Positions 1 through 64,000 of a stretch of 64,000 nt of DNA are shown here, piece by piece. Made by a program: the position numbers and the translations under genes. The notes beneath the pieces were generated by a model, which did not search any database, was not told the DNA's origin, and worked only from the letters and a program-made list of their open reading frames with translations. This DNA is from Octopus vulgaris (Eukaryota): positions 7,006,001 to 7,070,000 of the forward strand of contig OX597825.1 of the NCBI GenBank assembly GCA_951406725.2, written 5' to 3'. How positions within the stretch are numbered: the stretch's first letter is position 1; each line of letters begins with the position of its first letter.

Positions 1-147
1 TTCAAAATATTCAACGTAAACACGAAGTTTCTACCTTTATAAACAAGGAGTTACAACACCTTTACTTGTGAGATTTTTGCTGCCCTGGTAACTATTTATT
101 TTTTTTTTTCCGTGTTAATTGTTAACAAGGTAAAAATACACTCATCT

Positions 148-150
<3 letters not shown>

Positions 151-200
<50 letters not shown>

Positions 201-205
201 TATGT
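151..205. repeat. (TA)n microsatellite
   Basis: Direct dinucleotide run. Confidence 0.95.
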
Positions 206-268
206 GTGCTTAATACTGCATTGATGCATAAATGTTCTTTATTTGCCAAGTTAAACCCATTAGAATTA

Positions 269-933
269 ATGACGAGAATTACGCTAAGCTTTGAACAAAT
301 GAAAGTTCCCCAAAAAGTTTGGAAATTCAGTCAAAGAGCAAAGACAGTTTACAAAGGAGTTTCAAACAGAACAATCTATGCAACTGACCATCACTTGAAT
401 TAGAGATAAATTTGAAGCAGAAGGAACTGCTCTGCATGTCCACAAGAAATGGTTAGAAAGACCACAAGCATCAGAAAGTCCCTTAAACTAAGAAAGGGCA
501 CCAGAAATGAAATACCAGAGTTCAAGATAATTTGAGTAGGAATCAAGTTAAGAAATTTAATGCCAAGTGTCTATGACATTTTGAAGTGTTTTATTGGAAA
601 AGTTATGTTCCAAAAATTCTCCATGTTCTCAATGAACTCAATCCAGACTAAAGAGCGGAATTTTGTGAGTGGAATTGGCAAGCTGTATAGAAGAAGCATA
701 TTTTCCAATAAAGATTATATGGTGTGATGAGGCTATATTTAAATTAGATGGTTTAGTTAACTACCCACAGTTGCACCTACTGGGTACCTGAGAATCTATA
801 TTTTACAGAGGAATGTCATATTAATTTACTAGGAGTTACAGTATGGTGTGGCTTATCATCAAAAGGATTAATGAGATCATTCTTTTTGGACAGTATTGTA
901 TCTAGTCCCATTTACTTGAACTTGCTGTGCTAA
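269..933 (+). pseudogene. Decayed Tc1/mariner-superfamily transposase (frameshifts and stops)
   Basis: Manual translation gives ...RDKFEAEGT..., KIIWCDEAIFKLDGLVN / HSCTYWVPENL...INLLGVTVWCGLSSKGLMRSFFLDSIV..IYLNLL, matching the W.DEA.F.L.G.VN and VWCG.S..G motifs of DDD/DDE transposases. Confidence 0.85.
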
Positions 934-1481
934 TCTGTCATGTGAAATGTCCCCAATGAACAGAGCTGAATTTCAAGTACATAAGTTTGTTGTTAGGTCC
1001 TTCAACAGCTGACAAAATATATTTTGATGTGCTCATGGTTATGAATAAAACTTTATACATACACACACACACACATACATATATATATACATATATACAC
1101 GCACACACATACACTCGTATATATAAACACACATATGGATATATATACATACATACATATGCGTCCATATATAGATGTGTGTGTATGTTTAATCCATATA
1201 TTTCGTCAGTTCCATGGTTAAACATTAAAATTATTGACACTCAAATTTCTGACTTGGTTTTTCTACATGGACTGACCTCTTATATACTTGTTGTTCACAA
1301 TACACACACACATGTAACCTATACATATATACATACATGGTGGAAGTCGATTCCTGACCAAATAAGACCACTTCCTAAATGCATTTCTTTCAAAGGAAAC
1401 ATCTCAAATTTGGTCTCCCATTGCTGAGGAAGTCTCGTATGGCTCCCATGATCTGTAAGGAACACACAAGTCATATCCAAG

Positions 1482-2235
1482 TCAGTTCTCCAGTAGCAGC
1501 AAAGCCTGGCCATCTTGATGCTGGGATCTACAACACTGAGTGAGTCCACTGGTTGCCCCACACATTCTGCTACACAAGGTGCACAAGAGACCAAACTGGA
1601 TATTATATCGACAAAGGTGGGGCACCTCCATTACTACATTTGTGGTTGAATTGGCTTGCCTTTGAGAAGCAAACATCACTGGTCACTCCCGATCTGATGC
1701 AAGATCTTACCAGGTATTGGTATGAAGATTGATCTTTCTAATTGGGTCTTTAAAATTGTCTTTGAAACACTTGTGCAACTTACACTGGAAATGTGTTCCT
1801 TGCTTCAGGTCACTACACAACATCTATTTTGGAATGCAGGTGTCCTCTAAATGAAACAAGATGACCAAACCATCTAAGTTGGTGTTTCATAATCACAGAC
1901 GTGATACCTGTCATTTTTGCCAGTTACTCTCTTATCAAGTACACGAGTTGCCAAAAAATCTTCAGGGCATTATGCATCATTAGAGGAACCACCCAAGACT
2001 TTGGATATGCCTACAATAGGTTGTCCAGGTCTTGCATCTATACAATAGCACTGTTTGGACACATTCTTCCTAAATCTCAACTTTCGTTGATGCTTTGATG
2101 TCTGATTGTAACCAGAGCTTTGATTCCAGTTTTCAAAATGCATCACAGAACTTAGAAGGTCCATAATTGACTTCCTCATCAAGTATATTAAATCTAGACT
2201 GTGCGCTACCAAGGCGGACAAATGTAGCCACAACT
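1482..2235 (-). mobile_element. Decayed RTE-clade LINE, C-terminal part of ORF2
   Basis: Minus-strand translation across frameshifts: ...KLWLQSDIKASTKVEI*EECVQTVLLYRCKTWTTYCRH..., MKHQLRWFGHL..EDTCIPK*MLCSDLKQG..HKCFKDNFKD, ending in a C..C (LCTLCSRMC) motif. Confidence 0.8.
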
Positions 2236-3055
2236 TCTAACTTTTTACCCTCAAAGCTAGTGTCCAGAAAAATTCGCAGAGCCCATTTGATCTGTTGAAT
2301 AACATTAGGGATGTGGAAAAGGGAAACTTACAAATAGAAATAACTGTCAGTCTTTGACACAAAACAAATTCTGCTTGTGCAGACAGATGCGGAAAAAAAG
2401 GCCAAGCCTAACCATCAGAAGCTTCCTATAAAACATACATACATACATACAAACATATATATGTGTACGCACACGCATACACACTCACACACACACACGT
2501 ACACTGTACATGTATCCAGGTTTGTATAACAATGTAATAATTCTTCGGTTTGATGTACTGGTTGTACAATTCACTTACCAAGAATTGCATAGCAATTTGG
2601 TAGAGACTGATCAACAGAAAACTTATATTCTGATTTATGTCTTTTCCTTCTTAACGATCTTCCTCTCTTCCTCACCAAACCTCCGCCCACCTCCAGTGCA
2701 CTGCCAGTCTCTCTCTCTCCCTCTCTCCCCCTCTCTCTCTCTCATTGTATCACCTTTCTAATCTGCTCCCACTTGTTTAATACTTGCAAATGACAACAAA
2801 CAGAAAACACATCCTCTTAATACAATCAGCAATTCATGACTGATGTATTCTCCGCAAAGTTAATAGCATTAGGACGAGAGAGATGCATCGCTGTTGCTTC
2901 TTTTATGCTTCTACCGATTCTTGCAGGTCTTTTAACTGTTGATGCTTCTTCTCTTCTCCTTCTTTTCTTGTCTTTGCTTCACCATCTCCCCTCTCTCTCT
3001 CATTCACACACACTTATGTATATATGCAATGCTTTTATGTAAATGTATGAGATGT

Positions 3056-3398
3056 GTGAAGGTGCCTGGTTCAGTGGTTAAAGCATTGGGCTCACAATCA
3101 TGCGGTAGTGAGTTCAATTCCCAGACCAGGCTGTGTGTTGTGTTCTTGAGCAAGACACTTTATTTCACGTTGCTCCAGTTAACCCAGCTGTAGAAATGAG
3201 TTACAACGTCACAGGTGCCAAGCTGTATCGGCCCCTTTGCCTTTCCCTTGGATAACATCAGTGGTGTGGAGAGGGGAAATTGGTAGGCATGGGTGACTGC
3301 TGGTCTTCCATAAGCAACTTTGCCTGAACTTGTACCTCAGAGAGGAACTTTCTAGGTGCAATCCCATGGTCAGTGGGATTTACCCTTTACTCTTTACC
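3056..3398 (+). mobile_element. tRNA-derived SINE family D (CORE-like central domain)
   Basis: Box A/B-like head (TCAGTGGTTAAAGC..GAGTTCAATTCC) and body TTGAGCAAGACACTTTATTTCACGTTGCTCCAGTT..CAGCTGTAGAAATG; several copies in the window. Confidence 0.85.
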
Positions 3399-3410
3399 TG
3401 TATATATGTA

Positions 3411-3625
3411 CCATCATCATCGTTTTGACGTCCACTTTTCATGCTGGTGTGGGTGGGACAGAATTTATTGAGGCTGATTTTCCTTTAGCTGGTCGTCCTT
3501 CCTGTGGGCATCTCTCATCTATTTCCAAGTAAGGTGTTCCCTTCCCAAGGCCAGACATGTTTTCACTGAAGATTGGAAACGAAGGACATCACTTGTATGA
3601 CGGTGATGCTCATTTACAACTACCA
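3411..3625 (-). mobile_element. Diverged SINE family C variant with (GAT)n tail
   Basis: CATCATCATCGTTTTGACGTCCACTTTTCATGCTGG resembles the 3' end of family C. Confidence 0.6.
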
Positions 3626-4359
3626 TGAGATTGATTTTGTGAAGTAAGGTGTCTATGGAGTAGAAATGGAGGACAGCAGTAGAAGAAGCAGATATGAGTA
3701 TTGTTCTCTTTCCTCTAATGAAACAAATAAATGAATTGTTCATCTGATTCGTTTTTCATGTTTTGCCGAAATGGCTTGGTTGTGAATAATTGTGTTTTCC
3801 AAAAATACATTATACAACTACAGCGAAACCATTTGATGACATCTTTTGCGAGATGTTTCTTTGAGGGTTTATCTGAATGAATTAATAACCTTTTAATAAT
3901 TACAGCAGTTCGACTGGTGAAAACTCCCTTATGTAAACACAAACAAACATTTTAAAGTTCCGCTTACCGCAAAGGAAAAAAAAAAACTTAAAAATCTTCC
4001 TCATCATGGTAACTTAAAGATTGCCTCCAACTATTATCTTGTTATTAAGGGACTTTGATTACAGCAGCAGAAATGGAAGGTGTTCTATGAGTGACATTTA
4101 GTTGTACGATTGCCTCATCAGCATGAAAGATTTCAAAATGGCTTGAAGACTTCAAAGAGCTTTATTATGATAACTACCACAATTGTGATTTGAACAGCTA
4201 CCCTCTTTTTTTTTCTCTCTCTCTCTCTACCCTTGGGTGTCATTTAAAAGAATTCTCTTTTTTGCTTTCATACATTTGAAATGACCTCGCTTTCTTCATT
4301 CTCTCTCACTCGTCCTTGTTTTTGAGAAGTTCTTCATTATTGAAATAAAAAAAAAACGC

Positions 4360-4705
4360 AACCATCATCAGACTCACCATCGAAACCACTAACATCACCA
4401 CTACCACTACCGCTGCTGCCACGACAACGATGATGACAACCACCACCACCTCCAGCACCAACACCACTACTACCACCAACAACAACACCTCCACCAACAC
4501 CACCACCACCAACATCAACAACATCATCACCACCACCACTACCATCACCATCACCACCAACAACAATACCTCCACCAACACCACCATCACCACCACCACC
4601 ACCATCAACACCACCACCACCAACATCATCTCCACCACCACCACCACCACCACCACCACCACCACCACCACCACCACCACCACCACCACCACCACCATCA
4701 CCAAC
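4360..4705. repeat. (ACC)n/(AAC)n low-complexity trinucleotide repeat
   Basis: Direct reading; source of the poly-T and poly-V ORFs. Confidence 0.95.
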
Positions 4706-5062
4706 TTCAAAGTGAATTCAAGTTCATCATTTCTATCATCATTATAATAATTGGAAATTCCTTGTTATTTCCTTCAATACTAACAGCAACACTATGGCGG
4801 TGGCAATGGTATTGGTGGTGGTGGGGGTGGTATTGGCCGTGGTGAGAATTCAGATTCCTAATCTAAAAATCATCCCCAGAGTCATCACAAGTTCATAACA
4901 ATTCAGTTTCCTTTTCTTTTAAGAATATCCAACTTTTTTGTTTGTTTTAGCTTTTGTTTTTTTTTGTTTTTTTTTTATCTCATTCATTTTAATCATTTTT
5001 CCATCACTGAAATGGGTTGAATAGGACTGCAAATGCTGGAAATCACATGAATTGTTGATATA

Positions 5063-5300
5063 ATGCACACGCGCACACACACACACACACACATAAGACA
5101 CCCACACATGCACACACCCACACACACATGCACACAACCACACACACACGCACATGCACCCCACACCCATAATCCCCCACACACCCACATGCATGCACAC
5201 ACATGCATACACACATGCACCCTCAAAACCCACACCCACCCACATACACACAGGTGTGCGCGCACGCACACACACACACACACATACACACACACACACA
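5063..5300. repeat. Degenerate (CA)n repeat
   Basis: Direct reading. Confidence 0.9.
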
Positions 5301-5690
5301 AGGCAATGAGCTGGCAGACTCGTTAGCACGCCGGGCAAAAGTGCTTAATGACATTTCATCTGTCTTCATGTTCTGAGTTCAAATTCCACCAGGGGTCAAC
5401 TTAGCCTTTCATTTTGTCTCTGGCTCAATAGAATAAGCCCTTAGTTAAGCGCTACAGCTGACATAATTATCTGTCCCCCTCCCCTCAAATTTCTGGCCTT
5501 GTTGCCTATAGCAGGAAGGATATTACACGCACAGAATCACTAACATTTCTGGGTGAAATGCTTAGCAGCATTTCATCTGTCTATAGGTTCTGAGTTCAAA
5601 TCCTACTAGAATCAACTTTGCTTTTCATCCTCTCAGGGTCGATAAAATAGGTACCAGTGAAATTGCTGGCCTTGTGCCAAAATTTGAAAT
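5301..5690 (+). mobile_element. Two adjacent copies of SINE family B (Nin/Deu-like domain)
   Basis: GAGCTGGCAGACTCGTTAGCACGCCGGGC head, GAGTTCAAATTCC box B, and CTTTCATCC..GGGTCGATAAAATAGGTACCAG domain. Confidence 0.75.
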
Positions 5691-5959
5691 TCATATTACA
5701 TACACACACACACGCACACACTCAATTGTGTATTGTTTTTGTTGTTGAGAAGATGGGGTCGATGGCTTCCGAGGAAAACCTCTCCCAAATTAGATGTTTA
5801 AGAAATGGTTGTCTGTAATCTATGGGAAACCAGTAAAGAAAACTGGAATTGTCAACGCCGTTATTTATGGGAACGCACGGAACACATTAAGGGTAATAGG
5901 ATTTTAAAACACTCAACATAATTCAATTTGTCAGTCGAATCAATACCCATCATGTTCGG

Positions 5960-6420
5960 CACTACCACCACCACCACCACCACCACCACCACCACCACCA
6001 CCACCACCACCACCACCACCACCACCACCACCACCACCACCACCACCACCACCACCACCACCACCACCACTGCCACCGTCACTGTCATCACTGTCACCAC
6101 CACCACCACCACCACCACCACCACCACCACCACCACCATCACCATCACTACCATCACTGCTACTTTCACTATCACCGCCTCCATCACTGTCACCATCACT
6201 GCTGCCAAACAGTACTACCACCACCACCAACACCACCACTGGCACCACCACAACCACCTCTGCTACTGCTGCCACAACAACAACAATCATCATCATCACC
6301 AGTGTCATTTTCGTTGCTTAATCATCACATCCATCACAATCACCATCACCATCACTACAGCCATCACCACAACCATTACCTTCCTCTTTACCCTCCTCCT
6401 CTTCCTCCACCTCCACCTTC
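5960..6420. repeat. (ACC)n trinucleotide repeat and derivatives
   Basis: Direct reading. Confidence 0.95.
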
Positions 6421-6467
6421 TCTTCATTATCAATAGTCTCACCTCTTTTCCATGATCATCATCACTG

Positions 6468-6737
<270 letters not shown>

Positions 6738-6967
6738 AGTATGTATAATAGTGTACAAACAATTAAGTCTTTATACATGAAAGAGATGAACTTTGACAGG
6801 ACACCTTACATGCTAGAAAGAGCAGTCAAAACCCAAGCCACGAATAAATGCAATTTCAAAGAGAATGAAAATTAGAAATATTTTTATGATGGTGACGGTG
6901 GTAGTGGTGGTGGCAAAGGTGATGGTGATGATGCAATTTAGTATATGAACATATACAAATGTTTACA

Positions 6968-7395
6968 TGGTGTGGCTGTGTGGTAAGAAGCTTGCTTCCC
7001 AACCACATGGTTCCAAGTTCAGTCCCACTGTGTGGTGCCTTGGCCAAGTGTCTTCTACTATAGCCTCAGATCAACCAAAGCCTTGTGAGTGGACTTTAGT
7101 AAATGGAAACTGAAAGAAGCCCATTGTATATATACACATGTATATATCTATGGGTGTGTGTGTGTCTTTGTGTCTGTATTTGTCCCTCAACACTGCTTGT
7201 TAGCCAGCATTGGTGTGTTTATGTCCCTGTAGCCTAGCAGTTTGGCAAAAGAGACTGATAGAATAAGTACTAAGTTTAAAAAAAAGAATAAAAAGTCCTA
7301 GGGTTGATTCATTTGACTAAAACCCTTCAAGGTGGTGCTCCAGCATGGCCACAATTAAATGACTTAAATGAGTAAAACATAATAACAGATAAAAG
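6968..7395 (+). mobile_element. tRNA-derived SINE family A (~400 bp, internal microsatellite)
   Basis: GTGGCTGTGTGGTAAG..GTTCAGTCCCACTG..CCTTGG.CAAGTGTCTTCTACTATAGCC..GGTGCTCCAGCATGGCC; about ten copies in the window. Confidence 0.9.
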
Positions 7396-8184
7396 ACATG
7401 TGAATATGCTAAATCATACGTAAGTTTGCAAATGTGTGTGTAAGTCTATGTCTACCTGTGTGTGTATGTGTGTGTCTATGTCTACCTGTGTATGTATGTA
7501 TTCAGTAAATAAAGTAAAATATTTATTTTAAATCTGTTTAGTGATTCTGTAAAGTGATTTGGGGTTTTAAAATCCAAAACTGTCAACAAGTTTCAAACAG
7601 ACGGTTTCATCAGGTTTCCTGTAGCCAGTGATGTGCTCAGCTCCATTAACATGGAACAACCAACACACGCAAAATCTAATCTACAACCAAGTGTGACTTA
7701 AACAACAACTCAGCATAAATAATTATCTACGAACCCTGTAGCAAGAGAACTATTACAGTAAATCTTAATGTATTTATTATTTTAAACTGTAACTAGTCAT
7801 GCAGTATTGTAATTTATCCGTTTATGATCCCAGTCTGTGAAGAACAACATCTATGTTATGAAGCTATCATAAATCTCTACACAGCATCGTTAATATTCTT
7901 TCATCAGTAACAAAACTAATTACTTTACTGGCTGCTGTTTATTATCTTTATATATTTTACTTATTTATTTTGGATTAATTCCATTAAAACAGAGAGGGTT
8001 AATTTCTAACTAAATGACAAACCTACATCACTGAAATTCAGGCATCAACAATGCGGTGAAATCATATTCTAAAACTTAAAAAAAAAATTTTACATATTAT
8101 TACCATTTTCCTCATAGATGTTAACAGAATATGACAGCCTTCTGCATAATTTCTGTCTGATAAATTTCGTTTACAAAATATTGG

Positions 8185-8395
8185 TTTCAAATTTTGGCAC
8201 AAGGCCAGCATTTTTAGGGAATGGGACAAGCTAATTACCTCGACCCCAGTGTTGAATTGGTATTTAGTTTATCAACCCTGAAAGGATGTAAGACAAGGTC
8301 AACTTGGTGACATTTGAACCCAGAATGTAAAGAAGGACAAAATGATGCTAAGCATTTTCCTGGCATGTTAACAATTCTGCCGGTTTGCTGCCTTG
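8185..8395 (-). mobile_element. SINE family B
   Basis: Reverse complement of the family B consensus. Confidence 0.75.
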
Positions 8396-8574
8396 TACTA
8401 CTAGCGTCACTAAAGTGTGTGCCACTCGGGACAGCCCCTCTGTTTGCTACCCCCAGACCCTGCAAAAACACATATTGCCTACAGCAGACCCAAAAGTACT
8501 ACCCCTTTAAAAGTGCCATCCAGGGTGGACTGCCCCCTACTGCCCAATATGTCCTGTGCATATTAAAATAATAT

Positions 8575-9210
8575 AGATTTCAAATTTTGGTACAAGGCCA
8601 GCAATTTCAGGGAAGGGGTGAGTCAGTTACATCAATTCCAGTGCTCATCATCATCATCATCATCATTTAACATCTGTTGTCCATGCTAGCATGGGTTGGA
8701 TGGTTTGACTGGGCTGGCTGGCTGGAAGGCTGCACCAGGCCCCAGTCCTATTTTGCCATGGTTTTCTATAGCTGTATGCCTTCCTATCTCCAACCACTCT
8801 GAGAGTGTAATGGATGCTTTTACGTGTCACCAGCATGGGGGCCATTCATGTGACACTGGTGACTGCGATTTTGCTCGGCTTCATGGGTTTTCTTCTCAAG
8901 CATGATATAATGCCAAAGGTCTTGGTCATTGCCTCTGTGAGGCCTAACACTCGAAAGGAACTCGGCCACTTTGCCTCCATGAGGTGCAACACTTGAACTT
9001 GGCTACTTTGCCTCCATGAGGCCCAACACTTGAAAGGAACTTGGCTACCTTGCCTCCATGAGGCCCAGTGCTTGAAAGGAACTTGGGACTTATTTTATCG
9101 ACCCTGAAAAGGTATAAAGCAAAGTCGACCTTGGCGGAATTTGAACGTAAATATAAAGATGGACGAAATACTGCTGTATTTTTCCCAATGTTCCAGCTTG
9201 CTGCCTCATC
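8575..9210 (-). mobile_element. SINE family B interrupted by a family C copy (8647-9085) carrying ~42 bp internal tandem repeats
   Basis: B 3' part at 8575-8645 and B 5' part at 9090-9210; C tail CATCATCAT..CCATGCTAGCATGGGTTGG lies between; TTGCCTCCATGAGG..GAAAGGAACTT repeats about four times. Confidence 0.8.
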
Positions 9211-9901
9211 TGTTTACAAAATATTGATTAGCCCAAAGGTATGCTAGAAGACTCTTGCTCCATCAAAGGCCACACAACTTTGCCTGCGTCCATATGAGAA
9301 GTGGATGGCATTACAAGAGTAATCACAAAAAAAAAAGCAATAAAGATCCGGATGTGTACTCAAAAATCCAGCAACCCAGTAGGCTGTTGCAACATTTTGT
9401 TTCACCTGTTTGTGTTGTCACAGTGTAAAGAAGAGATGATTCTAATAGAAAGATGGCTTTGATCAGGAAAGAAAAACAAAAACAGACAAACAAACTCAAC
9501 ACATCCTACAGAAATAACCCTATATAGAACCTGCTAATGTTTGTGTATGTATGTGTATAAATGGTTGCGTGTATGTGTGTGTGTTTGTGATGTGTATGGG
9601 TATGATATGTGTGGGGTGTGAGTGTGTGTGTGAGGCTGCATATGTTTATATATGTGGTGTTTGTGTGTATGTGTTTATATGTGTGTATGTAAGTGGTGTG
9701 ATCATGTGATTGGAATGATTTGTGCGTGTGTGTGTGTATTGTGTGTATTGTGTGTGGGCGTGCGTGTGCATGCATGTGTGTGTGTTGAGTGAGGGCAAAA
9801 GATTTAAAGTAAAAATGCTAAGGGCAAGAGTAAGCTTAAAAAAATAAACACAAAATATAGAAAAGAAAACTAAAACAAGCAGAAAATAAAGAAATATCAA
9901 A

Positions 9902-9942
<41 letters not shown>

Positions 9943-10488
9943 AAATAAAGAGTGAGAAGCCCCTGCTAAGTGAAATTAAAAGGAGAAATTATATTCCAAA
10001 GCTTTCATTTTTTCAATGCTTTGAGGAAAAAAAACTGGTTTCAATTTCAGTGAAATAGCTGAAAGCAAATCAACTGTGTCCTTTAATTTAGTTTTGGTCT
10101 AATTAATTTTCCACTTTCTTTGTCATTACTTTGCTACTTGTTCTTACAAAACACTGCTCAACATTAACCCTTTCATTCTCCGGTATTTGTTTTAGACTCA
10201 CTCGAATGTTGCTAAATATCGATTACTTTTACCAAAGCAAAAAGGTAAATTTTTCAAACACGTTTTATCAACTGGGTCAAATGCAAACCCTATTAATGGC
10301 TCTTTATTTGACATCTGCAGCATTTTTATTTTTTACGCAAACTTGCACCTGTTTTGATTTATTTCCTCAAATCATTGAAATATCAACAAAATTCCTGTAA
10401 TGGACAAACCGGTGAGTGAGTCTAGCCTTGGATGGTTCCACAGTCACAGAAAGAGATTCTATATTCTCTTTCTCAATTTCTCTTCAAA

Positions 10489-10885
10489 TAGGTGCAGTAG
10501 TGGCTGTGTGGTAAGTTGCTTGCTTACCAACCACATGGCTCCGAGTTCAGTCCCACTGTGTGGCACCTTAGGCAAGTGTCTTCTACTATAGCCTCGGGCC
10601 GACCAAAGCCTTGTGAGTGGATTTGGTAGACAGAAAGTGAAAGAAGCCTGTTGTATATATGTATATATATGTTTGTGTGTCTGTGTTTGTCCCCCTAGCA
10701 TTGCTTGACAACCGATGCTGGTGTGTTTATGTCCTCGTCACTTAGCGGTTCGGCAAAAGAGACCGATAGAATAAGTACTGGGCTTACAAAGAATGAGTCC
10801 CGGGGTCGATTTGCTCGACTAAAGGTGGTGCTCCAGCATGGCTACAGTCAAATGACTGAAACAAGTAAAAGAGTAAAAGAGAGTC
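10489..10885 (+). mobile_element. SINE family A, full length
   Basis: Matches other A copies; GTAAAAGA tail repeats. Confidence 0.92.
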
Positions 10886-11327
10886 CTTAGTCAGGTAAAT
10901 TCCATTACAGAGTCTCAAACATTTCTATCAGCTAAATAAGGATACCAAGTTCTTCGACAAGTTTTCTGCCAGTTCCATTTTCATATCTGATAATGGTGGA
11001 ATATTTACCATTCTTTTTCCACAGCTGTCTGTAGACAGATTTTTGTGGAAAGTTAGCGGAAAGGAAAGCTTTCGAGGATTTTACTCTGTCTTTCATATTT
11101 GTTACTGATGTCTTTCATCAAACATTTGTTTTTATTTTATATCTTTCTTTTATCCAATTCCACTTGATATCAGGTTGAAGAATGGTAAAATATTATGGTA
11201 AATATTAATGCTAAGTAGCCTGAAGCAATCAGTTATATACCAACATCTCACATTAAAAACGATGTCCAAAGATTGCAAGATGGTAAATTAAGGATCATTT
11301 CTAGAGGATTTTGAGCTATAGAAAGGA

Positions 11328-11642
11328 GTAAAGACCCCCTTCGGTCATGAATAACCATGGGATTTCAGCTAGAAAGTTCCTCTCTGGCCAAGGTTATTTA
11401 TGGAAGACCAGCAGTTGCCCATGCATATCAGCCTCCTCTCTCCCTACCACCGATGTTGTCCAAGGGAAAGCCAAAGACTTGGCACCAGTGATGACGCAAC
11501 TAATTTCAACAGCTGAGTGAACTGGAGCAACGTGAAATAAAGTATCTTGCTCAAGAACACAGCACACAACCTGGTCCAGGAATCGAACTCACTACCTTAC
11601 GCTTGTGAGTCTGATGCTCTAACCACTGAGCCATGCACCTCC
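11328..11642 (-). mobile_element. SINE family D
   Basis: Reverse complement of 3056-3398. Confidence 0.85.
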
Positions 11643-11977
11643 TACTTATAATACGAACCTAAAGAGAGATTTACAACCTATTTTTGCACAGTAGGTTTGC
11701 CAAATAAGGAAATGAAACTTGGTTGGGTTTGTGAAATTAAATACATACACAGATCCACACATTAAGGATGTGAGTTATACATAAAAAGTATGAATATTTG
11801 AAATCGATCCATTTTAGAGAATGCTCTTTCTTTACTTGTTGCTATGCTGCAGGTAAAAATATTATTTGTTAATCATGCACATACCTTTTTTAAATAGGAG
11901 ACTTATATAATGAAATTTTTCATTAGTTTCTATGGTGACAACAATCTACTTATTTATCTTTCACACACACACACAAA

Positions 11978-12027
<50 letters not shown>

Positions 12028-12203
12028 AAAAACAACAAAAAGCATGGCACTGCATGCAAAAGTCAGGTGAGAATCCTAGAACACTGAGAAGATGCTGTAA
12101 TATTCACCAGAATTCCCCCATCAACTTATTAAAAACAGTAAAGGACCAGCTGCCAAAAATTAAAAGTCTATCCAAAGAAAATTGAAGATTATTATCATTA
12201 TTA

Positions 12204-12255
<52 letters not shown>

Positions 12256-12260
12256 TATTA

Positions 12261-12775
12261 TGTCTGATTTTTGCTTTGTATTTGTACAAGTTGGCTCCAA
12301 GTCTCACCCAGAGACCTTAAGAAACAACAAGTTAGAAGTTCAAGTTGGTGTTATGCTTAGGGTGCCATATATTTGGTTTTGTACATAGTGTTGTACTAGA
12401 GAATGTTTAAAAAAAACATAAGAAAATTATGTTTGTTTTAAAACTTGAGTTTACATAGAAAGTATTTTACATAGGATATGAGCAGTTCCCATGAGCACTA
12501 TCTTTTGAATTTCTGCCATTTTGGGGTTTCCTGGTATCTGAGCTAGGCAGAAATCAGCTCCTTTTGCTATCATTCCCAGGGCACCTATAACAACAGGTAT
12601 TGTTTTAGTCTTCAGGTTCCACATTTTGCTGATTTCTATTTCCAGATCTTTATATTTGCTCAGTTTTAGGTAGGTCTTGACAGATACGTTTATATCAATT
12701 GGGACAGTCATATCAATGAGGAGGCATGATTTTTGTCTGAAGTCTTTCAATACGATATCTGGCCTATTTGCATCT
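12261..12775 (-). mobile_element. 5'-truncated R4/Dong-like non-LTR retrotransposon (restriction-like endonuclease C-terminus plus 3' UTR) within a (TAA)n array
   Basis: DANRPDIVLKDFRQKSCLLIDMTVPIDINVSVKTYLKLSKYKDLEIEISKMW..PVVIGALG..IQKIVLMGTAHIL has the RPD..D..K..KY..L REL motif; flanked by TAA/TTA repeats on both sides. Confidence 0.88.
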
Positions 12776-12831
<56 letters not shown>

Positions 12832-12850
12832 TAATAATTTTTATTATTAC

Positions 12851-12913
<63 letters not shown>

Positions 12914-13774
12914 CATTATTATTCCATTTTATACAAGAATCTTACATTTTGGGTTTTATTTCATTAGACACTGACTGGATAAAATGAAAATTTGAACTTC
13001 TTGGATTAGATTCATAATACTGGATATAACAAAGAATCAAGTTTTCCTATCTTTGTTCTCATCTCAACACTATTGAAGTTATGTATCAACAGATTTCTGA
13101 AGAATATTCTTATTGTAATTCAGAGAAATCCTGACTTGGTATGTAACTATATTTGTTTCATGTTAAAGGTAGAAGAAAAAAGAAAAAATCTATCACTTAT
13201 TGGATATTGAACTTGTGCTTTCTAGAGAAAGAACTTACAGAAGTTCTCACTCAAAGGCTAAGTTCAGTTTTATCATTAACCTCTCAACTTCCCTACAAAT
13301 GAAATTTTGTCTGTCAATTTTTTTTTCTTTAACCATAGCCATCATTTTGTATCAGTGTACGAGGTGTTTAATTCTGCTTCTAAGGTTCTGATCTAGTTTC
13401 TTGTTTAAATTGGTATCAGTAGGAAGAACGTCCAACTGGGAAATCATTTCTTCTATAACTAAATTTGCAATAGCCATCACATCAATAAACATTACATCTA
13501 AAACAAAATAACAAAAGTAAAATAAATGCATTTCAAATGATAATGCATATATTATCATTGTATCTGAAGATGAGTGATAGCAGTGTAGCCAAAACCAAAT
13601 AATGGAAGTGATTTTATCAAGTATGGAATGGTGAAATATTCAAAACTTGTACTTGGAATAAGGGGATCAAAAAATGATACCATGTAGTTTCCCTAATACT
13701 GATTGCAGTTCACTATCCCCCCCACCCCACACCCAAAACATATTTTGGTAAGTTCCAGTTATTTTCCATTCACT

Positions 13775-14046
13775 AAAAGCACCAGTGCTGGAACTGCATT
13801 AGTGCACCGGCACTGGTGCTGCATTAGTGCACCTGTGTTGGTGTTGCATAAATGCAACCTAGCCAGTAACGTGTAAAAAGCACCCAGCATACTCTGCTAC
13901 GTGGTGGGCATTTGGAAGGGCACCCAGCCGTAGAGTCCATGATACAGCAAACAGTTGGAGCCTGGATAGCTTCCTATTAGCCAGCCCCTGTCAAACTGTC
14001 CAACCCATGCCAGCATGAAAAGCAGACGTTAAGCAATGATGATGAG
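13775..14046 (+). mobile_element. SINE family C (Meta-like domain, (GAT)n tail)
   Basis: GGAAGGGCACCCAGCCGTAG..GTCCAACCCATGCCAGCATGAAAAGCAGACGTTAAG..GATGATGA. Confidence 0.8.
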
Positions 14047-14289
14047 GATTTCTTACACCTTTCCTTTTTCTAAGCGTTATAAACAACAGCTTTTTTGGTA
14101 AATGCCCAAATTCCAGTTCAATCGATGCTTTCTTTTTTAACCGATAAGGCCAATATCTACACTGAATGAATGTAGTGTTAATCACATCAACAATGATATC
14201 ATCATCACCATCATCATCATCATCATCATCCAGTGTTTTAAATCTGGAGTGGTTGGCATTAGGAAGGGTATCCAGCTGTAGAAACTCTC

Positions 14290-14870
14290 CCATCTCTCAC
14301 CAGCATACACACACTCACAAACTCACAAACACACACAAACTCAAACACACACACACAAACACACAGTCTCACAAAAAACACATACAAACATACACAAATA
14401 GACTCACAAACACACACAAACACACACACACACACACATACATACATAAATAGACATACACACACACAGACTCACAAACACAAACAAACAAGCCCCCCAC
14501 ACACAAAAACACACATACACACAGACAAACACACACACAAACAAACTCACACACACACACACACTCACAAACACAAACACACAAACCACACACTCACACA
14601 CACACATAGACTCACACAAACACGCACACACACACATAAACTGACTCACAAACACAAACAAGCCACACACACACACAAAAACACACACACACACAAAACA
14701 CACACACACACACATAGACTCATACAAACATGCACACACACACATAAACTGACTCACAAACACACACACACAAACCACACACTCACACACATAGACTCAC
14801 ACAAACACGCACACACACACACATAAACTGACTCACAAACACACACAGAAACACACATGCACACACCAGT
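14290..14870. repeat. Complex CA-rich minisatellite with higher-order repeats
   Basis: ATAGACTCACACAAACACGCACAC..ATAAACTGACTCACAAACAC blocks recur three times. Confidence 0.85.
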
Positions 14871-16174
14871 CTCGCTGCTTAGTCCCCCATCTTTTCTCAT
14901 GACTAGAGTTTTACTTTATATCAATGTATAACAATTTTATTCATTTTTATACAATTTCATAAAACTAAGCTAAATAAATGAACACAAATTATTTAATTCT
15001 TTTTTCTGTTGGTGCCACTATAATTTCATTTCATCCTTGCAGACAATAATAACCTGATTAGTTCTCTCTCAAGCAATTATTGGGTTTCATTTCCAACCAC
15101 AATTTCATGGAATTTGAAACTTTAAACATTTTTTTTTTTATAAATTCCAAGTTTCTGTTTGTTTCTACACAACCTACCTCTTCACCTTTACTCCTCCCAC
15201 TTCTACCCACCTAACTATTCCTTTCCACCCGTCCTCCTCCTCCTCTCTCTCTCTCTCTCCTCTACTCCACCTCTCTCCCCAGCTCTTTGATGCGTTCTTA
15301 AACCCTTCAAGCATCTGCAAACCTTGACCCATCTTTTGATAGAATTTCATTTCAACCTTAACATTCTTCAGTTCTAACCCACCACCACTGTCACCACAAC
15401 CACCACTGCTGCCATCACTGCCGCCACCACCACTACCGCTGCCGCCACCACCACCACCACCACCACCACCACAACCACCTCCACCACAACCACAGCCGCT
15501 ATCACCACCAGCACCACAAACCGCAACTGCCGCTATCACCACCACCGCCGCCGCCGCAACCATGCACCGCCGCCACCATCATGTTCATAACCATTATTAC
15601 AACCATACAAAAGCAAAAACAAAAAAAAGAACCCTACATTATTGCCCCTAACCCAGCTACATCCCCTGCCTCATCACCCTGTTCCTTCACCATAATGCTA
15701 TTTACAATATTTTATTTCTCTCGTTTCCTTCGTACCATTTCTACCAACAACTTGTTTCTCTTGGAGCTGAATCCTATCACCTATCAGATGTTTTCTTGCA
15801 AGAATAACAGTGTCATCCTATACGCCACCTTCCTCTGCATTCTTCATCAAAGAACTTCTAAAGGAGGTGGTGGAAGCTCTTTCACGGAACAGTTAATGGT
15901 TCATAGCCCAGTGACTGAGGTGGACTTTAACCTGGGAACCATTATAATACTCTATTCCGAACCCTTACAATACTAGCTAATAAGAGACCTCACCAACAAA
16001 GAAAAAAACCAATTGTAAATTGATGTGTAATTCCGTGATGTGCATTTTGGTGCTGGGTATTTAGTGCAACAAAGAAGATTTCATTTGGTAGTGCCTGAAA
16101 TAGAATGTGCTTTGAAGGGAGGATCAAAAAGGGGCTTTCACAACACGTGAGTCAATAATAATAATAGAAATAAT

Positions 16175-16175
16175 A

Positions 16176-16208
<33 letters not shown>

Positions 16209-16215
16209 CTGATGG

Positions 16216-16262
<47 letters not shown>
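16175..16262. repeat. (GAT)n microsatellite
   Basis: Direct reading. Confidence 0.95.
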
Positions 16263-16264
<2 letters not shown>

Positions 16265-16375
16265 CTCTTCCCATCAAAAAGATGATGTATGAGTGTTCAT
16301 CTTTTGCCAAACGACCTGCAGAAATGATTAGTTTATTGTGATCAAATGTTCGTGCCACAAATTAGCTCACTAATT

Positions 16376-16528
16376 ACAGTTCTAAATTTAAGAGATGAGG
16401 AATTATGTACATTATTTACATTTGACAGATATTTGTCCTCATCTTCTTTGTTGTTAACACAATATTTCAGCTGATATACCTTCCAGCTTTCATCAGGTGT
16501 CTTGGGGAAATTTCGAACCTGATTTGGG
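16376..16528 (-). mobile_element. Family F 3' half with hammerhead-like motif (16456-16501)
   Basis: Minus strand: GACAC CTGATGA A AGCTG gaaggtatat CAGCT GAAA TA TT GTGTT. Confidence 0.75.
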
Positions 16529-16529
16529 T

Positions 16530-16874
16530 ATGTGTATATGTGTGTAGTGTGTGTGTGTGTATAGTATGTGTGTAGTGTGTGAAGTGTGAGTTTGTGTGTA
16601 TAGATATAGATATATGTGTGCATGTGTCTGTGTGTCTATATATATATAGAGAGAGAGAGAGACAGAGAGATCTATATAGATAGATAGATAAACAGATAGA
16701 CAAATAGATAGATAGATATATGTATGGGTGTGTGTATGTATGTATGTATATATGCATATATGCATGCATGCATGCATGCATGTATGCATGTATGTATGTA
16801 TGTATGTGTGTATGTATGTATGTATGTATGTATGTATGTATATATGTATGCATGTATGTATGTATGTATGTATG

Positions 16875-16906
<32 letters not shown>

Positions 16907-17257
16907 CCTGCATGTATGTATGTATGTATGTATGTATGCATGTATGTATGTATGCATGTATATATGTATTGCTTTTTTCCTTAACTGACGTTGGCCAAAA
17001 GCAGACCAGACTCTTCACCAATGTCGGATCAGAAGGCAAAGCTACAGCCTTAAGTCTGTATAGATATCTCTCTAGGAATATACACATAAAAAAGTTTACC
17101 TTATTTGTTTCTAACACAATTTCTCATCGTGTAAGAATATGAACACACACAAGCACACATACACACACACGTATGAACTCGCACATTCTCTCTCCCCTCT
17201 CTGCCTGTCTATCAGTCCGTCTGTCTGTCTCTCTCTCTCTCCCTCTCTTTCTCTGGT
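16530..17257 (+). repeat. Left arm of a long inverted duplication (partner at 22445-23330)
   Basis: The unique core at 16965-17150 is nearly identical to the reverse complement of 22553-22740. Confidence 0.92.
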
Positions 17258-17522
17258 GAAAGACAAAGTTGATCTCAGCAGAATTTAAACTCAAAGTCAG
17301 ACAAAATGCCTCTAAGCATTTAGCTCTGCAAGGTAACCATTCTGCCAAGGTGGCTGTCTTCGTAAATGCAGGAAATATGTTTGATTGCTTACTTGTTTAC
17401 CACAGAATGTTGAATTAGTACTTCCTTACAGCTGCCAAAACCAAAACACCTGCTCACTAGAGGGATTCTGCTTTTTCAGAGCAGGGGTCTAGAGAGAGAC
17501 TCTTAGAGAAACTAGATGGGGG

Positions 17523-17875
17523 ATCATCATCATCGTTTAACGTCTGCTTTCCATGCTAGCATGGGTTGGACGAATGACTGAGGTCTGGTGAACCAGATGG
17601 CTGCACCAGGCTTCAGTTTTGATCTGGCAGTGTTTCTACAACTGGATGCCCTTCCTAACGCCAGCCACTCCAAGGGTGTAGTAGGTGCTTTTACATGCCA
17701 CTGGCATGGGAGCCAGACAGGCAGTACTGGCAACGACCTCGCACAAATCTTTTACACATGCCACCAGCACAGGTGCCAGTAAGGTGATGCTGATAATGAT
17801 CATGCTCAAATGGTGTCTTTTACATGCCACCGGCATGGAGGCCAGATAGCCACTCTGGCAATGATCATGCTCCAA
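17523..17875 (-). mobile_element. SINE family C
   Basis: CATCATCGTTTAACGTC..CCATGCTAGCATGGGTTGGAC..GGATGCCCTTCCTAACGCC. Confidence 0.88.
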
Positions 17876-18224
17876 ATAATACGAATTACTCAGCATATTT
17901 ACATTTTATATGCAATAACAAGGAAAACTCTACTTCTCTCACTCATTATATTTGGTGGCTCTGGAAGCAGGGAAATATCTGGTCTAGAATAATCTGGAAT
18001 ATTTTTGGAAAGAATGCTACCCACTCACTTGGTACACATAACTTTTATTGCTGTGTCAGCAAGAAATTTCCAAGACTGCAGCTGTCTAGAAAACTGAACT
18101 GGACTTCTTCTGTTGCCAATGCAGCTCTTTGATAACTAATTCTAAGCTGTTAGCCATTTATACCATTCCATAATTTTGGCACCACATATTGCAAATGGCC
18201 TACTGTACTCCTTAACAAGAAAAC

Positions 18225-18793
18225 TCAGCTGTCATTTCGGTTACTGCACACAGGGCAATTACTTATTTGTTATGGGTTAATTATAAGTTAGTAGCTGTTA
18301 AAACCCTCCCATAAACTTTATTGGAATGTTTAACTTCAATTAACTTCTCTTAAATTAAACTGAAATTTGTAACCAAAGCAAGCAGCCGGCAGTTTCCAAA
18401 GTAGCAATCTCACTGTGTGACCCAAACCGGTCATTGAGAATAAACCTCAATTGCCAGCTTACCCAAGTATGCTTCTCACTTTTATGAAACTTCAAGCAAT
18501 GTGTCTCTGAGTAAACTGAATATCTAAGCTCCTCAACTGTCATTTTGGTTACCACCCACAGGGCAATTGCCTATTTGTTAAGGTTAATTATAAGTTAGTA
18601 GCTGTTAAAACCCTCCCATAAATTTTATTGGAATATTTAACTTTAACTGAAATTTGTAACCAAAGCAAGCAGCCAGCAGCTTCCAAAGTAGCAATCTCAC
18701 TGTAAGATCCAAACTGGTAATTGAGAATAAGCCTCAGTTGCCAGCCTACTCGAGTGAATTTCTCGTTTTTATGAAACTTCAACCAATGTGTCT
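18225..18793. repeat. ~308 bp diverged tandem duplication (two units)
   Basis: CACAGGGCAATT..GTTAATTATAAGTTAGTAGCTGTTAAAACCCTCCCATAAA..GAAACTTCAA occurs at about 18249 and 18557. Confidence 0.88.
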
Positions 18794-18838
18794 ACGAATT
18801 GTGTGTGTGTGTAAGAAAAAATGCATACAAATAAATTA

Positions 18839-18951
18839 GTACATTATTTGCATTATTTACATTTGACAGATATTTGTTCTCATCTTGTTTATTAAAACAA
18901 CATTTCAGCTGGTATATCCTTCAGCCTTCATCAGGTGTCTTGGGGGAATTT
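18839..18951 (-). mobile_element. Family F fragment with hammerhead-like motif (18894-18939)
   Basis: Minus strand: GACAC CTGATGA A GGCTG aaggatatac CAGCT GAAA TG TT GTTTT. Confidence 0.7.
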
Positions 18952-19180
18952 CTTTATTGCCCACAGGGGGATAAACATAGAGTGGACAAACAAGGACAGA
19001 CAAAGGGTTTCAGTCGATTACATCGACCCCAGTGCATAACTGGTACTTATTTAATCAATCTCGAAAGGATGAAAGGCAAAGTCGACCTCGGTGGAATCTG
19101 AACTCAGAAGCTAACGCTAAACGAAATACCACTAGGCATTTCGCTCGGCGTGGTAACGATTCTGCCAGCTTGCCGTCCTT
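18950..19180 (-). mobile_element. SINE family B, full length
   Basis: Reverse complement of the B consensus, including the GTGGGCAATAAAGAAA tail. Confidence 0.88.
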
Positions 19181-19206
19181 CATATAAATATATTGCTTGT
19201 GTATGT

Positions 19207-19264
<58 letters not shown>

Positions 19265-19424
19265 TTCAATTAGAGGTTGGAAACAGCTGTTAGAGATCAT
19301 ATTCATTTTTGCAATTAATAAATATACTTATTAATTGATATCTCACCATTTTCTTATTTTTTATATATATATATACAAATTGTTTGCATGCATCGCTAAT
19401 TGAGAAGCACTCAGTTATCATTAA

Positions 19425-19647
19425 CCCATTAACTCCCAGACTACATAAATTTCTGAATCTTAGTTTTAAATCTTTACAGATGATTGAAAATGGGTTAAAA
19501 TGAAAAAAATAATTATTAAAACTCCTTCACTTCGAGTAGAAATGGAAATACTCAGTGTCCTATAAATAGGACACTGAGACAATGTGATATAGCTTATTTA
19601 ATGTTCTCATTTAGTGTCCTATTTATAGGACAGTAGGACTTAAGGGG
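19425..19647. mobile_element. piggyBac-type MITE with TTAA target duplication
   Basis: TTAA|CCCATTAACTCC ... GGACTTAAGGGG|TTAA (10/12 TIR match) with internal GTGTCCTATAAATAGGACAC palindromes. Confidence 0.75.
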
Positions 19648-19844
19648 TTAAGGGTGTGAAACTGAAGAGAGTACCATTGGTCAATAACTGATGAAGAATT
19701 ACAGACTTTCTGTTAGTCTTCTATTCGATTTTACATACAGTATATGTTATATCGTTTGTTCATACATTTTCATCTGTCTGCCTGTCTGTCTGTCTGTCTG
19801 TCTCTCTCTCTTTCTATATATATATATATTAATCAATTAATTTA

Positions 19845-20092
19845 ATGCGCCCTTTTAAAGCCTAGCCAGGCTCATGGGCCCGGTTTCCCGGTTTCAATGG
19901 CGTATGTGTTCCCCCAGCTGGACGGGGTACCAGTCCATCGCAGCATTACTCATTTTTATGCCAGCTGAGTGGACTGGAGCAACATGAAATGAAGTGTTTT
20001 GCTCATGAGCACAACGCATCGCCCGGTCCAGGAATCAAAACCACAATCTTACGATCATGATGCTGACACCCTAACCACTAAGCCCCGCACCT

Positions 20093-20095
<3 letters not shown>
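19845..20095 (-). mobile_element. Family D-related SINE with an alternative 3' tail
   Basis: Shares the D head and CORE-like body (CAGCTGAGTGGACTGGAGCAAC), but has a different tail. Confidence 0.75.
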
Positions 20096-20141
<46 letters not shown>

Positions 20142-20145
20142 AAAA

Positions 20146-20209
20146 CATTAGAGAAATAATAGATTTTGAGTCTGATGAGTCACCTATACAGTCACACAAA
20201 TATACATAT

Positions 20210-20251
<42 letters not shown>

Positions 20252-20312
20252 TAGAGAAATAATAGATTTTGAGTCTGATGAGTCACCTATACAGTCACAC
20301 AAATATACATAT

Positions 20313-20354
<42 letters not shown>
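20146..20354. repeat. ~104 bp tandem duplication ending in (CA)n
   Basis: ATTAGAGAAATAATAGATTTTGAGTCTGATGAGTCACCTATACAGTCACACAAATATACATATG occurs twice. Confidence 0.92.
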
Positions 20355-20357
<3 letters not shown>

Positions 20358-21120
20358 AAGGTACTCAGCAGCAGCAGCAGCCATTCATGTCCACTTTCTA
20401 TGGTGTCAAAAGTTAAATTAGTCATCAGAGTCCAAGTCGTTTTCATTCAGATTCCCTGCTCTCCCTGACAGGTTGTCAGACCAAATATTCCTGGTATTGT
20501 ATGGTTCCGTTTTGCTTTGATTTCAATTCATTTTGATTCGGATACACTTCCAACCATGGTTTACAATTGTGGGTTTGTCTTTTACTTTGTAGAAGTCTTC
20601 CTCACCTCTTTATAATGTCTTCATTTACACAGGGCTTGGTGACGGATGACTTGAATAGAAAAAGGCAGAGATGGTAAAAGAACCAGGATTGGAGGGAGAA
20701 TATCAGGAATGTAGCAGTAGAAGAAGAGTTATTGGAATGAAGGATGATTGAGTGTGAGAATATTTTCCTGTTCCTATTGTTATTTTGTTGTAGGTTTCTA
20801 CTACAAAACCTTGTATCTGACTCCACTCTCCCTGAACGTGTGAGTTCCATGGCCACTAGATCCTGTCAAACCTTCTAACCCATGCCAGCAGGGAACACGA
20901 ACGTTAAATGAGCATGATATAGATTATTGGTTTTGTGGTGGTGACTTCAAAATAGCTTCCTAGTTTTTTTATATTTATTTCTGTTCTAAGCTCTTCCATT
21001 CACTTAATTGCACATATCCTGTCCAGTACAAGAGGAACTGTGGGATAAGAGCAATGGTTTATATGCTCGCTCGACAGAGCAGTGGTGTCAGGCTGCGTCT
21101 GTAAAAAAACAAGAAAAAAA

Positions 21121-21548
21121 TAGGCATAGGAGTGGCTCTGTGGTAAGTAGCTTGATTACAAACCACATAGTTCTGGGTTCAGTCCCACTGCATGGCACCT
21201 TGGGCAAGTGTCTTCTACTATAGTCTCGGGCTGACCAAAGCCTTCTGAGTGGATTTGGTAGACAGAGACTGAAAGAAGCCTGTCGTATATATAAATATAT
21301 ATATATATAATATATGTATGTGTGTGTATATGTTTGTGTGTCTATGTTTGTCCCCCCCCAACATCGCTTGACAACCGATGTTGGTGGGTTTACGTCCCCG
21401 TAACATAGTGGTTCAGCAAAAGAGACCGATAGAATAAGTATTAGGCTTATACAAAGACTAAGTCCTGGGTCAATTTGCTCGACTAAAGGCGGTGCTCCAG
21501 TATGGCCACAGTCAAATGACTGAAACAAGTAAAAGAGTAAAAGAGAGT
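21121..21548 (+). mobile_element. SINE family A, full length
   Basis: Matches the A consensus. Confidence 0.92.
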
Positions 21549-22156
21549 ATACAACCCAACGTACATTTCTATCAATTGTAGATTTAACAATAATATTTTA
21601 CAATTGCATTATAGAATACGGTAAATACGATACAATATTCTAAATGATAAATATTATAAAAATATAAATATTTTTTTATGGTGGCATTAAGACGAAAAAA
21701 TTAGGAAAAAGACAAGAATTCAAACATTGTGGTATGGAGGCTTCTTTCAAGACATAGCAACAGAAACTATTCTAGTTTAATATTGACACAAGAAAACAGA
21801 TTCCATTGGCTCCATATCTATCTTCCTCCACCACCACCAACCCACCTCATTATTATTATTATTATCATCATTATTGTTGTTGTTGTTTTTGTAGCTGCTG
21901 CTGCTGTAGTGAAATAAGTCATGGTTGAAAAGATCCAGTAACTTTCAGTTAAAGGCTTCAGTTTTCCTCGAGTCTGTACATACTGGTTCTAACCTGGTTT
22001 AATGCCAACAGCAACAATGGTATTTCCAGCAGATATAACTGTCCTCGAGAGAGTCTTGAAGGTTTTCGTGTTTTGCATTTTTGCATTTTGTCCCGATATA
22101 GCATCCAAAATAGATATTCCACTAGCCATACACCTCTGCCCCACCCACCCCCACTT

Positions 22157-22187
<31 letters not shown>

Positions 22188-22444
22188 GCACCCCATCCTC
22201 GGCGTCATCCAAAGGATATATTGGTGGAAGGGTGAGGTAGGGATAATGTCTTCATAATCAGATAAAAAAAATAAGACTCCACCAAAATATTCCTGAAATA
22301 CACAGTCTTTGAGAAGAGAGAGTGAGGGCTGGGGGGGGGGAGAATGAAGGAGGTGGAACAGGAAGAAAACCATGTTTTACTTCACCCACCCTGGTAGGTA
22401 AGATGGAACTATTTTCATATAGATTCCAGCACATTATTATATAT

Positions 22445-23150
22445 ACCAGAGAAAGAGAGGGAGAGAGAGAGAGACAGACAGACGGACTGATAGACAGGCA
22501 GAGAGGGGAGAGAGAATGTGCGAGTTCATACGTGTGTGTGTATGTGTGCTACTGTGTGTTCATATTCTTACACGATGAGAAATTGTGTTAGAAACAAATA
22601 AGGTAAACTTTTTTATGTGTATATTCCTAGAGAGATATCTATACAGACTTAAGGCTGTAGCTTTGCCTTCCGATCCGACATTGGTGAAGAGTCTGGTCTG
22701 CTTTTGACCAACGTCAGTTAAGGAAAAAAGCAATACATATATACATGCATACATACATACATGCATATATACATACATACACACATACATGCAGGCATAC
22801 ACACATACATACATGCATGCATATATGCACGTAAAAAGCAGCCACTACACTCACGGAGTGGTTGGCGTTAGGAAGGGCATCCAGCTGTAGAAACACTGCC
22901 AGATAAGACTGGAGCCTGGTGCAGCCTTCTGGCTTCCCAGATCCCCGGTCGAACCGTCCAACCCATGCTAGCATGGAGAACGGACGTTAAACGACGATGA
23001 TGATGATGATGATACATACATACATACGTACACATACTCATACACATATCTATGTATGTATTTATCTATCTATCTATCTATTTGTCTATCTATCTATTTG
23101 TCTATCTATCTCTTTGTCTGTCTATCTATGTATCTATCTATCTCTATAGA

Positions 23151-23204
<54 letters not shown>

Positions 23205-23330
23205 CACACACACACAGAGACACATGCACACATATATCTATATCTATACACTCATACACAAACTTATACTTCATACACTATGCACATACTATACACACAC
23301 ACTACACACTTTACACACTACACATTTCAC
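22445..23330 (-). repeat. Right arm of the inverted duplication, interrupted by a family C SINE (22827-23012, +)
   Basis: Reverse complement of 16530-17257 plus the SINE insertion. Confidence 0.9.
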
Positions 23331-23644
23331 ACACACAAACACACACGCACACACTACACACGCACACACACGCACAGGTGTGTGTGTATGCATACATGAA
23401 AAGACAAACTCATATATGCATGCAATTTCTGGCAGTGCTTTCTCGAAGGTATTGCAAAATGATCAAACACATTATGCAATCAAAAACATCCAGGTAATCT
23501 CAGAGTGGCCAATAATAAACGATATAAACATGTTATAACAATCACAGAGCAGAGGTTAATACCCTGCGAAAAACAAATAATCAGACGGACAGACAGACAG
23601 ATGGACAAACAGACAGACAGGTAGAGATGCATCATCTTTTTATA

Positions 23645-24125
23645 TTTCATCTTTTACTTGTTTCCATCATCAGAGTGTGGCCCTGCTGGGGCACTGCATT
23701 GAAGAATTTTTAGTTGAATAAATCAAGCCAAATACTTTCTTAATAAGCCTGGTGCTCATTTTATTGATCTCTTTGGCTGAGCCACTAAGTTACAGGGACG
23801 TAAACACACCAACACCAGTTATGAAGGGTTATGAAGGCAAGGTGGTGAGCTGGCAGAAACATTAGCACACCGGGCAAAATGCTTAGTGGTATTTTGTCTG
23901 TTGTTACATTCTGAGTTCAAATTCCGCCAAGGTTGACTTTGCCTTTCATCCTTTCGGGGTCAATTAAATAAGTACCAGTTACGCACTGGGGTCGATGTAA
24001 TCGACTTAATCCATTTGATTGTCTTTGTTTGTCCTCTCTATATTTAGCTCCTTGTGGGCAATAAAGAAATAAGAACACCAGTTATGAAGGGATGGTGGGA
24101 GGACAAACACAGATATAAACACACA
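23645..24125. mobile_element. Family A remnant (-) with nested family B SINE (+, 23835-24073)
   Basis: 18 bp target duplication AACACCAGTTATGAAGGG at 23811-23828 and 24074-24091. Confidence 0.85.
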
Positions 24126-24384
24126 CATATCAGGCTGGTCTGCTGGTCCCGTTGCTAGAAGGTGGTAGGAGTTCACTCCCCTGCTTGCAATATTTTGGAT
24201 GCAGCTGTGCATTGTTAACCAGGTAGAGGAGATGTCCTCTTGGGATCAAAAAATTGCAGTAAAGTCCATTTGGCTGGACAGCCATGTTGAAGTGGCAATG
24301 AACGTTACTTGTTAGTACAATTACTGCATTAATCTCTGAGAGAGATTTTAAAACAGGCATTTTTGCTGACATATATATATACTT

Positions 24385-24801
24385 ACTTTTTACTTTTTTA
24401 CTTGTTTCAGTCATTTGACTGCGGCCATGCTGGAGCACCACCTTTAGTTGAGCAAATCGACCCCGGTACTTATACTTTGTAAGCCCAGTACTTATTCTAT
24501 CGGTCTCTTTTGCCGAACCGCTAAGTGACAGGGACGTAAACACACCAGCATCGGTTGTCAAGCAATGCTAGGGGGACAAACACAGACACACAAACACATA
24601 CACACACATACATATATATATATATATACATATATACGACAGGCTTCTTTCAGTTTCCGTCTACCAAATCCACTCACAAGGCATTGGTTGGCCCGGGGCT
24701 ATAGCAGAAGACACTTGCCCAAGGTGCCATGCAGTGGGACTGAATCTGGAACCATGTGGTTGGTTAGCAAGCTACTTACCACACAGCCACTCCTGCGCCT
24801 A
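24385..24801 (-). mobile_element. SINE family A, full length
   Basis: Reverse complement of the A consensus. Confidence 0.92.
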
Positions 24802-24892
24802 TAGTTGGAATTTACGAAAAAACAAAAGATGAAGACGGGTGTATAAACAACAAACAGATGTATTAGTTTGATGCTTGGGAAGGTGAGAAAGT

Positions 24893-24928
24893 CTTTTACG
24901 TTTCGAGCCTATGCTCTTCAACAGAAAG
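24893..24928 (-). ncRNA. Minimal hammerhead-like motif, family G (A6U core variant)
   Basis: Minus strand: CTTT CTGTTGA A GAGC ATAG GCTC GAAA CG TA AAAG; helices I and II pair perfectly. Confidence 0.6.
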
Positions 24929-25067
24929 GAACACAGAAAGAAGCAGAGAGAGAAAATAAAAAAGTTTTAATGGCTAGTGATCAATCAAGGCAAATCAGAA
25001 GGATATCCTTTAATACAGAATAACTCATTGAACGGGACCTGAACTTTGGAATTTGTTGCCTATATAT

Positions 25068-25121
<54 letters not shown>

Positions 25122-25287
25122 CTTTGTATATGACAAACTTCTTTTGGTTTCTGTTCACTAATTCCACTTACAAGGCTTTGGTTGGCTTGAGGTTATCGTA
25201 GAAGACACACAGTGAGATTGAACCCAGAACCATATGGTTGAAAAGTAAGCTTCATACCACTCAGACACGCCTGTGCCTATGTATGCA

Positions 25288-25337
<50 letters not shown>

Positions 25338-25447
25338 TGTGCGAGTATGCGTGTGTGTGTGTGTGCAGATATCTCTCTCTCTATATATAAATAGATAGAT
25401 AGAGAGAGATCTGCACACACACACATAAATGTGTGTGTGTGTGTGTT

Positions 25448-25478
<31 letters not shown>

Positions 25479-25505
25479 CTACAGTTGTATCTTTGATTCA
25501 TGGCA

Positions 25506-26025
25506 AGGTAAACCTAGACGAGATGCAGTTTGGCTTCTTGCCTGGAAGAAGTACCAAGAATGCAATCTCTCTAGTTAGACAACTGCAGAAGAAATACTTG
25601 GCTAAGAGTAAGCCATTATTTCTGGCATTCATTGACCTGGAGAAGGCGTTTGACAAGGTACCATGTACTGTAATCTGATGGTCACTAAGGAAATCAGACA
25701 TTGATAAATGGCCTGTGAGTGCTGTATATACTATATACAAAAATGCTGTACATAAAGTGGGAATCAAGAATGATTTCAGTGAGGAATTTATCTTGTAGTG
25801 TGCAAGAATATAGACTGTGCTGGTATGAATATGTGGTGATTATAGATGAGAACGGCTGTACAAAGATGTGACGATCACTTAATGCGAATGGAGCTTGTAG
25901 AAGAGAGAAACTCAGGAAGATAGAGACAAGTTGGGGATGGATGACTTCAGGACACTGAGGCCCCCTGGAGGAGATGGCAAAGGACTGAGATGACTGGTAA
26001 GATGTGGTTCTAGAGAAGACCCATC
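25506..26025 (+). mobile_element. RTE-clade LINE reverse-transcriptase fragment, internally deleted
   Basis: VNLDEMQFGFLPGRSTKNAISLVRQLQKKY..LFLAFIDLEKAFDKVP matches the QxGF..GRST and FxDxxKAFD RT motifs; it then jumps to the C-terminal QEYRLCWY region. Confidence 0.88.
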
Positions 26026-26229
26026 CATCTTGACAAAACTGAGTTCTGGAAGTGCTGTGTGTATATAAAAATACATAAATAGGCCCTCGCCCAAACACTG
26101 CCTCATATGACCTCGTCTCTTCCTATCATTGCAGCTCTCCCTTGATAACACTATTTTCCTTGCTACCCAGAACCATTTCACTTGTTGGTCACTCTTCATC
26201 TATTAACGTTTTAGCATTTAATCCAGCCA

Positions 26230-26316
<87 letters not shown>

Positions 26317-26423
26317 CTCTCTCTATATATATAATTCATGTGTGTGTGTATGTGCATGTATACACATACATATATATATATATATCCATGCCAGTATGGA
26401 AAGCGTATGTTAAACAATGATGA

Positions 26424-26469
<46 letters not shown>

Positions 26470-26513
26470 GTATATATAGATGTATTAGTATAATGCTCGG
26501 GAAGTGAAAAAGT

Positions 26514-26545
26514 CTTTAACGTTTCGAGCCTACACTCTTCCACAG
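26514..26545 (-). ncRNA. Second family G hammerhead-like motif
   Basis: Minus strand: CTGTGGA A GAGT GTAG GCTC GAAA CG TT AAAG; downstream flank is homologous to the 24.86-24.90 kb copy. Confidence 0.5.
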
Positions 26546-26770
26546 CGTTTCCAGCCCCGCCTGGCACCTGTGCAGGTGGCACGTAAAAAGCACCCACTAC
26601 ACTCACGGAGTGGTTGGCGTTAGGAAGGGCATCCAGCTGTAGAAACATTGCCAGATTAGACTGGAGCCTGGTGCACCCTTCTGGCTTCCCAGAACCCCGG
26701 TCGAACCGTCCAACCCATGCTAGCATGGAGAACGGACGTTAAACGACGATGATGATGACGATGATGATAT
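26546..26770 (+). mobile_element. SINE family C
   Basis: GGAGTGGTTGGCGTTAGGAAGGGCATCCAGCTGTAGAAA..(GAT)n. Confidence 0.9.
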
Positions 26771-26799
26771 ATATATACATGCACATACACACACACATG

Positions 26800-26860
<61 letters not shown>

Positions 26861-27420
26861 CACACACACTTGAATTATATATATATACTGTATGTATATA
26901 ATGGTTAAATAAGATGGGGGGATTTGTGTCCCAGAGAACTTCACAAACAGCCACAGAATAAAGATGCCATTAACTGACATCCTAATCGTCTGGCAGTGTT
27001 TAATGCAAACAGATACGGCCGAGCTTCAATTAATTGTCTTCCATGTATTCAGTTCTACAGAACCATGCAGAAACACTTTGCTGCTGTATTTTTATTGTTG
27101 TGATCAAGGACAATGGTAACTATTGGCTAACTGGAATTGATTGCTGTACAAAACGGTTTTGCAAGTAATGAGGAAATGACAAGCAAATTGTTGAAGCAAA
27201 TACTCTGAGGGAAACATTGAATGCCTATTCTATTAACAACTTTAAATCTAAACTTGAGTAAATAACCAAACGCTTGTGATGGAGGAGATGGAGAAGATAA
27301 ACAGCAGCCAGATGAACAATAAGGATAAGAAATGGAAGAGTTATGATAGACCGGTGTAGTTGTTAACCCTTTTGTATTTAAATCAGCCATCTCCAGCCCT
27401 TAATATCCTAACTGTTTTAA

Positions 27421-27630
27421 TGTGGTGAGCTGCCAGAATCGTTAGTGGTAAAATGCTTAGTGGCATTCTGTCCGACTTTACATTCTGGGTTCAAATACAG
27501 CTGAGATTCACTTTGCCATTTGTTCTTTTTGGGTTGATAAAATAAGTACCAGTTGTATCCTGGGGTTGCTCTAATCAACTCAGGCACTCTCCCAAAGTTG
27601 CTGGCCTTGTGCCAAAACTTGAAACAAATA
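27421..27630 (+). mobile_element. SINE family B, diverged
   Basis: B head and Nin-like domain. Confidence 0.7.
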
Positions 27631-27719
27631 TTCTAACTGCTTTATGTTCAAACTAGCTAGATCCAGCCTCTCTTACTTTACAGTGTCATTCTGAAACAAA
27701 ACAAAAAAAGCAAATAAAT

Positions 27720-27877
27720 AGGCCTGTCTGTGTGGTAAAGAAGCTTGCTTCATGACCACATGGTTCCAGGTTCAGTCCCATTGCATGGCACCTTGGGCAA
27801 GTGTCTTCTACTATAGCCTTGATGTGACCAAATCCACTCATAGAGTGGATTTGAAAGACAGAAACTGAAAGAAGCCT
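27720..27877 (+). mobile_element. SINE family A, 5' half
   Basis: A head. Confidence 0.8.
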
Positions 27878-27909
27878 ATGTCTAACTCAATAGCACCACC
27901 TGGTGTATA

Positions 27910-27953
<44 letters not shown>

Positions 27954-27957
<4 letters not shown>

Positions 27958-28142
27958 AATAAGGGCATAAGAACAAAGTTTTCTTTGCCAATATGCTCAA
28001 AAATAGACCTGTGATCGTCTAACTACATACAATATTTTTCACTGTGCATTTGTATTATGAAATATTGTATGTGGTTGGACGATCTAAAGTTTATTTTTCA
28101 GCATTTTGGCAAAAAGAATTTTTTTCTTTTGCCCTTATTTAT
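27954..28142. repeat. ~85 bp imperfect inverted repeat (fold-back)
   Basis: ATAAATAAGGGCA..GATCGTCTAACTACATACAATATTT pairs with AAATATTGTATGTGGTTGGACGATC..TGCCCTTATTTAT. Confidence 0.85.
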
Positions 28143-28264
28143 GATTGTTTATAATTTTCACCTTAAAAAGTATTTTAATATGCTGGCCACTGATAACATT
28201 TATCCTTATATTAGAAGTAAATTTATATACACACACACACACACATATATATACATACATATAT

Positions 28265-28785
28265 ATCATCATAATCATCATCATTGTTGCTTAATGTCCG
28301 CTTTCCATGCTGGCATGGGTTGGATGCTTTGACTGAGGACTGGCAAGCCAGAAGGCTGCACCAGGCTCCATCTGATCTGGCAGTGTTTCTACAGCTGGAT
28401 GCCCTTCCTAATGCCAACCACTCTGAGAGTGTAGTGGGTGCTTTTTATGTGCCACTGGCACAGGGGCCAGAGGAGCTGGCATTGACCATGATCAGATGGT
28501 GCTTTTTACATGCCACCTGCACAGAAGCCAGTCAAGGCAGCACTGGCATCAGCCACTTTTGGATGGTGCTTTTTATTTGCCACCGGCACGCGGGTCACAA
28601 CTACAATTTCCATTTGATTATGATTTGATTTGATTTGATTTGATTTTGATATTGCTGTTGATGTTGATGTACTTGATGCAATAGGTCCCCTCAAGCATGG
28701 CATGTCGCCCTACGATCCAGGGTACTTTTGAGTGGGCTGGTTATGTGATGCTGGTGTAGGTTACAGCTGTGAACTCACTTTATTT
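28265..28785 (-). mobile_element. SINE family C, long variant
   Basis: C tail and Meta-like domain plus internal repeats. Confidence 0.82.
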
Positions 28786-28821
28786 GCTGGATCAGAAAAC
28801 AAAGACGACAATCAACTCTAT

Positions 28822-28874
<53 letters not shown>

Positions 28875-29609
28875 AAAATTAAATAATTAAGGTAATAAAC
28901 TACAAAAAAATAATTTTAAATCCCTACAAATTAAAACATATGACATGGTTATCTCTATCATTAGATGCTTTATTACAACTGAACCTATTTGTAACAACAT
29001 GTATTATAATATGTTTAAATGATTTAATTCCTGGTGTGAAATTAGTGGCGATGATTAGTTTTGACATATTTGGGCAAAATTAGAAATATCTAGAATTTTA
29101 TTCAATTCATTGGCAAAGTCTGATAAATCTGCCAGAAACTTGTGAACTTTGAACCTGATGTTTCAACATCTTTGTTTTCCCTGGTTAATTCGATATTGCC
29201 ATTGTTTTGGCAGAAATAGCAGACGTAAAACATTATTTACATTTAAAAAGTAAAACATAAAATTTAACTCTGCACAAGCGTTAGCAGACATTATGAGAAC
29301 CATGTTCACACACACGTGCTCTCCCTCTCTCTCTCTCTCTCTGTCTCTGTCTCTCCATTGCTCTCACATGCGCACACACTGTGTATGCGAGTCACTCAAG
29401 CCACTTGAGGGTTATAACAACTATCTTACATTAAATCAATGTAAAAAAAAATATACACAAAAAGCAACCGATGTTGTGTGTTTTAGTAAAACTTCATGAA
29501 ATTGTTTGTTTCTGGTTGGTCTTTTTTTTATATTTCATTTAAAATTCTCTGTTCAATTTTGATGACCTCATTTCAGATATTTAGTTCAACTATTTTTTTA
29601 CCATGAAAA

Positions 29610-30110
29610 CATCATCATCATCAGCAGCAGCAGCAGCATCATCGTTTTTACGTCCATTTTCCATGCTAGCATGGGTTGGACGGTTCAACCAATGTCTTGG
29701 AAGCAAGGAAGCTGCACCAGACTCCAATCTGATCTGGCAGTGTTTCTACAGCTGGATGCCCTTCCTAATGCCAACCACTCCATGAGTGTAGTGGGTACTT
29801 TCTTTGTGTCACCAGCACAGGTACCAGGCGAGGCTGGCAACGGCCACGATCGGTTGGTGCTTTTTACGTGCCACTGGCACGGAAGCCAGTCAAGGCGGCG
29901 CTGGCATCGACCACGTTCGAATGGTGCTTTTTACGTGCCAGGCGAGGCTGGCAATGGCCACAATTGGTTGGTGCCTTTTACGTGCCTCTGGCACGGAAGC
30001 CAATCAAGGCGGCGCTGGCATTGGCCACGTTCGGATGGTACATTTTATGTGCCACCGGAACAGGTATCACAACTACAATTTCCATTTGATTTTTTGGTGT
30101 TGATGTACTT
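29610..30110 (-). mobile_element. SINE family C with internal tandem repeats
   Basis: Repeated GGTGCTTTTTACGTGCC..GGCACGGAAGCC..AAGGCGGCGCTGGCAT units. Confidence 0.88.
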
Positions 30111-30234
30111 CACTCATTCATTCAGTTCTCTTCATTTCTTTCCATCACACATTCAAAAATTATTAACCTTCAGAACTACATAGCTTCCTCTATTTCCAAA
30201 CTCAGCCCAATGAAACTTATTTTTCTTAATCCTC

Positions 30235-30890
30235 ATCATCATCATCCTTTAATGTCTGTTTTCCATGTTGGCATGGATTGGATGGTTTGACCAGAGCTGG
30301 AAAACCAGACAGAAGCACTAGGATCCAGTCTGATTTGGCATGGTTTGCTATGGCTGGATTCACTTCCTAACACCAACCGCGTTACAGAGTGTACTGGGCG
30401 CTTTTATGTGGCACCACACCTATTTCTTTATTGCCCACAAGGGGCTAAACACAGAGAGGACAAACAAGGACAGACAAACGGATTAAGTCGATTATATCGA
30501 TCCCAGTGCGTAACTGGTACTTAATTTATCGACCCTGAAAGGACGAAAGGTAAAGTAGACCTCGGCGGAATTTGAACTCAGAACGTAGCGGCAGACGGAA
30601 TACCTGTTTCTTTACTACCCACAAGGGGCTAAACACAGAGGAGACAAGCAAGGACAGACAAACGGATTAAGTCAATTATATCGACCCCAGTGCATAACTG
30701 GTACTTAATTTATCAAACTCGAAAGGACGAAAGGCAAAGTCGACCTCGGCGGAATTTGAACTCAGAACGTAGAGGCAGATGAAATACTGTTAAACATTTC
30801 GCCTGGCGTGCTAACGATTCTGCCAGCTTGCCGCCTTCATTTATGTGGCACCACACGAGTGCTTTCACGTGGCACTACCACAAGTGCCAC
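30235..30890 (-). mobile_element. Family C remnant with nested family B tandem dimer (30420-30839)
   Basis: 17 bp duplication TTTATGTGGCACCACAC at 30403-30419 and 30840-30856; B body repeated twice. Confidence 0.85.
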
Positions 30891-32854
30891 CCCTCTTCTT
30901 GAAGGGGAGCAGCCTCAATGCTTCTGCTGTGGAGTATGGATCATCTTGAGTACAGCATGGTGTCAGCTATTTCTGTCCATTATCATCTTGCCCAAAGCAG
31001 ATGTTAATATCACACAACAATAATAATCATCTTACTGGCCTTTAGTTATATTACCTGGAATCATTAACTCATCCCTCATTTACAATGTGAAATTCTGCTA
31101 AAGTCTCAGCCCCTCCTTTCGTCTCATCCCCTCTGCTCATATTCCTCTCATCTAACACAAATTCACCTTCCTCAATGTATCTCCCTCTTTCAGCTGAGGG
31201 ATCTTATCTTGTAAATTATTTTGTAACCTCACTACTTCTGGTACTATGTACAAAGCACCCAGTCCATGCTGTAATGTAGTTGGCATTAGGAAAGAATGAC
31301 ACGTTTTGTAAGTTTTCCAAGTATTTATTTCAATCTCCTCAAATTTCGTTAATTTACCTAATTAGGCTACTAACTAAATATTTTTGTTAACAGCTGGTGA
31401 TTTGTGGCATCAGTGACTGAAAACTAATTGTTATGCTACATATCATTGGCAGTGAGATTCAGCTGACATGCATCAACCAGATGCCTGTCACTGAGGAAAT
31501 ACAGTATGTGAAAATCATAGGAACTGGTAGATCAGGTGTTTATTCAATATATGTCTGCACTCTTAGCACCACATGTCTATATGAGAAGACCTCTCAAGGC
31601 AAGTACTGCTGTATTCGGTGTTTTAATAGTACATCCACATTAAGTAGGATATAAAGATTGCTGTTTGATATTAATATTGCTTCCATTGCTAATTAGGATT
31701 AGCAATCAGCACTGTATGTCTAGCATTTTATCAAGTTAAACAACACTGTGCTCTAATGATGATTGAGAAGAAACTTCATCAACAGAAAGTAATTTGTCTT
31801 AATAAATGTCACTGTGTGACAAAATAGTCTTTTATTTATTTATATATTTCTCTGAAGAATTCTATGTCATGGTTTTTGCATTTTCTCTGTGATATGATAA
31901 CCCTCACACAATTTCACTCACAATGCTTTGGTAAATCAAAGGTCAGCTATGATAAAACAAAAACTCTTGGCCAAGGAACCATACAGTGAACCAAAAGCAA
32001 CTAGTTCTTCTTAAGCCTGCAGCAGTCCATATTCCGTTGCCAAAGGCTAAAGTGTCTCCCAGATAACATCTTTACATTTCAGTGATATATTTTCTATCAT
32101 AGCATATAAAGATATTATAATGAAGTACACCTCCCTCCAGGATAAAACTGGGGTAATGTATAACAGATATATTTTCTATTACAATAAATAGGCCCCTTTA
32201 CTTTTCCCTTGGATAACATTGGTGACATGGAGAGGGGAGCCTGGACTTGTGCCTCGGAGGGTAACTTTCTAGGTGCAATCCCATGGTCAATCACCCAATC
32301 ACCCAAATATTCATATATAATATAAGCATATACGTTTTATTGACATAACTTATAAAATGGTAAAACTTTGTTGTCAAGGCAACTTTCTTTAGAAACTAAA
32401 TATGTTCTCGACATTCAGGGAGGTGTTCGTTAATGTGTTATTCCTCTTCAACTGGGAAAAACATTGCCTCTTCCTCATTCGATATACCTACAGTCAGTCT
32501 GATTGGAGATCTTCATCTGCTAATTAACCTTTCTGCCAAACTGTATGTCTATCCAGTTAGCTAACCATCCAACCAGCTGTTTCATTTCCTTCATATTCCC
32601 TACCTCATCTGTCTGTGTGTCTGTGTGTCTGTCTGTCTCTCTATCTATCTATTGGTCTGTTGTACATACATACATAGAGAGAGAAAGAGACAGATAGACA
32701 GACAGACCAGTAGATAGATAAATACATACATACATACATACATATATACATACATACATACATACATATATACATACATACATACATACATACATTCATA
32801 CATACATACATACATACATACATACATACAGCAGTCGCTCATACATAAAAGTCT

Positions 32855-33082
32855 TCCCTATCTACACTACCAATGTTATCTAAGAAAAAGGCGAAGGCTG
32901 ATACAGCTTGGCACCAGCTGCATTGGCCTTTCTACAAATCATTTCTACAGCTGAGTGAACTGCAGCAATGTGAAATAAAGTGTCTTGCTCAAGAACAAAA
33001 CACACAGCACAGTTCGAAGATTGAACTCACTACCTCATGGCTGTGAGCCTAATACTCTAAGCACTGAGCCATCCACCTTCAC
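32855..33082 (-). mobile_element. SINE family D, partial
   Basis: Reverse complement of the D head and body. Confidence 0.8.
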
Positions 33083-33105
33083 AATGACTTGGGATATCCA
33101 ACTAA

Positions 33106-33276
33106 TAGGCGTAGGAGTGGCTGTGTGGTAAGTAGCTTGCTTACCAACCATATACTTCTGGGTTCAGTCCCACTGCGTGGCACCTTGGGCAAATGTCTTC
33201 TACTATAGCCTCGGTCCGACCAAAGCCTTGTGAGTGGAATTGGTAGACGGAAACTGAAAGAAGCCCATTGTATATA

Positions 33277-33328
<52 letters not shown>

Positions 33329-33551
33329 GTATGAGTGTGTGTATATGCTTGTGTGTCTGTGTTTGTCCCTCAACTTCGCTTGACAACCAATGCTGGTGCG
33401 TTTACGTCCCTGTAACTTAGCAGTTCAGCAATAGAAACTGATAGAATAAGTACCAAGCTTACAAAGAATAAGTCCTGAGGTCGATTTGCTCGACTAAAGG
33501 CGGTGCTCCAGCATGGCCACAGTCAAATGACAGAAACAAGTAAAAGAGAGT
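33106..33551 (+). mobile_element. SINE family A, full length
   Basis: Matches the A consensus. Confidence 0.92.
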
Positions 33552-34295
33552 AAGTACAATGAGGAGGTGTAACACATGACTGTAAACAGCGGGGTCATTC
33601 CATAAATGACGAACGCTCCATTTCATTGAATTGATGGAGACAAAAGTCATGGAAGACGGGGTTAAGTTTCGAGAACCTCACACATTATGGTGGATGTATT
33701 TCAGAAACAATTAAACTGAAGCCAACAAAACAAGACTGTAGCGGTGGCACAACTATAATAGTATTTACGAGAGATGACTTAATGGAGATAATTCTCTTAC
33801 ATAACACACACACACACACACACACAGGCAATGATGTTTGGTGAAGGAACCTGCTCATATTTAATCTGCCATCAATATCCCACGCCATTTCACCCCCCTC
33901 TATCACCACCACCACCACTTCGTATAATTCTCTCAGGTTTGGTTATATTGGCTGCAGTTATTATGTATAAATAAACTATAAATTCTTTGCCAGCATAGCA
34001 ACCGAAAACCATTAATAAAAAATAACACTATTGGAATTAGACTAATCTGGTTACTCTGCGGCAATTTTACAACAATACGTTACTTTTATATACGTTAGGT
34101 GTATCCTTCATAAAGTTTTCTTATTGAAGAAGCATTATTAAGTCAATAATAATTAAAGCAAAAACTGAATTGATGATTTAAGCAGTACATATTCCTTTGT
34201 GACCTCATAGTAACAGTTAACGACAGGGCTACAGAATATTAGTGCCATACAAGGAAATATTGTGTTTTCGGTAAGTTTATTTCATTAAGGCAAAT

Positions 34296-34428
34296 CATCA
34301 TCATCATCATTGTTTAACGTCTGCCTTCCATGCTAGCATGGGTTGGACGATTTTGACTGAGGGCTGGTGAACCAGACGGCCACACCAGGCTCCAATCTTG
34401 ATCTGGCAGAGTTTCTACAGCTGGATGT
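34296..34428 (-). mobile_element. SINE family C, 3' part
   Basis: C tail. Confidence 0.85.
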
Positions 34429-35099
34429 CTCAACTTTGGTCAACTTGTGCCGCAGGATCTCGGAGGAGATAGTGTTAGTTGAAGGCTACCAAACCTGCCA
34501 TACACAGACAACTTCAGCTTTATATAGAGAGAGATTAGGAACACTGTTCAGTCATTCAGGCATGCAAAGGGCATTGTGTGTAGAATGGTACAAGGTTTGA
34601 AGAATTTCTAAAACAAGTGTCAGAAAATTCTTCACTGGAAAAAGAAACAAAACAACAAAAGAGAATAAAATATAAAGAATAACAGAAGGAATTAATAACA
34701 AATAGAAAATAAACTAAGAAAAAGAAAAAAGAAAAGAATTGAAATGCAAAACAAATAATTTTGTCTAATGTTGATGTTAATATTAAGTAGAGAATTTGGG
34801 GATGACAAACATTTGACCCATTAAAAAATTTAAGTCTTTTGTAATAATGTATTGAAATGGTTTGTATTCTTTGTTAAGTGAGTTAGAGACACATTCAGGA
34901 GTCTTGTGACAAGAACAGTTCCATTAGATATAGAAATAGCCAGAGAAAGAAAGAGACAAGTTCTTTTGAATTCTATTTTTGGTTTGCAGTGTATAAGAAA
35001 AGTTTTATCTTAAAAGCTTTGCTTTTTGTATCAGATCAAATATACACACATAGAATAATATTTTTGGTTTGGGGGGGATGGAGGGAATTCAGAAGGCAT

Positions 35100-35335
35100 A
35101 GTTTGTAAGGAAGAATGATATAAAGAGGTGATATAAATTGACTTATTTTTCCTAGGGGGACGTTTGTATAATTACACTCAATGAAATCAAAAACAAGAAA
35201 GTGAAAGGACTTGAGTTGATGCTGTATTGAAAGCTGATAAGCCTTTGACCAACAAATGAGTATTTTCTGGTTGGCTAATTATTTTCACAAATGTTAATTA
35301 CAAGTTATCTTAATTGACTTCAGGAGTAGGCAAAG
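35100..35335 (-). mobile_element. Possible decayed Penelope-like RT fragment
   Basis: Minus-strand FLVFDFIECNYTNVPLG resembles the PLE motif (S/T)xD(V/I)xxLYTNVP; the rest is heavily decayed. Confidence 0.4.
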
Positions 35336-36866
35336 TGGAAAACATAAAGGTTTTTAAAATTTTTTTTTTTAATTAAAAATTTTTTCTAAGGTTTTGTGTA
35401 ATCGAAATAAAATACTGAGAATTTTGACAAAAAAAAAAACAAATTGTGAACCACGTTTTTTGTAATTGTAGAGTTAATACCTACCTTACAATATTGTAAT
35501 GTATGTTCTGTGTATTTGTCTATGTGGTTGTATGTGTAAAAATTGGTTCACTTCTATGTTCAGCATAAAATATTGAAAGGAAAAAAAAATTTACAAAAAA
35601 AATTTATATGAATATAAACAAAGAAATAAGGAAGCTTAGACTAAAAAGTTCTCTAAGTCTATGACTTTTTTTTTTCCATTTTCGTTTTTACTTTGTTCTG
35701 AGCTATGCAGCAATTGATTTCAGTTTAGGAGAAAACTTTACAACAAATTATGTTCAGCCAGAGATTGCCTTTCAAAATTTGAATACTGCAGAGGTGTGCA
35801 AAGAAAATCTTATGACACTTTTAGTGAGCTGCAACACCTCAGGCTAAAATAACACCATAGCACCTTCCAAGAAAGAACATTTGGTCTGTTAAAAGAAAGA
35901 GGATGAAGGAAATCATCTTTGACATTCCTAAACTCTCTCTCACCACACACACACACACACACACACACAAGTGAGACTGTAGCAGTTGAATTCGACCTTT
36001 AGACCTATCTCAGGAGTAAACATGAATTGGAAACAAATAGTGGATGATAAGATTAGGGGAAGTGGTTCAGAATAGGTACATCTCACACATAGAAGCCAGG
36101 TAGTTGTAGTCTCAGCAGGAGGGGAAGAAAGAATAAAGAGGGTAGCATTTGTGAGCTATTGATTGCAGCTTGTTGATGAGCAAATCTTTACCAATCATCT
36201 GGATGGTTTGTTTTTTTGTAGACAAGAATGTCTGTGCATTGCAGCAGTAGCAACCCCAGATATGGAAGCAGAACTCAAATGTGGGTCTTTCTCGGGGAAA
36301 TTCTACAACAAATCAGAGCTGAGTTATTTTATGGGCCTTTAAACGATCTCTGTTGTCTGAGATGTAATTGTATATGCAAGGAAAGTGTAACAAGTCATGA
36401 AAGAGTTTAGTATTTGCAGGGAAATTGGAAGTTTGATTGAATACTAAGCACATGAAAGAACGATGTAGCACTTGTTGATACATGTTACACTTGTGATATT
36501 GAGTGAGAATAGGTTATTATAGTCTGTGGTAGAGGGGACGATTTCTTTTAAAGTCCCTGTTCATGAAAGCAGCTCACTGTAGAACAAGTTTGTATACACA
36601 TAATAAAGGGGTCCTTAAAAGTGATATCCTCTAATTATCATTGAATAGTGTTGCTGGAAATTACAAGTTTGGCCATTAATATTCAGAAAAAGGTCTAAAA
36701 GCGATAAAAGAATCTTAGAATGTGTATATCGAAGTAGATTCGTCTGAGAGAATAGTCCAGTCCTACTAATGAGATGTAGAGAAGAAGTTCATAGGTGAGC
36801 AACTTAGCTAGAAGGGTTTCATAGCTAATAAGGTTTAAGCAGCAGCATTTCACCAATGTTCTTTAA

Positions 36867-37087
36867 TCCTTCCGTTACCAACCCAGCTGAAACTGGCTTT
36901 GGCACTGAGTATAAAAGTTTTGTTTTCATACATTTTGAATCAAAATCTTCCACGAAACCTTTGTCACAATTTATGTTCCTAACACTAGCTTAATGATAAC
37001 CAAGTTATTTTACTAAATTCTTTGTTATATTTAAAATTAATTGTAAGAAACACAGAGCATCTCAATAGAAATACAGTAACAAAAGGG
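36867..37087. mobile_element. piggyBac-type MITE with TTAA target duplication
   Basis: TTAA|TCCTTCCGTTAC ... GTAACAAAAGGG|TTAA. Confidence 0.75.
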
Positions 37088-37140
37088 TTAAGTAAGAGAT
37101 TATTCATGTGTGCTGGAGAAGAGCAAATCTTCAACAGATA

Positions 37141-37542
37141 TAGGTGCAGGAGTGGTTGTGTCATAAGTAGCTTGCTTACCAACCACATGGTTCTGGGTTC
37201 ATTCCTACTGCATGGCACCTTGGGCAAGTGTCTTCTACTATAGCCTTGGGCCGACCAATGCCTTGTGAGTGGATTTGCTAGACGGAAACTGAGAGAAGCC
37301 TGGCGTATATATGTATGTGTGTGTATATGTTTGTGTGTCTGTGTTGGTCTCTCCAACATCGCTTGACAACCGATGGTGGTGTGTTTATGTCCCTGTAACT
37401 TAGCAGTTTGGCAAAAGAGATTGATAGAATAAGTACTAGGCTTACAAAGAATAAGTCCTGGGGTTGATTTGCTCAACTAAAGGCAGTGCTTCAGCATGGC
37501 CACAGTCAAATGACTGAAACAAGTAAAAGAGTAAAAAGAGTC
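37141..37542 (+). mobile_element. SINE family A, full length
   Basis: Matches the A consensus. Confidence 0.92.
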
Positions 37543-38714
37543 AAGAGAGATATGGTCTTTTGGAAGCTTTACTGGTGTCAATAAGAAGAGGAAGAAACCT
37601 AAAGTGATAGAGACTCTTGCCTAAGGTTCTTTCCATTGTCTTTGGGATGTTTGGGGTAGGGTTTATGGTTGGTAGGTCAGAGGATTTTCTTAGTTTCATA
37701 AATTGAATAAATTAACATATGTTTTCGCAGACAGGGAAAAGAGAAAGCCCCGGAGAAGACTATTATTAGTTGCTAGCAGAAGGGATATTGTTTATCAAGG
37801 AGTTGTCAGTGTTTGTGTACACTATTAATATTATAGACACTTATTATTGAAATAAATTTTATTACTACGTAAATATATGTGTGTGTGTGTGCATACATGC
37901 ATGTGTGCATGCGGGTGTGTTTGTGTGTGTGTGTTTCCATTGGAATTGGTTTGGGTTTCTTCCACATACAAACTCAAATTCCGATTGCATTTCATTTTTC
38001 CTAGAATGGATTTCAGTTTTATATTTGATTATAGATTGCTGAGTAATTTACTAAAAAACAAAATTTCTGATATCAAAACCAAAAAAAAAAAACAAAAAAA
38101 AAACAAAAAAAAAAAATCATTTTTGTTATTCTTAATTTGGACTTCCTATTTTCACTAACTTCTCAAATATCAAATTGGATTTCCAAGCTACAAATAAAAC
38201 AAACAAACTGGATAGAAAGAGAGGCAAGCGATTTTTTGATTATCAGCTATGTTGTATGAGCAGCAATATCTAATAAAACTTACTGATCTGAAATGAAATA
38301 CTTTGTAGCAGTAATCGTAAACATTATGATAAGAGCATCGGAGTGAACCGCCCAGCAAATAGAGGTGATGGAAATGCCAAAACATAGAGGAAGTGTTCAA
38401 TTTTTATGAACACAATAATAGAGGAAGTTCTTTATAGTATTACGACATTTTTAGGTGTTGCAAGTATGTTTTAAACTGAAAAATAGCATGGAAATTATCA
38501 TTAGGCTGCCTTCTCAAATGAAATTAAATAGTTCTTCTCAAAGACAACTTTGGATAATGGCTTCTCATGCAACTTTTGTTGTTATTCATTGATATTTACG
38601 TTTTTTAAAAATATTTTTTATTTTCTAAAAAAAAAAACACTTTTAGATGTATGAGTTATCTTGTCATGCCATAGCTCCAAGTGACTGATGCTTAATAATG
38701 TTGATGAAGTCGAT

Positions 38715-38715
38715 G

Positions 38716-38774
<59 letters not shown>
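38715..38774. repeat. (AAT)n microsatellite
   Basis: Direct reading. Confidence 0.95.
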
Positions 38775-39693
38775 TGTAATGATAAAATGTTTTAAAAAAT
38801 GAGAAAAATGAAATTGAAGAAAATAGTAATTAAATTATTAAAAATTGTTGGTTCTTTTCTCTTTGTTTATGGAAATGATTTTTCGTTTAATTTCTATTCA
38901 CCACTTTGTAACATTAATGTACCTTTCTGATAATCTGTGACATACAAAAAATAGAAAACAAACAAAAGACAAAACAAAACAAAACAAAAACAAACAAGTT
39001 AATTCCCTATCAGAAATGAATTGTTCCACAGTGTCAGCCTGATGAACTTTTAAAAGCTAAGGAAATCTAAATTCAAAAGAAAAGAAAAAAGAAAGGTTTG
39101 TTTATTAAATTTTATTTATTGCCATTATTTTTTGAATATGTAAAAAGAATTTAAAATTAATTTTTCGATGGAGTTTTTAAACGCTTTTTTTGTTTAAGGG
39201 ATGATAAAGAAAAATATGGGTTATAAAGAAAATATGAAATGTTAAGAGATATTGATGGAGCCAAATACAGTAAGAGAATTAAATTAAATATAGAAGAATG
39301 AGACAAAGAAAGTTATGAATTGGGTATTAGCAGTTGTATTATACAATCAATCTGTGAATTAATATCTAGGAAATTAGTTGAAAGACGTTTGTGATGTTAG
39401 GGTGTTATGGTAAGTTCAGCTGTGTCTATCACCTGTGGTTGAAATTTAAGATCAATGATATAAACTTTCTCCAATTGTTTCGTTAGCTTACAAACAACAA
39501 GAATTTAAAACAAGTAATAATTAACAGTATATCTATTTCTGCTTTGGGCAAACTTATGAAATTTAAAGTTATTATAAACATGGAATAATGATACTTCATG
39601 TAGGCTCACAGCTGAAGACACTTGCAAAGCAATGGTCTTTGAGTTGAAGTACCAAAGGTTTCAGCTCCATTGACAAATCCCAGACAAAGACAC

Positions 39694-39961
39694 TCTATAT
39701 TTAAGAGATGAGGAATTATGTACATATGGTGTAGTGGTTAAGAGCGTGGGCTACTAAACTCGAGATTCTGAGTTCGATTCCAGGCAGTGACCTGAATAAT
39801 AATAATAACAACATCGAAAAATACCTTAGGATCGACAATCCAAGTTCGAAATTTCCTCAAGACACCTGATGAAGGCTGGAGAGTATATCAGCTGAAATGT
39901 TGTGTTAACAACAAACAAGATGAGGACAAATATCTGTCAATGTAAATAATGTAAATAATGT
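39694..39961 (+). mobile_element. Family F: tRNA-headed SINE with hammerhead-like motif (39861-39906) and inverted 3' tail at its 5' end
   Basis: TGGTGTAGTGGTTAAGAGC (box A), GAGTTCGATTCC (box B), (AAT)n, GACAC CTGATGA A GGCTG..CAGCT GAAA TG TT GTGTT; AAAGACAC duplicated at 39686-39693 and 39962-39969. Confidence 0.8.
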
Positions 39962-40194
39962 AAAGACACAGACAGTACTAATTAGCTCAGGACACCTATC
40001 TGTTAGTTGTTATCATTTAAGATGGAATTAATTGGTGTCAGTTTGTCTGGTTGGAGTGATGTTACTGCTATCTCTTCTGGGAAGACAAGTTTGTCCTTCA
40101 AGTTCATTTGTATTTCCCAGTCTAAGGCAAGGCACATATGCACACACAAACATTTAGACATACATCCATGCATATATACATAAATATACATGCA

Positions 40195-40210
40195 TTTTTG
40201 TATGTATGTA

Positions 40211-40267
<57 letters not shown>

Positions 40268-40270
40268 ACA

Positions 40271-40304
<34 letters not shown>

Positions 40305-40306
40305 TG

Positions 40307-40384
<78 letters not shown>
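40195..40384. repeat. Compound (TG)n/(TA)n/(GA)n microsatellite
   Basis: Direct reading. Confidence 0.95.
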
Positions 40385-40387
<3 letters not shown>

Positions 40388-41441
40388 TTTGAAAAAGTAG
40401 AGACTGATAACAAGTTCTTGGCTGAAAAATGTCTTGGGGGTCACAATGGTAATCCAAACCCAGAAAAGAAATATTCCAGCATGGCCACAAATCAACAGCA
40501 AAAATAAAAAAAACAAATAACAATAATGAAAGAATATGTAAATCATAGTGAAATGAGGAGAAAAGCAAAATGGAAGTTGTAATGGTGAAACTGTTCTCAA
40601 AGCTCGTAGTTAAGTTGTTAACAGTGAAAGTAGAATTAAAGTACCCCTGGGAACTGAAACCACTACCTGCAGAGTTGCTCTATAGCAAAATTATCACCTA
40701 CACTGTAATACTATACATGTCCACACACAAACACACAGATTCACACACAGAGATATACATACACATATACACACATACACAGAAATACATACACATATAC
40801 ACACATATACTCAGATATACACATACATACACATACATACACACATGGACACGCAATCCATAAACACACACAAATCAGTTTTGATAATGGTTTAATTTAG
40901 CGTATGTTCATTGCAAATAAATAGCATATTAATAACAAGCTAATTGATGTTGGACAATCAGTGTGAAAGAAAAACAACAACCACAACAACAACCGCAACA
41001 ATAACAAGAGCCAGCATCAACGTATAACATCAGAAGTGATTGGTTGATTCTTCCATAACTAAATACTCTGTCCACATAAGTTGATAAACACCACCAAAAA
41101 AATAACAAAACAAAAAACAAAAGAAACTTGTCATATTAATAAATGTGCAGTGTTTGTTGTTGTGTTTTTTTTGTTAGCTTTATTTAAGATCAAATGAGAT
41201 TTGAACAGAGGAATCAGTGAAAACAAGAGAGAAAAACAACCATCAAAGCCCATCAATATTTTCTATTGTATGACAACAGTGTTGTTGTTGTTCTTCTTGA
41301 TGTTGTTGTTGTTGTTGTTGTTGTCTTCCTTAATATTCTGCTAAATTTTTCTTCTTTTATTTTCTCATTTTAGTTTTCATGTTTAAAAAAAAGATTGTTT
41401 CTCAAATATTAAAATAGCTTTAAACTAACAAATAAATAATG

Positions 41442-41496
<55 letters not shown>

Positions 41497-41877
41497 TAAT
41501 AATAGTTAAAAAACATAGAAATTTAATGGTGCTCCAGCATGGCTACAACTAAAGGACTGAAACTAAAAGAAATTTAAAAGAGTAACATTGCTACAAACAC
41601 AGCAAAGAGAGAAGAATGAAGATATTCTAGTTGTGATGAGAGCAGGAAAAACAGAAAATGTTTAATACTAAATATTTGAAGACTCAGAATAATTATTAAA
41701 TAATTATTACCAGTCTCTTACTTAGAGTTTGTTTGGTTATTAGTCCGGGGTGGGGGAGGGGGTTTGCTGTTGTTTAACCCCAGGTCAGCTCTGATCCAGT
41801 TGGCTTACAATTAGAGGCATTCCAAATAGGGTTAACTTACTGTCTTTTAGAATGTGGCATATATATGACAATATAAT

Positions 41878-42110
41878 TCTTATTTCTTTATTGCCCACCA
41901 GGGGGCTAAACATAGAGGGGACAAACAAGGACAGACAAATGCTTAAGTCGATTACATCGACTCCAGTGCATAACTGGTACTTAATTTATCGACCCCGAAA
42001 GGATGAACGGCAAAGTCGACCTTGGCAGAATTTGAACTCAGAACATAACGGCAGATGAAATACCGCTAAGCATTTCATCCGACGTGCTAAAGTTTCTGCC
42101 AGCTCGCCAT
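41878..42110 (-). mobile_element. SINE family B, full length
   Basis: B consensus flanked by a GACA(A/G)TATAATTCT duplication. Confidence 0.88.
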
Positions 42111-42631
42111 AAGACAGTATAATTCTGTTGCTTAATAGAATGAGCTGGAAAAAATATTCCTATGTGCACACTTGACCTGCTAGTACAAGTAACCAAATCT
42201 CCCTCATATCACACCACACTCTTAAAGAAAAAAAAAACATGAGATAATGTGGTCCTTGGTTTCTGGCATATAAAGAAAAGATGTGATGAATGTGATTACA
42301 ACATCCTTGATCTTGGCTCAGCTCACTTAGAACTGACTTGAGATTAGACTACATTTTCCCAAGCTTACTTAAGACTTCTTCTATCTCTTCCTATCATAAT
42401 CCTTCCTGTATCCTTTCTCTTCAGATCTTATCTTAAAAACTTTTCCCACTGATGTTTCCAAACCTTTGATGTTTCCCTACCTGTTTAATGGTATCAGTGT
42501 TGAATTTTATAAATTCACACAGACCGTCAACTACGTTCATCTTACCAGTCTCAGATCACTAACAAAGGACTTCATCAGGGAGATATTTTCTATGATGCTA
42601 CATCAATTCTGCTAATTTCTTGCCATCATAC

Positions 42632-43036
42632 TCTCTTTTTACTCTTTACTCTCTTTTACTTGTTTCAGTTATTTGACTGCTGCCATGCTGGAGCACCACC
42701 TTTAGTCAAGCAAATCGACCACAGGACTTATTCTTTGTAAGCCTAGTACTTATTGTATCGGTCTCTTTTGCCGAACTGCTAAGTTATGGGGATGTAAACA
42801 CACCAGCATCGGTTGTCAAGGGATGTTGGGGGGGACAAACACAGACACACAACACACACACACACACACACATATATACATATACATATATACGACGGGC
42901 TTCCTTCAGTATCCGTCTACCAAATCCACTCACAAAGCTTTGGTCAGCCCGAGGCTATAGTAGAAGACACTTGCCCAAGGTGCCACGCAACCATGTGGTT
43001 GGTGAGCAAGCTACGTACCACACAGCCACTCCTGCA

Positions 43037-43039
<3 letters not shown>
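42632..43039 (-). mobile_element. SINE family A
   Basis: Reverse complement of the A consensus. Confidence 0.9.
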
Positions 43040-43083
<44 letters not shown>

Positions 43084-43609
43084 AAAATGGTAAGGATCTA
43101 CTTTAGGCCTAGAAAATACCTCAGCTCTCATCAGCAACCGATCATCTACTATTTCTTGCTTGACTAAGAAAATAAGAATTTTTTATTGGGGCAAAATATC
43201 ATATTCTATAGGTTTTGGTTGAACTGACAAATATGTTGACTTTTGTTTATTAAAAAGGATATATTGCAGGTTTTTACTTCAATTTAAACCCAGGGTAATT
43301 CTTTTCAATTAAGAAAATTAATGCTAACAACACAAGAAAACTAATGAATGAAAGTCATTGATTATAAATCATCCAAGCTTTAAACATATTAATTCAACCA
43401 GAAGAGGACAGAAATGTCTGAGAGCAAGGTGGGCAAGAGAATAGAGAATGGAAGAAGAGAGCCATGTCTTCATGTCAGGCTCTATTTAATATCTGCCGTT
43501 GTTCAACAATCAGATTGTCAATATGAAGAGCTTCAGCACAAACGACCAGCTCTGCTTCAGTGCACGACATTTTCACTCATTCATTTCATTCATTCTCTGT
43601 CTGTCTCTC

Positions 43610-43662
<53 letters not shown>

Positions 43663-43709
43663 GAGAGAGAGAGGGAGAGACAGAGAGAGAACAAAGTGTA
43701 CGTACGCCG

Positions 43710-43757
<48 letters not shown>

Positions 43758-45112
43758 CTGTCCAACCAAACCACTGTATGGGTAGAACATTCTGTAGTTG
43801 CTCATTAAAAACATGTTCAACACAGCTTTTAACTATATTCATATCATAAATAGAGAACAATGACTTCTCTTATCTATTTTCCCCAACTTTCCATTTCACC
43901 TTATTGTTAATGAGATAACATATTTATTCGTCTTCGAAACTGGTGACCACTTCATATTTAGACAACACACCACGCTATCATAGTAATGACATTTAAACAT
44001 CAGCTACTAATAATTACTGAATTATACTGTGAATAGCAACTGGCTGTGCTTGTAGTTTGTTTTGGCATTTAGTATAATCAGCAAACACCATGGATGGAAG
44101 TACAGAATGTGTATGTTGATCTTTGAGATTCTCTGTCAATGTTTGAGTTTTGATAATGGTTACAATGAAGAGACGTAGAGCCAGACAAGTTACAGTTATT
44201 CTTTGGTAACAATGAGCATCCAGATTTAAGTATACATAATTATATGAGGGATTTTCTGAATCACAGAGACAAGTAAATAAAATCGCTTATAGACACATGT
44301 CTGTATCAAGGGGGATAATTTTTACATTAATATTTAGTCTAATTTGACAATGATGATGATTAAAAATAGTTATAACATCACTATGCATGTACTTTTAAAA
44401 TTGTAATTGGTTTCTCTTCATAAAAAACCACTTAGGTATTCAGGAAAAATATGCAAAACGAAAATTAAAAAAATAAAGATAGAAATCGTAAAATACTTCT
44501 CCATCAAGCAAGTTAGTTTGCAGAACATTGTTGACAATAAAAAGCTGGTGGTAATCTGTAAAAATCAGGCCTGACAGTAACGAGGCAACAGAGGAATTAG
44601 TATTCAATCTTAATACACACCTAGAACATACATAGGGTTTGGAAGACGGAATCCATCAAACTATATTTTCAGACCTATCCATAAACAATTTGCTATGCTA
44701 AACCTCAACATCATAGTTGTCAGTTTCTTCCATATTAACAGACTTTGCTTTGATTAATGAACCATAAATCGGCTTCCATACATCATCTCTCCCCCAGCTA
44801 CATGCATTTCAAAACCCAACCCATCCCCACTGATACAATGCACATTAAGCAACATCTTCAATCATTCCTTTTATTTCATTGTGTTTTGTCTCTTTTCTTT
44901 TTATTTTTTTGTAAATTCTGTGTAATTTTCCATAACAACAACAACAACAATAATAATTTGCTATTGACCAAGAACCAGATTCATCACCAAATAAACGAAA
45001 AAAATGTTGGTAAAACAAACACAGTTGTAGCTATGAGTTCCTTTGAAGAAATTATGCAAATATTTATACATATATGTATATATGCAAATATATATATACA
45101 TGTGTGTGTGTG

Positions 45113-45177
<65 letters not shown>

Positions 45178-45204
45178 TTATGAATGGGCATATATATATA
45201 TAAG

Positions 45205-45274
45205 TTAAAGTAGTGAGAAAAGGTAAACAGTTCGGCAAGAATTTCTTAATTGTTTGCCTTTCCTCGCAACTTTA
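45205..45274. repeat. ~27 bp imperfect inverted repeat (fold-back)
   Basis: TAAAGTAGTGAGAAAAGGTAAACAGTT pairs with AATTGTTTGCCTTTCCTCGCAACTTTA. Confidence 0.7.
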
Positions 45275-45448
45275 ATCTATACCTATTGACTCAAAAGGAA
45301 GCCACTTCTAGCCTTCTTGAACAAGGCAATCACATAACCACAACTTCAACTACTGTTTGAACTGGAATTTTCGTGGCACACCTATTTGAGTATTCAGAAT
45401 GTATATCTGTTTGTTTTAGACATCCTGACAAAATCTCCTCATGTCCTT

Positions 45449-45492
<44 letters not shown>

Positions 45493-46324
45493 ATTGGTGA
45501 TGTAAACAGGAAAAATAGAAATCAAAATATAATATGTATATATGTACTGTTTTGTATGAATATTTAGTAGAAGTAACAGAGTGACTTAAGGGGTGAGAGC
45601 TTCGTGCATTAACACTTATCAAACTAGTTAAAAATCGTGGGGTTGTGAATTTGCATACCAGTGATTATAGTAATTTCCTGGATAGTTCTGGAACAAACTC
45701 ATCATCATCATCACCATTGTTTAACGTCCGCTTTCCATGCTACCATGGGTTGGACGATTTGACTGAGGACTGGCAAACCATATAAATATATTATATATAT
45801 ATATAAATATATACATTATATACATGCAAACATATATATATACACACACATCTTTCTCTCTCTCTCTCTCTATGCATATTGATATCTCTCTATTTTACTT
45901 GATTTGCTAAATGCTTAATACATAAGGAATTCGATTTATGCAGCAAAGAATCTTCTGAATTCTGCCAACTGGATGCTGCTTTAAGAAAGCAAATACAGCC
46001 ATTTACCGATATGTTTGAAGAGGGAATCTTTCTATCAAATGATTTGAATTTTGACTTTGCTTTTATAAGTCTAAGGTGATAATCAAGTCTTCACTTTCCA
46101 TTCCAATTATGTGTTAGGCATGGCCAAATTTGGCTTATTTCTGCTAGAAGCAAGAGTATATATATATATATATATTTTTTTTTTTATTTATTTTCTTTCA
46201 GTTTTCCCATCAGAATTGCTTCTTAAGATGGTCTCACTGAAAATTTAAACATTTGCATGAATTCTGTTCCAGCTCATATTTCATTTAAAGAACCTTCTAC
46301 AACAAATATGAAAATGAAATTTAA

Positions 46325-46685
46325 TCATTTAACATCCATTCTCCATGTTGGCCTTTTTTTGGCTGGATGGTGAGTTAGAGAGTTACATTGTGCTCCATCC
46401 AATGTCTGTTTTGGCATGACTTCTGTGGCTGAATGCCCTTCCTAATTCCAACCACTTTACAAAGTGAACTGGCTGCTTTTAATTTTTGTGGCATTGAAAA
46501 CTTGTGATGTTGCTGTTATAATTTGAAAGACTAAAGGTGTTAGGAAGGGCTGCATCCAGCTGCGAAAACCTCACCAAAACAGACACAGAAGCCTGGCATA
46601 GTCTTCTGCCTAGCCAGCCCCTGTCAAACCATCCAACCCATGCTAGGATGGAAAACAGACGCTAAACAATGATGATGATGATGGT
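46325..46685. mobile_element. Two oppositely oriented family C fragments
   Basis: Minus copy 46325-46500 and plus copy 46535-46685. Confidence 0.75.
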
Positions 46686-48594
46686 GAAAGATCCCCCTCA
46701 ACTGAGTGAGAGTACAGCAGAGAGGGAGGTGAGTTTATGCTGAGTGATGAAATATTAAAGTATGCAGGAAGGAACAAGTTTCTGGCTGGCGTCTTAAAAC
46801 TGCTTTGTTTCATTGCTACACAATACAAATGTACACGAGAACATATGGTTGGATATTGTAGCTAAAGCAATGTAATACCATGATTGTAAATAATTCATTT
46901 GTAGTGTAACTGCACTGATAGAAAGAGGGCAACAGTCGTATTTACACTGGTATACCATCTTTAACTATCCATAAACACATCGCTTGTAAACCAGCTGATA
47001 TAAGAGGTCAGAGTAAACAGAAGAGACCAATTTCCATATTTAACACTTGGCAATGAGATCAAACATTAAATTATTGATGTGTTAAGGGTTTTATTTCTTT
47101 ACTAGAATTTATTCAATTGCAAATTGTGCCACATGAAAAAAATATATAAAATAAATTGATTCCTTTAAAGAATCAAACAGTTTTATATATTTTGGTCATT
47201 TCAACATGGCTTAGTCAATACTATGTATGACATGGCCAACATGGCATCGTAAAAGATATATAATTCTTTATAGCCTAATTCAGTTATGAGAGATAATCCT
47301 CACTCCCTTTAGCCATTGGAATTCAGTATGATTAATGACAATTTCATTATGTTACATTGTTAAACTCAAATTCTATTTCCCCACCACATCCCATGATTCA
47401 ACTAAATAAAGATTTCCATGGTCTTAATGGCTTATGAGATATCTAAACTATTGAACATAGCTGGAGAGAATAAAGAAAAATTGAGAATTATGGAGCGAGT
47501 TTTAGAATTCAAATATATCCTCAATTTAAAAATGGTAAGGAATTCCACCAAAATGCCATGTAAATTGGAAAGTTATCAAAATGAAAGAAAAATATAAAAG
47601 AGAGATTTCTACATGAAAATAAAAAGGTCAAATATAACAACAGTTTTGAAGTGATTCAAAGACACACCTTAATTGTCTTAATTAAAGCCCTAATTGCTCT
47701 CACTTTAATGTGTGATGTCAAGTGGTAATTTATCTGATTGCCAGTTCACAGGTTGTGATTTCAAATACACAGCTAGCATTTTCTCATGGAACATGTTAGT
47801 CTCCACTAGTAATTTAACTGTTGAGAATAAGTCCTGCAACAGGCTGAAATTGTTCAATATCAAATCAAATTCCATCAGATGTCTTCATCTGTCTTGTTAT
47901 AGAATCTAGACATTGGCTCAGATTACAAGCCAGGCAGCATGTTAGTAGGAATCTGCAACAAACAATTCTACATAAGAAAGTCTTACAACATAAATATCTT
48001 ACTTTGTTACTAAAAAAAAAACAACCCCAGTTTTCCCCCCTATGATTTCAACATGGTTTATGTTTGATGTATACAACATATTTGATGCTACAATAATTTA
48101 TATGGTAGTAATGAAGATTAATATTGCAACTCAGAGTCAAATACACGCATGTCAGGAATGGTAAACAGTTCTGTTGCCGCCATGTAATCTCAAAATCTGT
48201 TGCCACTGCTGCTATTTAGAGCGCATTTATCTGCAGCATATAAATCAATTTTAATTTAAGAGCAGTTATGCAATAAGTAGATTGAAAATTATTGGCAAAA
48301 GCTGTGCTAGATGAGATAGCACAAAAATTCCAGTATTCTCCTAACTGTTTGCATTAACAAAACATGCACACTTCTTCAAAGAACACTCTACCAAAATATG
48401 CATATCTCGGCATCTTTTACATTCATACAAACCACTTGAGACTCTGTAGAGGTTGGCAAATGAAGTAACGGTGCACAAGAGGTAATCCATTGCTGGATTG
48501 GTGAATGTTTTACAGTGGCATTCATTGGTGTAATGTTCTGAATTTAAAACTTCCTGATACTAAATGAAATAATATAATAAGAAAACAGAACCAG

Positions 48595-48650
<56 letters not shown>

Positions 48651-49426
48651 TGGCATGGAGTTAAGAAAATATGCAACAATCTTTTACAGTCAATGAATTT
48701 GATGAACAACAAGAAGAAATGTCTAAAAATAACTATAAAATATATTACGCAATAATATATATATTATATAAAAATACATACATATATAAATATATATCAC
48801 ACACACACAAACACACACACACACACATATATCTATGTGTGTGTGTGTGGTTTGTGTTATGCTAAGAAGTGGTGCTCAATACCAAAATTTTCAATCGTTG
48901 TTAGAGTATCACCATAAGTAGAGTCAAGACTGCTTAGTTTGTACTGGCATTAAGTTGTATTAGTTGCAATAATGAAGTCAAACCAAAATAGTGATATTTT
49001 GAAATAATTTAGTACATGTGTTTCAGGTGTGCATGATATATAATAGGAAATGCATCCATTACGTAAACCTTCATCAGTTATTAAATATAGAACTGATAGG
49101 TATGATTTGAGATAATTTGACTATTTTTTCTTGCAGATCAAATTACTGCACACAATTTTTCTCCATGGCTCAAGCTTCTGGTTCGTAATCACATCCAGCT
49201 ATTTTGCCGTGTGTCATACACAGATGTTTCCTTTGTCATCACATTTAGTCTTCACCAAATAGCCTTTCTTCTACGTTCAGTGGACAGGGGTTGAAATTTT
49301 TGTAACTTTTAGAATCAATACACAATGTCAACACTGACAAAGCTTTCTGTCATCCACAGTTTAAAGGATTATAGATGAAGTTTGCTTTTACAGAAGCAAA
49401 CAGAATAACTTCTACTTGCTCACTTT

Positions 49427-49775
49427 ATGAAGGCACATAGCTCAATGGTTAGAGCATCGGGCTCACAATCATGTGGTAGTGAGTTCAATTCCAAGACAGG
49501 GCTGTGTGTTGTGTTCTTGAGCAAGACACTTTATTTCATGTTTGCTCCAGTTCACTCAGCTGTAGAAATGGGTTGAGACATCACTGGTGCCAAGCTGTAT
49601 TGGCTCCTTAACCTTTCCCTTGGACAACATCGGTGGCGTGGAGAAGGGAGGCTGGTATGCAGGGGCAACTGATGGTCTTCCATAAACAACCTTTCCCAGA
49701 ATTATGCCTTGGAGGCGAACTTTCTAGGTGCAACCCTTTAGCCATTTATAACTGAAAGGGGTCTTTACCCTTACT
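49427..49775 (+). mobile_element. SINE family D, full length
   Basis: Matches the D consensus. Confidence 0.9.
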
Positions 49776-50222
49776 AGCTCACATGACAACTTGCTGGGGC
49801 TGCCTGCTGGAGCCTAGTGGCAGGTATTTAAAGGGAAAACGTTTGACAAGTCAGTCAGTTGCCTGCTGACACTCGTTGACGATACACTGAAGTGGCCAGG
49901 GAACAGAAAAAAGAAGAAGAAAGAAGACATGCACCCAACACCAGAGCTGAAGACACCTCCAAAAGGGGGGGGGGCTGCCACGTCAAAAGTGTAGTGGAGT
50001 AAGGGCTGAACCCAAAAGTGGTTCCTCCTGATGATGTCTTGAGCTAACTGGATCCTATAAAGGAGCTGTTGTGGTAGCAGATCACAAAACACGGTTGTAA
50101 TTCCTCCTAGAAATAGCAGTTAAATCACCTACAAATCCTTATTTTTCGTATGCTAGGAAAAATACATAAGATTAGCAGCAACACCCATTATATGCTACCA
50201 TACCAGTTAACACTGTGACACA

Positions 50223-50435
50223 TCTCTCTATATATAAACGGCAGTTTGTCTGTGTGTGTTTGGTCGAGAATCAGAAACACAAACCACAGACTGTCTAGGG
50301 GACGCAACTCGACCTTTTTAACTAAAAAAAAAAAATTTACCATCATTTTTTTTCCATTTTTTAGCTATAACTCTCTAAAAATGCTTTATAGTTATTTCCC
50401 TTACAAACCCGAGCAACACCGGGCGATACTGCTAG
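50223..50435 (+). mobile_element. Non-autonomous Helitron
   Basis: A|TCTCTCTATATATAAA 5' end, subterminal hairpin CCCG-AGCAACAC-CGGG, CTAG|T 3' end, no target duplication. Confidence 0.75.
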
Positions 50436-50829
50436 TACTACAATACAATCCCTTCATTTGACATCACACAGAGCCATCATTTCAGTTTCGTATCTGAAAC
50501 ATAACTAGAATCAAAGAAGAGCTTAGAGTTTTTAAATGCCTGGGTAATTAGTTTACATTAATGCAAGAACTGCTGCAGAAGTTAGGCCAGCAACTAACTC
50601 AGAATGAGGTAACAGGAGAAATGATATAATTATTTCTAACACTGGCATGAGGCCACAAATAATTGAGAAAAATAAACCAATTAAATTGATTCTGGTACTA
50701 TGCTAGTACGTTATTTGCTTGACTTTGGAAAGGTGTAACTTAATTCAGAGATGTAACTAAACACAGCAAGGAATTTTATCTTCTGATCTTCTAATTCTTG
50801 CATATCTTGAAGATGATGATGATGATGAC

Positions 50830-50871
<42 letters not shown>

Positions 50872-51074
50872 AGGCAGAAGGCCATATTTTCTGTGCAGTT
50901 GAGTAAATTGGATCCTGTTGTTGTGCGGTTATTTGATCAACCCCATTGGGATTGAAACTGAATTCTTCCTCAATGGAATTTGAATGCAAAAGCACATACA
51001 AAATACCGAAATGCATTTTGTTTGGTACTTTCTCACTTTTGCTTAATTCCTCAAATAATAATAATAACAATAAT

Positions 51075-51292
51075 CCTTTCTCCTGTAGGCACAAGGTCTA
51101 AACTTTTTTTGGCGGGAGGGGCACTAGTTGATTACATTGACCCCCAGCATTGCACTGGTAGTTATTTTATCAAGCCTGAAAGGATGAAAGGTAAAAGTCG
51201 ACCTTGGTGAAATTTGAACTCAAGATCTGAAGATGGATGAAATGCCAGTAAATAGTTTATCTGTCATGTTAATGATTCTGCCAGCCTGCCAT
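51075..51292 (-). mobile_element. SINE family B
   Basis: Reverse complement of the B consensus. Confidence 0.8.
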
Positions 51293-51573
51293 GTTAATAA
51301 TAGCAATAATAATAATAATAATAACAATAACAATGATAATAATAATAATATCAATGATGACTGACGACGATGATGATGATAATTGTCAGTGTGAATGTCT
51401 TTTTCTTTCCTTTTCCCCCCACTTTATTTTATTTGCTTACTTTTTTACTTTTATATTTTCTCTCTGTCTTCCCCTTTTTCTTTATCGCATGACTTTGTAA
51501 ATGAACAATCTGGTGTGTTTATTTTGATGACCTACCAATGTATACAGTGCGTTTCTCTGCCCTAGGTGCCAAG

Positions 51574-51678
51574 AAGACACCTGATGAAGGCTGGAGGAAC
51601 AACAAACCAGATGAGGACAAATATCCGTCAAATGTAAATAATGTACATAATCTCTCATCTTTTAACTCTAGAACTGTA
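51574..51678 (+). mobile_element. Family F 3' fragment with hammerhead half deleted
   Basis: GACACCTGATGAAGGCTGGAG then AACAACAAACCAGATGAGGACAAATATCCGTCAAATGTAAATAATGTACATAAT. Confidence 0.7.
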
Positions 51679-52093
51679 GCAGAATTCACCGTTTACACAA
51701 CAACAGCTGTTTGACATAACTCCTCAATAAGTCAATAATGCAAGGACCACAGCATGTGTCTATGTCATACGGCTGCATTGCTCTATATGCATCTCACCCA
51801 ATCTCACCAAGAGGCACTTCTGTGCCTACAGAATTTATTTCAAACAAGCAGTGCCCCTCAGTAGCACTCTTTGGCCAAGGGATTTCTGGAAGTTATCCAT
51901 AGCAGACCCCAGCCCCAAACTTCTCTGAAACTGGTCGACTAGTTCATCCTCATCAACACCTAGAACTTCTCCATGGATGTCATCACTTACCCACAAATAC
52001 TTCTCTACAAATTGCAAAAGCAGAACTTCACTGACTTCATTCACTTAACTCATAGAGATTAGTGAGCACTTGCTGACATTCCAGTATTTTCAA

Positions 52094-52359
52094 TATTATT
52101 ATCATTATCATCATTATTATTACCATTATCATAATTATTATTATTATTATTATTATCATCATCATCATCATCATCATTATCATTATTATCATTATTATTA
52201 TCATTATTGTCATTATCATCATTATTATTATTATCATTATTATCAATATCATAATTGTCATTATCATTACTTTTATCATTATTATCATCATTATCATTAT
52301 TATTATCATTATCATTATTATCATCATCCTCATTATTATTATTATCATCATTATCATTG

Positions 52360-52392
<33 letters not shown>

Positions 52393-52420
52393 GTGGTGGT
52401 AGTAGTAGTAGTAGTAGTGT
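52094..52420. repeat. (ATT/ATC)n low-complexity repeat
   Basis: Direct reading. Confidence 0.95.
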
Positions 52421-52604
52421 GGAATATGATGAGATGAAACATGTGAATGTTTCTTCTGGGATTACAAGGTACTGGAATCAAACGGCAAAGAATTCTATAG
52501 AGACATTAAAAACGAGAGAAATGTCAATGGAAATTCAAGAATATTGGGAGGGAATCGGTAACGGAAATAGAACAGAATGGATTTACTTTTTTTTATCTTT
52601 TTTT

Positions 52605-52965
52605 TTCTTTATTGCTTGTTTCAGTCTTTAGATTGTGGCCATGCTGGGGCACTGTCTTGAAGAGTTCTTAGTTGAACGAATTGACCTCAGTACTTTTCTT
52701 TTTACCTTGGTACTTATTCTATCAGTCTCTTTTGCTGAACTGCTAAATTACAGGGACTTGAACAAAACAAGTGATGATGGGGGACAAAACAGACACAAAG
52801 ACACACTCCCCTACATACACATGCACAATGGGCTTTTTTCAGATCCTGCCAACCAAATTCACCCACAGGGCTTTCGTTGGCCCAGGGCCATGGTAAAAAT
52901 CACTTTCTTCTCAAGGTGCTACACAGTGGGAATGAACCCAGAACCATGTGGTTAGAAAGCAAGGT
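52605..52965 (-). mobile_element. SINE family A, old diverged copy
   Basis: Recognisable reverse complement of A. Confidence 0.75.
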
Positions 52966-53050
52966 CACTGCCTGGATATTAGAGGGGTGTGAGTTCAATC
53001 CTCATGGCTAGTTGTCGACAAATTTTTCTGCTCTTAAAGGATTTTATCCT

Positions 53051-53108
<58 letters not shown>

Positions 53109-53690
53109 TGTTCAATATTTACGCATTGAAAATGTATCTTTCTACTCGTTCTGTACTAAAAATTGTTTGTAAATTCAATCAACTAAAAACACCGTAATAA
53201 GATTAGGATTTGACAAAAGTGTCAAACACGTAAAAGAAGCAAATTCAGTAATACTAAGAATATTAAGTTAGGCCCAGACACTAATATCTTTAATCTACAA
53301 TACTACAACATATTGGTTATTTAGCTGAAGATTGATAGCTTAATGGGAAAAGAGCAGAAACAATGCTGGAAAGAGATGCAAGGCTGTATGGAGCAGCAAT
53401 TACTGGTGAGGTGAGATATTAAAGAAGACAGCAAAAAGAGGAAAAAAACCCAATGATAGTGTGCGAAGATTTATTAGCGGAAAGCACAATTGCAGATTCT
53501 GGAGATACTGATATAGACAAAACAGCTGTAAAACCAACAAAATGCAACTGCCATGTCATGTCAAAATAGAAAACAATCATCTCCAAACGAAGCAGAGAGA
53601 AAATAATTAAAGCCAGCTCTGTCGCTGTAAGGAGGGAAATTTCATTTTCCAATAAGGTTCATCATGTGCCCAGTTGCTTATATTCTGACT

Positions 53691-54030
53691 GTGAAGGCAC
53701 ATGACTCAGTGGTTAGAGCCTTGAGCTTACGATCGTGAGGTTGTCAGTTTGATGCTTGGACTGGGCTGCTTGTGGTGTTCTTGAGCAAGACACTTTATTT
53801 CACGTTGCTCCAGTTAACTCAGCTGTAGAAATGAGTTGCGATGTCACTGGTGCCAAGCTGTATCGGTCTCCCTTTGCCTTTCCCTTGGACAACACTGGTG
53901 GCATGGAGAGGGGCGACTGGTATGCATGGGTAACTGCTAGTCTTCCACAAACAACCTTGCCCAGACTTGTGTCTCGGAGGGTAATTTTGTAGGTGCAATC
54001 CCATGGTCAGTCATGATCGAAGGGGGTCAC
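53691..54030 (+). mobile_element. SINE family D, full length
   Basis: Matches the D consensus. Confidence 0.9.
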
Positions 54031-54353
54031 TTCCTCATATTTTGACTACTTTAACAAGTTTTGGAATGAAGCCACAGATGATTATAGATTTTGATGACAA
54101 ACAATAAACCACATTATCTCTGTGGATGGTTTAGTGATATTTACAGGGATTAATACTCAGTTGGAGAACAAACTGACAATGAGTATCAGACAAATGTACA
54201 AAAGATACAAAAAGAAGCAAATTAACTAAAACTGAGACTATCAAATTCGAAAGAGAATGAAAAATCAGAGAATTAGACCAGAATCATCCATGCAGCTTCT
54301 AGGAATAGATAGAACTCATGAAATATGAACAGAGAAATAAGATAATTTTAAAA

Positions 54354-54532
54354 TAGTGCCTTATTATTTAACACACTCACTGGTAAAGTTTCCACTCATT
54401 TACTTATTTATTTTTTGTTGCATCTTGCAACCTTTTCAATGACTATTGCAAGAAGCAATGAAAATTTTAGAAAAATAAATTAGTAAATGAGTGGAAACTT
54501 TACTGATGAGTGTGTTAAATAAGAAGGCACTA
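54354..54532. repeat. ~180 bp fold-back centred on a U3-A8 hammerhead-like motif
   Basis: TAGTGCCTT..CCACTCATTTACT pairs with AGTAAATGAGTGG..AAGGCACTA; the two central arms together give CTA TTGAAAA G GTTGC AAGAN GCAAY GAAA AT TT TAG. Confidence 0.8.
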
Positions 54533-55445
54533 AAAGAGATCGACTCTTCCCAGACATAACAAAATATGCTTCAACACACGAACACACATAAAGAATCTTG
54601 CAAGACAAATCAAAAAAATGAAGTAAAAAATAGTATTACAGAAGAATAAAGCTAATATTAAAAAGTCAATATAAGACTTCAAGCTAATATTAAGACTCAG
54701 TGCTAGACTTCAAGCATATAATAAACTCTAAGTTAAGGGAATTGAAAAATACATATTAGCAGTGTTGTGTAGCCACTACTCCGTAGTGTTATTCAAAGAG
54801 TACACTCAAAGAGGGTCTAATACAAACAGAAAACTACTACAAAATAACAACAGTTGGAGTAGAAAATTACTTAGAAGCAACAAAAGATAGATTAATATGT
54901 GTAATAAAGAATTCTGCTAAAGAAATAAATGAACTCTTCTTTGCATCTATATTATAATGGTGTATTTGGAAATGAAGTAGAAACTGGAAAGTAACCACAC
55001 TGAAGAATAAGATTTACATCATGACAAAACAATAGGAAGAATTCTTGCCAAGTCCGAGTAAATTCACAGACATGATAAAGTTAGCAGTTATTTTTATTGG
55101 GCAATATGCCAACACTTCGATGCATAAAAAGATAAAGTGGTGTAAGCATGTAGCAATCAGAATACATCCAGTGACTTGGAAACAATCAGCTGAGACAATT
55201 CTGTCAATATTGACAAGAAAATCAAATCGAACTGTCCAGATACAATAAGCAGGAACTGAAGCAGAAATGGGTGTCTGTGATAGAGGGATCAATCCTTGGT
55301 TGACCCAAACACTGCCCAAACACAATGGGGATTAGCTGTGAAAATATAAAGATCTTAGCAACAACAATTGCAGCGTGGAAGGTGTTTATAAGCCATTTAA
55401 GAAACACACAAAAACTGTTAGATTCACTTCAACATTTAAATTTAA

Positions 55446-55497
55446 TTTGTCAAAATATTTTCGGCGCTTTGAGACCGTGACCTGTTCACTGAAAAAA
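55446..55497 (-). ncRNA. Degenerate hammerhead-like motif with G3-C8 core
   Basis: Minus strand: TTTTTCA GTGAACA G GTCAC ggtctcaaa GCGCC GAAA ATAT TT TGACAAA; helix I has one mismatch and helix II has two. Confidence 0.4.
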
Positions 55498-55827
55498 CTT
55501 TGTGCTGCATCTCAGATCAAGTCACTCGCTATGCAAGTACATCTGCCATAAAGATCTTGAAACTGGAATAAGCAGCATATGAGGTATGAAAGTAAAGATA
55601 GTACCAATAATAATTGAAGCATGGGATATGAGACTGTTCACACAATAAAGGAATGGAAACAAGTCATACAAGAGCTCTTACGGTTTAGTTGAGAAGATAA
55701 CTGCAATAGGCACAACCTACAACCAAGGGTAAGACACTTTCAGTTTAATGTGTCATGATCTCTTGTTTATTAGCCACAAGAACTCAAAAAATAGAAAAAG
55801 TAAATGAGTTTCATTGGGGATTAAAAA

Positions 55828-56433
55828 GAAGAGGAATTGTACCTTATTTACATTATTTACATTCAACAGATATTTGCCCTCATCTTTTTTGTTGTTAACA
55901 CAATGTTTCGGCTGATTTACTCTCCAGCCTTCATCAGGTGTCCTCGTAGAATTTGCACCCAACCCTGGGTTCTCATTCCTAAGGTATTTTTTTTGCTGAT
56001 GTTATTATTATTATTGTCGTCGTCGTCGTCGTCATCATTATTATTATTATTATTTTTTCAAGACACTGCCTGGAATTGAACTCGCAATCTTGGGGTTAGT
56101 AACCTGCACTCTTAACCATTATGCTATATGCCCCTGGTTAAGAGCGTGGACTACTAACCCCAAGATTCCGAGCTCAATTCCAGGCAGTACCTTGAATAAA
56201 TAATAATAATAATGATAATAATAATAATAATAATAATTGTAAAAACAACATCAGCAAAAAAATACCTAAGGAATGAGAACCAGTGTTGGGTTCAAAATTC
56301 TACCAGGACACCTGATGAAGTTCAGAGAGTAAATTAGCTGAAACGTTGTGTTAACATCAAACAAGATGAGGATAGATATCCGTTCTGTCCAATGTAAATA
56401 ATGTACAGAATTCCTCATCTCAAAAATACAGAA
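55828..56433. mobile_element. Head-to-head inverted pair of family F elements (minus 55828-56134, plus 56135-56433), each with a hammerhead-like motif
   Basis: 55897-55942(-): GACAC CTGATGA A GGCTG gagagtaaat CAGCC GAAA CA TT GTGTT; 56307-56352(+): GACAC CTGATGA .. GAAA CG TT GTGTT; tRNA-like heads meet at about 56135. Confidence 0.82.
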
Positions 56434-57469
56434 CAAGAGAAACTGTGTATTGTGAAAAAGACAAAGGGGTGGTTGAGAGGCATACAGTGTATGGAAAGAT
56501 GTAAAGAGAATATTAAATAGACACATGTTCATATATATGCGCACACATATACATATATATATATCCATACATATTCACACACACACATGTATACATATTT
56601 ACATATATTTGCATAGAAATAAAGAAATTTAAAAATCACAATAATAAAAAAGAAAACAAAGAAATATAATTGAAGAAAATAAAACATGAAACATTACTGG
56701 TTACACTGTACTCCACCTCCACAACCCCATTCTCTTAATCATTTCTCAAACTGTGTTTGGGTGCAACAGAATGCACCAATAAGCATTTTAAAAGTAATTT
56801 GGTGTCAACACCCCCTGCCTCACCCTCCAAAAGTCATCAGCAACTTGAGGGTAATCTCTTTTAAGTTTGGTGTAATGTCTTAATTTTCTTTTTACTAATA
56901 AACTATTCTTATTTGTTGTACATTCTGAACTTTACTGTTTTTATGTCATTCTAACTTCTTCAGAAAGTCTGTGGCACCACAGATGTGTAAATTTGTCTAT
57001 TAACTTTTTTGTTTGATTTTCAAAGAAACTCTTGGTTCATCTTCTTGGTTTCCATTTCCTTCTTTATTTCCTGAGGCCAGATTTCATTGTCATTTACAAA
57101 AATTTCTCTTCTTTCACTTATTTTATGTTCAGCTTTTGTTTGAAGTTTTCTTTCATATTTTTACTAACTGCTTCTTAGTTTCCATTTGTAATTATTATTT
57201 ATTTGTCATCACACAATGAAAATGTGGTACTATAGGTTGGAGCTGTTAAGTGATGAGATGTTTTCTCATCTATTTCTGATACTGGTCATAAAAGTATTAC
57301 ACTTGCTATCTCCAGAGTTTTGGTTGGTGCTGCTCTGGAATTTGGTGTCTATTGTTTATTTTCATCTCATTTTTTTTTTGCATAATTTTTCCCGTTTTTT
57401 TTCTGGCATTTATTTACCTCAAAAGTAAAATTTACTCTGACAAATATGACAACAAGGTTTCTACAGTCC

Positions 57470-57575
57470 AAGTCTATAGTAGAAGACACTTGCCAAAGGT
57501 GCAATGCAGTGGGACTGAACCTGAAACCATGTGGTTGCTAAGCAAGCTACTTACCACACAGCCACTCCTGTGCAT
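57470..57575 (-). mobile_element. SINE family A head fragment
   Basis: Reverse complement of the A 5' end. Confidence 0.8.
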
Positions 57576-58213
57576 TTATATAAGTATATGCCAGCTTTTG
57601 TGCATTTGTTTTTCGAAAATCTAAATTGTGAAAATTCCACCAAAGAAGTAAATAAAATCCTCACACACTGCTATTCTTATACAATTACACATACACACAC
57701 GCACATCCATATTCACATACACATACACAACTATACCCATAGAGGAGCACACACATACACGAAATGAATGCACATTCTCACACATATCCCAAACACACAT
57801 ATATACACACACACTAACACAGAATTTTTCTGTGAATAACAGCCATTGCATGAGGCATGTACATGAATCTGTGTGTCAGAATGCAGAGTAAGAATTCCCA
57901 TAATTACTTAATCAACTAATTGTCATAATAAGCATTAAATGCTATTAATCAACGCTTGTGTTTAACAAGTGGATTTAGGCTTAAAAGTCTCATAATTAAT
58001 AGCTGCATTCATTATTACACGTATGTAAAATAAAGGACAGGAAATATGTGCTAAAAAGAATTTTCGTACACTCAGAAACACGACCCTGTGGGCATGAACC
58101 AATGTAAAAGACTGTAATCACTCAACATGCTAGAAATAGCAGTCAAACATTGAAATCATATACTATCATCTTAAAAAAAATTGGAAGACACATTTGATAA
58201 GCTCCCTCATATA

Positions 58214-58995
58214 CAGGGTGGCTCACGAAAAAGAAGCTCAGATTCCGTTACATAGAGTGAATATATATAATTAAATTTATACTACACTCACGGAGTGGTT
58301 GGTGTTAGGAAGGGCATCCATCTGTAGAAACACTGCCAGATCAGACTGGAGCCTGGTGCAGCCTCCTGGCTTCCCAAACCCCGGTCGAACTGTCCAACCC
58401 ATGCTAGCACGGAAAACGGACGTTAAACGATGATGATGATGATGATGAAATTTATGTTCATGGAAAAGTACCCAGCCTTTCATTTCCAAGTGTCATTGTA
58501 TTATTTTGACTGCTTGTAACTGTTGAACAAGGATGGAGCACTAGTTGACTGTTCGCTACGTTATCCTCACTGCATCCTCATCACATTAGTTGAAGGTAAG
58601 ATTGCATTGAATGAACATCTCTAGCTTTTTCTGCAAGATGATATTCTCAATAGTGGAAAGAATGGAGATTGTGGAAGTGTATGTGAGAACGGATTCTGTA
58701 AAGCAGACGCATAAAGTCTTTGAAGTCAAGTCTCTGAGTAAAGGCTTTCTAGCAAGGAGAATAATATAATGTTGGTTAAGGGACTACAGGGTCAGTGCAC
58801 AATACCCCAAAACAAGGAGACCCTACAGTCTAAATACTGGGAGTTATTCAGGACATTTGCTGAAATATTACTCAAAATCTGAAGAAGATAACATGGCAAT
58901 TGGCACATCAGTTTCACATATGCAGGTTAAACCAATGGGTGTTGAAAAATCTAAAGTTGAAGCCATATCATTTCACATGTGTACAACAATTAAAA
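58214..58995 (+). mobile_element. Decayed Tc1/mariner-superfamily element (5' TIR and N-terminal HTH relic) with nested family C SINE (58277-58447)
   Basis: TA|CAGGGTG terminus; MIFSIVERMEIVEVYVRTDSVKQTHKVF.., TTGSVHN, and LKNLKLKPYHFTCVQQLK (L.LxPYx...VQxL motif). Confidence 0.7.
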
Positions 58996-59231
58996 GTCTA
59001 CTTTTTCAATCAAAATAACACAAGGACACTTCCAACTGAAGGACTGGATATGTTATTTCTGTACTTACATCATGCTACTTTTCCATCTGATACCCTTCTT
59101 ATATGAGTAAGGAGTTGGATAGCTAATGGCTGAAATGGTTTTTATCATAGGTTTGCTGGATCAGGGCTCAACAGAAAGAACAATTGTATAAGATGAAAAC
59201 TACCTGTGTTTAAAATACACAGGTTATATTC

Positions 59232-59464
59232 CAGCATTGCTCTTATGCTTAACTTTTCTCTCAAGATGTTTACACTCTGTCGAACACACACACTTACATT
59301 GCACAATCAACGAAGCATACTGGCTTTATTTCTCTCAAGCCTATGCATGTCCTTGGCTGTTATAGCCCATGTTACACTGCCATGCAGCATAGCTGTCCAT
59401 ACCCAGGCATCATACAATCTGCCTTTCACTCTGAGAGAGAGGTCCTTTATTGCCAGCAGAGGTA
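59232..59464 (-). mobile_element. RTE-clade LINE fragment
   Basis: LPLLAIKDLSLRVKGRLYDAWVWTAMLHGSVTWAITAKDMHRLERNKASMLR*LCNV..LREKL. Confidence 0.85.
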
Positions 59465-59519
59465 TCAGTTCATCCATCTCTGTCTGTCTATATTATCTCT
59501 CTATCTATCTTTCTGTCTG

Positions 59520-59554
<35 letters not shown>

Positions 59555-60103
59555 GTCAATCGTTCAGTCTATCTATCTATCTATCTACCTATGACGTTAC
59601 ATAAGCACACAGATTAATAGACCAATATAATTTGATAAGATAAGCATCTGCAAGCATGTACGTATGCAGTGTATTTCTTGATACTCACAAAGGGCAATAT
59701 ATATATAATTCTTCAAAAAATATAGACAATGAAGAATTATAAAAACCACCCAAATGTCTGTTGATGTCAGTAGCTGTCATTACTTGTCAAAATTCATGTT
59801 TTTCTTATTTTTTTCTTTCAATAGCTAATGTTTATCGGTTTTCATTACTTTTTTCTGATTCATTGTTCAAAGTAACAATTCCAGCATTTAGTCATATTGT
59901 ACATAAGAAACAAACAAAACCAACAATGCTAATGTATTCCCTCCTCTTCCTACTCTCTTGGAGAGTTCTTTCTTTTTCCCAACATTTGTGTGAGAATCGT
60001 TAATGTTATCAACTTATCACCACCAAAGCCATTGCAAGCCGATCGCTTGGATTGGTTGTGAAACATTGAAAACTTCTCTACGTTCACAAAGTCAGCAACA
60101 GCA

Positions 60104-60477
60104 GTGGAGTCGCAATGGCCCAATGGTTAGGGCAGTGGACTCACGGTCGGAGGATCACGGTTTCAATTCCCAGACTGGGCGTTGTGTGTGTTTATTGAGC
60201 GAAAACACCTAAAGCTCCACGAGGCTCCGGCAGGGGGTGGTGGTGACCTCTTTTGTACTCTTTTGCTCCAACTTTTTCTCACTCTTCCTTACTGTTTCTT
60301 GTCCCTGACATCCTATGCAACCGCTGAGCCTGGATGCGCATTCATCCATCCGTTGATGCTCTCGGTGTCAGGGGTTGACCTGCTTTCTCTTCTGCAGGGT
60401 CTTACGAATAGCAAAGGACCACGGTTCGGACTTCTTCCACTGGACGAAGATCGCTACGCTCAACAGCAACAGCAACA
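60104..60477 (+). mobile_element. tRNA-derived SINE family E with CAA/CAG tail
   Basis: TGGCCCAATGGTTAGGGCAG (box A), GGTTTCAATTCCC (box B), GC-rich body, CAACAGCAACAGCAAC tail. Confidence 0.7.
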
Positions 60478-61313
60478 TTATATGCAGTGGAAGAACTGTC
60501 TTAGACTATCATTCTTTGAGTATTACTGGTGCTGTGGCAGGCAGCAGAAGGCTTCATGCTAGTTTCTTTTCCTCTTTTCTTTCAATCTCTCTCTCTCTTT
60601 TAACAGCCTACCTATATTTCTAGCTATTGTCTGTCTATAAAACTCTCCTACACATGTACGCATATGTGTGTGTGTGTGTGTGCGCATCAATCAACTTATA
60701 AATACCAAATTAAAGTGCATACATGCACTTACCCCTGTGTGTATGTATGTATATATACATATATATATATATATGAAAATATATGAAAAAAAGAAAAAGA
60801 CTGGAGATGGCATTTTTGTGCCAGATGCCAATATGAGAGTTTCTCTCATGGAATCTAGCGCAGTATAGTTTGTTCTAATAGAACATCCACGTTTTAGTAT
60901 GGATAGATATTATCTCTTGGTATTAATAATTTCCCCTTTTCTCTTGCCAACATCTTATCCAATGCTGTAATCATAGAAATTTGAATGAATGGATTCAGCC
61001 AAGCCTAAAACAGAAGATGAGAACTGAGATTTAATCTCACACCTAAAGGAATCTCTCTGCTCTTGATTCTGGGCATTATTTTACTTTTCTTCTCAGAACA
61101 TTCTTACAAAAATCTTGAAGTTTGATTGATGAGCTTTTACATTCTTTCACAAACTCTCTCTAAAACAATAAAGAATAACAGCTTCTTTTAAATATGTTTC
61201 ATCTGTTTAAATTTAATGTTGGATCTTAAAACTTTATGAAGATAAATTGAATAGAAATAGATTTTAACAAAATAAAATTCTTCATGTATATATATATATG
61301 AAGAGTTTTATTT

Positions 61314-61347
<34 letters not shown>

Positions 61348-61579
61348 TGTATGTATGTATGTATGTATGTATGTATGTATGTATGCATCATTATCATTAT
61401 TATTCAGCTTCTGTGTTCCATGCTGGTGGGTTGGGTGGCTGGTTTAACAGAATCCAATGAATTGGAGGACTTCAATGTGCCACAGAGTCCACTTTTGCTT
61501 GATATCCATTGGTGGATATCATTCCTTACATCAACCACTTTACTCAATCTACTGGAAGCTTTTTGCATGGCATGGGCCC

Positions 61580-62000
61580 TAGTATAACTAAGGGGCTGAA
61601 GTGGATGCTATAACTGAAGAGGAATAGAAAAGGAAATGTGTGGTGATTTTAGTCAGGGCGATGAGGGTGGGTAAAGTAAGATGAGGGGAGAAAATTTATT
61701 GTTATGAAAGGGTGGTTAGTGGACACTATAGCAGGAGAAATGATTAATATTAGGGGCTTTTGAGAAAGGAAGGGACAGAGTAGAAATGTGTTAAGGTGGG
61801 TTGTGTAAGGAAAGGGGTCCAGTGTTATCTTACATTATGAGGTATGAATAAAAGGTGTGTTGGAAAAGGGACATGGACAAGGGTGCCTAGGAATCCTGAT
61901 AGAGTCATTGAAGGAAAGAGAAGTGTTGGGGTCAGCCAGAGGAGAAAATATGAAAGTGTGAGGGTGGGGGGAAAATATGTGAGAAAATGAGAAAATCGAT
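61580..62000 (-). mobile_element. Possible decayed Penelope-like C-terminal region
   Basis: Minus-strand RFSHFLTYFPPTLTLSY.., GTLVHVP / PCPCPFSNTPFIHTS loosely resemble the PLE RT to GIY-YIG linker; very decayed. Confidence 0.3.
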
Positions 62001-63029
62001 AGAGAAGCTGTGTCATTATTGTACAAGGAATCAATCAAAACCCCAAACCCAGAGAGTCCACAGGTACATAGGTAACCTCCTCTCTTTCATTTTTCTCACT
62101 TATCAGGGAATGGTTCTTGACCAACCTTGCATTGCATCTGCATTTCATAACATCCTCATAGTTTGGGATTTAAAGAATCTTAGATCTCCTGTCCTAGTGG
62201 CAGCTATTGTCATTCCCAAGTAATTCACTCACTGACTTCCCTGTGAGATAGGCTGTTTCACTATATTACGTTTCGTTTTTAATTCTGCTGGCTTTCACTT
62301 ATTCTCCTGGCCCCGTAAATTGTGCGCTTGGTCCCAGTTCATGCCGTAAAGTAGTTGTTGGTAGGAAGTACAGAAAACTGTGAAAACTATGACAAAAATG
62401 GATGCATCAAATGAAGATGAGTTGGATTCAGTAAGCCTCATCCCAGGTACACTATCATAGAGGGACAGTAAATCAAAAAAAAAAAAAGGGGGGGAAAGAA
62501 AAAAAGAACTGATAGTGTGTAGTGGGAAATCTTTAGTCTTATTAGTGGAATGAACCCTGCCCTAAAGACAAAAGTATGACACAAACATCAAATCAAAACC
62601 TGGAAAGGGTTAAGGACATTAAAGACATCTAAAGGAAAGAATCAGGCCCAAAATGGAAATAATGAATAAAAGAGATGTGAATAGTCTAAGCCACTGGAAC
62701 ATAAACAAATGGTAAAGCAAGTCTTTAGGTTTGTCCCCAAATACCTCTTGATGCCCCCCATGCACACATACATGTGGTGCAAAGGGAACATGTTGATGAC
62801 AAAAAGAGGAGGGGGCTTGTTAAAATGTTTCCTTCTGTGCAAATGACACAACCAGATAACTTATTGTAGAAGTCTAACGATGTACAAACATTCTGTGCAA
62901 AAATCTGGTTGTTATTGCCCTCAAGATGAAGAGATCAAGTTTTACTGTCCTTTTTTGCTCAGACATGCATTTTATTTCTAGCAACCATAGCAAGGAATTG
63001 CTTTACAACATGGCTAAAAATAATTTCTT

Positions 63030-63220
63030 CCCTGCATGCATGCATACATACATACGTACATACATACATGCATACATACATATATATATACATATATATA
63101 TACATACATATATGTATATATGATACATATATATACACATAAATATATATATATACACACACATATATATACATACATATAATATATACATACATATACA
63201 TATATATAATATATACATAC

Positions 63221-63261
<41 letters not shown>

Positions 63262-63286
63262 ATACACACATACATACATACATACA

Positions 63287-63322
<36 letters not shown>

Positions 63323-63351
63323 TACACACATGCATATATATATATATATAT

Positions 63352-63398
<47 letters not shown>

Positions 63399-63438
63399 CA
63401 CACAAACATACATATACATACACAGACACACACATATA
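63030..63438. repeat. Compound (TACA)n/(TA)n/(CA)n microsatellite
   Basis: Direct reading. Confidence 0.95.
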
Positions 63439-64000
63439 TTAATGAAGAGAAATTCAAAGTGGGTGGTTGAAATGTAAAAGAAATTAATTCAATGTTACAA
63501 GAAGAGAAGGTTTATTAAACTTATTGTTTTCTTATTACATGGCCAGATGTTTTAACTCTTGAGTGTGTGTCTGTGCATTTGTGTGTGTGTGTGTGTGCAT
63601 GGTTGCTGTTTGTGAGATTTACTTTGGTGTAGAATGAGAAAGTTGAAGAGTATTAATATCAGAACACGTGTCTAGGCCAGCATGTGTTTATATAACGAAA
63701 AGCATGTCTATAATTATCGTGTTGCAAAGGGGATCAGATAAATTTGTTTTACATGATATAACTTTGTACAAAAGGGGGAATATTTTCAAAATTGAGAATA
63801 AACACAGAGAGACAAGAACGAAGCATCTATTGCTCCAAGTTGTACAATTCTAAATTGAAATATGAACTACTCCACACAGCAGCAAATCATTTTTTTTTTT
63901 TGCTTTCTACGTTTTTGAAACCAACTCTGCCAGCACCATCAGCTCTTAGTTTACAGAATTACATTGAAAATCCAGAAACTCTTATATCTCAGCAAAACCT

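Follow-up and report, generated by a model that had tools for sequence, protein, structure and literature searches.

Hammerhead motifs with U3-A8 and G3-C8 pairs in the pseudo-LTRs of sister Penelope-like retrotransposon families in the genome of Octopus vulgaris

Two repeats in a stretch of DNA of 64,000 nucleotides (the window) from Octopus vulgaris, here named family A (the repeat at 54354) and family B (the repeat at 55446), are read as decayed copies of minimal type I hammerheads from the pseudo-LTRs (pLTRs) of two sister families of Penelope-like retrotransposons (PLEs), whose intact versions are predicted to cut their own transcript, weakly and probably either as dimers or aided by a protein. 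A probability of about 0.7 is placed on this reading as a whole. In neither family is the canonical C3-G8 identity found, although Watson-Crick pairing at this position is retained, as U3-A8 in family A and as G3-C8 in family B.

Copies of families A and B in the window

The source genome is 2.8 Gb in size and rich in microsatellites. The family A insertion (54354..54624, strand not assigned), recognized from inverted repeat I3 and from the alignment and ends of family copies, with its right end approximate, is an inverted, 5′-truncated pair of PLE pLTRs in which a short inverted arm is followed by a direct arm and a tail. On comparison with family copies, the left arm carries a hammerhead remnant on the minus strand (54417..54439), in which the U3-A8 core (UUGAAAA, 54439-54433), the extra G, and helix II (to 54417) are intact. 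In the right arm, on the plus strand (54443..54470), the complementary set of parts survives: the helix I strands (the first being CTA at 54443-54445), U3-U4-G5 (54446-54448), and GAAA-AT-TT-TAG (54460-54470), which includes GAAA, the AATT palindrome, and U17. Nine nucleotides of the core and helix II are deleted there, and the gap relative to the family lies between two TTG, the position at which the original prediction had placed a microhomology deletion. The other arm had been said to have lost its G12; this nucleotide is indeed gone, but the loss is larger, about 11-12 nt, and takes with it the rest of GAAA, helix III, the site of cleavage, and the helix I 3′ strand; the 5′ strand of helix I is not CTA. 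The decayed start of the family A ORF, with a mutated start codon, is seen in the PLE tail at 54540..54624 (+), where the family tail peptide matches the N-terminus of the 1312-aa ORF of a further family, D.

The family B insertion (55364..55548, minus strand), defined by family alignment and a module map, is a truncated pLTR with a hammerhead and an ORF start, fused to an inverted tail piece. It lies between a 10 bp target-site duplication on the left (55347..55356, +) and the same letters on the right (55549..55558, +). The degenerate hammerhead (55446..55496, −), all pairs of which are restored in family copies, has helix I at 55496-55490/55452-55446, a core from G3 to A9 at 55489-55483 with G3 at 55489 and C8 at 55484, helix II at 55481-55477/55467-55463, and GAAA at 55462-55459; cleavage would be predicted between 55453 and 55452 on the minus strand. 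Relative to the family, three pairs are broken (one of helix I, two of helix II), and the copy misfolds in folding prediction. The ATG at 55396 that begins the first codons of the family B ORF (55364..55396, −) is the same ATG that opens the long ORF at loci L215 and L216, and the inverted tail piece (55509..55548, +) is the reverse complement of the 3′ tail at L036, L053, L057, and L060. Direct checking of the sequence bore out the letters originally given for both repeats, including those of the copy at 55446-55497(−).

Both window copies are predicted to be dead as ribozymes. Neither of them passes a hammerhead descriptor that allows any Watson-Crick 3-8 pair. The same descriptor has four matches in the window, all canonical C3-G8 (39866 and 56312 on the plus strand, 55937 and 16496 on the minus strand), and a stricter descriptor has three, where 60 shuffles gave 0.03 on average. 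No hammerhead, canonical copies included, is among the Rfam matches listed for the window (150 of 152), and no Pfam match over the cut-off was obtained for three ORF pieces near the insertions. Canonical C3-G8 copies of a separate family, F, are present at 55865-55993 and 56256-56384 (an inverted pair), 39866, and 16496, and dispersed repeats at 51598-51674 and 56353-56434 match sequence downstream of family F. Another pair of dispersed repeats, 52913-52963 and 57496-57546, is presumably a common SINE-type repeat.

Intact family members restore a minimal type I hammerhead

The window motifs are real, as broken members of large repeat families in whose intact copies a minimal type I hammerhead can be recognized. 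Intact family A has helix I CUA/UAG, the core UUGAAAA, an extra G, helix II GUUGC/GCAAC, GAA, the palindrome AAUU, and U17; intact family B has helix I UUUGUCA/UGACAAA, the core GUGAACA, an extra G, helix II GUCGC/GCGAC, GAA, the palindrome AAUAUU, and U17. The full set of core nucleotides between helices I and II (U4-G5-A6, A9, G12-A13-A14, A15.1-U16.1, and H17) is present in intact A and B, not in the decayed window copies. Helix III is very short and palindromic in both (AATT in A, AATATT in B), and the extra G between positions 9 and 10.1, together with G10.1-C11.1, is found in 7/7 aligned copies of A, B, and D. Intact copies of A and B pass the descriptor that the window copies fail; of the dinucleotide shuffles, 20,000 per 240-nt unit, none passes. 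The collection of copies genome-wide, in which helices I and II are restored, thus supports the proposal that both repeats are families with hammerhead architecture, and the standard CUGANGA search does miss them, as had been anticipated.

Family A is represented in the genome by 1,946 first-look candidates and by 2,758 exact matches of a 22-mer spanning the core, and family B by 3,767 candidates and 7,287 exact matches of an 18-mer spanning G3-C8; the control count was 0 in each case. Among 30 family B copies chosen by an upstream anchor and not by the core, 26 have G3-C8, the other four being two single changes, one deletion, and one junction. In a set of 67 distinct near-full copies, many of which were chosen by likeness to the hammerhead region, there are 61 G-C, 3 G-G, 1 G-A, 1 G-U, and 1 gapped, with no C-G. 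The reservation made at the outset, that G3-C8 rested on a single degenerate copy, is removed by these counts. For family A, U3-A8 is seen in 13/13 of the hammerheads found among 25 protein-picked loci; at the remaining 12 loci no hammerhead was found within 1.5 kb. The Watson-Crick 3-8 pair read from the two window repeats therefore holds in the copy sets of both families.

The motifs belong to Penelope-like elements

On the evidence of their sequence context, the A and B motifs are placed in the pLTRs of PLEs, a known association. The 'diversified ribozyme repertoire' first suggested is consequently not a host set; it is made up of the pLTR hammerheads of retrotransposons. The intact motif lies 92-135 nt ahead of the start of the ORF (counted after position 3, 103 nt in A, 92 nt in B, and 135 nt in D) and recurs about 1 kb past the GIY-YIG endonuclease. 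A pLTR-ORF-pLTR copy of family B at G000:C4 22.957-22.961 Mb has two direct hammerheads about 4.3 kb apart, one with G3-C8 92 nt before the ATG and the second past the ORF; this copy contains one stop. Hammerheads are thus found on both sides of one ORF in family B, and both downstream and upstream of the ORF, at separate loci, in family A, where the 5′ hammerhead precedes the ORF at L255.

In longer B copies the GIY-YIG ORF is reached through about 1 kb of repeats, and a 1025-aa frame exists. The GIY-YIG domain (PF01541) is matched at the family B loci L125 and L139 with 24.9 and 25.4 bits against a cut-off of 22.6; the family D ORF has no Pfam match, and the domain is recognized in A and D by 53-60 % identity to the B protein. 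The family A ORF is homologous and more decayed, with endonuclease remnants about 1 kb upstream of the hammerhead. For the reverse transcriptase (RT) domain there is no RVT_1 match at L139 (B) or L142 (D); the YVDD motif is present, and BLASTP to an RVT_1-bearing PLE gives E values of 2e-7 and 6e-10.

Most genomic copies are short 3′-end fragments, often inverted, with tails and target duplications of about 7-14 bp. In family A the inverted arm stops about 55 nt before the other end is reached; of the 15 copies with the left end found, about 11 have a short target duplication, as read by eye. Family B copies are organized likewise; the inversion point varies among them, and they have (TA)n neighbours. 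A tail with inversion is described as a PLE hallmark (Craig et al., 2021), and the elements resemble, as that account sets them out, the EN+ PLEs with a CX2-5CxxC linker (Neptune or Nematis) in the C-terminal GIY-YIG domain, the linker cysteines, the tail on one end, the inverted 5′-truncated copies, and the (TA)n bias. The linker cysteines of the A, B, and D elements fit Neptune or Nematis alike. Their RT motifs we take to be Nematis-like. The 3′ untranslated region of B, of about 1 kb (also that of A and D; L139, L140, L125), contains (TACA)n and (TA)n microsatellites of its own, and simple repeats would therefore be spread with the elements.

It is very improbable that the families are MITEs (inverted-repeat DNA transposons) or other palindromic repeats with hairpins that look like hammerheads by chance. 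As such repeats would be, the copy of A in the window is palindromic (180 bp), and so are the top-scoring copies, which are also short. A MITE would, however, have fixed terminal inverted repeats, a short target duplication of fixed length, and no RT partner, whereas here the inversion points vary, the ends are asymmetric with a tail on one of them only, the target duplications range over several lengths, and copies of the sequence lie on the flanks of RT-like and GIY-YIG ORFs. Shuffled sequences never pass the descriptor, and the full-length pLTR-ORF-pLTR copy contradicts a MITE directly. Likewise, non-LTR retrozymes, which are head-to-tail tandems of non-coding units each with a hammerhead, were rejected on the dispersed or inverted arrangement of the copies. 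Multiple copies on the same strand occur only at L038/L040 (one place) and L041 among 30 B loci, with unrelated DNA between them. A pair 3.5 kb apart at C2:171.24 Mb has no ORF between its members. Opposite the B hammerhead, the other strand also has an open frame, which was discarded as a candidate; the inverted tail partly accounts for it, and the true ORF is on the hammerhead strand.

Covariation of the 3-8 pair among sister families

By protein comparison, families A and B are not unrelated and are assigned to sister PLE families. Between the best-preserved copies, protein identity is 53-54 % for A and B, 60 % for A and D, and 54 % for B and D, compared with 20-27 % to another, unrelated PLE; more decayed A copies have 46-50 % identity to B. 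At the same place in these elements, positions 3 and 8 form U-A in family A and G-C in family B; family D has C-G, and a further family, G, has U-G.

Family D is young and was found by protein search with B. It has 1312-aa frames and many long open frames, and its pLTR hammerhead (L142:6883-6935 on G000:C15, also L143, L144, L148, L149, and L244-L258) has C3-G8 with A9 changed to C. Young copies have U17, and several older copies have C17. Family G is old (194 exact matches; loci L284-L313), and its helices I and II match those of B. In the 16 alignable G copies, the remaining 14/30 loci having been dropped as too diverged or truncated upstream, the pair is U3-G8 in 11, U-A in 3, C-G in 1, and A-G in 1. 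Another old family, E (L264-L275), has canonical C3-G8 and a helix I that is not cleanly restored, with a mismatch next to the core. Both E and G are tied to the clade by their tails, 62-79 % identical to the N-terminus of D over 24-29 aa, and not by full protein.

A structure-blind MAFFT alignment of three A, three B, and one D copies brought the cores into register, with GC, UA, and CG at the 3-8 pair. Two helix II pairs in this alignment are changed on both sides, and 42/42 cells are paired, helix I having been left out of the count because the aligner put family A off by two columns. The shuffle control gave 0/500; it ignores relatedness, and another measure in it was unremarkable (204/500). 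The covariation covers four or five families and the alignment sample is small. Taken together, the 3-8 states across A, B, D, and G are interpreted as covariation between homologues, accompanied by compensatory changes in helix II.

Natural covariation of C-G, U-A, and G-C cores had been predicted across the families of the window, family F included. It stands among the homologous families A, B, D, and G, but not for the comparison with family F, which shows no homology to A or B and was rejected as a covariation partner; that A and B are unlike F in sequence had itself been correctly noted. Neither A, B, nor F pieces gave a blastn match to 20 GIY-YIG loci. A C3-G8 subfamily of B was also considered and rejected. 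The candidate came from 336 genome matches with both positions changed in B-like flanks, with C-G in 75 of the first 100 listed (hand count), but of 22 motifs from 20 places only 2, one U-G and one A-A and both decayed, belong to B; the others are mostly E and G.

Two transitions, with the U-G wobble as intermediate, can convert C-G to U-A, whereas two transversions are needed to reach G-C. That one PLE clade in one genome preserves four 3-8 states, and that the G3-C8 hammerhead fixed in family B, an element of >7,000 copies that was mobile recently, is an active natural ribozyme, is put forward tentatively, at slightly less than even odds. If true, this would be a natural record of the path through the wobble and of the double-transversion jump, perhaps enabled by U17.

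Other U3-A8 hammerheads were encountered. A young, distantly related PLE (L081:2164-5420, L068-L075, L079), with a 781-aa RT-EN frame after an overlapping upstream frame, has a U3-A8 hammerhead with an ACAUGU palindrome, and two further families of U3-A8 hammerhead-like motifs were seen (L145:7845, L079:26, and L158:4014 and 3385). U3-A8 seems to be common in this genome.

Selection, folding, and predicted cleavage

A mechanism may be proposed for the elements from PLE biology and what is known of the hammerhead fold; its observed parts are position, architecture, pairing, and copy structure. The element would be transcribed from or through its pLTR, and helix III would be stabilized by two hammerheads in one tandem transcript, or by the protein of the element. 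Cutting of the RNA after U17 would then separate the element RNA from the rest of a read-through or tandem transcript. The 3-8 pair would be held by selection on the master elements, presumably because the active core needs the pair, and U17 would spare family B the competing Watson-Crick pair G3-C17. A G3-C8 variant is reported to work better when position 17 is not C, in a remark for which the data are not shown in that source (Kalweit and Hammann, PMC3884650). The U17 of B fits the remark; since U17 is shared with A, G, and young D, its role is permissive at most.

In two intact B copies helices I and II are present in the minimum-energy fold (z −3.5 and −2.3), to which a G3-U17 wobble is added that competes with G3-C8. 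Helix I of family A is only 3 bp, and in the folded A copy, L168, which has a helix I mismatch, the core pairs with a U-run instead. By nearest-neighbour energies the strand-swapped dimer is not favoured, least of all in A (−27.2 vs 2 x −14.7 kcal/mol for B, −5.4 vs 2 x −6.0 for A). Small PLE hammerhead variants that cleave as dimers were reportedly described by Lunse, Weinberg, and Breaker in 2017.

Among B subfamilies, common variants occupy 4/8 loop II columns and 8/102 outside columns, and 0/42 columns of the core, helices, and palindrome; the copies were partly picked by likeness, and the pattern is suggestive of selection on the motif. Family B is also present in contigs of four public runs with four organism labels, in which the only common substitution within the motif is U-A to U-G in helix I. 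These contigs show neither strand nor ends and are neutral on expression.

It is unlikely, though a reading to be taken seriously, that the motifs are derived from hammerheads and no longer cleave, the fold being either kept for another job of the element RNA (protein binding, translation start, or template handling) or merely inherited, with G3-C8 a residue of past selection or luck. The unfavourable dimer energies fit such a loss, as do the changes in two sister families: family E lacks a clean helix I, and the A9 to C change in the core of young family D hints at relaxed constraint. Published cases point the same way, since hammerhead mutants of an anole element are described as having no effect on insertion in vitro, with no RNA-seq ends found at the cut site in that work (PMC11167929), and Naiad PLEs are said in the literature seen to thrive without hammerheads. 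Against it, the unpaired catalytic letters U4, G5, A6, G12, A13, A14, and A15.1-U16.1 are conserved in all four of A, B, D, and G, whose loops vary, and without selection a Watson-Crick outcome, in B at the cost of two transversions, would not be expected in family after family. Weak self-cleavage of the intact versions is the preferred reading.

Comparison with known hammerheads

The motifs are like the minimal type I hammerheads reported in metazoan PLEs (Cervera and de la Peña, 2014, PMC4209133) in their pLTR position, the extra nucleotide after A9, G10.1-C11.1, the short helix I, the palindromic helix III, and the pairs of copies on opposite strands. That study includes natural U3-A8 in the Cercyon element of Schistosoma, with about 1,300 matches, and its 56 representative motifs include two U3-A8, one U3-G8 (Saccoglossus), and no G3-C8. 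The natural covariation of C3-G8 to U3-A8 is also known from Perreault et al. (2011, PMC3088659), which shares U3-A8 with the families described here and in whose main text passages no natural G3-C8 is named. U3-A8 and U3-G8 in PLE hammerheads are, on these sources, already published, and U3-A8 counts as an accepted variant. The set of Cervera and de la Peña differs in having neither G3-C8 nor, in the material seen, four 3-8 states shown in homologous sister families.

Metazoan minimal hammerheads are reported to cleave poorly. In the Poseidon element of the green anole, cleavage is described as needing the protein of the element and insertion as not needing cleavage; an engineered C3G/G8C double mutant partly rescued cleavage, only with that protein present (PMC11167929). 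Partial rescue by this double mutant is also given in a review, where G8C alone is quoted as a 10^5-fold loss (PMC8495972). G3-C8 in these accounts is a laboratory mutant; in family B, which has thousands of copies and long ORFs, it is naturally fixed. Natural G3-C8 was not found in full-text searches of the literature, to which figures are closed and in which two-letter position names are not searchable, and none was found in the covered parts of the literature on natural G3-C8 and PLE hammerheads, which include PMC6155905, PMC6765202, bioRxiv 2021.04.23.441226, bioRxiv 2026.07.22.740005, and PMC11014351. Within that scope, the fixation of G3-C8 in a large family whose sisters have C-G and U-G seems to be new.

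Significance

PLE hammerheads cleave poorly in vitro, and some clades of PLEs are without them. A compensatory 3-8 change among homologous families is genetic evidence of selection on the active fold, of a kind not available from a single family. With a natural G3-C8 core, a swap otherwise known, in the literature searched, only as a partly rescuing mutant would have its counterpart in nature, and the C-G, U-G, U-A, and G-C states in related scaffolds form a ready test set. Hammerheads are also undercounted by CUGANGA descriptors and by Rfam, by thousands of copies in this one genome.
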